Assembly (NCBI GenBank): GCA_025558095.1
Contig: JAIVFI010000019.1
Span: 372,001-436,000 of the forward strand
From: Hyaloraphidium curvatum SAG 235-1
Taxonomy: Eukaryota > Fungi > Monoblepharomycota
DNA: 64,000 bases
Direction: 5' to 3'
Shown here: piece by piece, positions 1 through 64,000 of the stretch
Layout: every line of letters begins with the position of its first letter
How positions within the stretch are numbered: position 1 is the first letter of the stretch
Program-made: the position numbers and the translations under genes
Notes under the pieces: model-generated
Databases searched by the model: none
Told to the model about the DNA's origin: nothing
Seen by the model: the letters and a program-made list of their open reading frames with translations, nothing else

Positions 1-64
1 GTGCGTACGGCCTGATGCGTTCCTGCGCGTGCTGGAACGGGGACTCACCGTGATGGTTGCGCAG

Positions 65-1474
65 TCCCGCAGAAGGTGGTCAAGTGCGGACCAAAGGAAG
101 CTGTCAAGGGCGACCCGCTCACGTTCCTGGAGAAGGAGCTGTCTGACTTCAAGTACGTTCCGGTGCCCGGCGTTCCCAAGTACTCTGGTAGGCTCCGCCG
201 GCGTTCTCGTGGCCGTTGCATCGAGCATTCACGCGGTTTCGCGTCCAGGCGGTGCCATCGGCTACGTGGCCTACGACTGCGTCCAGTACTTTGAACCCAG
301 GACGAAGCGCGATCTGAAGGATGTGCTCGAGATCCCGGACGCGGTTTTCATGTTCTGCGACACCGTGGTGGTCTTTGACCACCTCCGTCACACCATGACG
401 GTCGTGTCGCACTTCAAGGCCGAGAGCCCTGACATGTTCGCGATGGAGATCGACGAGGAGTACTCGCGCGCCACGGCCGAGATAGCTCGCATCATCGAGC
501 TCTTCAGCCACGACGAGGTGCCGGTGCCGGTGCAGCCCGAGATCATCCTCGGCCAGAAGGCCGTCTCCAACGTCGGTCAGGTCGGCTACGAGGGTTTCGT
601 CAAGAAGCTCAAGCACCACATCAACGAGGGCGACATCATCCAGGCCGTTCCGGCCCAGAGGCTGGCCCGCCGCACCACCCTACACCCGTTCAACGCGTAC
701 AGGCAGCTCCGGAGCGTGAATCCCTCTCCGTACATGTTCTACGTGGACCTGAAGGATTTTCAGCTCGTGGGAGCCTCGCCGGAAATGCTCGTCAAGGTCG
801 ACGATGGCATCGTGACCACGCACCCGATCGCGGGCACGCGGAGGCGGGGCAAGACGCCCGAGGAGGATGAGCGGCTCGCGCAGGAGCTGCTCGCCGACAT
901 CAAGGAGAGGGCCGAGCACATCATGCTGGTCGATCTCGGGCGCAACGACGTCAACCGCATCTGCGAGCCGGCGACGGTCAAGGTTGATTCGCTCATGCAC
1001 ATCGAGCGGTACAGCCACGTCATGCACATCGTCAGCCACGTGAGCGGGAGGCTTCGCGCCGACAAAACGGGATACGACGCCTTCAGGTCGATCTTTCCCG
1101 CGGGAACCGTCAGCGGTGCACCCAAGGTCAGGGCCATGGAGCTCATTTACGAGTGCGAGAAGGAAAAGCGCGGCATCTACGCCGGATCCGTCGGGTTCTT
1201 CGACTACGCCGGCAACATCGACACCTGCATCGCGATTCGGACGATGCTTTTCAAGGACGGGTTTGCGTACCTGCAAGCCGGAGGAGGAATCGTGTACGAT
1301 TCAGAACCGACCCTCGAGTTCGAGGAGACCGAACACAAGCTCAGGTCGAACGTGACGACCTTGGAGCTCGCCGAGAAGTACCACCACACACTGCAACAAC
1401 AACAACCCAAGCGACTGGAAGAAACCCTGTTTGCACCCGTATCTGAGCAGCCTATCACCAACGGCGCGCTGTGA
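65..1474 (+). CDS. TRP2: Anthranilate synthase component I, 5'-truncated by the window edge (introns 1-64 and 188-248)
   Basis: Motifs GGAIGYVAYD, EGDIIQAVP, NPSPYMFY, GASPEML, HPIAGTRRRG, KERAEHIMLVDLGRND, YSHVMHIVS, FPAGTVSGAPK, IAIRT, QAGGGIVYDS. Confidence 0.97.
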   Translation, partial: SRRRWSSADQRKLSRATRSRSWRRSCLTSSTFRCPAFPSTLVGSAGVLVAVASSIHAVSRPGGAIGYVAYDCVQYFEPRTKRDLKDVLEIPDAVFMFCDTVVVFDHLRHTMTVVSHFKAESPDMFAMEIDEEYSRATAEIARIIELFSHDEVPVPVQPEIILGQKAVSNVGQVGYEGFVKKLKHHINEGDIIQAVPAQRLARRTTLHPFNAYRQLRSVNPSPYMFYVDLKDFQLVGASPEMLVKVDDGIVTTHPIAGTRRRGKTPEEDERLAQELLADIKERAEHIMLVDLGRNDVNRICEPATVKVDSLMHIERYSHVMHIVSHVSGRLRADKTGYDAFRSIFPAGTVSGAPKVRAMELIYECEKEKRGIYAGSVGFFDYAGNIDTCIAIRTMLFKDGFAYLQAGGGIVYDSEPTLEFEETEHKLRSNVTTLELAEKYHHTLQQQQPKRLEETLFAPVSEQPITNGAL

Positions 1475-1710
1475 TTTCAAGCGGAAATCCCACGCAGTGC
1501 GCTCCTCCGAACGAATCGGACGAGAGCGCCAACGACAACCTATCAGCAACGGAAACACAACTTCGGCATTTGACGCGCGAAAAGCCAGCAGCGCTGCGCC
1601 ACGTGCCACACACGCGAACTCACACAGCTTCCCACGGCGGGAACAACCCATCAAGCCTAAAGGGGCATCCCTTCTCCTCCTTTATCTCTACATCCTCTGG
1701 TCGAATCAAA

Positions 1711-4178
1711 ATGACGACCCTCCTCATCGACAACTACGATAGGTTCGTCTTGGCTCAATCTTCTCGTTTCGATTCCGCTCACCGTGCCCCAGCTTCACCT
1801 GGAACGTTTTCCAGTATCTCGAGTCCCTCGGGGCTCACGTCAAGGTCTTTCGGAACGACGAAATCACCGTCGAGGAGTGCCTGGCGCTCAATCCGCGGAA
1901 CGTCGTTATCAGCCCGGGTCCGGGTCGTCCGGACGCCGCCGGCATCTCCGAAGACGTCATCACTGCTTTTGCCGGCAAGGTCCCGATCCTCGGCGTGTGC
2001 CTCGGCGAGCAGTGCATCTACGAACTCTACGGCGGCGTGGTCACGTACGCCGGCGAGATCGTCCACGGGAAAACGTCGTCGCTCATCCACGACGGCAAGG
2101 GCGTGTACGAAGGCATGCCGCAGGGCGTGCAGTGCACTCGCTACCACAGCCTGGCCGGCGATCCCGCCACTTTGCCCAGCGTTCTCGAAGCCACGAGCTG
2201 GACCGAGAGCAAGGTGGTGATGGGAGTGCGGCACAAGGAGTTCGTCATCGAGGGCGTGCAGTTCCACCCCGAATCCATCGCCAGCGAGTACGGCAAGCGC
2301 ATCTTCTGGAACTTCCTCCGCTGGGAAGGTGGCACCTGGAGCTCCTTGCGCCACCGCGACGACGTCGTCAAGCCCCTGCAGGGCATCGCCATGCTCCCGA
2401 TCGAGGATCAGGTTGGCCGCATTGGAGGCCGAGAAATTGCCCGCGGCGTCAGCGGCGAGTCTTCGATTGTGCCGAGTGGCGATGCGAAAGCGACCGCGGT
2501 GGTTCTAAATGGAGATGCAAAGGCGCCCGGCGCCTCCACCGGGGCAAAGTCGCCGAGCATCTTGGAAGCGATCAAGGCCCAACGCTTGCTGGATATCGCA
2601 GCGCGCAAGTCCCTCCCCGGTCGCTCCGAGGCGCATCTCAAGCGGTCGATTGCTCTCGGACTCGCCCCTCCCGCCATCAGTTTCGTGGATCGGCTCAAGA
2701 AGGCCGCGGATCCGGTCGCGCTCCTGGCCGAGATCAAGAGGGCTTCGCCCAGCAAGGGCGACATCGACATCGCCGCGCATGCCGCAGAGCAGGCACTGGT
2801 CTATGCGTCGGGAGGAGCAGCAGCTATTTCGGTACTGACGGAGCCGAAGTGGTTCAAGGGCCAGCTGGACGACATGCGAGAGGTCAGGCAAGCCATCGAT
2901 CGGCTGCCAGACCGACCGGCGGTCCTTCGGAAAGACTTCATCGTGGACCAGTACCAGATCTTGGAAGCTCGCCTGGATGGCGCGGACACTGTCCTGCTCA
3001 TAGTCGCGATCCTTTCCGATGACGAGCTTGCGCACCTCGTATCGTACGCGCGCATGCTCGGCATGGAGCCCCTCGTTGAAGTGAACAACGCCGAGGAGAT
3101 GGCTCGCGCGATCAAGGTGGGATCCAAGGTGATCGGCGTCAACAACCGCAACCTCCACACCTTCAGCGTGGACATGGACACGACCAGTAGCGTGGCGAGC
3201 ATGGTGCCGGAGGGCATCATTCTGGCCGCGCTAAGCGGGATCGCATCCCGCGCTGACGTGGAAAAGTACGCTGCGGACGGCGCCAAGGCGGTGCTTGTGG
3301 GCGAATCGCTCATGCGGTCGCGCGATCCCGCAACGTTCATTAAGCAGCTCTTGGGCCGGCCGGATGCCGCGAAAAGTGGAGCGTCTGAAGGTGGTGCGGC
3401 GCCCGAATCGGGAAAGCGCGTTCTGGTCAAGATCTGTGGCGTTTCCACTGTGGATGCGGCCGTGGCGGCCGCCGAAGCTGGAGCGGATTTCATTGGCCTC
3501 ATCTTTGCCAAGTCGCCCCGCCAAGTCACGGTCGAGAGTGCAAAGGAGATTGCGGACCGCATCCGTGCCTCTCGGCCCAGCGGAGCACGCGTTGCTCGAG
3601 ACCTCGGAGATCCACAGGGCGCGGCTACAGAGTGGTACCGAAAGCAGACCCAGCGGATTGAAGGGCTTCTCGCAGCCGGCCAGAGGCCGCTTCTCGTCGG
3701 GGTCTTTTCGGACCATTCGCTGGATTTCATCGGCGAGGCCGTTCGCCAGTTTGGCCTTGACATGGTGCAGTTCCACGGAAATGAGAGGGAGGAGCTGGCG
3801 GACTTCATTTCCGTGCCGACCATCAAGGCACTGCACATTGGCCAGGGGGAAACAAGCGCAACCGTGGCCAAGAAGATGGAATCTGGAGTGGGACATCTGG
3901 CTTTTTGCAATCTGGACACCATGGTCGCCGACGGACGGACCCAGCAAGGCGGTAGCGGCGCCACTTTCGATTGGGGCGTGGCCGCCGACAGGTCGGCGGC
4001 CGTGCCGTTCATGATGGCAGGTGGCCTCACGCCGGAGAACGTCGCAGACGCTGTTCGGCAGGTTCGACCGTGGGCCGTGGACGTGTCGAGCGGGGTAGAG
4101 CAGGATGGGAAGAAAGGCGTCAAGGACATGGCCAAGGTCAGGGCTTTCGTCTCGGCGGCCAAGTCCGTCGCATTGTAG
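1711..4178 (+). CDS. trpC: Trifunctional anthranilate synthase component II (GATase) / indole-3-glycerol-phosphate synthase / phosphoribosylanthranilate isomerase (fungal TrpC type); intron 1743-1792
   Basis: Splices to MTTLLIDNYDSFTWN; has ISPGPG, GVCLG, RYHSL, GVQFHPES (GATase); AEIKRASPSKG, SVLTE, LRKDFI, GVNNRNL (IGPS); VKICG, AGGLTPENV, VDVSSGVE (PRAI). Confidence 0.97.
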
Positions 4179-4212
4179 GGTAGTAGAGAGGTCTTTTTGG
4201 AACAGCGCTTCA

Positions 4213-7055
4213 TCATCTACGTTTGAACTTCGCCTTGGACTTGAAGCCGGACCCCTTTCCGAGGCCAGGCCCCTTCCCCTTGGGCGACCCTTTCGCCTTG
4301 GTCCGGCTTTTGTCCCTGTCGCCAGCGACCTCCTTCTTTGCGCCTCCATTTTTCTTCTTCGCCTTTGTCGCAGCATGTTTGGGCCTCTCCGAAGGGTCCG
4401 CAAAGGCCGACAGCTTCCTCGGCTTCAGCTGCGACTTCGCTGCGCGAGCAGCCAGCTTGGCGTCCTTCTTCAAGCCCTCGTCCGCCATTTCCTTCATGGC
4501 CTGGAGGCGCCGCTTCTTCCTGCGCGTCAAACCGTCCAGCTTTCCTCGCTTCGGCGCATCTTTGGAATCCAGTCTCCGTTTCTGCCCCGCGACCGCGACC
4601 CCATCCTCTTCCGTCCCAGCAGGCCGCGAAGTGTTCTTGGCCTGCTTCTTCTGCTGCTCGCTCTGGAACCAGGTCCGTGCAGGCCGTGATGCGATCTCAT
4701 CCGCGTGCATGATCATGTTCTCCGCCTTGGTGGCCTCCATTTCCGCCCTGGCCAGCGCTTTCTCCTCCTTCTCCTCCTCGAGGATCTTCTTCAGGTGCGG
4801 CCGGAAACCTTCGATCTTTGCCTTGTACTTCTGCACCACGGCGGGAGGAATGATGCGGTTCTTGACGGCTTCGTGCGTGTTCTTCAGTGCCTGCTTCAGG
4901 ATCTTGCGATCGGCCTCGGTCACCAAGGAGACGGAACTGAGGGAACCACATCGTCAGTACTCTAGAAGCGACAGTTCGGACCGCAGCGCGACGTACCGGC
5001 CGTTCGTCTTTGCCCTAGCCGTCCGCCCCACGCGGTGGACATACTGTTGGTACGTCTTTGGCATATCGAAGTTGATCACCGTTTGGATCCCGGCAATGTC
5101 CAATCCGCGGCTGGCCAGGTCCGTCGCGAGCAGGAAATCGACCTGACGATCCCTGAACTGCTCCAGCGCCTCCAGGCGCTGCAACTGGGAGAGATCGCCG
5201 TGCAGTTCCGCGGCCTTTAGCCCGAGGAGGCCAAAAACGATCTTCATCTGGTGCGCCGCGGCCTTTGACCCGAAGAAAATGATCGTTTCGGCCTTGTACG
5301 TGCGCATCACGAGGGACGCGAGGATCGCCTGCTTGTCCGCTTCATCCTTGCTCGATCGGATCCTGATAAACTCCTGCACGAGGCCCGATGCGAGGTTGCG
5401 GTTGCTGTTCACGAACAAGCGCACGGGCCGGTTGAGCGAAAGCCGAACGAGATCGTCCACCTAGAGTCGACGCGACTGATCAGACGGCTAACCGAACGCG
5501 GCCAAAACCGCGAGCCCACCGAATCCGTCATTGTGGCCGAAAAAAGCATAGTCTGCCGCGTCTTCGGCGTGAAGGAGATGATCTCGGCCAGTTCGTCCTT
5601 GAAACCGTCCTCCAGAATCCGGTCAGCTTCATCAATCACGACGATCTCGATGCTTTCGAGCGTGAAGTCCACGGAATTGCGGACGTGGTCGATGAGACGG
5701 CCCGGAGTGGCAATGACAATGTCTGGCCGTTTCCGGAGCTCCATCTCCTGGGCCTTTGTCGAAAGACCGCCGACGCACAGCGCACATTTCACGTCGGTGA
5801 ACTTCGCCAGGTTGCTGGCGACCGAATGGCACTGGATGCCCAGCTCGCGGGTCGGCACGAGAATGAGGACGCGCGTCAACGGCGGGTTCTTTGGCCTGAA
5901 CAGCAGACGCTCGAGGATAGGGATGACGAAAGCAGCCGTCTTTCCGGATCCCGTCACCGCACTGCCACAGATGTCCTTGCCGAGCATCGCCATGGGAATG
6001 GCGTGCTGCTGGATCTGAGTCGGAGCAGTGTACCCGAGCGCCGCAATGCTCCTCATGATGGGACGCGAGAGGTTCAAATCTGTGAAGGCCATTCCTTCGT
6101 CCTTAGCCGCCGGGTCCTGGGGTTGGAGGTCGGGCACTTCGAAGAACTGCGCCTTCTTGCGATCGCTGATGATGTCCTGTGCGACATCGTCGTCGGTGTC
6201 AGAGTTCCCGGCATTGCCGCCGCCGCCGCCAGGCCTCATCGGATGGGCCTCGACGTCCTCGCTTTGTCCTTCAGATTCGCCGTCGGAACCAAAGTCATTG
6301 TTGACCTCATCCCCTGACCGCGCAGCGTCATCCTCTGGCGGTTCATCTGTAGCGGATCCCGTGTCCGAGGCGGCATTCGAGTCCTCGTCCGAGTTCGAGT
6401 TGGCGTCCTCGGGTCCGTTTCCCAGCATATCGGTGTCGCTCCCCTCACTAGCGTCCATGAACTCGTCGCCGTCCGCGGAGGCGCCAGAGGCATCCGAGTC
6501 CTCGCTCTCTCCCGGCTCCGCCTTCCCGTTCATGGCACGCAAAGTGCCGGCGCTTGAACGGTCTGCTTTGGGAGCTTTGGCCTTGCTGGCCCTCTTGCGG
6601 CCATTGTCAGCTTCCTGTTGGGCACGCCTGATCTTGTCGTCGACCGACGTGAAGGCCGAGTGCTGCTGCTTCGCTATCGCAGCCTTGGCACTCGTAAAGT
6701 CCCAGGCATTGGCATACCGAGAAGCCGAGAAGGAGCCGTCGATGTCGAACTGAAAGTCAGGGTTGAGCTCCACGACGGCGGGAACCTCGGTCCGACGATC
6801 CTTGGCTGCCGCCACAGGTTGGGCCGGTTTCCCTTCCGGTCCCGCCGCCTTCTTCGCGAGCCTCTTCTCCTTCCTCAGCTGCGTTTTGCTCTTCTGCTGT
6901 TTCAAGCCCGAGGGTTCTCCCTTCTTGGCCTTGATAGAGTCGTTCTCTGCAGGCTCCTCCTCCTCGTCGTCTGCTTGAACGTCCTCGTCATCCTCGATAG
7001 TCCGGACGAAATCGTCCACGAGGAGGAGCTCTTTTGGCCCCCTTTTCGATGCCAT
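4213..7055 (-). CDS. DRS1: DEAD-box RNA helicase Drs1/DDX27 (60S biogenesis), 2 introns
   Basis: [29 protein letters not shown] and HRVGRTARA motifs; acidic N-terminus; C-terminal [10 protein letters not shown]. Confidence 0.93.
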
Positions 7056-7160
7056 GGGCGAAATGGCGGGCGGAAATGTGCAGGTTGGTTGTTTGCTTTC
7101 GACGCTGGTCGATCGCATGCACCTGGCACGTAGTCGATCACTCGCCCCAGCTGGTCCGGC

Positions 7161-8465
7161 ATGGAGGCCAAATCCGCTGGAAACGTGACGGCGGTTCCCC
7201 TCCTCACGGTTCAGCATGACTTTAATCGCGATCTCGCGGACGTGCTCTCGCGACGCGTTCCGAACGCCAAGTTTTGGCTCTCGCTGTACGGAGCCTCTGG
7301 ACCGAACCCATCGCTGCACGGGTCCATCTCGGTCTCTCCGGAACCAGGGTCGCTCACTAGCGTGGCCGTAAAGGCCGATCTGCCGGAGTTTCGCCTCGAG
7401 TACCTGGACCCCAACTCGGTGTCGTTTTCGTACCTCCCTGGCGGGCAAGACGCCACGCGGGTTCAGGCTCCGATGCGTGTCTTTACTTCCCAGAACGTAC
7501 CCAAACCGATTGACTGCTTGGATCTTTCGCCGGCGGGGGACATGGTGCTCGTTGGTGGCGGCGACGGTGCGCTGAAGATCCTGGACGCAAAAGATGGCAG
7601 CCTGAGGAGGAACCTGGAAGGCCACAAGGCCGATGTCGAATGCTGCAAGTTTTTCCCGTCCGGCAAGGTTGCGCTATCAGGTGGCTTGGACCTCACCATT
7701 CGGATTTGGGATGTCTCCGACGGACAAAGCCCGGTTCAGCTCAAGAACCACACCCGGGGCATCCTGGACCTCGCAATCGTTTCGAGAGGTCGTAATATCC
7801 TCTCATGCTCGCGCGATGGCACCCTGCTGCTGCAGGAGCCCGCGTCGGCCAGCGTGATCCGCAAGATCGCCGCGCTCTCCGAGCCGATAAACCGCATCGT
7901 CCTGGGGACGCGGCCCGAGGGAGATTGGGCACCGCTGGCGATGGATTCGAAGGAGGTGGACACTGAAGGCAAGATCGTCTGGGCCGCCTGCCAAGACGGG
8001 AAGCTTCGAAGCTGGGACCTCGGGTCAAAGGATGCCGCCTTCTCGGCGTCCCCGACCGGGTCGGCACTCACGGCCGTTGCGTACTCCACTTCAAACAATC
8101 TCGTTGCCTGCGGATCTGCCCTGGGGGAGATTGCCGTCTTTGACGTCCGCAACATGTCCCCGCGGGCCGAAGCCTCCTCTCCTGTTATGATCTTCAAGCG
8201 GAACACCGCGGAGATATCGTCGCTGGCCTTTTTGGACGCTCCCAAGCCGGGTCTTTTGGTTTCAACCAGCGACGGACAGTGCTATGTCGTCGCCGACCCG
8301 CAGAACCTTTCCTCCGGAGCGGTTCCCCATGTCGCTACGGAGATGATCGGGGCCGACGTGGAGGCAATCAACTGCACGGCCAGCAGGACGGCGGAAGCAA
8401 GGGGTACAGAGGTTTTCGCCGGAGCCAAGGACGGGGCGCTGCGCAAGTACCTCGTCAGGAGTTGA
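7161..8465 (+). CDS. WD40 protein, likely proteasomal ATPase-associated factor PAAF1/Rpn14
   Basis: Intronless 434-aa ORF with WD repeats; [21 protein letters not shown] and [15 protein letters not shown] match my recollection of PAAF1/Rpn14. Confidence 0.75.
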
Positions 8466-8478
8466 ATTGTTGAATTGA

Positions 8479-9706
8479 TCAAAAGCGCTTCGAACTCTTC
8501 CCTCGCCGGTCCCCGGAAAGTGCCACGTACACCAGCCCCCCTACAACGGCGAGCGACACGAGGATGAAGATGATGGTCAGCCACGAGACGCCGCCCCCCG
8601 TGCCCGCCTTGTTGAGCGGCGAACGGTTCAGCGGCAGCTGTCCGGGTCCGCCCCGCTTGTTGCTGGCGCTCGATCCGGGCGTAGTGTTCTGTGAAGCGGA
8701 TATTTCGTGAGTGGCAAGAGGGAGAAGGCAAGGACACCCCCACAATCACGATGCCATTCGTGTTGACAGAAATAATGTCGTGGTTATCGGAAATATCACC
8801 AGTGAGCGCCGAAAAGCCGATGTAGCCGACCGTCGGCAGCTTGACATCGTCCGCGCGGAAGCACAGCTCCCACTTCGAGTCCCCGCGGGTATCGAGAAAC
8901 ACCTCCAGCGACTTGTCCCGTATGTATCGGACCTTTGCCTTTGTCGGCCAGTCCTTACTCCGGAAATCCGACGGGCACCCCCCGATCTCGTTCGGTTTGC
9001 CATCCTGGCTGTTGTCGTACTGCCGTGTGCGTAAGTGGCCTGCGTGACGTCGTGGGAATTCCTCAACCTACGCTTGTGTTTCCATCCCCGACCATGGCCA
9101 TCACGTAGGGATGCGAGATCCGCTGGCGACTGTTGGGATAGGTATCAAAAAAGAGACCAAGGCCGTCGAACTTGTCCTTGTTGCCGAAAACGGGACCTGG
9201 ACAAGACGCAGTATCAGATACCGGCCGGTCCCCAACAATCAGCGCCCTCCATCATACTCACCGACCGAAGCTTTGTCCTTGGTGTACCAAAACGCAAAGC
9301 CGTCGCCAAAGAGGTTTCCTCCCTTCCCGTGAACGCGGAACTCAAACTCAATCTCCCAGCTCGTCGACGTGAAGGGCAGCTTGCTGTACAGCCAACCACT
9401 CTGAATTCCACGCGTCAGCTAATCCTGGCAAGAAACTGAAGGATCCGGAAGCCGGCTGCGCACCTTGGACGTGACGTCCGGCGTGAGACGGACCCAATTG
9501 TTCACTTCGACGATGGTAGACCCCCCGAAATCAAACCAGCGCGAGCCGAGCTGCTCATCGATGTACGGTGACTGCAAGGAAAAGCTCCGCAGGGGCAGCA
9601 ACGTCTCGCTATCCGCGGAGGCGGGTCGACACGACGCGAGCATCAACGCCGCGAGAAAAAGAGTCCATTCAGGCCTGGGGGGCCGCTTGGCCCCCGATAG
9701 AGCCAT
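8479..9706 (-). CDS. L-type (legume-like) lectin cargo receptor, VIP36/ERGIC-53 family; multi-exon
   Basis: Signal peptide; SLQSPYID..WFDFGG; VRLTPD; GDGFAFW; GYIGFSALTGDISDNHDIISV; C-terminal TM helix followed by KSSKRF. Confidence 0.88.
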
Positions 9707-9849
9707 TGCCAGGCAACAGAAGAATGTCCGCGCGAGATTGCACGGGTTCCAGCTCCGAGGAGCCGGTGGCGGGCCTGCTCTGGACGAGCTGACGACGCTT
9801 ACGCTGCCAGCGCATACTCTCCTCTCCCCAAACGCGTCCCCCGTTCACA

Positions 9850-10611
9850 ATGGCCGCGGTGCTGGAGAGCCTCGACGGCGTGACGCGTGCCATCCTCGGC
9901 GATCATTGCAACCAGGTGCTTCTGAAGGAGTTCAATGTCGCGGACTCGCAGTGCGTCGGACTCGCGTTCTCCAAGGGGCTCGGACTGGCGCTGGTCGCCG
10001 GCGGTGCGATCCTGAAGCTGCCGCAGATCATCAAGATGCTCGGCGCTGGCAGCGCAGAGGGCATCTCGTTCCCGTCTTACCTGCTCGAAACGCTGTCCTT
10101 CACCATCTCGCTCATCTACAACGTGCGCAACGCGAACCCGTTCACGACCTACGGCGAGCAGCTGTTCATCACGCTGCAGAACGTTGCAATCCTGTGCCTC
10201 ATCCTGCACTACAACAGGCAGCTGCCCCAGCTGGCCGTCACCCTGGCGCTCTACTTCCTCGGGGCCCGGTACCTGTACGCCTCCGTGCCCATGTCGTACC
10301 TGCCCGCCATCCAGTCGTCGACGATCCTCATCGGGATCGCATCCCGGCTGCCGCAGCTCTACACCAACCTCCAGAACAAATCCACGGGCCAGCTCTCGAT
10401 CGTGACCGTCGGCCTGCAGGCCCTGGGTTCCGTTGCCAGGACCTTCACGACCTGGAAGGAGGTCGACGACTCGCTTCTCCTCATCGGCGCCGTGGTTGCC
10501 ATGGTCCTCAACGTCGCGCTTGCCCTGCAGTTTGCTCAGTACTCCGGGCGCGCGGAGGTCAAAGCCAAGTCTGCGGCGTCGCAGCCGCGCCGCGTCAAGA
10601 AGGTGAACTAG
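9850..10611 (+). CDS. MPDU1: Mannose-P-dolichol utilization defect 1 (PQ-loop) protein
   Basis: SKGLG..GGAILKLPQI, PFTTYGE, SRLPQLYTN..KSTGQLS; 7-TM hydrophobicity pattern. Confidence 0.9.
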   Translation: MAAVLESLDGVTRAILGDHCNQVLLKEFNVADSQCVGLAFSKGLGLALVAGGAILKLPQIIKMLGAGSAEGISFPSYLLETLSFTISLIYNVRNANPFTTYGEQLFITLQNVAILCLILHYNRQLPQLAVTLALYFLGARYLYASVPMSYLPAIQSSTILIGIASRLPQLYTNLQNKSTGQLSIVTVGLQALGSVARTFTTWKEVDDSLLLIGAVVAMVLNVALALQFAQYSGRAEVKAKSAASQPRRVKKVN

Positions 10612-10856
10612 CGGGGAATGTAGGACGGGGAGCATGCGGACAGGCTGCTTCTACTCAATAAGTACGTAATGGCGTTTGCACACTGCGTCATTCCACCAGA
10701 GACGTTCTCCCTGTCCCGCTCCTCCTCCTCCATGTTTCCACCCGAAGCCTCCACCAGGCGATTCCCAATCCCATGTCCCCTCCGGACGTGTCCATGCTGA
10801 AGAAGAAAGACGCCCCCTCCCCGCGGAGCGCCGCGAGCGAGTGACTTGCTCGCGCA

Positions 10857-13800
10857 TCAAAGCTGGTATCGTTCGTGCAGCCGATTCCGTACTTGTATCG
10901 GATACTGAGCAACGTAGTGGTCCCATTGCTGCTGGTTCATCGAGTTCTTGAAGGCGTATAGGATCTGCAATAGAGACTGTCAGGACCAAATCGCGCCGCC
11001 GCCGGGCGAGCAACCGACCCCCTTGAAGCTCTCGTTCAGCTGCGGCGATATCCTATTCCACTGCGTCACCGCATCGCAGAAGTAAACGAAGGACTTGATG
11101 ATGCCGTTCGGGTTGACCTCGATGAGCTTGCACAGTCCCTGGAACGCCGACTCCTTCTCCGGGTTGTCGCGGATGTTGCGCAACGCCTTGCACCAAGGCT
11201 CGGCAAACGTCTCCAGGTACGGCGCGACGAGCTGCGGGCACACCAGACCAAGCCGGCCAATCGTGATCGCCGCGTTCTCCAGCAATGTCCGCGAGTTGCT
11301 CTCCGTTTGAAGCAGCGGGATCAGCTTGGAAAGGAGCGGCGTGACGTACGGCTCCATCCGCGGACCTGTGATCAACCCAGGAATCAGCGAAAGCATCGGC
11401 GTGCCTTCACGATCGACCGACCATATTGAAGCGCGATCTCGCCCGCCGCCCACGCGGCATTGTTGCAGACGGATACCTTGAGCTGGTCGACGATGGGCTC
11501 GATCTGGTTGATAACCTCCGGTAGCAGCTGAGAGAGGTACGGCTCAAGCCGAGGGAATGCGGAAATGGCGAGGTCGCCCAGAAGTGCGTAGGCGCTCTGC
11601 CGGACTTCCGATACCGCATCCTGCCGGGGCAACAGGTCAGGTTCATTGCGGCCATAACCGCCCGCCACAACGCACCTGCATGCAGACATTGAGCAGCGGC
11701 ATGAGCGGCGGGTTGCTGTTTGCGACCAAGCCGTCGACCGACGGTCCGAGACCCTGAGCGATCCCGGAGAGCAGGTCCAACGCAACGATCATGAAGTCCT
11801 TGTCCGGAGCTTCCAGGTTGGGATCTTGCTGGTACATGGCCTCGGCTTGCAGGGTGCTCTGAATCAGGTTCAAGCACCGCTCCCAGACGGGCGGCGCGAA
11901 GGGAGCGAATCCCGGGCCGAGCGCCACAGCGACTGAGGACAGGCACTGCCACGGTTGTGAGAAGCTGCGTGCAACGCGACCGCGACAAGCACGAACCTCG
12001 AGCAACGGGAAGATGTCGCGGTCCGCGTCCCGGAGGCGATTCCAGCGTTCCGTCAGGGGTCCCATGAGGGTCTGCACGTGCTCCGGCGTGTTGAGAGCGC
12101 CGCCGACCGAGTCGGCCAGCGTGCCGACGGCGTCGTAGAGGATCAGCAGGTTCTTGTGCTGGTACTTGCCAAAGGCGGCGACCAACGTCTGCAGGATGGG
12201 CCCGAGGTACGGGACCAGCTGATCGCACGCCTCCTCCTCGAGGGTGGCGAAGGCACTGCAGCCGGCTTCCTGCACGCGCTTGTTGTTGTCGAGCACCATG
12301 GCAAGAAGCCCTTGGAGGACGGGCTCGAAGTAGTTGTGCTTGTGCGCGATGTAGTCTTCGGCCGGCGCATTGACGATCCAACGCGCGTAGCGACCGAGAG
12401 TCCAACACGTGATGGAGCGAATCAAGGGCTGGCAGTGACATCGCGTCAGCATCACCTGCGGCATTCTTCGAGGCGCAAAACGCACCTGGCGATCGTTCAG
12501 GCAGCCGACCAGGAAGGGCACGAGAACATTGAGGTGGTTGTCCATGGCTTGGCAGCCTGCGAGACCTTGTCAGCACGTGTCTACCCGTTGGCGCAGGAGA
12601 AAGTAGTCTCACCTTCGGCGACGGCGCCCAAGGCCAGCACCGCGCACTCGCGCTCCTTCCAATCCTGAGACCGCAGCCGCTCCTGGAGCAGCGGCAGCAG
12701 GATCTCGAGCAGATCGTCGCCGTACACGGTCGCCAGCACGTCGAGCGCGGCCGCGGAGCACTTGCGCAGGTTCCACTCCTGGTAAACGTCGTCTTCATCC
12801 TCGTCGTCCTCGTCCTCGTCCTCGTCGATCTGCTCGCCATCCTCGTCGAACTGCGGGACCTGCTGCGGCTTGGCGGCCCCTTCGACGTGCTCGAAAGCGT
12901 GCGTTTTCGCCTTGTGGTGCCGGGGCTTGATGTCCTTGTCCTGGTCCGGCACATCGGCATCCTCATCCGCCCCCACCAGAATCGCCACGTCGTCGTCGGT
13001 GTAGACCATCCCCTTGAGCAGGACCGGGATGACGCTGGACGGAACTGTTAGCGTCCGATTCCCGAACCGGCCGCACATGCGGGGCCCACTTCTTGATGTG
13101 CGGCTCGAGGTGGTCGCGCAGCTCGTCCTGCTCAGCAAACGCCAGCCAGAACTCGCACGCCTCCAGGGCCACGCTCTCGTCCTCGTCCTGGGTGCAGTAC
13201 AGCATGAAGCTGACGACCGAATCCAGTGAGGGCAGCAGCTGGTCCGGGCGGACTTCGAGCAGCATGACCAGGGCCTGGCAGACCTGCTTCCGCACGGGAG
13301 GCGCCGCGTCGTTGGCGCGGGCGTACAGCGCCTGCACGAACTGCTCCAGGTTCGCCATGAGCGACTGCGACTTTCCGAGGATGAACTGGTTGATGCACGC
13401 GATGGCCGACGCGCGGACCTTGACGCTGGGCGAATCGAAGAAGGTGATGATGCGCGGGATCATGAAGTTGAGGGGCCGGCCGGCTTCGTCCGAGTCCAGC
13501 GCGCGCGACGAATCCTCGCAGATCTTTTGGAGCGCACTGAAGGTTCCCTGGGGGTTTCGCCGCGCGTGAGCCGGGTGGGACACATTCCCGTGCCCCTCCT
13601 GCCCACCTCGACCACCTTCATATCCTGGTGTGCCAGGAGCTCCATCAGGCGCGGCATCACCTCGCGCCACGACAGCAGACCGCCGCGCGAGATGATGGTG
13701 GTGATGACTGTCCCGGCGGTGGAGCGCACAAGCTCCTCCGAGTCGCCGAGGGCCTGCAGCACACAGGCCTTGACGTACTCCACGACGTCCGGCGGGATCG

Positions 13801-14133
13801 TGTCCCAGTTGACCCGCAGCAGGTTCTTGAGCAGCAGGCCGGCGACGGTGCGCACGTTGGCCTGCTGCGTCGGCATCTGGGTGAGGATGTAGACGAGGTA
13901 GCGGCCGTACTCGGGCACGTTGTTGAACGATGCCAGGCGCTGCGATGCGGGCGGCACGACGGCAGATAATTGCGGTGCGAAATCGTCCAGATCAGCGCGG
14001 GCGGAAAGGCGGAGCGCGAAGGACGTCCCACCTGGTTGACCTGCTGCTGCACGCGGTTGTCCGCGGACCCGGTGTTCTGCAGCAGCTCGACCAGCTGGCC
14101 GAGCGCGCCCTGCTCGGGCGCCCAGTCTGCCAT
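10857..14133 (-). CDS. KAP104: Transportin-1 / importin beta-2; multi-exon
   Basis: [15 protein letters not shown], acidic loop [49 protein letters not shown]; last exon ends ...LHERYQL*. Confidence 0.95.
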
Positions 14134-14717
14134 CTTAGCGGGCGGCGGGCGGCGGGAGTCTCATGCGGTGGCGGCAGCCGCACGGCCCGAGCGGGCGATG
14201 CGCGCGGGCTGGACGCGCGGCGGGCCGCCGATGGAGCCCGGACGGCCGCAAGGACGCGGTGCGGCGCGGCACGGACGCGGGTCGTCGTCCGGGCAAGGGG
14301 CGACGCGTTTCTTTTCGGTGGTCGGTGGCCCGTCAACTCGATCCCTTTCGCGGGCCGGAGAGCGTGCGCCAGCCCAAGAGTCGTAAGGCAAAGCGTCCAC
14401 ATTTATCGAGCTAGAGACAACGTCCGTTAGGAGTCGCACAGGCCCTCGATCGCTGTGAGACGAGAAAAGCGCTGGGAAGGGGTGGTTTGACGCCTCCTGC
14501 GATCTCCGCCCCAGACGGTGCTTGAAACTTGCCAACGCTGTAAAAGGAGCTTTCAGAGACTGTGATCGAGGCGGGATCCGTCGCGATCGCCCTTCAGGGG
14601 ATATGGCGGGGGCCGTCCTCCTTGGATTGGTCGAGTCACGTCAACGACGTCCCGCCTTCTGTCCACGCGCTCCTTCCTCGCACCGACGCGACGGCACTCT
14701 ACGACCAATTCCGCGAG

Positions 14718-15807
14718 ATGAACTTCTTTTCCTCCAAGGAGCAGCCGGTTTCCCTGGACAAGGCAGGCCGCGATGTGCCTCCCAACCTCGGCACCGTCCC
14801 TGACTCCACAATCGCGCCGCAGGTCCGCGAGACCCTCATCCGGCTCGAAGACACCATCATCTTCGGTGCGTTCAATGCTGATAACGCAACGATGGTCGGA
14901 CGGAATGCCGACCACCCCCCGGGTCTCCATTTCAGCCCTCATCGAGCGCGCCCAGTTTGCGCACAATGCCAAGATCTACGAGCCCAAGGACTTTGATCTT
15001 GAGGGGCAGGACTTTGACGGATCCTTCATGGAATGGATGCTCCGCGAGACCGAGGTCATTCACGGTAGGTCCGGGCTCCCTCCCACTCATTGCGTCCCAA
15101 CGACCTCCTGCCGACTTTCGTACGATCTCCACCCCAGCCAAAGCGCGCCGCTTCACCTCCCCCGACGAGAACCCCTTCTTCCCGGACCTCCCCGCCCCCA
15201 TCCTCCCCGCTCTCGCCTACCCGGACGTGCTGCACCGCAACACGGTCAACGTCAACGCGGACCTGCTGCGGATATACGAGCGCGAGATCGTGCCGGCGCT
15301 GTGCAAGCCGGGGGACGACCTGCAGTACGGGAGCTCGGCGACAAAGGACGTGGACTGCCTACAGCTGCTGAGCCGGAGGATACACTACGGTGGGCTACCG
15401 AACGTTGCTGGGTGCTTCCGGGGTGTGGGGGCTGACGATCGAGCAACGGCGCGGGCCTCGGTGCAGGCAAGTTCGTGGCCGAGGCCAAGTTCACGGACCC
15501 CAAGTACCAGGAAAAGTACGTGGCGCTGATCAAGGCCGGGGACACTCCGGGAATCGAGGAGCTGCTCACCAACCGCGCGGTGGAGGAGCGGGTGGTGAAG
15601 CGGCTGCGGAAAAAGGCGGCCATCTACGGGCAGGACATCGTGGACGACGACGGGGGCGCGCCCAACGGCACGCCGGGGTCGCCGACCGGCGGATCGGGGT
15701 CGTACAAGATCGACCTGGACCTGGTCGTGCGGCTGTACGAAAAGTACGTGATCCCGCTGACCAAGCGGGTGGAGGTGGAATATCTCATGCAGCGGCTGGA
15801 TCCGTGA
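14718..15807 (+). CDS. ARO7: Chorismate mutase (eukaryotic AroQ type); multi-exon
   Basis: VRETLIRLEDTIIF, LIERAQF, RFTSPDENPFFP, LQLLSRRIHYG/KFVAEAKF, VIPLTKRVEVEYLMQRLD. Confidence 0.95.
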
Positions 15808-15942
15808 ATCTGTATAGGCGTGCGCGCGCGTGCTCGGTGTTCGCCCCCTCGTGGTGTGTATTCCCAACTGGGCAAAAAGGAAAAAGGAAACGACACATCG
15901 CCTGCTCCTTGCCTCCCAACCGCCGCCGTCCTCACGCGTCCG

Positions 15943-17319
15943 TCAACCGCGGAACACGACCGTCTGCTGCGCGGGCTTCGCCGGCGGCTTGCCCGACGGC
16001 CTCTGGGCCGGCGGCCGGGTATCCCGGATCCGCGAGGCGATGCCCGGCTTGCCGGATTGCGGGGGCGGCGATCTGCGGGAACCGGGGGTTGGTTCGATGG
16101 CAAAGGGCGTCAATGATGGCAACCCACCTGGATCCTTGGGCAGCAGACGAGGGAGCGGACGGCCGCGGGGGAACAGGGGACGGCTTGGACCCCACGTCCG
16201 ACACCTTGGATGCCCCGGCAATTGTGAGCGACCTCACTTCCTCGCACTTGAGCGTTTTGCCTGCCCGGCTGTCAGGCGAAGGGTCGCAGCACCGACAGGG
16301 TGCGGCACCCACCGTCGGCCATCTGCCCGTCCAGCGCGGCTATACATCTCCTGGCGTCGGCGGGGTTCTCAAAGACCACGTGTGCCTCGCCCGTCGAGAC
16401 CTGGTTCGCGTTGTAGAGCAGGCTGACGCGCACGACGTTGCCGTACTCGGAGAGAGCGGCCTGGCGGACGGCACCCAGTCAGACGACGAAAGACACGAGC
16501 AAAGGCCATGCCGCCAACCCTCAAGTCCTGCTCGGAAGCCTCGGTGTGCAGGTTGGAGATCTTGACGGTCGCTGCCCCGGCCCTCCCCGCCGCCCCGGCC
16601 GCCCCCGCGATCTTTGCCGGCGCCGGCGGCGGCCGGTGCGGCACCGACGGCCCTGCGCCGGCCTGCACGCGCTTATGCGGCGCCGCCTCGTCGTCCGAGC
16701 CCGCCTTGCGCTTGCGGTCGTTCGCCGGCCCCCCGCCGACGCGGTCCGCCACGGACGCCTTGCCCGAGCGCATCTCGACGTCCGCGACCATGCCGCCCAT
16801 CATGCGCCTGACGCCTGGGTCCCAGGCGACGTTGCCGCGGCCGCGCACGGTCATTCCCGAGCCGCCTGCGATTGCCTGCACGGCGGTGCCGAACAGCGCG
16901 CCGGGGCCGGGGGCGGCCAGCACGGGCGAGAGGTCGTTGCGGATGGTGACGGTCAAGTCCTTCTGGCGGGGCGGCTCGCGTGCCGAGGACGCCTCCGGGG
17001 GCCGCGTCTTTATCTGCGGGGCGCCGGGGCCCAGCCGCGCCGCGATGGGTTTCTTAGCCGGGTTGGCGGCGGCCAGCGTGCCGCGCGACGCGCCCGCCGT
17101 CGGGTACGGCTCGGGCTTCGCCTTCTGCTTCTTCGCCGCCTTGCCGCCGCCGCCCGCCGCGTTGCTCTTTGCCGCCGCCGCCGCCGCCGCCGCCGCGCCC
17201 TTCGCGTCGACGCGCGGGCCGATGCGCGACGCAACGCCCGCGGGCGCCGGCTTGGGCGCGGGCCGCGGCGCCCGCTGCGCAGCCATAATCTCGTCGAGCG
17301 ACTTGTCGAGCTTGTCCAT
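15943..17319 (-). CDS. RRM protein resembling mRNA export adaptor ALYREF/Yra1 or POLDIP3
   Basis: N-terminal MDKLDKSLDEIM (UAP56-binding-like motif); RRM split by introns (VKISNL..EQDLR / EYGNVVRVSL..GEAHVVF..LDGQMADG). Confidence 0.65.
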
Positions 17320-17758
17320 CGGGACAAACTGGATCGGCGGGCAGGGGTTTCGGAGGGGGAGGGGGGGAGGGAGGTGATTACTCGATCACTTTTTCAACCC
17401 CGTCAACCACCAACCGCCCATACAGACGGGGGAAGACGCAATGTCTGTCTGCAGGTGCGTTCCATGGAGCTAATACCTCCCCCCCGGGGCAGCCCCGGCT
17501 GGACGAGGCCACGATCGACGGTCCACTGCAGGCATGCACCATGTCAGGGTGCGATCGCCGAAGCCGCGGGGAAGTAGCCGAGACCCAGTTCGCGAGAGAC
17601 GATTGCAGTCCGCCTCGTGCTTTCTCTTGGACCGGCCGTGCAGTACGTCCGCCGTCCTGTACGACGCCTCAATGCATGGGCCGGACAAGGGGGTGATGGG
17701 GTGGAGGTGCGAGACAACAAGCAAAGATCACACTTTCCGTCGTCGTCCGTTCCCCGGC

Positions 17759-20093
17759 ATGGCGCCCAAGAAGGACCCGCCGCTCGGGCGTGCGCTCGTG
17801 CGCAGCCGGTTCGGTTCGGGGCGCGCGATGGTCGCCGACGCGCGCGACGGCACGCGCCACGTGGCCGAGCTCGAGCGCGGCGCGGCGCGGCCCCTCGGCA
17901 GCGTCACCGACGAGAGCGACGTCGACGCGTTCCTCGCGGCGGCCGCGCTGCGGGGCGAGGAGTTCGCGGCGGAGCGCCGCGCCGTGCGGCTCGTCGCGCA
18001 CGGCGGCATCGCGGCGGCGGCCGGCGGCGAGAACGGGCCGGTCGTCGCTTCGCACGCCCCCGCCGGCGGGCTGCTGCTGGCCGCGCAGATCGCTGCGTCG
18101 GGCAACCCGCACCTGCTCGCGCCCGCAGACGAGGCCGCCGCCCTGCGCGAGCACGAGGCGCTGCGGGGCTGCCTGCGCGTGCCGAGGCGTCCCCGCTGGG
18201 ACCCGCGCACCACGCCGGAGCAGCTGGCTCGCGCCGAAAAGGACGCGTTCCTGGCCTGGCGCCGCGGGCTGGCTGAGCTCGAGGAGGACAAGGGGCTGCT
18301 GCTCACGCCGTTCGAGCGCAACCTCGACATCTGGCGCCAGCTGTGGCGCGTCGTCGAGCGCTCCGACCTGGTCGTGCAGATCGTCGACGCCAGGAACCCG
18401 CTGCTGTTCCGATCCGAGGACCTGGAGCGCTACGTGGCCGAGTTCGGCGAGCCGGACGGGCCAGTGGGCGTGGGGACCGGCGCAAAGAGGAAGCGCAACC
18501 TGCTCGTCGTCAACAAGGCAGACTTTCTCACCCCGGCGCAGCGCCGCGAATGGGCGGACTACTTTGACGCGCGCGGCATCCGCTACGCCTGGTTCTCGGC
18601 CGCGCTGGCAAAGAAGCTGCAGGACGAGGAGAAGAAGCGGGCCGCCGACGAGGAGGAGGGGATGTCTGCGGTCGCCCCGGCGGCGGCACGGGCGTCCGAG
18701 GTCAAAGGCGAGGAAGGAGGCGAGGAAGGTGCTACCGATGAGGCCGACGGAGAAGAAGCGAGGCTGGCAAAGGAGATGGAAGAGGCCGGTCGGCTGCTGG
18801 CAAGGACTGCCGTCAACGGCACAGCTTCCGACGGGGAGCACCAGCCGAACGCCGCGTCTCCCTCTTCGGATTCGGAAGGTTCGGACTCGGATCCTTCAGA
18901 GGGCGACTCGGGTGACGAGGAGGCCGACGACGACGAACGGCTCCCCGTAACGTTCGAGGACGACCGGCGCATGTACCTGCACGCGCACGCCGTCCCCGCC
19001 GCACCGGAGGCCGACCCCCGCACGCGCATCCTCTCCTCCGCCGAGCTGCTCGCCCTCCTGGAATCTTCCTGCCCCCCCTCGGACGACCCCGCGCACAAGC
19101 CCACGGTCGGCATGGTCGGCTACCCCAACGTGGGCAAGTCCTCCACCATCAACGTCCTCGCGGGCTCCAAGCGCGTCGCCGTCTCCTCGACCCCGGGCAA
19201 GACCAAGCACTTCCAGACCATCCACCTGCCCGGCACCCGCATGACCCTGTGCGACTGCCCCGGCCTCGTGTTCCCGACCTTTGCTACCACAAAGGCCGAC
19301 CTCGTCACGCAGGGCGTGCTGCCCGTGGACCAGATGCGCGAGCACACGGGGCCCGCGGCGCTGCTGTGCATGCGCATCCCGAGGAGGGTGCTCGAGTGGA
19401 CGTACGGCCTGGTGATCAGGAAGAGGGGCGCCGCGGAGGCGAGGGAGGGGTGGGAGGAGGATTACTGCAGGCCCGAGGAGCTGCTGCAGCAGTACGCTGG
19501 TGCGTCGATACGCGGGCCGCTCACGATCGTCGTTCCTTACCTCTCCGTTGCCCCGATTCCCGCTTCCAGTGATGCGCGGCTTCGCCCGTGGCGTGCAGGG
19601 CAACCCCGACGAGCACCGCGCGGCGAGGTACCTGCTCAAGGACTACATCGACGGCCGGCTGCTCTACTGCATGCCGCCGCCCGGCTGCGGGCTGAACGGG
19701 GAGCGCTTCAACGCCGAAATCTACGCGGGCAAGTCGCTCTCGGGCCGGCGCCGGCGCGGGCAGGAGGAGCAGGACCCGGCCGCATCCGCGGGCGCGGAAC
19801 CGGCCGTTGCGGGGGAACGGGACTTTGACAGCGACTTTTTCCGCGACGCCGGCAAGCAGGGCCTGCTCCCGTCGACGCTGGGCAAGTTCCGCCAGGCCGA
19901 CTTTTCGAGGCCGAAGTTCTACCCGTCGCAAAACGTGGCCAACGACGACGGGACGGCCAGCACGGCCACGGGATGGACCTTCACCTCCTCGTCCACGCGG
20001 TGGACAAAGGGGGACCCGGGGGAGAACGGCAAGAAGCACTGGAAGGGGAACAAACGCGAGAAGAAGCGCACGGCGTGGACGAAGGTCGATTGA
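17759..20093 (+). CDS. LSG1: Large-subunit GTPase 1 (circularly permuted GTPase); intron near 19500-19569
   Basis: LLTPFERNLDIWRQLWRVVERSDLVVQIVDARNP, NKAD, GYPNVGKSSTIN, TPGKTKHFQT, DCPGLVFP, ARYLLKDYIDGRL. Confidence 0.95.
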
Positions 20094-20114
20094 TGGGCTT
20101 GGCTCGTGTTGCCT

Positions 20115-21638
20115 TCACCCCCAGATATCGGCAATAACCTGGGTATCTGAGCGCTCGTCGACGTATTCGTACCACCCGTTCCCGACCTGCTTGGCCGTCT
20201 TGTCCGCCGCCCCGGCCTTTGCGGTCTGGGCCTCCTGCGGCGTGCGGTCCAGGTCCTCCTCGTCGTCGTCCACATCCCACTCCACGTCGGTCAGGACTGG
20301 AAGCGGCGGGCTCTTTGTAGACTCGGGCGACGCCGTCAGAGCCGTCATGGGCTGCATCCCGCGCCTCGCCAGTCCGCCGAGGATCCGTTGCGGTGCCGAA
20401 TGGACGGGCAACTCGGTCTCGCTGCGGGAGCGGGACCTCGCCTCGTCGTCGCTGCTTTTGTCCGACGAGACAGTGGCAAAGGCCGCCAGGACGACGCTGC
20501 GGAACCGCGACCGCTTGCGCTCATTGGCAATCAGGTTCGGGAGGCGGCCAGAGGCGTCGTCCTGCGCGGCGACGGAGAGCACGCCGGGCATGTGGTCGGC
20601 CGTGCGGGTGCGCTGGAGCTTCATCGGCCCGTCCGCTGCCGCACCGTCCGCAGAATGCGGCGAGGCAACGGCCTGCCTGTCGCCCAGCGCGGGGTCCTCG
20701 AGCAGCGACTGCACGGTCGGCTTTTCCGAAGCCGGCCGGACGGGATCGCTGTCTTCCTCGGCCTCGATGTTGACCTGCCGCAGCGCCTCCAGGTACGCCG
20801 GGGGGGTAAACTGCTGGATCCAAGGGTGGCGCATGGCCTCGTCCGCCGTCAGCCGCTCGGCTGGGTCGACGGCCAGCAGCTTCCTGCAAAAGTCCATGGC
20901 CTCGGGCGAGATCGAGTCCCACGTCTCCTCGGAAAAGTCAAAGGAGCCGCCCATGATCCGGCGGAAAAGGTCGGCCTGGTCCGAATACCCGGCGCACGGA
21001 TGCCGTCCCGTGAGGCACTGCACCGCGATCACGCCGAGCGAGAAGATGTCCACGGCCTTCGTGTACCCTTTGCCCTGCAGGATCTCCGGGGCCATGAAGA
21101 GCGGCGAGCCAATCTGGGTTTGAAGCAAGGTCCGCGGGTCGTTGATCTTGGCAATGCCGAAATCGAGGATCAGCAGCGGGGCATTGGGATCCTGGCTCCG
21201 GAACTGTAGGTTGCTCGTCTTCAGATCGCGGTGGACGATGCCCCGCGCGTGCAGGAAGCAGACTGCGTTTAGGACCGTCGCGAGGCAGACGGCGGCGTCC
21301 TCCTCCGTGAATGTCCGCAGCTCCACGATGCGGTCAAAGAGCGTGCCTCCTTCGGCAAGCTCAAAGACAAGAGCATAGGACCGCGACGTCTCGAACAGGT
21401 CGAGCAGCCTGATCACGTGGGGGTGACGCAGGCCCCTGAGGATGCCTGCCTCGGCCTCGACGACGCTGCTCGCGTCGCCTGCGCGCTTGGCAATCGTCTT
21501 GATGGCGCATTTCCGCCCCGTCGGTAGATGGATCGCCTCGCGAACCTTGCCCTGCGTCCCTCGGCCGAGGACGCGTACGATGCTGTACTCTCTCCATTTC
21601 TCTTCCTTCGGGACGCTCGCGCAGCGCTGGTCTCCCAT
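20115..21638 (-). CDS. Ser/Thr protein kinase, CaMK group
   Basis: LGRGTQG, CAIK, HRDLKTSN, DFG, GSPLFMAPE, DIFSLG; intronless; C-terminal basic helix RSRFRSVVLAA resembling a CaM-binding segment. Confidence 0.9.
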   Translation of the reverse strand: MGDQRCASVPKEEKWREYSIVRVLGRGTQGKVREAIHLPTGRKCAIKTIAKRAGDASSVVEAEAGILRGLRHPHVIRLLDLFETSRSYALVFELAEGGTLFDRIVELRTFTEEDAAVCLATVLNAVCFLHARGIVHRDLKTSNLQFRSQDPNAPLLILDFGIAKINDPRTLLQTQIGSPLFMAPEILQGKGYTKAVDIFSLGVIAVQCLTGRHPCAGYSDQADLFRRIMGGSFDFSEETWDSISPEAMDFCRKLLAVDPAERLTADEAMRHPWIQQFTPPAYLEALRQVNIEAEEDSDPVRPASEKPTVQSLLEDPALGDRQAVASPHSADGAAADGPMKLQRTRTADHMPGVLSVAAQDDASGRLPNLIANERKRSRFRSVVLAAFATVSSDKSSDDEARSRSRSETELPVHSAPQRILGGLARRGMQPMTALTASPESTKSPPLPVLTDVEWDVDDDEEDLDRTPQEAQTAKAGAADKTAKQVGNGWYEYVDERSDTQVIADIWG

Positions 21639-21718
21639 CGCCGACTCCGTGCCGTGGTCCAAAGTCGCGCGTGATCGCTGGCGGGCAAACTAATTCGGAC
21701 TCCGCCCAAGCTCCACAT

Positions 21719-22377
21719 ATGTTTGCTCGCAGCTGGGCGCGCTCTCGCGGCTCCTTTACGTCTATAATGTCGCTGGAATCCGGCATCGCCGGGGCGCCGA
21801 CGCACTTGGCCCGTCGATCGCAGTCTTCCCACCCGGCGCCGTTTGTGCCCCTGGTTGAATACGAGGACGCGTCTCCCGGAGCCAAGGCCGTGTTCGACAC
21901 AATCATCGCGAGACGAGGCCTGAAGGACGCGTCGCAGATCAACAACTTCTGGCGTGCGCTGGCAAACGACGAGAAAACGCTGAAGAGGACGTGGGAGTCG
22001 GTCGAAGAGGTCATGGCACCAGGCGGCGCGCTCGACCCCCTGGTCAAGCAGCTCATCTGTGAGCTTTGCCGCTTCCAAGCATTCGGTTTGTCTCTGATGC
22101 GCCCATAATCAGATATTGCGGTCTCCCAGGTCAACAACTGCGGGTATTGGTAGGTGCGGACGGAGTTCGGTCTACATTCACTCAGGCTCGTCATCCCGAA
22201 AGTCAACTTTCACACGGCGCCGCGGCCAAGAAGTTGGGAATGACGGCAGCTATGTTCATGGAGCTCAGCGCGGTCGTGGCAATGGCCAACGAGACGAATC
22301 GTCTCGCCACGGCGCTCAGGGTGCCGCCGGACGAAGAAGCTTTTGGAAATGTGCCATTCGCCGAGAGCCAGTCTTGA
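21719..22377 (+). CDS. AhpD/carboxymuconolactone-decarboxylase-family peroxidase-like protein, 2 introns
   Basis: Spliced product reads LVEYEDASP..INNFWRALAND..VMAPGGALDPLVKQLIYIAVSQVNNCGYCQLSHGAAAKKLGMT..ANETNRLATALRVPPD, with the CxxCxxxH motif. Confidence 0.85.
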
Positions 22378-22385
22378 AGATGGAT

Positions 22386-23345
22386 TTACAGACTATGCTC
22401 CTCCGTGATCGGCACGAAATCAAACACCGGCGGCGTCCTTCGGTCCGTCTTGTAGCCCGGCTCCGACATTGCAGCGTTGATGCACAAGACGCCGGCATGT
22501 TCCTCGGTGCCGAAAGCCTCGTGTATGTGGCCAAACACATTCACCGCCATATCGACCCTTCCCGAATCGATGAGGGCGCGGAGAGCTTCGCAGCCAACGT
22601 TCTCGCCCGTCATGTTGCTGCGATCCAGGATTCCCATGGGCGGGGAGTGCGAAATGAGCAGATCGGTGTCCGGAGGCACCAGGGAGTACTTCTCCTCCAA
22701 CTCCCCGGTGTTCCTCGGTCGCATTAGAGCCCAGCTGTGAAAATCGGGGGCGTGGGGGCTGCCCCAGATGCGAAATTGCTGTCCGGAGGCGAAGTCTTCC
22801 GGCGGAGGCGCCTTCTCCAGTTCGCGGATTGTCAGCTCCTCCACACCCCCCGCAGACACCGTCTTAGCAATGACGCCCGAATCCTCAAGGTAGAAGATCC
22901 CCAAACGCCTCATCTCCGCGTTGTCGAGCAGCCCCTTTACACTCGTTGCATCTTCGAGGGGTCCCTCCGTAAACAACTTGTGGCCGCTAGTCCGCTCAAA
23001 GTACTCATGAACACGCTTCTCGAACGGGCTCAATGTTGCGAGATCACGGGCGTGGAAGCTCGCTCCGTTCGCCGCATACCAGGCTGGGTCGAATGTGAAG
23101 TCGTGGTTGCCCGCTATGACCACCTTGTACTTGATGTGCGTCAGAGTTTTGAGCCACTCTACAAAGTCCGCGACCTCTTCCCGGCGGCCGTTGAACGTGA
23201 AATCACCGCCGTGGACCAGGACGTCGGCGGGGGGAAGGCGAATATCGCGATGACGCGTGTGGGTGTCCGAGATCGCGACACATCGCACCGCGCCGCGCGG
23301 TTTAGGCGCTTTGGGAAACAGAACGGCGCGGAATCGTGGGGCCAT
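22386..23345 (-). CDS. Metallophosphoesterase, MPPED/239FB-like
   Basis: ISDTH, DVLVHGGDFT, IAGNHD, LISHSPP, VFGHIHE, INAA motifs. Confidence 0.88.
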   Translation of the reverse strand: MAPRFRAVLFPKAPKPRGAVRCVAISDTHTRHRDIRLPPADVLVHGGDFTFNGRREEVADFVEWLKTLTHIKYKVVIAGNHDFTFDPAWYAANGASFHARDLATLSPFEKRVHEYFERTSGHKLFTEGPLEDATSVKGLLDNAEMRRLGIFYLEDSGVIAKTVSAGGVEELTIRELEKAPPPEDFASGQQFRIWGSPHAPDFHSWALMRPRNTGELEEKYSLVPPDTDLLISHSPPMGILDRSNMTGENVGCEALRALIDSGRVDMAVNVFGHIHEAFGTEEHAGVLCINAAMSEPGYKTDRRTPPVFDFVPITEEHSL

Positions 23346-23454
23346 GTTGTAGTCGCGTCGTTTTTTTTTCGGGCGCGGCCCAAACCCAAGAGCAAACGCA
23401 ATCTGTATAGGCAAAAAAACGAATACACCATCCAGCTTTGGTCCATTGAGCACG

Positions 23455-25235
23455 TCATGCCACGGGGACAGCCTGCATCGCCCGCCACATGTCGTCCTGG
23501 TACGCCTCCAAATGATCTTTGAGGCTCTCGTAGTCTTCGTGAATCGCGGCCATTTCGCCCTCCATCTGCTTCCGCAGCTCCGCGGTCTGTGTCGGTGGAC
23601 GAATCAGACTTGCGACCGCGTGCCGCCTCGCGCAATCTTTACCTTGGCTTCCATCTCCTCTGCGATACGCCTATTTTGGTCGATCTTGAGCTGCACATTC
23701 TGCCGCTCCAGCGAGATCGCGCTGTACTCTTCCTTGAGCTTCTTGAGCTTGATCTCGGCCGCCTCGCGCTTCATGCCCTGGTGTCGTTGCAGCCTCTGCA
23801 CCTTCTCCTGTGCCGTCACCACCTGACGCTTCAGTTGCTGCAACACGAGGCGATCAGCTCGATTCAACAGACAATCCGGTGTCCACCCTACCGTCTCCTT
23901 GACCATGAGGTCGCGAAGTGTTGCACTCTTCTTCTCGATCTTGTCCTTATCATCATGGACCTTTTTGAGCGTTTCGTCTGCCCGCTTCATCTCCGACTCG
24001 CACTCTTTCATCGCATCAATGCAGGGCACGAGGTCCTAGTCCGGCATGTGAATTAGTGCGGCGGTGGTAGCGAGCCTGCGGCTCGTTCGTACCTGCTCGA
24101 TCGAGCCAAACATGTCGAGCTTCGCTTGAAGCTCCCGAGCCTTCTTTTCGAGCGCAACGAGATTGTTCTTCTCCGTCTGGAGGGCTGTCCCCATGTCCAC
24201 GATGCTCTGTAATCAAAGATGGTCAGAATTCCACTCGCTCACGCACACCGGCTCATCGGTGCTCACCTGCTTCAGCTTTTCGGGATTCGGCACGATCCGG
24301 GACTTCAGTCGCACGATCTCCTGCTTCGTCGAGGTGATTTGCAGGTTGATGGCGTTCTGCAGGTGAAGTGACAAGTCAGAACGTCCGCGGGCAAACAGTT
24401 GGACATGCCCACCAGTTGGTCCACGAGGTCGCTCTTCTCCTTCTTGGCCGCTTCCACCTCGTCGTTCAGCTGGCCGTTCTGCTTCTTCAGCTGGCGGAGG
24501 TCGTTGGTTAGCTGGGTGTTGATCTCTTTTGCCTTCCGGATCGACGGCTCCTGCTCGGCGCGTTGCATTCTGTAGAGAGTGGAAGGTTATGAAATGCCTC
24601 ACAGCTCGCGGGCTACGTCCCACCTAAGGGCATTGACCCTGGCCTCCAGCTCCTGGTGCTTCATCTCCAGCGCGTGACGTTGCTCTTCCAACTCGTCCTG
24701 AAAGCATATCATGGATCAGAGCGGGAGCATGGTCCACACGCCGCAGGCAACTGACGGCTTTCTGGGTGCACTGCTCGTAGACCGACATGCGCTCCTCCCG
24801 GAACTTGGCAAAGTTGATGACGGCGCTGAGGACCCGCCGCAGCTGCGGAGCCTCTGGCCGGATGAGGTCCCGAATGCTAAAGTTCTCCACCCCGACCTTC
24901 GACATGAGCTTCGAGCGCCTGCGATTGCGCGTTGGACTGGTTCCCGTACACGGCCCCGCCGCAACTCACAGCTGCTTGTAGAATCCCAGCGCCGAGATGG
25001 CCTCCATGTGCAGGTCAGGGTACTCCAAGCTCTGGAGCACGTTGAAGCTGGGCTGACTGAACTGCTCCCGCGTCACGCCCATGAGGAAGTCCGTGAAGGT
25101 CTCGTAGAGCTGCACCACGCGCTGCGGCGTGGGCTTCGTGAGGTCCTCCTCCGTAAAGGGGATCTGCAGGTCCGCCAGGCATTGCAGGATTTCCGCGTTG
25201 CGGAGGATCGGGAACGAGTATTTCGGGTTCTGCAT
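23455..25235 (-). CDS. NUF2: Kinetochore protein Nuf2; multi-exon, start approximate
   Basis: YSFPIL..EIL..L; FSIRDLIRPEAPQLRRVLSAVINFAKFREE; LKSRIVPNPEKLK; long coiled coil. Confidence 0.88.
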
Positions 25236-25502
25236 CGGGTCGCGTGGGACGGGGTCCGGCGCGGTGTGGTTTCCCGGCCGCGTCCGAGCCGTGTTTGCCC
25301 GGCCCGCCTGCGACCTGCGGCTCGAGGACGCTGCGCCGAAGGCTACGCGACGTTCCCCGAGGGCCGAGGGAGTCTGCGGCGTCAAGCGAATTCGTGCTGA
25401 AGGAAGAGAGGGGCCAAAAACACCGCGAGTCCCAGCACCGCAACACACTGTGCACGGACATGTGGGCACCGTAGGACAATTCCATTGCAATTCAATCTTC
25501 TA

Positions 25503-25558
25503 CAATGACGCTGTGCCGTCCCGGGCAACTCAATGACACTGTGCCGCCCCGGGCAACT
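25503..25558. repeat. 28-bp tandem duplication (2 copies, 2 mismatches)
   Basis: caatgacgctgtgccgtcccgggcaact followed by caatgacactgtgccgccccgggcaact. Confidence 0.9.
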
Positions 25559-25642
25559 CGAGATCGCATGCCCCAGAGGCTGTCCGAACCTGAAGTCAGA
25601 ACCGCATTACCGTGTCACAGAATGTCAAATCAACCACTGCCG

Positions 25643-26591
25643 TCAATACAATAGCAGGGCTACGATGACCAGAATGCCCAGCATAAGGAACAGGCGCGAG
25701 AGGAATGCCTGCTGGGAGGCCAGGTCGTTCTGTCCGGTCCGATCGCCGAAACCCTGCGGGCCTCCGATCGTAAACTCCATGCCAAAGAAGCTGGGGAAGA
25801 GACCGAACCCGGCCGACATTGCAAAGGCGTTCCCGCCGGCCGAGGCGTGGAAGGGTCCCGGGAAGAGCCCGCCGCCAAAGGGGAACATGCGCTGCGGTTC
25901 CGGCTCCGGGCGCCGTCCCTGCGGGCGCGGCTCGGATCTCGTCCGCGGATCCGTCTTCTTGGATCCGCGCGCGTACACCGGAATCACCTGCGGGGTCTGT
26001 GTGAGGCGGGTCGAAACCAGAAAGCACGCGAGTGACACCCACGTTCTCCTTCTTGACCCCGGCTTTGCAGACCGGGCAAACGACAGACGTGGCGAGCCAC
26101 CTCGCCAAACAGCTCCAGCAGAAGAGGTGACCTTGTTTGGAGGCCGGTCAGCACGTCCGCTCTTGATGAGTTGCGGTGGAACACCCACCGCAGAGCGTGA
26201 CGACCGGATCCGCCGCGGTCTCAAAGCAGACATTGCACTCAAAGTCGGCCCCCTCGTCCTGCGATTTCGTGGACGACGGCCGCGGGCTGTCCGGTGTCTG
26301 GTTGTCCGCGGCCGCCTCCCGCTCCGACCCGCCGGACTCGGCAGGGGCCGGAGACGGGGGCCCCTTCCCCTTCGACGCCGCGATGCGGTCAGCCCGCAGG
26401 TCCTCCCGCAGGTTGCTGGGGCCCGCCCGCTGCCTCAGCTCGTCCGCGGTCAGGTGGAACCGCGACGACGCGGAGCCGGAAGTCCGCGGCCCGTCGTCTC
26501 CGGGGGCTCCTTCCGCGGCGCCTTCCGAGCCCGAGCCGCGGCGGAAGTGTCCTCGCGACGACGAGGCGTCATTCGACCCGTCGTCGCTCAT
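25643..26591 (-). CDS. RNF5/RNF185-like membrane RING E3 ligase; multi-exon
   Basis: [49 protein letters not shown]-terminal [20 protein letters not shown] anchor. Confidence 0.9.
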
Positions 26592-26694
26592 TCCAAAGGC
26601 ACCGGAAGTGACGTCGATCTGTTCGTCGGACTGATCACCGCGCCTTAGCGAACACGACTCGGTCCACACAGACCGCGGACCAGTTTACACGACA

Positions 26695-27492
26695 ATGCTG
26701 ACCGCATCGCGACGCTACATCGGGCCCCTGACCGCGTGCGCGCGGAGTCGGGGCCCGGCCTCCCTCGCTGCGGCCGTCGCACGCCCCCGGACTCAATCGA
26801 TCCATGTGGACGCGCTTGAGGCTCCGGCGCGTTCTCGGGCCCGGACGTCGCCGGCTTGCGCGTTTCTGGTGACCGGACGTCCAAAACCACCGCTGGCCGG
26901 CTTCGCAGTGGCCCGTCAGCTCGCGATTCGGGGCTACGCCGCGGACCGTCTCCAACGGCCAATGCCGCGGTGGCTGCAGGCCGGGTTCAAGGCACCGTCG
27001 GCCCGGAATCAGAGGCTGCTCGCTGCTGCGGTGGGCACCATCTGGCTCTACGCGCTGTACTGGTACTACATGCACGGGAAGCGGACGGTACGTCGCGCTG
27101 GAGCTTTCTTCCCGGCACCGGCTGGACCGACCTTGGATTGCTCCCAGACCTCCGTTTTCAAGACGATCATGTTCGTGCTCAAGCAGGACGCGAGAACGAG
27201 GGAGCTTGTGGGCGACGGGATCCAGCAGAGCTGGACGCAGTACGTGGGCGGCTCTCTCAACGAGATCCACGGCAAGGTGGGGTCCCCGAATTGCTTCGAT
27301 TTCCGTTCCCGAGATCTCATGGTTTGCCCCTAGGCCGATTGCACCTTCACCGTGACGGGGAGCAAAGGCTCGGCCTCGGTCCACGTGGTTGCCCGGCGGG
27401 AGCAATCGCGGGGCTCTCCGTGGACTTTCCTGACCTTCGACGTCACGAAGGACGGCAAAACCGTCTCCCTGGTAGAGGCAGCTGCTGCATAG
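26695..27492 (+). CDS. Cytochrome c oxidase assembly factor Coa1-like (Tim21/Coa1 fold)
   Basis: Arg-rich presequence, one TM helix, then FVLKQDARTRELVGDGI..GSLNEIHGK/ADCTFTVTGSKGSASVH..W. Confidence 0.7.
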
Positions 27493-27581
27493 TAGTTCAT
27501 CGATCTCCATTCTCCAACACAACTCTATAGAAGCATAAAGCTGATTACCCCGCGCACCTCTACCATGCTATCATTCAGCGA

Positions 27582-29394
27582 TCATGCCCTGTCGAGGACT
27601 CCAGTTAGCAAAACAGTTCTAGCAGGTCCCGCAAGGCGCTATCTCACCATGCGTTTACCTAAACGGCGCAAAGGGGGAAGAGACGGAGGTCAAACCACAA
27701 GAACCGGAAATCCATACCAGACACCAACCATGAACTTCTGCACAGCAAGCAGGGCCTGATAGCGAACGTCCGGGTTGTCCGAGGTCATCAGCTCCATGAT
27801 CCGCGTCTTGGCGCCGATCTCCTGGACGAGCTTCTTGCCCTGCGGGTAGTACTTGACGTACTGTCCGATGTCGTTGGCGGCGACCGCTAGCGTTTGCGGG
27901 TCCGTGGAAGTGGCGAGGAGCTTCGCCAGGATACTACAAGAACGCGTTAGGCACATTCCCGCGGAAGCCAGCAGGCAGCCGTAGCGCACCGAACAATCTC
28001 CGAGTCCTTCTCGCTCAGCTTCGACCCGTTGATCTTCCAGAAGGCGTCGGACTGGTGCGTCGGCGACCAGTCGAGCTTGCCCGACTTGACCTCGGCCTCG
28101 TACTCGTCCCAAGTCCTGCGGAGGGAACTTCAATCCGCCGCCCGCCACGCGGATGCCCGGCAAGCCCACGTGAGGTTGGCCACGTTCTTCGCCAGCTCGC
28201 TCTTCAGGAAGTCGATGTCCTCCACGATCTCCGGGTCCGTCCACTTCCTCGCGCTCAGGTTGTCGAGGAAGGGCAGCACCTTGGCGCCGATCATGGGCAG
28301 GATGGTGGCCGACGGCGCCCGCACGACCATGTTTTTGAAGGTGGCCAGCACGACGCGGACGACCTTCTCCTTCAGCGCCGCCTTGGCCACGTCCGTGAAG
28401 ATCGGGATCAGCCCGAGCCGGGGCTGCATGTCCGCAGCCACCTCCGGGACGAAGGAAAGGAGCCAGAAGCAGTAGCAGATCTGGTACTGCATCTGCGCGT
28501 TGGGGCTCCCCGTTCGGAGGACGTCCAGGAGCCTGTCCGGGGCACGTTTGTCAGGCCCACTCTCAGGCCGCCGGACGCGACAACGTGCTCACGCAGGAAC
28601 TAGGGTGGCGTGCTTGTAGACGGTTGCCCGAATCGGCACGGGTGCGAGGACGAGCCCGGCGAACTGCACGGCCAGGTCCTGGATCTGGGGGTTGGGGCTC
28701 TTGACGTTGAAGGCGAGCCAGTCGTAGAGCGGTGCCAGGTCGACGGCGGGGACGGTCGAGGAGTAGCTGGGCAGTCATTGAACACGTCAAGCTCGCGATG
28801 CTGAGGGCAGGGCACGGATGAACCCACGAGATGATGGCAGAGGCGACCTTGGCAGCCTCGACCTGCGTGAACTCATCCGCGGAACCCAGAGCCCTGGCAG
28901 GGACCGCGTTCGGATCAAACGAGCCACGGCAACGTCCGACCACGACGCACTTCAGCAGGGGCCCGTACGGCAGCGATGCGTCCGAGGACCCTAGGTCCGC
29001 GAACAGATTGGCCGCCGTGACGTTGGCTGCGTTCCGCACCCCGATCAGCGAGCGCCCGCGATGGCCCGGCCTCCGCAAGCTCACACGACAGGATGTCGTC
29101 CAGCGTGACGAGGATGTACTGCTGCGTGTCTGTGCGCGCCACCTTGCCCAGGATGCCCAGCAGCGCCGACGCCACCGCCGGCGAGGGCGGTGCCGGCGCC
29201 ACGTACGCCTTGACGACGTCGGCCTCGGCGGCCGAGATGAGCCCGGCGTTCGCGTAGCCCTGCGGGGCGTCAGCGGCGTCGGGCGGGGAATGCGAGGCGC
29301 CCACCTGCCACGGCGCGGGCGTCGCGCGCACCGCCGCCGCCGTGCCGTCCAGGAACTGGTTGTGCGACCCGACGATGAAGCTGAGGTCCGCCAT
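27582..29394 (-). CDS. VMA13: V-type ATPase V1 subunit H; multi-exon
   Basis: QMQYQICYCFWLLSF, KEKVVRV, RKWTDPEI, WDEYEAEVKSGKLDWSPTHQSDAFWK, AVAANDIGQYV, VRYQALLAVQKFM. Confidence 0.95.
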
Positions 29395-29727
29395 CGCGAG
29401 GCGATGCCGCGTCCGCTGGCTTCACGGACAGAGGGCGCGGAGAGGCGATGTGGCGGCGGGTTCGCCAGAAGTCAGATTCTCAACCAATCATGCAATCTGG
29501 GGCCAATTTCCCAAGAAAGTCCGAAATTCAATCCGTCAATCAGTGTCGAATCCTAAGCGGCATTCAACAAAACCGAGCCGTGTGAAACGGCAACGCTGGC
29601 CCGGCCTGCACGGCTTGTCCGCGTAGCCTCGCAGTCTATTGCGTTTGCAAGCTTCTCCTTCGCACGACCCCGGCCCGCGGCCTGCTTCGCGCCCCGGACG
29701 TCCCGGATCCGGGGCATCTCCACCGCG

Positions 29728-31644
29728 ATGGACTCGCGCGAGGACCTGAACGCGCGGATCACCGCGCAGGGCAACAAAGTCCGCCAGCTCAAGTCGCAAA
29801 AGGCGGAAAAGGCCGCGATCGACGCCGAGGTCGCCGCCCTGCTGGCCCTGAAGGCGGAGCTGCAGAAGCTGGACCTGGCGGCGAAGGCGCCGAACGGCGC
29901 CGCCAAGGAGGAGGACAACGATGAGGGCGGCTTCCAGCTCAAAACGCCGAAGGTGGCCATCGGTCTTGCAGTCTGCATGGGGACTGGATCCTGAGCTGCG
30001 TCCGGTTGCCAGGGGACCAAGGACTACCGCCCCGAGGAGATGGCCCTGCGCCAAAAGATCTTTGGCACCATCGTGAAGGTCTTCAAGCGCCACGGCGGCG
30101 TCACGATCGACACTCCCGTCTTTGAGCGGAGGGTGGGTGGACCGCCCTTCATGTCGGATCGGAGCTGATGGTCTTGGGGCAGGAAATCCTCGCGGGCAAG
30201 TACGGCGAGGACTCCAAGCTCATCTACGACCTCTCGGATCAGGGGGGCGAGCTCTGCTCGCTCCGCTACGACCTCACCGTGCCCTTTGCCCGCTTCCTCG
30301 CCATGAACCCGACCAGCTTCCAGAACATCCGCCGCTACCACATCGCAAAGGTGTACCGCCGGGACCAGCCCAGTGTGACCAAAGGCCGGATGAGGGAGTT
30401 TTTCCAGTGTGTCGGTATCTGTTGCCTTGGTATCCCGAGTGTCGCTCACTTTCTTCCCAGGACTTTGACATTGCCGGGAAGTACGACACGATGCTGCCGG
30501 ACTCTGAGGTCCTGACGATCGTGGTGGAGGCGCTGCGGGAGCTGGAGATTGGATCCTTCACCGTCAAGGTGAACCACCGCAAGATCCTCGACGGGATGTT
30601 CGAGGTGTGCGGCGTGCCGCCGGCAAAGTTCCGGACCATCAGCAGCGCAGTGGACAAACTCGACAAGGTGCGGCCATGCGGTCGCTGCCCTCGAGCGTCC
30701 CGCTCATTCGTTCATTGTCGCAGACGCCGTGGAACGAGGTGCGCAGGGAGATGACGGAGGAGAAGGGGCTTCCGGAGGACGTTGCGGACAAGATCGGCGT
30801 CTTTGTCCAGAAAAAGGGCGGGCCCGAACTCGTCCAGGAGCTCCTCGCCGACCCGCAGCTCAGCGCAAATGCGAGGGCAAGGGAGGGCATCGAGGAGATG
30901 GGTTTGCTGATGAAGTACCTTTCCATTTTCGGCGTGGTGGACCAAGTGGGTTCCGTTCGTGCAGCCCGCGTAACGGGGATTGATCGCTCCTTCCCTGTAA
31001 CGTGCGGCAGATATCCTTTGACCTTTCCCTGGCTCGCGGCCTCGATTACTACACCGGCCTCATCTTCGAGGCCATTTTCAACAACCCCCCGGCCGGAGCC
31101 GGCCACGACGAGGAAATCGTGGGCGTCGGATCGATTGCGGGAGGCGGCCGCTACGACGACCTCGTCGGCATGTTCTCGGGGGGCAAGAAGATCCCGTGCT
31201 GTGGGCTGTCGCTCGGCGTGGAGCGGATCTACTCCATCATGCTGCGCAAGGCGCAGCTGGACAAGATCAAGGCCAACGAGCTGCAGGTCCACGTGATCGG
31301 CGTCGGCGACGGCGTTTTGGAGGAGCGGATGAAGATATGCAGGGAGCTCTGGGACGCAGGGATCAACGTAAGTTTGGCCGGCCTTGCATCCGCAGAGCTC
31401 GCGCAAACTCTCTCCGCCCCAGGCCTCTTTCACTTACAAGGTAAAGCCGAAGCTCCAGGTGCAGTTTGACGCGTGCGACGACGAGCGGATTCCTCTGTCG
31501 GTGATTGTTGGGAAGAACGAGATCGAGAAGGGCGAGGTGAAGATCAAGGACATGACGGTGAAGGACCAAACGGGCTCGGGGGGCACGACGATACCCAGAT
31601 CGGACATGGTCAGCGAGATTCGGGCCCGTTTGGCTGCGAAATAG
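29728..31644 (+). CDS. HTS1: Histidyl-tRNA synthetase with N-terminal WHEP domain; multi-exon
   Basis: QGNKVRQLK (WHEP), [51 protein letters not shown]. Confidence 0.97.
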
Positions 31645-31760
31645 ACTAGAAGAGAGGAGGAGGGAGGACAAAGTGATCGGGGAGCCCCCGCGGGACCACG
31701 GCACCGACACCCCTTTCCTTCTCCCCCCCCCCTCCAGCAGCAATGCTTCGTGGTGGAGCC

Positions 31761-32435
31761 ATGGAACGGAAACAGAGCGACGTCAACGCGGAGCGCGCAG
31801 AGAAGGACGCGGACGCGAGCAGCGTTACTGGAAGTGCCCACGGAAGCACCACGTCCACTTCGGTTCTTCGCGGGATCATTTCCCAATGGGGAGCGACGGC
31901 CGGTGTCGGCGTCGGGGTAGCCGGGTCATCCAACGCCCAGCTCATGGCGCGGCAGGTCCAGCTTCTGAGCAAGGAGAACACCCGACTTCTCCAGGAAGCG
32001 AACGCTGCAAAGGAAGAGGCGGTGGCTCAGGAACGCCGCGCTCAGACCCTGGAAGTCGATTACGACACCATGAGAGAGACGCTGGAGGCCGTGGAGGCGG
32101 AGCGCAACGCCTTGCAGGCCGAGCGCGACGCGCTGCGGATGGAGATGGACGCGGCCGCAAGGCGACTCGCTCGCTTGCTCAGCTCGCATTCGGATCCCCA
32201 CCGAGCATACAGAGGACACGAATGGGAGCCGGATTTCGCGAGATCGTCGTGCAATCTTTGCGACGAAGACTGGACGCTCTCGAGGAGGCGGCACCACTGT
32301 CGGTCATGCTCCAAGCTGGTTTGCGCGTCCTGCAGCTCCGCTCGCATTGCAGTCGGGCTGTTGGACGGCAAGATCGGCGCTCCGGATGGTGTGGTTGCGA
32401 GGGTCTGCGATTCCTGTGCCGGGGCGTCGCCCTGA
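31761..32435 (+). CDS. Small coiled-coil protein with C-terminal FYVE zinc finger
   Basis: WEPD, CxxC, RRRHHCRSC and RVCDSC are the canonical PI3P-binding FYVE signatures. Confidence 0.85.
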   Translation: MERKQSDVNAERAEKDADASSVTGSAHGSTTSTSVLRGIISQWGATAGVGVGVAGSSNAQLMARQVQLLSKENTRLLQEANAAKEEAVAQERRAQTLEVDYDTMRETLEAVEAERNALQAERDALRMEMDAAARRLARLLSSHSDPHRAYRGHEWEPDFARSSCNLCDEDWTLSRRRHHCRSCSKLVCASCSSARIAVGLLDGKIGAPDGVVARVCDSCAGASP

Positions 32436-32459
32436 TTTTGCAAGAGGACATTGCTGAAA

Positions 32460-35400
32460 CTAGAGGAGACTGTAGTGTTCTGCGACGGCGGATTTCGCTT
32501 TGAAATAAGCCTTGCGCGCATCACTCGAGAGCATATCGACAGCCGGTCCGTCCGCGAGAAACTCCGCGAGGGTGTTCTGCGCGTCCGGAGCGATTTTGCC
32601 GTCAGGCGTGAAGATCGACTGGGGATCATTCCCGCGCGCCGCCATCCACAGCACAAAGCTATTCACGGCCCTGCCTCCGGAAAGGGATCCGTCGAGCGCG
32701 AAACCGCCCGATGCGACCCCGCGGTCGCGTTCGAGCCTGGCAGCGTCATGGGCTCGGGTCACGAGGTCTCCCACGCTTTCCCCCAGCTTCCTGCAATAGT
32801 CCCAGGTCGCCTCGTCGGTGGTGGCTTCGTCCAGCGCGGTCGCATCCAGCAAGAGGAACAGCGTCATTTGGAAGCGCTTCCTGTGCACGGCAAAGAACTC
32901 CTCGTAGTCCGCAGCTGAAGAGCAATCGTGGGCGAGGGGAGCGCATACGATGGCCGACAGGACGCGGCGCTGTTCCGCGAGGATCTGCGAGACCAATTCG
33001 GGCTGGCCCACGCGCTCAGTCACAATCAGCTGGAAGACTTGCAGCATCGCAAGCAAGAGGGGGAATCCGACTTGGATCATCTGCTTCTTCTCTTCGGAAA
33101 GCCCCTCCGCGGGGAATGCCTCCGCCGGCGAGGCCGACAGATCCGGCGGAAACAGCCAGTCCACATGGTAGTCCTGCGCGGGATGCTTGGCGCTGCCACG
33201 TCTCTGAGCTCGGACTTCGGTCACGTAGCTGTCGACGCTCGGGGGAACGAGGTCGTGCATGGCCGCGAGTCGAACCGAGATGTCCGCGATGCTCGCAGCG
33301 CGAGCGACGCGGGGTTGGGACAAAGCCCGCGGCCTCGACATGGAGTCGCCTTTCGGCCTTTCCCGCAGCCGGGGCTTGGAGCTGGCAAAAAGATGTGTGT
33401 CGACGAAGGCAAAGGTTTCGGCAGGAACGGCTGCCATCAGGCGACGTGCCAAGACGTTGATGACGATTGAAATGAGCTTCAGGCGGCGGATATCCACCCG
33501 GTTGTGGCGCGTGTAGTCCCCGGGGAGCTGCAACTTCGTGACGAGCTTCATCAGCTCCGACAGCCAGGCGTAGGTCCGCTGGCCAAAGAGCACCGAAGCC
33601 AGCGAGGTCCGCTCCGTGTTGGCCATGTACTCCAAGTAGTTCGGCGAGCTCGTCCAAGTGTCGAAGGCGATGTTGAACGTGACGCGGGTCTCGACCCCAG
33701 AAAGAGGATTCTCGTTTCCAGTTACTTCGTCCTCGTAGTAGAGCATCGAGGGCGGGAGGGCGGTAGATGGGCCGTCCACCGGGGAGCTGCGTTGCCGCAC
33801 GATGCCGAGGATCTCGTGTGCCCGCAGATACTGCTGGGCGGCGTCCACGGTCATGCGGTTGGTTTCGATCATGTAGGCCGTGACCTCCGCAACGGCGTGG
33901 GGCGGGGCGCCCGCGGCAATGGCAATGTTGCGCGAGTGCAGCGACAGGTGGCCCCTGGCAAAGCGCGCAAGTCAGCGCCGGCACTGTTCGCAGGGCGAGA
34001 GAAACTCGCCGTTGTATGCCCTCGGTGGTCAGAGCACGCAGGGCGGCAAAGTTCTGCGCCAGGCCGACGCAGACCAGTATGCGAGAGAGTTGCTTCGCGT
34101 CCGGATTGCCCGCGATGTGCAGGTTGTAGCCGTACGTGGGATGAGTCTTGAGCACGCCGCCCTTTGTCCCAACAGCCAGGGGCAGCTCAAGCTCTCCCAT
34201 GAAAACGTCCTCGCCAGCTTCGTTCTTCTCGATCCAGTACTTGGTGAGCGCCTGGTACCGGCCCGATCGGCAGGCATACGCATGAGATGCGGCCTCGATC
34301 GCCCTCCAATCCTGACCAAGGGCGATGCAAACCGAGTCGATGCCGTTCTGGCGGCCGACGGGAACGATCAGGTTTCTCACGAGGGTAACTAACCCGGACG
34401 AGACGCACCATGATGCCCTTGTTGTGCGTGGTGGCCCGGTAAATGTCGTCGTTTGCCCAGCTGTTGGCCTCGATGATCCGTTCCGCCACCTGCGCCCCTT
34501 CGAACGACTTGTATCGCAGTTGAGCGACGGGAATCGCGAATCGGGCGCGGGAAAGGCGGTCCGTGCACAGGTTGGATACGATCCGCAGCCCGATGCGGCA
34601 GCGGAGCATCTCCTGCAGGAGTGGCGAGGTGCCCTCGGCCACCGTGCTGGCACAGTTTGCTCCCATGGCATCGCACACGTCAATCGAGAGCTGGACGACG
34701 AGCCACTCCTTCGAAAACTCCGAGCCCTTCGGTGACGGCGTGGTCCGCGGCACCCTGCGCACCTCCATGCCCACCACGCCGCCTCCACGATTGACCATGC
34801 TCTGGCAGTACTGGTTGGCGAGGGCAATGATGTTGGTTCTCTCCGCGTTCAGCTGCAGCAGGAGACGTCTCCGTTAGCCAAACACCGTAGCCTCCACAGT
34901 CAGTCGCTGTTGGCCACCTTGGCGATCGCCCTCTCCATCTGGGAATCGGGAATGTCGTGCAGCTGAATCTGGGCAAAAATGACGTTGCGGTCGGGTCCCG
35001 TGGCCGTGAATCCGCGGGGCGTCCCAAAGGTCGACATGGTTTTAGCGGCGCCGGAGACGGCAGCGATGACCGAGGGCTCCTCAACGGCCATCGGGATCGC
35101 CAGGGAGCGCCCATTGATCGTGAAGTTCAACGCCAGGCCCAGTGGAAGGCCCATGCAGCCGTAAGCATTCTCGATCATGTTGTTGGCGATCTTGAGATGT
35201 CGTTCGTTCCGGCGGACGTCGTACGTCCGTCAACCCGGTGTCTCGACCACGGAACGTCGGAGCCCACCTCGGGATCCAAGCCGTCAATTGGAAACTCGTC
35301 CTCGTCGCCATGGAACACGCTCGAGTCCTCCGTTGCCGCGTCAATGTCCTCCAGGCCGGAGGTGCTGCCGTCTTCCGGTCGTTTCCGCGGGAAGAGGTCG

Positions 35401-35528
35401 GGATACACCAGGCGGATCTGCCGCCGCCTCTCGGGCAGCGTCTTGCGATAGAACCCGCTCCAGATGTCATGATGCGCCGCCGATGGCCGCGCCGACGCGG
35501 AGGCGACGCCCTTCGTTCCGTTTTCCAT
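32460..35528 (-). CDS. Class II (prokaryote-type, MvaA-like) HMG-CoA reductase fused to a ~450-aa C-terminal region; 4 introns
   Basis: [85 protein letters not shown]. No membrane or sterol-sensing domain. Confidence 0.92.
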
Positions 35529-35747
35529 GGCGGGGCCGCTGGTCCCGGGTGGCGTCCTCTTCCGGTCGGGTGTTTGCGTCTCCTACGACTACCGCACCGA
35601 AGAAACGCTCAATCGGATTTCGCGCTCGATGAGCGACTAGAGATATAGGACCGGACGCTGGCACCGCGGGAAATGGGGAAGATGTGAAGGATTTTGAACA
35701 AGCCCGAAATTGGGCTGGGCAGGTGTCGTCCCATTCTCCCTACCACG

Positions 35748-38012
35748 TCAGTACCCCCCGCGGCGATTCGGAGGATAAGGGGCGAACCGCTGTCAGGAAG
35801 CGTGAGACGACAATAAATGTCCAGTATCCAGTGCACCTGCCTGTGGCGGGAACCGGTCGTCGTGTCCCCTCATCGGCGGCATGTCCCTGAGAGGTCCATC
35901 CCGCGGATCCCGCATTGGCGGGCCGTCTCGATCCCGCGCGTACGGATGGTTCCTCGGCCCGCGATCATCTCCCCCTGGCGCATGCCTCGGACCGCGGCCC
36001 GGCCCGGATTGACGGCCATCGTACCGACCGTCGGGTCTGCCGCGGGGCGCCCTTCCGCCAGGTTTCTGGGACCCTGTGCAAAGATGATCGGGGTTGGAAC
36101 ACAAGAGCGAAGCTCCGCGATGCCCAACGCACCTCCGGCGGCATTGTACGCCTTGCGAGCTGTTCCAGACTCGAGCCCAAAGCTGTCAAAGGCCTCGATA
36201 AGCTGCTTGGCGACCTCGGGCGTGAGTTCCTGTTCGGTACACAGGATGCAGATAAGCAGCTGCCGCAGCTGGGAACCAAAGAACGGACCTGTCCATCGCG
36301 GCTGATCTTGACTGGCTTGTTCTCATTCCAGGCGTTCTTGAGGTCGGAGATCCTTTCGAACGGCAGGTCCTTCCTGATTCGGTGCCTCCCGGTGAGTTGA
36401 CCGGCGACTGCATCCCCCATCACACGCACTTCACGAGCCAGTTGACCTGGAAGTTGTCCCCCAAAACCTTGATCTTGTTCCACGGCACGTCAAAACCGGC
36501 TGCTCCTCCGACGTCCGTGCTCATCTCGCCGTATCCGTGGTAGTGCCGGCTTTCGTTGACGGAGAAAAACAAGACCACCCTCTCACAAGTCTAGGCGTCC
36601 AAGGTCAACACAAGAACGGAGACGGGCCACGCATGTCCGCGCACCTTGAAGGCCTGAGAAAGCGTTTCGGAATTCGACTTCTGGGTCGCCCACACGCCCT
36701 GCGTTGCCGCACATTGAGAATACGCTCCCGAGTAACCAAGCCCGCCGCAAAGCCACCTTCTCCTGGGAAATCTCGACGTTGTCGAAGTTGTTGCTCCGCA
36801 TGACAAAGTACCGGGCTGTCGGGTTCCTTGAGTCGTCGCCAAAAGCTCCGTCGCCAGGGTCCCGCCCACCATCTTTCTTCGGCGGCGGGGGATCAATCCT
36901 GCCGCTGGGGACCCGCTCATCCATCCGGGGGCGCTCTACGGAGCAAAACGAACGCAGCCTGGTGAGGTGCCGTCCCAGGGTGCCGTGTCCGTCCGACGTA
37001 CCCTCGACTCGTCTGGTCATGGGGACCTGGTAGCGGTCCTGCATCGGGCTCCGATCTCTCGACCTTCGGCGCACTTCGGCGGGCGGGCCGCCGCCGAACC
37101 GTCCGCGGTCTCGCTCCCGATCGCGGTCCCGGTCCCTTTCGCGCTCCCGATCCCGGGCCCGGTCTTCCCTCATCCGCGGCGCTTCGCCATCGACCGCACG
37201 CCTCGGCGGCATCCCGCCGCGAGCATCCTGCGGAGGCATCCAGTCGCGGCCCCCGGGGGCATCTTCGAACTGGTCCCGGAGCGGAGCCGGCTCCCTCGGG
37301 CGGAAACCGCCGTGCGCGGGTTCTGATCTATCTCGGTACTGCGGCTCGCGCGCCGCGTGAGCGTCGTCGTCGTATCGGCGGTGAGAGTCCTTTTGGGTAC
37401 AATGGAACGTGCACGCGGTCGGTGAACAGATCAGACGCAAACGGAAACCCAGGTCCTTTTACGATCCGGGGGCAGCAAGTCCATGCGCCACGAGCACCGC
37501 GTCCGGCAGCACGCCGGCAGCGGCGGCGCCGGTCGGAGCAGTCCGTGCGGGGTCGGCCACGTCGCCGAGTCGGGAGTATATACCTTTGATTGATCCATCC
37601 GTTCGGGCCGCGGCAGGGGCGCGGGCCCGCGATCGAACCCGCGGTCTGCGAAGCGCGGCTCCACCCTGGACGGCTCCGGCCGTTCCGATCGCTCCGATCG
37701 CTCCGTGCGAGCGGGCTCTGGGGGCGCCCAGTCCTGCGGGGGCGCGTCGTCTTGCCGGCGGCGGCGGGGCTCCGGGCGCGGGCGCGGCGGCGGCGGCGGC
37801 GGCGGCTCGGCGGCTTCCATTTCGGCGTCGTCGTCGCGGCGCGGCGAGATGGGCGACGGCGTCGCGCCCGAAATGCGGTCGAACTCGTCGTCGTCGAACG
37901 CGTCGGGCTCGGCGGGCGCCTCCGCGTCCGCCATGCTGCTGGCGTCCGCGTAGTCGGCGGCGCCCTCCTCACCTACTTCGAAGTCGACCTCGTCGTCCCG
38001 GTCGTCGGACAT
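35748..38012 (-). CDS. YTH-domain m6A reader, YTHDC1/CPSF30L-like; multi-exon, 3' end approximate
   Basis: RYFVMRSNN..NVEISQEKGVWATQ, VLFFSVNESRHYHGYGEM, VPW, LKNAWNENKPVKISRDGQE; RD/RE-rich N-terminus. Confidence 0.88.
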
Positions 38013-38150
38013 CGCGGGCACGGTGCTGGAAAGGTTGAAGGTGGCTGGGGTGAGCGGGCTGCCGCTTCCATCACCTCGCTCCGGCAACACTCCTTCAAAG
38101 ATCCAGATCAGCTCTGTTATCTACATGGTATCGTACAGGTGGTATGCGGG

Positions 38151-41100
38151 TTACCAGTGGTAGTCGAAACGCTCCAGCGTCGTAGCAGCCTGTTCCAACT
38201 CCTTGCGGGCCTGACAGAAAGGTCAGTTTGCTGGGTCTCGGCCTGCGCATTCGAACCCACCTTGGACCTCATGTAAAAGATCGGACTGCATGGAATGCAT
38301 GAGCCCAGACACGCTGCCCTTTTGGCTAGACGGCAACCCACCAATCCTTGCTCGTGCAAATGACGTCCTGATGCAAGCTGCCCTGGCACCGCTGGCACTG
38401 CGTCCACAGGCGAGCGAACTTGCTCTCCAGCTCGGTAAAGGTGTCGAGATGCTTCTGGTACAGCTCCCCCGTCTTGGGCTCGCAGTGCTTGCACACAGCC
38501 GACTCTGCGCGACGGCTCAGCGCTCGCTCCGAAACACGCCATCCCTGCGTTCCCACCATTCTTGCCCAACGGCGTTTTGCAGCCCATGCATACCGCCGTG
38601 CGGATGGCAAACTTGGCAAGCCCGCCGACGCTAGGCGCCGAGACCTGGATTACTCGCGTGTGGTCGCCCGCTGCGGACAAGCGTTATCGAATGCTCTGCA
38701 CCCCGCAGGGCGCCCACGTACTGAACAGACTCTGGGTCTTGTCCCCCAGGATCGGTTCGAAAAGCCGCGTGAGGGGGCCGGAGAGCTGATTCTCGAGGTA
38801 GTACTTGGTATCGATGGGCAAGTTGTGCTCCAGCACGTAGATCGGATCCTCCGAGTTCTCGTAAGCCCGTGAGTCTAACGCGGGGCATGGTCTGTCAAGA
38901 GGTCACGGGCAGAGGCAAAGGAGCCACAAACCCTTGTGGCCCTTGATGAGCACGTAAGCGACACGGTCGCCGAGGTTGGGTGCCGACCCTTCAGGACGTT
39001 CAAACACTGCTTGCGCAACGTCTGGCGGTGTGCTTACCAGGATCCCGCTTCCGCATCCGTTCCGCCAGCTCGACGTGTGGTTGTTTTGCCGCGTAATCTG
39101 GAAACAGTCACGGTATAGCCCACGACACTCGGAGACGTGAAACGACCGACGCACCTGCTTTGCTGAGCGCCTTTGTGATCACGAGCTGCGACATATCGAT
39201 CTTGTTCTGCAAAAGATCCGCGATGGTCTGCTTCGCGTAGCTGCGGCGCACAATGTCTAGCATGCAGCTCCCATGACGTTCCTGCAAAAGACTCACTCGA
39301 TGGCCCCCGTGACATCGCGATCCATGAGAATCTTGCGCAGGCACGTGTCGAGGACGTTCTGCACCATGAGACAGTTGTCTCGCCGGACCGTCTGTCATCC
39401 CTAGTCAGAGGCCAGGCCGATGTCGAGGAAGAAGAGCGCACCTCAATGCCCTTTGCGTCCATCTTGTCGAACTTCTCGGGCTTGGTCCAGTAGAGACCCG
39501 CATACCGCTTCTTGTTGATCAGGAGGTACGGGAAGTAAGCCTTCTCGAACTCGAGGTTGATGGGCTTGATAAAGGTCTTTGTGACGAACTCGGCAGCCTC
39601 CCTCCCTGCAGCAGTGTGTTCAGCCCACTACAACTACAGCCGACAATCCAATCCTCACCGAGGCGCATGACTTCGGCCATGTCTTGCATGCCAAACTTGA
39701 CCATGACGGAGTCAGTATCACCGTAGATGACCTTTGCGTCGTAAGCGTAGCCATTTGCAGTCGTGAATTGCTTCTCGACAAGCTGCGAAGGACGCAGTGA
39801 GCCTCAAGAGCCTTTCGCATCCTAGATCGGGCGCCCCACCTCCTTTGTTGACGCAATCATGTCTCGCCCGTACGCCGTGACGCTGGACGAGATTTGCAGA
39901 CACGGCAGCTTCCCGTTCGTCGCCCCCGTGAAACCGTACACCGAGTTGGCGCTGACCTACTCGACGAGATCAGCGGGTGAGCCCACGATAGCAGTTGCAG
40001 ATCGCACCTTCAGAGCCAGCTGCCTGCCGTCCAGCACCGCGCGCTTGAAGGGATCGGTCTCCTTCTTCAGGTCTGCCTTGGCGCGCTTGCGAGCAGCCAA
40101 CAGATCGTTGAGGATGGTGGGGAGCAGACCCTTCCGTCGCTCGGCCTTGACGAAGAAGTCTCCCGAAGGCGTCTTGACGAAATCCACTTCCGGCTCGAGC
40201 TTGTACTTCGCGATTAGATCCGAGGTGAGCAGTGTTGTGTAGCAAAGGTTGTGCGCCATCATGATCGACGGGTACAGCGAGTTGAAGTCGAGCGTCGCGA
40301 TCGGCACGTCGTAGTAGCCCCGCTCGGGTTCGATGACCGTCGCGCCTTCATACTGCTCCCCGTCGCCGCCCTCGGAATGGATGGCGGGAACCACAAGGTT
40401 CTCCTCCAAGGCTTTACGGAACAGTTGCGAAATGACCTTGATCTGCTGTCCGCGCGTGAGGAGAAAGTTGACCGGCACTCCCGTGACCCTGGCCATCTCC
40501 ATGTAGTTGATGACACACATCAGCTTGTCGAGCAACCTCAGGGGCAACCATGCATCCTGGAGGCATTTCGTCAGCGTTGCATAGCGTTGCCTTAATCCCG
40601 GACGCACCTTGAGACAGTAAACCGCAAGACGGCGCCTGGTTTCCTCGTTTCCATTCTGGAGATCGGTAATGATCGAATGGTGCACGTCCTCCTTTTGTTC
40701 GCCTGGCGAACACGCTATATCAGCGACGGCGGGCGACGATTGCCACGGATGACGAACCAAGGAAATGAGCGCAAACGGAGTTGAGCGTGTAGGAACGCAG
40801 CTTGTAGTCACGCAGCATGATGTGCAGGACGTCGAGCTGGATTCGTCCGTCGAGGTTGATTGCCTTGTTGTCCCTGGTGCCGTACGCCTTCGACGAGAAA
40901 CGCTGGTCCTTGGCTTCCGTCCTCGCATCTGCCCGAGCGTTGGCAGCTGGTCTGCGGCAAAATCACGGGAGACGTACTTCTCAAGCGACCCAGAAACGGA
41001 AACCTGTCCGCTTTGAGCGCTTTCGCGCGATCCAAAAGATAAGGCCAGTCGAAATTGTTGACGTTGTACCCGGTGACGATATCGGGGTCGATCTAGCCCG

Positions 41101-42697
41101 AGTGCATGGCTGGTCAGCAAATCACCCGACTGCAAACAGCAGGACCCACCTTGGCGAAGAACTCGCTCCATGCATGCAGCATGTCCCGCTCGTTCGAAAA
41201 CGACCGGATGGTCGCGCCGACGATATTGGCACATGTGTTCAGGGTGAAGACAGCCCTCACAAAGGGCTTCGTTTCCCCTGCGGACGTTGTCAGCGAAACC
41301 AAAAAGGTACGGAAATCCCGCGCACCCTGAATCTGCACGACGCTCGCAATCTGAATCACAGGGTCGATCTCGGGTTCCGGAAACACTCCCTTGCGACCGG
41401 CGCACTCGATATCGAAGCTCATGACGCGAAGAGGTGCTATCTTGGACCATTCGCCGTCGGCCGGATGACTGATGAGGTCGTCGGCGCTGGTAGGGATCCG
41501 TCACCTTCCTGCCATGCACCCAAGGGACGGGAGGCTCACAAAATGTCCACCTCCAGCTGCGCGTTGCCGGTCTGCTGATCTTTCCGCCTGATCATGTACT
41601 TTCCGGCAGGAAGCTCGATCCAATTTGCGCCCACGATCTGCAATGCCGCAGTCAGACCACCGCATCCAGCAACGGCATCAATGGAACCTGCCCCGAAGTC
41701 GATCATGAACCGCATATCGAAGCTGATGTTGCTCTCGAAAGTGGTTCTCTGGCCGGACGGTCCGAAACCGGGGATGGTCATCCCACCCTCGAGCAGTCTT
41801 TTGGCGACAGCGACGTATTTCGGCTGCGCGACGGTGATCTTGATGAAGGCAAACCGCTGGTTCCCGTGATAGTTCATGATCGATGACTTCATAACCAGCT
41901 CAGTCTTGATGACGCCAACGTGGATTTTGTTCTGATCCATCCTCATGGCGTTCTGGCGAAGAAGGACAGCTCATGAAATAATGGCGCTTGGTGTTGAACC
42001 GGCGGGCATACCTCCAACGCCCGCTGGAAGTCGTCGAGATGCTGGAGCTGGAAGCCGTTCGGCGAAGGAATGTAGAAGTAGGGGAAGAAGCCATGCACGT
42101 GGCACAGGACGCTGTTTCCTCCCTGAGCGCCGTGTGAGGATGGGACCACGAGTTGCGCCGGAAGCCTGCCTACTTCGGTGACGCCGAAGAGGCGGACGAT
42201 AGGTGCGCTCCTCAAGTGGCCGATGTCCTGCGCAACGATCTCGTGAACGTCGCCCACGTAGTCATCGAGCTCAATCTGCTGGAAAACTGGGAGGAGATTG
42301 GCGACGCGTCCGAACATGCGGGGCAGAATGGAACCCACTCAGGGGCCCATCCCGGGGGGACCTGATCGCCACCGCAGGCCGCTCCCAAGCCTGCTCCATC
42401 GCCGCGTTGTCCACATCTGGCACGGCATTCGGCCGCTGTCAGACCAGGCAGGCAAGTTGTGCTGCAGGCGGAGCACCGACCCCTCTCGTCCGTTTCCAAC
42501 GAGACCTCAAAGTCGCTGGCCTTGGGCGCCCCTCCGGTACGGCGCTTCTTTGCCGCTGCGCTCTGGCTCCCTGCTGGAGCGCTCTGCGAGCCCGAGGGGG
42601 CGCTCCCGTCGGACGCGAGCCAGTCGCCGTCCGTGACGGCCCGTTTGCCCCGGGCCGCCAGCTCCGCGGCGTTGCCGGCCGCGGACACGTTCTCCAT
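38151..42697 (-). CDS. POL3: DNA polymerase delta catalytic subunit; many introns, start approximate
   Basis: [64 protein letters not shown]-terminal CysA/CysB ([15 protein letters not shown]). Confidence 0.97.
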
Positions 42698-42898
42698 CTC
42701 GGAATCGTTGACGACTATCTCGATGGCCAGCTCATGGGGGTCTGCTGAGGTCCCGGAGCGAGAGATTCGACTCGGCAAATGGGGCCTCGCGTCCCGGATG
42801 ATCAGGCCGCGGCGGAGCAGACCACGAAGCTGTAGTTGCAAAGGGGACTGTGCTTGACCGCCAAAGCACCTTCACTTGACCGGTTTTGAAGTTCGAAT

Positions 42899-43505
42899 AT
42901 GCTCCAGCGGAGCGACCCTTTGCCGGCGCCCGAGGAAGCTCTGCCGGCACGACATTCGCTGAAGCGGAGCAACCCGTGGGCAGACGCCCCGGTCAATGTC
43001 TTGAAGAGCAAGCCTAGGAAAGACGATGCAGATAACCAGGAAATCTATGCCGACACGCTGCGAAGGATGCAGGAGGGAATGCGGAACCTTGAGAGGGAGA
43101 AATCGGCTTCGGCCGTCCCTCGGGCGATACTTCCGCTGCGGAAACGCGGCACGGCCGTCGAATTTGGGGACGGCTCAGCCTCTTTGTGCCCCCGGACATG
43201 CTCTTCGTGCGCTGTGCCGTTGACGGTCCCGGGAACCTCGTCCGGACAAGGTCTCGAGGCGTGTCAGTGTAGTTTCTGCGAGAAGGCGATATGCGGAGAG
43301 TGCACGAGGCAATGCGACACTTGCGGTTTACTCTACTGCGTCACCTGTTCGACGTCGAGGTGGGTGATACCGCGGTAGATCGACTGCGAGGCGGTGACGT
43401 GCTTCTGTCCATTTCTCCGAACGCACGTTTCGTCCGTCCCTCTGACGATCACCGTCCCGTAGCATAAGCGGAGACGAAATATCTTGTTTGTCTTGTAATC
43501 GATGA
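42899..43505 (+). CDS. SIVA1-like zinc-finger protein; intron ~43360-43462
   Basis: KRSNPWAD and QEIYADTLRRM resemble the animal SIVA N-terminus as I recall it; Cys array CSSC..CSFCEKAICGEC..CDTC..CVTCS plus a spliced terminal CLSC. Confidence 0.7.
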
Positions 43506-43559
43506 CGAGCGTGCTTTGGTCGCTGATGACTCGCGCTCTCGTCTTGCGATCAGCACACC

Positions 43560-44212
43560 ATGTCCGGAGCTGCCGAGCGGCCCGACGGCTCCGCAGCTTC
43601 GCAGTCCCGGCGCTCTACTGCTGTAGATCGATTGATGATTGCGTTCGAGCGTCGGCGCAAGATTCCGTTCTACCAACGGCCGCCCGCGGGCCGCGGCTTG
43701 CTGGCGCCTCTGGTGATTGCTGCGCACGCTGACGCCGGCCGCCAAATCGCGTCCGCGAAAGCGGAGACGAGCACGGAAGTGGGCTTGCTCAAACAGCTCC
43801 GATCTGACTGGAAGGAGGTGACGCGAATGGTTCCAAGCTGTCTGCGCCGAGCCTTCAACATGTGGCTTCACAGGAAGCGGCGTCGATAACGGCAGCAATC
43901 GCGGCTGACCGCACGGCACGACACGACGAGCTCAAGATGGCGGTCGAGAAGATCGACTCGCTCGGACGGCGGTTGGACAAGATGGAACAAGCTTTGCGCG
44001 CTGCGATCGGCGACGCAGCTGCGGAGAAAGACGCGTCCAATCATCACGCTCGAGTGCTACAAGAGAAGATCGACGCATTGGAAAGCCGCGTGGTGCAGTT
44101 GATAGGCCAGCAGGGCGAACTCATCGACCGATTGAATCGGTGGCACGCTGATGACGTAGCCACGCGGGAGGCGACCGGCACGCAAGCTTGGATTCCTCCC
44201 ACGAACGAGTGA
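43560..44212 (+). CDS. Uncharacterised small coiled-coil protein; probably 1-2 introns
   Basis: CACC-ATG at 43560; plausible GT-AG junctions; heptad-rich last exon (ELKMAVEKIDSLGRRLDKMEQAL..LQEKIDALESRV). Confidence 0.5.
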
Positions 44213-44377
44213 GGGAACTGCGTCGGACTGCTTTCCCGGACCCTAATCACGATGGGCAGAGGCGCGTTGCAGCAGAAGAAGACGCCCAAACGCAGGCTGA
44301 TCATCCCGGATCAAGCCGAATAAGCGCTCGCCGAACGCGCACGCTCGAAGGTGACCTGAAATTCGGAGGCTGCGTCT

Positions 44378-45287
44378 TTACCCGTCGCGGTTCAGAACGA
44401 CTTTGGCGAGCGGATGAGATACTGTGCTTGGGGAATTGGGTGGAGGCTCACCGAAAAGCCCAAGCACGCCGAGGAGAAGGAACTTCACTCGCGGATAGTC
44501 GTTCATGATGATCGTGACCATGCCAACCTTGGGCAGGAAGCTGCAGAATGCGTAAGATGACCTGCCCTTGGAGCCGGAGTAGAGGACATACCCGTGGACT
44601 TTCCCCACAATGTCCTCCTGCGAGCGGGGGGAGTGGTGAGAACCAGCCGGACCGGGTGCCGCACAACGCTCACTTTGTGGATCCACATCTGCCCGTGGTT
44701 GTACAGGCCTCGGTCGTCGACCTGGTTGTTGTCGCCCTTGGTGAGAAGGTACTGCTTCCCCGTGTCGACCCTAAGGACCGCATCAGAACCCATTGCACAC
44801 GGCGGACGATCCTGACACCGACTCATTGTGAAGCTTGATGATCCTGTGGACTATAGGAACGTCTCGGCCCCGTATCTTGAAGACGCAAATGTCGCCGATC
44901 CGGATGGGCCCGCTGGGCATTGTGAGGAACAACAGGTCCCTGCAGAGCCACCGCAATGAGCGTCGGGTCCGAGTCCGCGGCAAGAAAAGTGACCCACCCT
45001 CGGTGGAACGCCGGCTCCATGCTCCCGCTGGCAGGGCGTGTGGTGAGCGACGAAGCGTCGAGCAGCGCCTCGCGAGGCTTGCCTCAGGACCACAACGATG
45101 GGGCTCTCGCTGTTGGTTATGACAGACAGCCCCTTCCATATCATGAGCGCCGAGCAGACAATGAGCAGCAGGTTGAGGGCCTGCGAGGCCACCTGCGTCC
45201 GCGGCCCGCGTCAACGCGTCGTCCGACGCGTCCAGGCGCGCTTCCAACCTGTCTAGGATTGCCAATTCTCCCGAGCAGTGACTGCAT
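44378..45287 (-). CDS. SEC11: Signal peptidase complex catalytic subunit Sec11; multi-exon
   Basis: [64 protein letters not shown]. Confidence 0.95.
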
Positions 45288-45384
45288 TTCGGCGAGGGGC
45301 GGCAGACGCGTCCGAGTCTACGACCTTCGTGCGTGTGATCGTGGGTGCGGAGGCGACGTGGAGCAACCCCCTCCCATTCACGCG

Positions 45385-47121
45385 ATGGAGACATCGGGCG
45401 GCGTAGCAGTCGTCTCCGTGGCGTCGTACGACCCAGCCGATGGCGTGCGGCTGCAGTTCACGCTGGGAAAGAACCCGGACTCGAACATCTTCGACATTCG
45501 GGCGCACCTCGCCCCGCGGCCTCCGCGGCCGAAATCGAGCGTCGAGCCGGCCGCCGTGTCGCCGCCCTCGGCAGATGCTGCCGGACTGCCCGATCGGATG
45601 GACACCGGGCAGGACGGCGAGGCGGCGAAGGAGACGCCGGACGGGGACGCGAATCCCGCGGGGGACGGAGACAACGTTTCGCGCGAGAGCGCCGACGAAG
45701 AAGGGGATGAGAGCTCGGTCGGTGGTCGGTCGCAATCCTTGCACGATTGCGGGAGCTGACGGCCGCTGGAACGCCAGGAGGCGGAGGCCAAGGACACCAA
45801 GAAGCGGAAACGGCGAAAGCTGGACGAGGAGGACTTCTACGACTTTGACGACCCGTTCATCGACGACAGCGATCTGCGCGAACTCGTGGGGTCCGTGATG
45901 GTGGAGCCCAAGGTCAAGGGCTATTTCATGTGGCGCGGCAACGTCGAGACCATGCGGGTGGCACCGTGAGTAGGACGCGGTTGGTTCGACGGTAGTTCTG
46001 CTTACAGGATTGCCAGCGCACCCGAGAGCCCTCGCAAGCGGCAGGTTGTACGGAAACGGAAGCAGCCTGCTGGTGCCGGTGCTGCTCCTGGTTCCGCTCC
46101 GGCGCCCAAAAAGGCGCGGACTGGGGAAGCCGGGGCACGGGGCGCTTCCGCAAAGGACAATGATCCCGCACCGAAACGAAGACGCAAGAAGGAAGGCTCC
46201 GAGGTTCCTGCGGCAACTGCCGCTGCGAATGCCGGGAAACCATCGGTGGACACCGGGACCGTGGGGACTGCGGCAAAGCCCCTTGCTTCCCCCATACGAT
46301 CGCCCCTTCCCGGTTCGCCGTCGGTAACGTCGGTCAATGGGGGTCCTGCCGCGGAGAAGAAAAAGGTGAAGGTGACGGAAGACACCCCGCTGGACCCGGC
46401 CCTCAGGACCTTGACCGAGGAACTCCGGGCGCTCGCGAGCAAAGGTTGGAGGAACCCTGGACCGCTCATGTGCCCGCTCATGCGCCGTTGCAGAGAGCTG
46501 GGAAAACAAGCAGAAGTTTCCCATCACCCTCAAGCCGCTGCTGCTCGATGCGGCCCGGAAAGCGATTGAGCTCTCGGCGGATGAGACGTTGGAGATGAAT
46601 TTCCTGCACGAACTTACACTCATCTTGCCCTACAACAAAGTCACGCTCCGGGTGCGTGCTCGCGCTCGCTCGGCGCGTCTGTCGTGCCTGACCGACGAAA
46701 ACAGAATCTGATACAGCGCCACTTGCTGCCCGAGCGGATCGAGCAGAAGCGAAAGCATCTGGAGGCAGCGTACGCTGCCGCGCGGGAGCGCATTACCAGG
46801 CAGACGGTGCCCACGGAGCCGAAACAGGAGGACGGGGCGGCTGCCGGTCCTGCGGGGTTCAAGATTGCGTGGAACAAGGACCTCCGGGCTGCGCTGTACC
46901 TGATCTACGAGCTCGAGTTCAGCATCGCGAAGCTGGAGGACGCGCTGGCAGCCGTGAACAAGCAAGAGCCGAAATACGACGAGGTCAAGGTCAAGGCTTT
47001 GGCGTACGACCACATCTTTGCGCTCTTCCCGGAGGGGATCATACCCAGGGACGCAATCTCGCGGAACTTCAGCCTTCACCGGTCGCAGCTAGCAAAGCGC
47101 GAGGAGAGCACGGAGGCATGA
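45385..47121 (+). CDS. HIRA-complex subunit Hpc2/ubinuclein-like; multi-exon
   Basis: HRD-like motif EEDFYDFDDPFIDDSDL..GYFMWRG; later segment KFPITLKPLL..LTLILPYNKVTL resembles the ubinuclein middle domain. Confidence 0.75.
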
Positions 47122-47154
47122 AGATAGCTCAAAATTCACAATGCAATAAACACG

Positions 47155-49429
47155 TCAAAAGAAGTTTGCTTGGAACTGCTGGGCTTGCGCCTGCTGCGTT
47201 TGCCCATAGCCGTACCCTTGCGGGGTATTCCAGTTCTGACCCTGCGTAGAGGGTCCCGCAGCCATGGCATTCAACGACGGCTGGGCCGCGTTCCACTGAA
47301 GCTGCTGTCCGGCGCCGGCGTCGGATCCCACAGCCCCGAATGGGTTGTTCGCGGCCGGCTTCGGGGCCGAGCTCAGCGCGCTGGAGCTCAAATTGACCAG
47401 ACCGCCATAGTCACTCGCAGCTCCGTAGTTTGTCGGGGTGGCGGTACTGGATGCAATGTTCATGCTCGGCACAAAGCGCGAAGCGGGCTGCGAGTGCGTG
47501 AGAACGGAGACGAAGGGAGGGAGATGACAGCGCCTACTTTTGCTGCCACGGGTCCCGTTGCACTTCTTGTCGGAGCGGGCTTCGGCGCGGTGGCAAGGGC
47601 AGCGAACGGGTCATCGGCAGGCTGGGGCGCGCCGAAAGGATTCGGTGCGCTGCCATCTCCAAAACCTTGCGAATCCCCGTATCCCGACGACATGCCCACT
47701 TGTGCAGAAATGCTAGCCAGGAATCAGCGTCAGTCAAATGCCTCTAAACCCCAACGCATCGGTCATACCTCGGGCCCCGGCTCGAGGCAAGGTTGGCGAA
47801 GGGGTCAATCTGGACCGCATTGCGCGCTATGGACGCAATCTGGGCGTTTGGAGTGCCACCGGCGATCTGAAACACGTGTCAACAGAAGGCCGTTGCGGTC
47901 CCAATGCCGCCGAACCTGGTGCGGCAGGGGTCGTGCGCCGGAACCGCCGTCAAATGCGGCTCCAAAGGGGTTGTAGCCAGAGTCTCCGCCGTTGGGAGCC
48001 GTTCCGAAAGGGTTCGACTCGGCGGCGCCGTAAGGTTGCTGGTATCCGCTGTTCGTGCCCCCGTATCCGCCTCCCCCGTAGTCCCCTCCGTAACCCATTG
48101 GCTGCTGCGGGTACCCCTGCTGCCCGTAGTATCCTCCCTGACCGCCGAAACCCATGTTGCCCGCGGAATCCGTGCGCTGGTACATTGGGACATTCGTCTG
48201 TATCGCCGGGCTGTTGAAATCAAAGAGGTCTGGTTCGGGCTGCCGGCGACTCATTTGTCGCCGGCGTTCCTCTTCCTTTTGGCGCGCCTCGGCCTCGCTG
48301 AGGCGAAGAGCGCGCTGGAGGTCGTCGTCGCTGGCACAACCGGCGTGAGCTACACCGAGCTAGAACCTGGAACTGACCAACCTTTCTGTCACGGCTCTGG
48401 TCAACATGGCCCGCTTCCTCTCGTCCTCGGCCGCAGTCCTCCGGCTCTCTTCCAGCGCGCGCTGCAGGTCCGCGTCGTCCGCTGTTGCGGAAGCGTTTGC
48501 TGCGGGCCGCGCCACGGAAGGCGTTGGCGGCAGCTCCGCATCACGGTTGTAGCTCGTGGGGCTCTGGGAGCCTGTGCCGCTCCGGCTGCCGTACCCGTCG
48601 TTCCCGTAGCCCCAGTCGTCCGTTGGACCCATCCGCGAAACCATGTCCTTCCGCGTCCGCCTCTCTTCCTTGAGCCGTGCCTCATCGGCAAGCAGCATCG
48701 TTATCTCCTTGCACTTTTGCCGCACTGAAGGGGCAAGGCAGCTCGTCAAGGGTCTCGACTGACCACACATGCCCACTCACCGTTCGCACCCTGATCTTTC
48801 CCGTCCTCGTCGACGTACTGGAACTCCTTCAACGTCTTGATGACGTACATATTCTCCCGGGTGTAGGCGATGATGGCCTCCGAGCCCGCGTGCAGGAGGT
48901 AATCGAGGAGAATAAGGGCCTTGGGGGCGGTGGAACGCGTCAGACCCCGCCCTGGTTCTCCAAGGATATTCAACGGCACACCTTGAAGACGTGCCGCCAG
49001 TTCTTGCCCGAATCATTCAGCCGCTTGTCGACAATCTCCATGATGTCCATGAAGTCCTTGCTGAGTCGCGGAAGGCGCCAGAACCCCCATCAGAGCCCGC
49101 CGCAGCGTTTCCGCCCCGTCCAGATGCTCACTGGTTGTACGTGCAGTCCGCAATCTCCTGCATGAGCGTGCCGGAAGGTCCCCAGGGGTCGTTGGACGTT
49201 GCTGTCCCCCGGCAAGGTCAGCCCAATGTCCCGACGTTGCTCCGGCACCTGCCGCGGGCCGCGGAGCCACGCACCTTCCCGGACCTTTACTTGCACGTCC
49301 GTGTACCCCTTCACCAGGTTCTTGCTGGAGCAGCGTCGAGGCCGGATGGGTTCGCGTCAGGGAGGGGCACACTGAACCAAAACAGAGGGGGCCGCACGTG
49401 CTCCGCATCACTTGCTTCCCGAACGACAT
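47155..49429 (-). CDS. Epsin (ENTH domain, UIMs, NPF motifs); multi-exon
   Basis: KNLVKGYTDVQVK, NDPWGPSGTLMQEIA, KNWRHVFK, LLDYLLHAGSE, FQYVDEDGKDQG, DADLQRALEES, several NPF/DPF motifs. Confidence 0.93.
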
Positions 49430-49501
49430 CGTTGCGAAGCGGGATGAGGGAAACGGGAGCCGGGGTGGGGGAGGGAGAGCAAGGGGCCCGACTCCTGAGG
49501 C

Positions 49502-49559
49502 CCTTTGAAAGGTGGAGCTGATCGTACCAGCCTTTGAAAGGTGGAGCTGATCGTACCAG
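49502..49559. repeat. Perfect 29-bp tandem duplication
   Basis: cctttgaaaggtggagctgatcgtaccag occurs twice in tandem. Confidence 0.95.
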
Positions 49560-49578
49560 CAAAAAAGTAAGGCAAAAT

Positions 49579-50562
49579 CTATTCATTCGACTTGCCATTG
49601 GCAAGGGATCCACGAAATCTTTCAACGACGATTGCGAGCAAGTTTTCATCCACTCCATTCGCGGCAAGCACTGCCTTGATTGCAGCCCAAAGATCGGCCT
49701 GACCCGTTGCGTCGTGATGATCAGTGTCCCATCAGAACCGCGGCACGGCAGGAGGCCACCTTTCCTAGCAGCTCCAGCAACCGCTCTTCCACAGATGGGC
49801 CTGCCGGGACGGCTTCTGGCGGCGATCCTCTGGGCCCGGTCTGCTCTTCTGTAGGCTCCGTTCCCTGTGCTTTGGCAGCCGACGGCGCTGCGGCCGCTTT
49901 CACCATGAGATGCAGTGTAGAGTCGGGCCCGAGGTTGTAGGAGCCGACAGTCCGATCGTCCTGGAGTGCCTTGCCTGTCCAGCATTCCGGTCCGTGTCAC
50001 GGGTGGCGTCTTGATCGGCACGAAACATCCTACCGGAGAACACCAATCTCTGCGTCTCCGATGAGACGCCCGAAGCCTCGGCTATGAGGGCCTTGAGGCG
50101 CTCCACGGTGTCCCCGGCACTTGTGTTCACGGTCACGGTCTTGTTCCCCTTCATGAGCTTGACCTTGACGGAGAACGGAGCGTCTTCGACTTGCCGGGCC
50201 GAGCCATGCTTCTTGTCAAGATCCCAGAATCGCGACCGGAGTTGAGTCCTACCTTCGTCCATCTCCCCATCGTCGCGATCGGCCGACGTCGCAGTCTGGG
50301 CGTACTGTGAGTGTCCGGCAACCGGTTCAGCTAGAGTCCGTGGTAATCAACAAGAGAAGGCATTCCACCTTGAGCTCGAAGGGTCGGCTGGGAGTCGGAA
50401 GGTGCGCCGCGGGTTCATCGGCCGGAGGTTCAAAGTCCGGCTTGAACACGACGGGCTTCGTCCCGAGCTTGGCCAGGAACGTCTGCAAAGAGTCCGTTGT
50501 TCCAGCGCAATCACAATGACGCGTAGGGGTCGGACCTTGACGAATGCCACCTCAGCAGCCAT
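49579..50562 (-). CDS. Get5/Mdy2 (UBL4A-like) ubiquitin-like protein; multi-exon
   Basis: MAAEVAFVK/TFLAKLGTKPVVFKPDF N-domain, UBL (TVERLKALIA..QRLVFSG/KALQDDRTVGSY), C-terminal DLWAAIKAVL helix. Confidence 0.75.
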
Positions 50563-50648
50563 TGTCGTGGCGCGCGAAGGGGATGAACAGGCCGCCTGGC
50601 GCATACGGCGGCGCTCGATCGCACGGGTCACCTTGGCAGTCCCCAACA

Positions 50649-51995
<1,347 letters not shown>

Positions 51996-52063
51996 GGGAG
52001 GAGAGGATGCCGTTGGCTGCCCGTTTGTTCTTTTGCACGGTGGCAGTGTTGATATCGTTAGTG

Positions 52064-53194
52064 CTATGCGCCTTGCTGCAGGCTGCCGAGGAGAGATAGA
52101 CGCCAGTTCCAGTAGTTGACTCGGACCGGATCGATCTCGTCCCGCAGCGCCGTCAGCATCTGTCAGACAGGGCTCAGTCTCCAGAGCGAGGCCCGCCTTT
52201 TCCATGCCCACCGCTGTGCAGTTGCTCAGCGCATCTGCGACCCCCGCTGCCGCCTGACTCTCGTAGTAGTCGGCCAGGAAAAGATACAGAGGCCGGGACA
52301 CGGTTCCCTTGGCGACCAGGTCGAAGCAGAACTGCAGGACATGCGGGCAGTCGCTGAAGTCGATCGCCGAACCCCCGGATCCGAGCGACAGCACCCTAGA
52401 GTTCGGCACACCTTCAACTCTCCTACTCCGGGGTTCCTTCACGGCCACGCAACTCACCCCCGAAGGTACTGCCAGGGGCTCTCGTTGGCCGGGGCGACCA
52501 AGATGTTCTCCATGGCATAGAGTGATTCCTTGTGCGCATCTGCCTTCCACGGACCCTCCGGAGCGCACTTCAGCACAAAGAAGCGGTGGTTCCAGGCCGA
52601 ATTGTTGCGAACATCGGTCCGAATCAGCGCGTCCATGTCCGCCATTTCGTCCTTCCACGCGTTGAAGCGGCGGACTACCCATTGGCTTGCGATCGACACG
52701 TCAAGCGCTGGCCAAACCGTGCACGGAAGGTCCTACCGATAGGACCAAGCGTGGTAGTTCTTGGCGTCATCTTCCATGAGCAGGGAGTTTATGAACGGCC
52801 GTTCCCTGACGGGATCCCCGAGCTTATCCGCCACCAGCTGCCGATGATGCCAAATCTGGTAGCTTTTCGGATGCTCGGCAGCCATCTGGTCGACAAAGTC
52901 CAGCTCGTCCCACAGGTTCTTCCCGAGCTCCCACAGCGCGTCTTGCCGGTACTTCCAGACCGTGTAGTGCGCGGGGTTCCACGACAGAATGGTCCCCGTG
53001 AGTTCCAGGCCCCTCTCGCTGATCTCCCCCTTGGCGCACAGGGCGCGGAAGTAGCCCATAGCGTCCGCGTACTCGGGCGCGTACGCGATCGACACGGGCG
53101 GGTTCGGCGTGGGCTCCGGCACGGGGATGGGCGATAAATCGCTCCATTCCGGGCGCGATGCGTACAGAATGTGGACCTCTTGCTCGTCCTCCAT
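52064..53194 (-). CDS. RAM2: Protein farnesyltransferase/geranylgeranyltransferase-I alpha subunit
   Basis: PPTA repeats NPAHYTVWKYR, PKSYQIWHHR, KNYHAWSYR, RNNSAWNHR, NESPWQYLRG; ends IDPVRVNYWNWR. Confidence 0.95.
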
Positions 53195-53469
53195 TGGAGC
53201 GACGGCGTGGCGCAAGGCCAGGGGACGAACGGGACAAAGAGCTGAAGAAGCACGATCGCGGAAATTTCGACAGACGATCGGGGGGCGGTTCGCACCACGG
53301 TGGAATGCGCTGCGGGCGCGTCGGAACTGCCTTACGTTCGCTTCGGAAGCTACAGACTGCGTCTTGGAGCATAGGGGCCCGTGGAGCTCGCTTCCGTGGC
53401 GCCGTCGCGTCTACCGTTGCGAACCCAGTGTTGTCACCCTGTCCCTCGCGTTCTTTCCGAGCGTTTCCC

Positions 53470-55762
53470 ATGTCGGTGCCGGGACCTGTACCGGATCGCA
53501 TCATCATCAAAGTAGGTTGCCCCTTCGTCGCAATTGCCGGACCGTGCCAAGCCGTGTGGCCCCGTATCAGGAGCTCCGACTTCGCGGGGTCGTGGGGGCG
53601 GACTCGTGGGAGCGGCTCAAGCAGCAGCCTCTCGTGGTGTCCATTTGCTTGGACTCGGACACTGCCGGAGCGGGCAAGACGGACTCGCTGTCGCGTTCGG
53701 TGAACTACAGCACGGTTGCCAAGTTCGTCCAGGACATCGTCGAGGCTCGGGGCCCGCACAAGTCGGCCGCAACCTTGGCCGGCGACCTTGCATGGCGATG
53801 TCTCGATCACTTTGGCATCGACGGGATCACCGTGCGCGTGGAGGTCCCCAGGGCGGTGCTCCACGCCGGTTCGGCGGGCGTCGAGGTCACCCGGCGCAGA
53901 GGCCGGAGCGAACCGCTCCTCGATTGCTATTTCCTGAAGGACTTGCGCGTCAGCACCATAATCGGCGTGAACCCGTGGGAACGGGAAGAAAAGCAGGTTG
54001 TTTCAATCAGCGTTGAGGCCTTTGCCAAGGCAGCCGAGCAATCCGGCGAGCACCACGCGGCGGCCCGGTTCCGGCGGATCGAGCAGGTCATTGTGGACCA
54101 GGTGGCCAAGTCCGCGTACCTGACGATCGAGGCCTTGGTCTCGTCGATCGCCGGAATCTGCCTGGAGCGGTTGGACCTGGCAAGGATCCTGGTGCGCGTC
54201 GAGAAGCCGAGCGCGCTGCCTTTCGCCGCGGCCGCAGCGGTGGAGATCGTCCGCGAGAGCGATTCCGGTCGCGGACGGCCCAGTCGTGCCGCTGTCGCAG
54301 ACGGCCAACACGTTGCCCACGTGGCCCTCGGCTCCAATATCGGCGATCGCGTGCGACACATTGCTGATGTTGTGGAGCTGCTGGAACGAAGGGGCTGCCG
54401 CATCCTCGACACGTCTTTCTTGTACGAGACCCCTGCCATGTACGTCACCGAGCAGCCGTCGTTCATCAACGCCGTGTGCAAGGTGCTGCTGCCACCCGTC
54501 TCCCTCGAACCCTGCTGACGCCTTTGCGGCAGATTGCTACCGCCTTGACGCCGAGCGAGTTGTTGGCATGCGTGAAATCCATCGAGACGGAACTGGGTCG
54601 CACCCCCACGGTTCGCAACGGACCGCGCGTGATTGATCTGGACATTCTGTTTTACGACGCGTTGGAGGTCAAGGAAGACAATCTGGTCATCCCGCACCCC
54701 CTGATGCAGGAACGCGAGTTTGTGCTGCGGCCGCTGTGCGAGTGAGTGATACCCACGGTGCTTTTTGCGTCGCTCTGACGTGCTCCGTCCCCCAGCATTG
54801 CCAGGGATCTTGAGCATCCGTCCCTTTACACGACATGCGGCTGGCTCCTGCGTCTTGTTCCCCACACGGCCCCGGACGAATCGATAGCCAGGGTCTTGCC
54901 GATCGGAGGGCGCATGTGGACCGGGAAGGATGGACCCTACGTCATGGGTATCCTGAATGTCACTCCGGACAGTTTCAGCGACGGCGGCTCCTTCAACGCG
55001 CTCGATGCTGCGGTCGATCGTGCCTTGCAGATGGTCGAGGAAGGCGCCGCCATCGTCGACGTGGGCGGCATGTCGACCCGTCCCAACGCCGAGGAGATTT
55101 CCGAGGAAGAGGAGCTGGAGCGCGTTGTGCCGGTGATTCGCGAGCTGCGTCGCAGGGACCTGAAGGCGCCCATCTCGATCGACACTTACCGATCGCGCGT
55201 GGCCCGCGCGGCGATCGAGGCCGGTGCGGACATCATCAACGATGTCAGCGCGGGGGATTTGGATCCGGACATGCTGTCGACGGCGGCGGAGCTCGGCGTC
55301 CCGATCTGCCTGATGCACATGCGCGGCAACCCCCGGACCATGACGACCCTGACGGCGTACGACGGCGAGGACGTCGTCGCCGGCGTCGCAAAGGAGCTCG
55401 CGGACAAGGTGCGAAAGGCCCTCCAGGCCGGCGTGCGCCGGTGGAACATTATCCTGGATCCGGGTCTGGGGTTCGCCAAGACGGCCGAGCAGAACGTGGA
55501 GCTGCTGCGTCGCCTTGCCGAGCTCAAGAGGGAGGGCTCGGGCCTGGAGGGATTCCCCTTGCTGGTGGGAGCTTCGCGGAAGGGTTTCATCGGCAAGCTG
55601 CAGAACGAACCGGACCCCAAGAAACGGACGCAGGGGACGGCGGCCGCGTGCTACGCCGCCATGGCGGGGGGTGCGGAGATCCTCCGCGTGCACGACGTCA
55701 AGGAGATCTCCGAGATGGTCCGCGTGGCGAGGCACTTTCTGCCGGGCTCGCACGCGACCTAG
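53470..55762 (+). CDS. FOL1: Trifunctional folate synthesis protein (two DHNA domains, HPPK, DHPS)
   Basis: GADSWER..SVNYS and IIGVNPWER (DHNA); ALGSNIGDR, GPRVIDLDILFY, PHPLMQEREFVLRPL (HPPK); MGILNVTPDSFSDGG, DPGLGFAK, SRKGF, RVHDV (DHPS). Confidence 0.96.
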
Positions 55763-55764
55763 TT

Positions 55765-57142
55765 CTATAGGAACACCTCCTGGGCTTCGTAGCAGGCCGG
55801 GCAATGGTACATGTCGACCGAAAAGTCCTGCGGGTGCGCGCGGCCCCTGAGCGAGACCCGCCTGCCCGAGGGGTCCGACAAGGTGTCCGAAGGCGCGGAA
55901 GCGGCCGGGTCCGGCCCGGCAGAAAGGTCCGCGTCCCCATTGGAAAGCCCGGCAATGGAACCCGCATCCAAGGCGCGCTGCCTCTGCTCGACGAACTTCA
56001 CGATGAAGCCCGGGATCTCGTCCACCTGTGCCGACAGGCGCTCCGAAATCTCCCGCTCCTTTGCGAGTTCCTCCGCGAGGCGCACGTTCTGCTCCGCGAG
56101 TGCCTGCAGCTGCGCCCGGAGCTCCTCGTCGCCGGCGGCGGCGACAGGCGCCTCGCCGGCTGTGGGGGCGTCGGCGATCCTCCCGTTCGCGTCCTCGTGG
56201 ATGCTCTTCCTGGCGGCCAGCCGCGGAGACGGATCGGGCGAGTCGGTCTGTGCCGCCAGGTGGCGCTGGGCGGTGTCGAGCGCCAGGGTAAGGGACGCGT
56301 TGGACGACGCGAGCTCCGCCAGCTTCCCCTGCAGCTCCGAGCGTTCCTCGAGCAGCCGGTTGTTCTCGCTCGCGAGTTTCTCGGTCTTGCTCTTCCACGT
56401 TAACGCGAGGTCCTCGCGTACCTGGGGCGGGACAGGGGAGGGGATCAGCCGGGCACCACAGACGGCGCCAGCGACCCACCGTCAGGTTGCGGACCTTTGT
56501 CTCGAGCATCTCGATCGATTTCTCCAGCATGAGGCTCCGTTCGTTCGCCTCGTCGCGCTCCTGCCGTGCCGCCGCCACGTTCTCGCGCAGCCCGACGGCC
56601 TCGTTGTTGAGCGCCTCGACCTGCCTCGTGGCGTCGCCCAGACGGCGTTCCAAGTCCGCCAGGGCATCCCGGGCCGTCCGTTCGGCCTCGGCGTGTGCGG
56701 CCAACGACGCAGCATCCCTCTCCCGCTCCAGCAGCAGCGCGGCCAGCTTCTCGCCGGCCTGGCCCGCGGCGGCGGCGGTGACCTCCAGCTCCGAGACCCT
56801 GCCCGTGAGCGAGCCAATTGTCCGCTTCAGCGCCTCGTTCTCGTCCAGCAGTTCGCGCTCTTTGTCCGCGTTGCCGGGCGGCGACGGTTGGGCGCGTGCC
56901 GCTGCAGCCTCGGCCTGCAGCCCGTCCGCGCGGGCGCGCTGCTCGTCGAGCGCGGCCAGCAGCTCGTCCTTCTCGCGAATTAATTGCGCGACGGCGGCGT
57001 CGGGTGTTTGCGGCGGGGCGCCCTCCGGCGAGAACGGCCGCGGCCGGTCGTTGCGCAGCTCGCCGCGCGCCCGCAGCTTCTTCTGCACGGCCTTCTTGAG
57101 CTCGGCCAGATCGGGCCGCGACTCGGCCTGCACCGACGACAT
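55765..57142 (-). CDS. Coiled-coil protein, possibly a GM130/golgin-A2-like Golgi tether
   Basis: Basic N-terminus (ELKKAVQKKLRAR), long heptad repeats, IPGFIVKFVEQR, C-terminal HCPACYEAQEVFL. Confidence 0.5.
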
Positions 57143-57243
57143 GGCGGGACGGCGGGGAGTGATTCGCGCTGATTTGGTGCGGCCTGTGATCGCACACCCA
57201 CCCCGATCACAGCTTCGCACTTCGCACACGCAACCTGCGAACG

Positions 57244-59775
57244 ATGAACACGTACTCGCCGCAGCTGCCCGGCAAAAAAGCAGAGGCCGCGCAGGCCACG
57301 ACGGGCCGGTGGTCGCCGCTGCCGTCCTTCGCGCCCGCCGCCCCCCTGAGGGCAAACGGCGTCGCGGCGCCCGCCGGCGCGTCGGAGCTGCAGAAGGCGT
57401 TCCTGCAGCGCCGCGGCGAGCTGCTGACGTCCATCGACGGCTCGCGCTCGCTGCTGAGGGACCTGAAGGCCGCGCCGACGCTGGGCTTTGCCGCGCAGTA
57501 CCCGCTGCGGATACCATCGACGCTGTCCAAGCCGCCCCTGCCCGACGCGCGCTCGCAGGCGACCCTAGCCGGATCGCGCAGCTCGGACAGCGTGGCGGCC
57601 CCCCGGGATGCCGCCCCCGTCGCCGATGGTTGGGCATCGGCGCCGGGCACCGAGGCGGCGGACATTGACCTCGACGACGGGTCGCCCCTCAACGTACTGA
57701 AGGTGGACGTCAAGGGCCCGGCCCCCCCGACCTCCTGGATGGCCAACCTGCTCCAGGAGAAGCTGGTGGAGGCGTCGTCGTACCTGGACAGGCTCTTTAA
57801 CCGCATCTCGGACACGAGCTCCAAGGTGTTTGTCACCGGGGACCTGAACGCGGGCAAGAGCACCTTCGTGAACGCGCTGCTGCGCCGCGAGGTGGTGCCA
57901 CAGGACCAGCAGCCCTGCACGACCTCGTTCTGCGAGGTCATCGACGCGAACCAGAACGAGGGCCGCGAGGAGGTGCACGCCATCGTGGACCCGGAAAAGT
58001 ACAACCGCACGGACCCTTCCACCTTTGCGCGGTACGACATCCGGCACCTGGACAGGATGGTGACGGAGAACGCGGAAAAGCACGAGTACACGCTGTTCAA
58101 GATCTACTGCAACGACAAGCGCCTCCCGGCCGAGAGCCTCATCAAGAACGGGCTCGTGGACATCAGCCTGATCGATTCCCCGGGCCTCAACATCGATTCG
58201 CTAAAGACCACGGCCAACTTTGCCAAGCAGGAGGACATCGACGTCATCGTGTTCATGGTCCATGCCGAGAACCAGTTCACGCTCTCGGTGGGGATGGCCC
58301 GGATCACGGGCGCCGCGCGACGCTGACCCGCCGTCCGCAGGGCAAGGAGTTTCTGCAGAACGCGGGCAAGGAAAAGGCCCACGTTTTCATCGTCGTGAAC
58401 CGCTTCGACATGATCGAGGACCAGGAGCGCTGCAAGCGCGACATCCTCGAGCAGGTCCGGAAGCTGTCGCCCGAGACCTACGCGGACGCAAAGAACCTGG
58501 TCCACTTTGTGAGCGCCAAGAACTGCATGAAGCAGTCCCAGGCGACGGGAGAGACCCCGGCCGATTTCGACCAGCTGGAAAAGTCCCTGCGGACCTTTGT
58601 CCTGGAGAAGCGGTTCCAATCCAAGCTGGCGCCGGCCAAGACCTACCTCAAAAACCTGCTCACGGACGTGGAGGTCATCGCAAAGTTCAACGCCGGTCTG
58701 GCCGAGGAGCGGATGGCCAAGGCGGTGAAGGAGCTCGACGAGGCCGCGCCGTCCTACAACCAGATGCTCGAGGTGAAGGAAAAGGTCCTGGACGACATCG
58801 ACAAAACCATCGACCAGACCAGCGCCGATGTTCAGAAGAACACGCGCGACAACCTGGACGGTTTTCTCTCCAGCCTGGAAGAGCAGACGAAGGAGGTCGA
58901 ATGGCGCGGCCTGTTGTACACGTTCCAGTACGCAAGGGACGTCAGGGCGCACCTGTACTCCACGGCTTCGGATCGCGTCAAGGAGGTGGAGCAGTTCGCG
59001 GTCTCAAAGTCGAAGGAGTGCATTTCGGGCCTGCAGCAGGCAATCACGGAGTGTTTGCCTGCGGACAATGCCGAGGCTGCGGGGCGGCCGGCACCGGACG
59101 TCTTTGAGGGCGAGGCGCCGTCTTCCAAAAGTGCCGGCGCGGGGGCCCAGGCGAACGGTTCCGCTGCGGTCGTGCCCGCCGCCGTGTCGCTGGAGCTCGG
59201 GGACTTTTTCGACCTCTCGGATCGCCTCGAGCTGGTCAAGGAGTATGTTCCCAGCCTGACGATGATCGCTTCCGGGATGTACGGCTACACGAAGCTCGCG
59301 GACGAGATCATGAAGTACGGCTACCAGGGCCTGCTCAACCTCGGCAGGTTTGCTTTTGTCTCGCTCGCAGTAGCAGGTGGGTTTGTCGGCTGTGCTCCAC
59401 GTGTCGCGCGGCGCTGAAGCGGGCACCCCAGGCGTCGGAGCCTTCATCTACACCCTGACGGACATGGAGTCCGTGCTGTCCAAGAAGATGTCGCGCAAGG
59501 TGCGCCAGCAGTTCCAGCAGATGCAGTGGGTCGAGAACCACGTGGAGCGCACGGGGCGGGCCACGCGACGGGCGCTCCGATTATCGATCTGGGACCTCCA
59601 GAACCGCTTCTACCGCCAGCTGGACGAAACTCAGAAGAAGCGGAGCCGTATCGAGGCGGACAAAGAGGAGGCGAGGAAGGCGGCAGAGTACTGGAAGGGC
59701 ATGGTGGACCAAACGGGGAAGCTGGAGGAGGCGGTCCAGCGGATCGACGTCACGGATCACGTTTCTTCGGCATAG
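57244..59775 (+). CDS. FZO1: Mitofusin (mitochondrial fusion GTPase), 2 introns
   Basis: SKVFVTGDLNAGKSTFVNALLRR, PQDQQPCT..FCEV, DISLIDSPGLN, FIVVNRFD, KLAPAKTYL, two hydrophobic segments near the C-terminus. Confidence 0.95.
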
Positions 59776-59868
59776 GCGTCTGGGGCCGGGCAGCTGCGCG
59801 TTAGCAGTGTCCGTTCGCGCACCAATGTAGAGTCACAGCGGTGACAGCGAGGGGGGCCGAATGCACGT

Positions 59869-60878
59869 TTATTGCCGCCGGGCAGCAGCCTTCCGCTTGT
59901 CCATCTTCACGGAAACAGCGGTCTCGTTTGCCTTCGCAACCTTCTTCTCCTCCTCCGCAAGCACCAGCTCAATGTGGGACGGCGACGACATGTAGGCTAA
60001 GCGGTCGGCGGGTCAGCACGCCGGCCGCAACTCCACGCAACGTGACACGCACCGTTGATGCGGCCGTGGGCCCGGTATGTCCGCCTCCGGCCCTTGGGCG
60101 CCTGGTTGACCTGGATGTACTTGACGATCAGGCTGTCGACGTTGAGGCCCTTGACCTGCGACCGCCAAGATCCGTCACAAAAGGTTCCGTTCCTTCCCCT
60201 GGCGCCAAGGCACACCTCCGCATTGCTCTCCGCGTTCTTCAGCAGCCCAAGGACGAACTCGGCGCTCTTGACCGGCCACCGCCCCTGCGACATGCCGTGG
60301 GCCTTGGCCTGCGCCGTCCGGCCGACGCCGCCGTGGAAACGCCGGAAGGGCACCGCCTGCTTGTGCTCCTTCACATCCTCCAGGAACGCCACGGCCTTCT
60401 TCAGCTTCAGGCCCTGAATGGCCTTTGCCGTCTCCCGGGTGTTCTTGAAGTGCACCTGCCGACAACGTCCCATGTAAGCCTCCCGTCGTCCCCTGTCCAG
60501 AAGCAAGCGCCTGACGACGCACCCGAAGGTAAGAGCCCCGCGCCTTGGCGACTGTTGTTCGGGAAAGGCCAAGACCACGGGAGTAGCGATGGGGTTGGAG
60601 GCAGAACGAAACGCAGGCGACGCGAATGGCGACATCGAAGGACAGAGACGTGTCAGCATGTCCGCAGTAGGTAAAAAGACCTCCCCTCCTCGGCCCTCTG
60701 GTCTCTGCCGTGTGTGCACGCTGTTGTCCCGCCAGCAGCACTCCACCGCAAGTCGTCGGATGTCGCACAACCCCACGGCCCTTCCCAGCAGAGCCGCCGG
60801 CCCCAATCGCCACGCCACCAAGTGTCGGCGACGCGCACCTTTCGTCTCGTCCTCGACCTGCGCCGCGTAGCGAACCAT
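59869..60878 (-). CDS. RPL17: 60S ribosomal protein L17 (uL22), 4 introns
   Basis: MVRY.., [49 protein letters not shown]. Confidence 0.97.
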
Positions 60879-60974
60879 GGTGGAGTTGGGTGTTGGGCCT
60901 GAGGTGGATCGGATGTGAAATGGTCAACACTAGGTTGGGTAAAGGCTTTCCAACTTTGAACCCGTGTCTTCGAC

Positions 60975-61518
60975 ATGAAGCGAAAGTAGGCTTACAAGAG
61001 CTCTCTGCCGGAAGCCGACTCAATATTGGACGCCCCGCCCCACCTCCCTGGCCCCCTTCACCGCCCCTCCTTCCTTTCCCCTGCGCTGTCGGCATGTCCG
61101 CGTCCTCCCGTGTCTCCCCAGGTACAAGACCAAGTTCCCGGTTTCCCGGATCAAGAAGATCATGCGGGTCGACGAGGAGGTGGGCAAGCTCGCGCAAGCG
61201 ACACCAGTGCTCGTCTGTGGGTCGCCGCGTCCTTGCCCGGCCGGCGTCCCGCTGAAGCGCCCCGGAATCGCCAGCCAAGGTCTTGGAGCTGTTCCTGCAG
61301 TCCCTCATCGACGAGACCTGCAAGGAGACTGCGGCACAGGGTGCAGCAAAGATGACGCCGGAGCACTTGTGGGATCGCGTCTCTCGCCTTGGCCGCGACC
61401 CCGCTGACCTGGATTGGTCCGCAGGAGGGCTTGTGTCAAGAACACGGAGAAGTTCGACTTTCTGGACTCGGTCGTCAATAAAGGCGCGTTGCCTGCGGAC
61501 GTCGAGGATGAAACCTGA
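60975..61518 (+). CDS. BUR6: NC2 alpha (DRAP1/Bur6) histone-fold protein, 3 introns
   Basis: Splices to [51 protein letters not shown]. Confidence 0.9.
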
Positions 61519-61821
61519 GGGGTTCAAGGATTAATGGGACTCCACTCGGATCGCACAACGGGACAGCGAATCAGGAGCGGCACATGGGGACGCTGCAGAA
61601 GCTGGGAGCTTCACATAGCATTTGTGCAGGGACGCTTGATTTCGCGGGACCTCGGGGCCGGCACAGCGGCTGGGTGCTGTCTGGCTGCCACCACTGTGAC
61701 TCTGCATTGTTGCGCGAACGGACACTAACTCTAGCTTGCGCTGCGGAAGTCTGATCCCGTCCCCCCGGCGCTGCCTCCCGTGCTAGCTTCGCGCGGAGCG
61801 GACCCAATTCTGTTCTGGGCC

Positions 61822-61853
61822 GGGGGGCTGGGGGGGAGGGGGGGGGGGGGGGG
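61822..61853 (+). repeat. Poly-G tract with G-quadruplex potential
   Basis: Near-pure G run interrupted only by 'ct' and 'a', at the gene/transposon boundary. Confidence 0.85.
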
Positions 61854-62209
61854 TGTTAGGTTCGCAGCAGGATCTTTCTATTGATGGGTGTTGATTGGGA
61901 CGATGTTCCTTGTGGAAGAGCGGCGATGGGTCCAAATGCATGCCCTCTCATTTCACCCCAAAGGTACAGCTGATCACTAGGCTGATGTCCAAGGTCTGAG
62001 AATGGTGAGCTTGCTGGCCGCCATGTCCTCCACTCCTCCAAGTTCCAAAGTGAAATGTAAGGAGTGTTACCCTTTTGTAAGCTTGCTGGACACCTACAGC
62101 ATTTGCCATCCCAGGGCCTACGTCAAGGACCCAGTCAACTGCAGCAAACTGTGAACAGACCATCCATTTCGTCTTCTTCACGGACAAGACTACCTTCCTT
62201 GCGCACTGG

Positions 62210-62372
62210 TCGAAAAGCGTGTAATCCGTTCAGAGCAGCACACAGATCGGAGGGGAAAACAGCTGCTTGCGCTGTGCCAGGAGGAGGAGCTTGTGATCCT
62301 AAACGGCCACCTCGAACCAGGGGCAACAACCCGTGCAGGGAAAGATGGCAAGCACGACAGAAGAATACAATA
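62210..62372 (+). mobile_element. Decayed non-LTR retrotransposon APE-endonuclease fragment
   Basis: Translates to TDRRGKQLLALCQEEELVILNG, matching the 'G..LL.LC....L.ILNG' pattern of LINE endonucleases; flanked by stops. Confidence 0.5.
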
Positions 62373-62755
62373 GTATTGGTGACCGGACCTGCCCCTGGCT
62401 TGGCCACTGTTACACCATCAGTTTGCTGCTAATTTGAAGTTCGTCAACGTGCATCTTTGTCATTTTCCCCGTTTTCTGTCCTTCATGGACTTTGAGATAA
62501 TGAAGCTGGCAATGGAGTGTTGGAATGGGTCGTTGCTACGATTCTGTATCAATAGGGAGTCTATTGGCGTGTGGGGATACTTGGGTACGACCGGAGGGGT
62601 CATCTAGGGACTTGTCATCATCTCAAGCTTTTCAGAAATGCTTTCATGAGTGTGTCGATCACGTTGAAAATGAGAATCCATCCGGTACCTTCAATCCACG
62701 GTTGGACAACGGGTCAACGTGAAACTGTCCCTCTCCCCATCCCGTCCATCTGAGT

Positions 62756-63494
62756 TCAGACCCGGTTCAGACCACTGGGGCTACGTCTTCCCCACGCCCC
62801 ATAGCCACTCCAACATGGATCAGAGTTGAGGGCCTTCTCCTTTTGCCGCCTCACTTTGATCGTGGGCTCGAACTCCTTGATGCTAAGAGCCCACAGCCAG
62901 GTCTCCACGTTCCACTTGCGGCCCAGTGCTTCCAGTCTGGTCTGCAGCTTCTGGCGCCGCTCTGCATTTGCTGAACAGTGGAACAGAAAGTGTTGTTCGT
63001 CTCCCATGTGCTCAGGGTCATGTTTGCACATCCTCTGCTGCACCTCATGTCCTTGGTGCCTGCCTGTCTCCACCTCCAGGTCGTGGGTAGAGCAGAGCAG
63101 CTTCTGGACGTCCCTCCGGTGCTTCTCCACCCGGATCAGCGACGGTGCAATGTGACCAAAGGTCATGTCCCACATCCTCCAGAAGTGCAGCTTGTCGTTG
63201 TCCTTGAGCTTCTGGGCATTGATCTCCCTGAACTTGCCCTTCACATGATTCTCCAGTCTCCTTGGCCCATTAAAAAGTGTCCTTCTCCCACATCTCCCTC
63301 CCCTCCTCTCCACCATAGTACACAAGTAGTTCCCTCAGGAAGACAGCCCAGTTCCAGCACCCCTGCAGTGTCTCGATCTTGAGCTCCTTGTAGAGCAGGT
63401 ACAATGCAGGGTCAGCTGTTTTGATGCGCATGAGGAACTTGAGAGCCGACTCATGGTGATCATGAACTGCAAGAGGGTACTGATGGCCAGTGAT
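62756..63494 (-). mobile_element. Decayed LINE ORF2 C-terminal region (zf-RVT-like)
   Basis: HDLEVETGRH..RMCKHD..GDEQHFLFHC, a degenerate CCHC typical of LINE ORF2 ends; frameshifts and stops upstream. Confidence 0.7.
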
Positions 63495-64000
63495 TGTTGT
63501 GACGAGGTTGTTCGTTGTGACGGACGACTGGTCCGGCCTCTAGCCGACGTGGACGGAAGGATGCGTGACCCCTGTGTGTGGGGAATTCCGTCGTGTTGTG
63601 ATTGGAGTTGGGGCCGCTTCTCTAAGTCGCCGCCAGCCTAACAACCTCGTCGCAACACTCCCCCCGAAGCGGGACCAACTCCTCCCCCCAACCTCTTTAG
63701 AGGAAGCGCTCTTTCGGCTGAGCTATTGTCATGATGTCCGCAAGTTGTTTTCCGGATTCAATGTCCTGAACCACGATTGTTCCAAGTTCCTGTTGTTGTC
63801 GAGTCAAATGGTACCGAATTGCAATGTGTTTGGTGCGCTCATGGTGAACAGGATTGTAAACCAAGTCCTGTGCCGAAGCATTGTCTTCGTGGATGATGGT
63901 GGGGCCTGGCATTGGAAACCCCAGTTCCGCAAAAAGGGTGCGCAAGTACATCACATCCCTTGTGGCTTGTGCCAGGGCAATGTACTCTGCTTCGGTAGTG
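63495..64000 (-). mobile_element. Ty1/copia retrotransposon 3' end: RNase H, polypurine tract and 3' LTR (63495-63657)
   Basis: TTEAEYIALAQATRDVMYLR, IHEDNASA, RTKHIAIRYH, QLADIMT; GGGGGAG PPT directly before TGTTG; LTR ends in CAACA. Confidence 0.9.

Follow-up and report, generated by a model that had tools for sequence, protein, structure and literature searches.

What a soluble class II HMG-CoA reductase (HMGR) carries in the long extension that follows its catalytic region, and whether this extension truly belongs to it, is the question raised by a gene in the 64,000-nucleotide stretch of Hyaloraphidium curvatum SAG 235-1 DNA analysed here (contig JAIVFI010000019.1, positions 372,001–436,000; hereafter the window). 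Control of isoprenoid and sterol synthesis is classically exerted at HMGR, and all regulation of eukaryotic HMGR that we know of acts on the membrane-anchored class I enzyme. The gene belongs to a second HMGR lineage, soluble and of bacterial type, which is widespread in zoosporic fungi and occurs in some protists.

Gene structure and expression

The fusion gene lies on the minus strand at window positions 35528–32460 and consists of five exons with a coding sequence of 2808 nt (936 codons; Table 1). Its ATG (35526–35528) and TAG (32460–32462) agree with the limits given in a preliminary description of the locus, and the four peptides quoted there were all found in the minus-strand frame ending at this TAG. 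That description had recognised a complete class II HMGR region continuing in one frame for about 450 residues past the flap domain; the completeness, the class and the one-frame fusion were all borne out, the extension being 446 residues of a single ORF, but the four short introns had been overlooked. A 9507-nt RNA-derived contig from public run X1 covers positions 32300–35700, from which exactly four introns are skipped with zero mismatches (the joint at intron 4 has 2 nt of slack in the alignment). The last exon, which contains the whole extension, is unspliced and colinear in this contig, and the reading frame is open without a stop from the flap through to 32463; confirmation of a single transcript from RNA had been proposed, and the contig provides it for the removal of the introns and the continuity of the last exon, transcript ends being something that contigs cannot reveal. 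The fusion is expressed as one gene for a 936-residue soluble protein: neither a membrane nor a sterol-sensing domain was found in exon 1, Pfam identified no domain there, and the WSGFY..TL.ER motif of this exon is common to the eukaryotic class II HMGR clade.

The 9.5-kb RNA-derived contig also takes in neighbouring genes. The neighbours of the fusion gene encode a FYVE protein, a histidyl-tRNA synthetase and an ORF without assignment, and a biosynthetic gene cluster was rejected on this basis.

Table 1. Features of the HMGR fusion gene and its product (window coordinates; residue numbers are those of the extension).
Feature	Position	Strand	Description
Exon 1	35268..35528	-	87 codons; soluble N-terminal region with WSGFY..TL.ER motif
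Intron 1	35191..35267	-	77 nt, GT-AG; skipped in the RNA-derived contig
Exon 2	34918..35190	-	91 codons; HMGR, catalytic Glu in IENAYG (P. mevalonii Glu83)
Intron 2	34853..34917	-	65 nt, GT-AG; CTAAC branch-point-like site
Exon 3	34409..34852	-	148 codons; HMGR, DAMGAN and catalytic Lys in THNKGIM (Lys267)
Intron 3	34348..34408	-	61 nt, GT-AG
Exon 4	34010..34347	-	112 codons + 2 nt; HMGR, catalytic Asp in GQDWRAIEA (Asp283)
Intron 4	33955..34009	-	55 nt, non-canonical GC-AG; CTGAC branch-point-like site
Exon 5, start	33801..33954	-	HMGR flap domain, catalytic His in GHLSLHSRN (His381)
Extension	33800-32463	-	446 residues, in frame after the flap
Extension, N-terminal lobe	33372..33773	-	Residues 10–143; AlphaFold pLDDT mostly >83, matched in homologues
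NVLARR	33441..33458	-	Residues 115–120; conserved Asn and Arg on a long N-lobe helix
Variable insert	33135..33371	-	Residues 144–222; low confidence, pLDDT <50 over 155–214
Extension, C-terminal lobe	32463..33134	-	Residues 223–446; pLDDT 88–98
HRKRFQ	32868..32885	-	Residues 306–311; conserved basic patch
HDAARLERD	32724..32750	-	Residues 351–359; end of a long helix
Stop codon TAG	32460..32462	-	Read from the sequence

The reductase part

Profile and structure-sequence searches of the fusion protein were run exon by exon. Pfam PF00368 was matched by exon 2 (4.8e-21), exon 3 (2.3e-23) and exon 4 (1.8e-29), and the best NCBIfam model was the class II family TIGR00532 (1.6e-16, 2.1e-19 and 4.3e-33, respectively), class I HMGR models matching exon 2 only, and weakly, when the exons were searched apart. 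The TIGR00532 bits of exons 2–4 sum to about 246, with the flap part not counted, against a curated cut-off of 259.95 bits, which is exceeded by the fused homologues P0010 (331.9) and P0007 (262.6). The best PDB matches were all class II enzymes, with 1QAX first for exon 3 (4.9e-22) and exon 4 (2.2e-29) and among the top three for the remaining HMGR exons. The catalytic residues Glu83, Lys267, Asp283 and His381 (P. mevalonii numbering) were all aligned in class II structures, in which residues 378–422 matched the flap of exon 5. Judged from the sequence, the first ~490 residues are a complete and apparently active class II (bacterial-type) HMGR. It had been presumed that a sterol-regulated class I HMGR was missing, a premise contradicted by contig C6 of the host, which encodes a normal class I HMGR with a sterol-sensing domain; the fusion is thus an extra isozyme beside it.

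Distribution and history of the fusion

Searches with the extension recovered 62 representative homologues, of which 35 had E <= 1e-10, so that its conservation is beyond chance. A class II HMGR is fused in every relative with enough N-terminal sequence, and Pfam detected HMGR in 16 of the 20 relatives scanned. Standalone copies of the extension were considered and rejected: the short matches all start inside the HMGR flap and are therefore 3'-exon fragments, and all known occurrences of the domain are in fusion with class II HMGR. The survey of the architecture suggested in the preliminary description found named carriers among chytrids, blastoclads, Capsaspora and an amoebozoan, and since it is present in all of these the architecture is old; both domains are also contained in a Nolandella Trinity transcript ORF (P0043, 792 aa). 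In the tree, the BAC labels of metagenomic rows are guesses, and two rows so labelled, P0084 and P0100, fall among eukaryotic sequences. Mucoromycota possess enzymes of the same HMGR clade that end after the flap without a tail, so the tail is dispensable for catalysis and was seemingly lost in this lineage. No description of an HMGR fused to this extension was found in the literature, and an HMGR with a tail of predicted terpene-synthase fold is a previously undescribed architecture.

Predicted fold of the extension

From its AlphaFold model (pLDDT 82.7, pTM 0.82) the extension is predicted with high confidence to have the alpha fold of class I isoprenoid synthases, to which a small beta sheet and a disordered insert are added. 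When this model was compared by VIA-align, 50 of 50 rows were terpene synthases or prenyltransferases (Z 12.4–15.2, 229–275 residues aligned), and 108 chains were found at Z >= 8 with only 21 more at Z 5–8. Foldseek returned the same fold in every row through rank 49, at weak E-values (about 3e-3 to 5e-2) and TM-scores of 0.25–0.5, and ESM Atlas gave TM 0.51 to a terpene synthase and 0.48 to polyprenyl_synt. A second AlphaFold model, of a homologue only 22% identical, was more confident (pLDDT 90.4, pTM 0.89) and matched the same families at Z 13.1–17.0; these Z values are to be read in the light of the fact that helical bundles can attain about 13–14 through arrangement alone. An ESM Atlas feature search returned generic helical-repeat clusters only, with scores <= 0.86.

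The check by AlphaFold and Foldseek thus came out as the preliminary description had anticipated, with hits to the terpene synthase/prenyltransferase fold at E-values that are weak (~3e-3 at best). Its more specific proposal, a trans-prenyltransferase fold, held in that the top matches of both models were exclusively terpene synthases and trans-prenyltransferases but not in its narrower sense, the modelled fold being at least as close to terpene cyclases as to FPPS/GGPPS. Nor was the fold confined to the last ~200 residues, as had been supposed, since the whole 446-residue extension makes it up. The proposed helix-by-helix sequence match to FPPS/GGPPS found no statistical support: when the family alignment was compared by hhalign with 80 solanesyl-diphosphate synthases of cyanobacteria, the probability was 0.2%, and in the best local stretch the KR...HD region fell on the other, first (GKRxRP...HDD) half of those enzymes.

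Layout and conserved residues of the extension

The extension begins about 10–19 residues past the last flap helix. Its N-terminal lobe consists of a three-stranded beta sheet (PSM.Y.E and N.AF motifs) and helices, with W79, R98, N100, K106, K108, S111, N115 and R119 conserved. The insert that follows carries RxxS sites and differs greatly in length between homologues, whose matches are split there into two stretches. The helices of the C-terminal lobe bear G.PLLLA..QVF, EQR, H.KR.Q.TLFLL.D, HD..R..RD and N.F..W. Database searches of the extension were empty: no match was found in Pfam (E <= 1) or NCBIfam, and PDB phmmer and profile searches yielded nothing but a lone hit at E 1.6, regarded as noise. 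Across all 46 members, Pfam at E <= 10 left PF00348, PF03936, PF19086 and PF00494 unmatched and gave scattered single hits only. By eye, neither a transmembrane segment nor a targeting signal was seen, and the protein does not end in a canonical PTS1.

The absence of DDxxD motifs noted in the preliminary description extends to the family. DDxxD and DDxxxxD are not conserved in the 46 aligned members, occurring sporadically and only within variable linkers, and the NSE/DTE pattern was found in 0/46. This protein has no first Asp-rich motif of either type, and none lies anywhere on the long N-lobe helix bearing NVLARR, where N115 and R119 are conserved instead. The best conserved polar motif is HDAARLERD (D352 in 44/45), the candidate position here for NSE/DTE (HDxxRxxRD); by chain order it may be the counterpart of the second Asp-rich (or NSE/DTE) motif, in which case His and Arg would stand in for the metal ligands. 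Basic residues (K75, R98, K106, K108, R119, K308, R309, R355 and R358) make up most of the conserved polar positions, which also include H306, H351 and D352, and the conserved residues of HRKRFQ are candidates for phosphate binding.

Possible roles of the extension

From the fold, the loss of motifs and the position of the domain, we tentatively propose, giving it somewhat under an even chance, that the gene encodes an HMGR fusion whose pseudo-synthase tail regulates the reductase through metabolite binding. The extension would be a pseudo-synthase that has no catalytic activity but has kept the ability to bind a phosphorylated metabolite of the isoprenoid pathway (IPP, DMAPP, FPP, GGPP or mevalonate diphosphate are candidates), held by its conserved Arg, Lys and His residues rather than by a metal cluster. 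Since the catalytic His lies on the mobile flap to which the extension is attached, binding of the ligand would change flap closure or the oligomer state and so tune HMGR activity, and the outcome would be a second, soluble, end-product-regulated isozyme beside the sterol-sensing class I enzyme. The fullest form of this proposal is a soluble HMGR with its own sensor, in which a pseudo-terpene-synthase domain binds prenyl diphosphate without metal and gates the flap allosterically, as an ancient feedback device of Amorphea that is distinct from sterol-sensing-domain control and was later lost in most fungi and in animals; we consider it doubtful in all its parts together.

The conserved residues could equally make an interface with the HMGR domain, and it is conceivable, though on balance unlikely, that the extension binds no small molecule and has a structural role, reusing the isoprenoid-synthase fold as a dimerisation or oligomerisation scaffold, a partner docking site or a targeting domain. 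Dimerisation is obligatory in prenyltransferases and in many terpene synthases, and class II HMGRs act as dimers or hexamers, which would suit a scaffold, as would the dispensability of the domain in one fungal lineage; the added beta sheet and the disordered RxxS insert also resemble surfaces for interaction or regulation. However, polar and aromatic residues are conserved over many helices and kept across Amoebozoa and Opisthokonta, which is more than a simple interface usually needs, and the lack, as judged by eye, of a transmembrane segment or targeting signal, and of a canonical PTS1, argues against targeting.

An active, non-canonical isoprenoid enzyme (a terpene synthase, a prenyltransferase or a phosphatase-like activity), which would make the protein bifunctional, appears improbable. 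As modelled, the fold is that of active synthases, the polar set H351, D352, D359, D319, E276, K308 and R309 is very strongly conserved, and class II HMGR is fused to true pathway enzymes in other organisms; moreover, terpene synthases without the textbook motifs exist, so the absence of motifs is not proof of inactivity. Against this, none of the 46 members has a conserved Asp-rich or NSE/DTE motif, conserved acidic residues are few and several of them are substituted in this protein (E344G, E346L and E257Q), and Mucoromycota kept the HMGR while dropping the domain. The product of HMGR is also several steps from any prenyl diphosphate, and fusion would therefore bring no channelling advantage. 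An artefactual origin of the fusion, whether by mis-assembly, by read-through from one gene into another, or because a stop or intron that escaped annotation parts the tail from the HMGR, is scarcely credible: although transcript ends are invisible in contigs and the 9.5-kb contig spans neighbours, the frame lacks a stop, four true introns are gone from a mismatch-free contig colinear over the last exon, all fragmentary matches begin within the flap, and the same fusion recurs in ~20 named species (independent assemblies) and in a transcriptome ORF.

The family and its models show that an ancestral eukaryotic class II HMGR carried a conserved domain, with a predicted isoprenoid-synthase fold but without the catalytic motifs, and this domain may regulate the mevalonate pathway from within the enzyme. 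Should the domain bind pathway products, feedback control would be exerted in a new mode, pseudoenzymes would gain a new class, and metabolic engineering would have a ready-made ligand-responsive HMGR at its disposal; even without ligand binding, the domain constitutes a family that lacks annotation, and its architecture is a marker for the early evolution of opisthokonts and amoebozoans.

Comparison with known systems

The fusion protein shares with P. mevalonii MvaA (1QAX, TIGR00532) the catalytic core, the four catalytic residues and the C-terminal flap, but it is encoded by a eukaryotic gene with four introns, has an N-terminal region of ~87 residues common to other eukaryotic members, and carries a 446-residue additional domain after the flap, whereas bacterial class II relatives (44–48% identical to a family member) end a few residues past it. 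The predicted fold of the extension aligns over essentially the whole catalytic domain of class I terpene synthases and trans-prenyltransferases (230–275 residues, rmsd 3.4–4.5 Å, Z 12–17), including drimenol synthase (7CJY), pimaradiene synthase (7E4O), GGPP synthase (3N3D) and solanesyl-PP synthase (9JQS). In contrast to these enzymes, to which it is 5–16% identical without profile similarity, the extension lacks DDxxD, DDxxxxD and NSE/DTE and adds the N-terminal three-stranded sheet and the disordered insert.

Class II HMGR is also found fused with a GHMP kinase domain and with the C-terminal domain of HMG-CoA synthase. Enterococcus MvaE (thiolase-HMGR, 7M1Z), bacterial HMGR-GHMP kinase proteins (P0122, P0165) and an HMG-CoA synthase-HMGR (P0150) likewise combine the reductase with an isoprenoid-pathway-related partner in one polypeptide; their partners are recognisable active enzymes of adjacent steps, whereas the partner here belongs to no sequence family and has no catalytic motifs. 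Inactive subunits of prenyltransferase fold, among them the small subunit of heteromeric geranyl diphosphate synthase, lack Asp-rich motifs and have a regulatory instead of a catalytic function. The extension has in common with this subunit an isoprenoid-synthase fold (predicted here) without Asp-rich motifs, but the small subunit is a clear sequence homologue of active prenyltransferases and regulates a prenyltransferase partner, while no sequence homology could be detected for the extension, which is fused to HMGR. With the sterol-sensing membrane domain of class I HMGR the extension would share the role of a non-catalytic attachment coupling HMGR output to end products; the two differ in that their folds are unrelated, the sterol-sensing domain is N-terminal and membrane-bound and the extension C-terminal and soluble, and the class I mechanism is regulated degradation.

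Gene structure, transcript and reductase domain

The class II HMG-CoA reductase (HMGR) is spread in pieces over three different minus-strand frames, and four short introns (three GT-AG and one GC-AG, with fungal-type branch-point-like sites) were placed by reading the DNA, leaving five exons of 261, 273, 444, 338 and 1492 nt that sum to 2808 nt (936 codons) ahead of a TAG stop. A 9507-nt contig from a public sequencing run (X1) aligned to 32300-35700 with zero mismatches and continued across the last exon without a break; the run type itself is a guess, but the absence of the four introns at consensus boundaries shows that the contig derives from spliced RNA. The unbroken last exon agrees with the preliminary description, in which the tail continued the frame of the reductase.

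Coordinates of the HMGR gene, its parts and the neighbouring regions
Feature	Position	Strand	Remark
HMGR-extension gene	35528-32460	minus	
Intron 1	35191-35267	minus	skipped in X1 contig
Intron 2	34853-34917	minus	skipped in X1 contig
Intron 3	34348-34408	minus	skipped in X1 contig
Intron 4 (GCGAGT...CTGAC...CAG)	33955-34009	minus	GC-AG; skipped in X1 contig, joint slack of two bases
Extension	33800-32463	minus	446 residues, after the flap
Disordered insert	33135-33371	minus	residues about 144-214 in the model
Neighbouring region	30600-32435	plus	
Neighbouring region	36586-37440	minus	

The gene was searched one exon at a time, and the scores and models apply to exons or extension and not to the whole protein. 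Pfam HMG-CoA_red was matched by exons 2, 3 and 4, for each of which the top NCBIfam model was TIGR00532 (class II, 'degradative') and not a class I model; the best matches among solved structures were all class II, with Pseudomonas mevalonii 1QAX ranking first for exons 3 and 4. Catalytic positions 83, 267, 283 and 381 aligned with Glu (IENAYG), Lys (THNKGIM), Asp (GQDWRAIEA) and His (GHLSLHSRN), and the flap domain aligned up to residue 422/428 of the class II structures. The reductase looks complete and competent. Pfam found neither a membrane domain nor a sterol-sensing domain in exon 1.

Our survey of the genome (31.9 Mb, 55 contigs) showed that another contig (C6) encodes a canonical class I HMGR bearing a sterol-sensing domain, which removes the earlier premise that a sterol-regulated class I enzyme is missing here. 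A third, intron-split HMGR-like gene (C28:25193-26302), with a TEG.LVAS-type motif and GDAAGQN where DAMGxN is expected, is distinct from both the class I gene and the class II fusion; the window gene thus encodes an extra isozyme and is not the sole HMGR. Beside it lie histidyl-tRNA synthetase exons, an Arg/Asp-rich ORF with no Pfam match, and a convergent gene for a coiled-coil FYVE zinc-finger protein, about 25 nt from the HMGR stop; genes of isoprenoid metabolism were not seen among these neighbours. As the RNA-derived contig (9.5 kb) spans neighbouring genes, adjacent transcripts overlap or abut.

Conservation of the C-terminal extension

The extension had no sequence match in Pfam, NCBIfam or PDB. 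Among 1.84 billion representatives, scanned in full with HMMER, 62 relatives were retrieved (35 at E <= 1e-10), usually matching as two blocks (~10-160 and ~236-395) that flank a variable insert, and HMGR lay N-terminal to the match in 16 of the 20 relatives scanned. Every match of 400-500 residues starts within the flap domain; these represent 3'-exon fragments predicted on short contigs, comparable to the 470-aa ATG-to-stop ORF in the window. With no standalone copy seen among the relatives, the sequence comparisons indicate a real conserved domain that is fusion-only.

Members were found in Chytridiomycota (Gonapodya, Boothiomyces, Fimicolochytrium, Polyrhizophydium, Gorgonomyces, Dinochytrium, Quaeritorhiza, Entophlyctis and a Chytridiales species), Blastocladiomycota (Allomyces, Sorochytrium, Paraphysoderma), Filasterea (Capsaspora) and Amoebozoa (Nolandella), the last an ORF of a Trinity transcript, so that both domains lie on one mRNA. 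An 877-aa HMGR-plus-extension protein recorded for Schistocerca gregaria (XP_049849846.1, 426-kb contig) groups with Nolandella (SH-aLRT 97); its origin may lie in the contig of a symbiont or contaminant, or in a transfer. In full-text literature searches, no account was found of a class II HMGR carrying this tail, or of one in zoosporic fungi, and members are named 'hypothetical protein' or plain HMGR in databases; neither the architecture nor the domain family has been described, though the component parts are of known kinds.

Predicted fold

The AlphaFold2 model of the extension, built on a 46-sequence family alignment (pLDDT 82.7, pTM 0.82; 301 residues at pLDDT >= 90), consists of a small three-stranded sheet (residues 18-58) followed by a helical bundle that the disordered insert interrupts. 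Foldseek matches in PDB (through rank 49) were all class I terpene synthases or trans-prenyltransferases, at weak E values (4.5e-3 to 5e-2; TM 0.2-0.46). VIA-align against 48,161 representative chains gave the same fold for all of the best 50 (Z 12.4-15.2, 229-275 residues aligned, rmsd 3.4-4.8 Å, whole target domain covered), with 108 chains at Z >= 8 and 21 further chains at Z 5-8, and an ESM Atlas shape search gave a terpene synthase (TM 0.51) and polyprenyl_synt (TM 0.48) ahead of matches below 0.26 by query.

Because chance arrangements of helical bundles can give Z of ~13-14, the comparison was repeated on a compact Gorgonomyces homologue (P0029:422-790, 22% identical; pLDDT 90.4, pTM 0.89). 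Among the Foldseek matches listed there were again only terpene synthases and prenyltransferases, which also made up 50 of the best 50 by VIA-align (Z 13.1-17.0). The two models thus uphold the proposed trans-prenyltransferase-like fold, and the extension very probably has the isoprenoid-synthase alpha fold; the relation is not specifically to prenyltransferases, however, as terpene cyclases score alike and the extension is assignable to neither branch.

Motifs and possible function

As proposed earlier, DDxxD motifs are missing: in pattern searches, none of DDxxD, DDxxxxD, DxDD and NSE/DTE was conserved among 46 members, the window extension has no instance of any, and sporadic matches in other members fall in variable linkers. 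The set of residues shared by 60% or more of members is dominated by basic and amide side chains (numbering of the window extension: K75, W79, R98, N100, K106, K108, S111, N115, R119, Q254, E276, Q277, H306, K308, R309, Q311, D319, H351, D352 [44/45], R355, R358, D359, N380, W385). In the second half of the models, HDxxRxxRD stands at the end of a long helix; judged by chain position, it would be the best candidate equivalent of the second Asp-rich or NSE/DTE motif, His and Arg taking the places of metal ligands. The suggested helix-by-helix likeness is colinear by eye with a prenyltransferase of this genome but lacks statistical support (hhalign probability 0.2% against 80 solanesyl-diphosphate synthases), the best local stretch aligning to the opposite half of the fold. 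The insert, conserved among homologues neither in length nor in sequence, holds two basophilic RxxS sites (RALS, RAAS) that could be kinase targets.

The intact class II HMGR is followed, 10-19 residues past the flap helix, by a conserved domain that is related to isoprenoid synthases by its predicted fold and has no metal-binding motifs. We tentatively suggest a pseudoenzyme feedback sensor, which would still bind a phosphorylated isoprenoid intermediate through its basic residues, binding that might alter HMGR flap closure or oligomerisation. A purely structural or oligomerisation module is nearly as likely. An active non-canonical enzyme would fit the synthase fold; with the metal-binding motifs absent, it is improbable. 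Artefactual fusion is highly implausible beside the continuous RNA-derived contig and the fused relatives.

Evolution of eukaryotic class II HMGR

When the HMGR domain of one family member was used as query, Mucoromycota proteins (Glomeromycotina, Mortierellomycotina, Jimgerdemannia) that stop shortly after the flap fell into the same eukaryotic class II clade, and bacterial relatives were 44-48% identical. In a quick, unrooted maximum-likelihood tree, 19 bacterial sequences formed a single clade (SH-aLRT 100), fused proteins occupied all deep eukaryotic branches, and the tail-less Mucoromycota formed one nested clade (SH-aLRT 89). Read most simply, the tree suggests an extension already present at the base of the eukaryotic clade, with at least one later loss; one lineage can dispense with the tail. 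Class II models of Globomyces (P0074), Catenaria (P0082) and Sphaerothecum (P0086) also stop at or just past the flap among fused relatives; that of Catenaria breaks off abruptly within the flap helix, and some of the three may therefore be truncated gene models and not true losses.

Other class II HMGRs carry different partners. A 634-aa protein recorded for Nymphaea colorata (P0150), on a very long tree branch and perhaps a contaminant of or transfer into the plant assembly, has an HMG-CoA synthase C-terminal domain (PF08540) N-terminal to the reductase, and two bacterial proteins (P0122 and P0165, 585 and 648 aa) are reductase-kinase fusions with a C-terminal GHMP-kinase (PF00288). These fusions support the view that the extension is functionally tied to the pathway.
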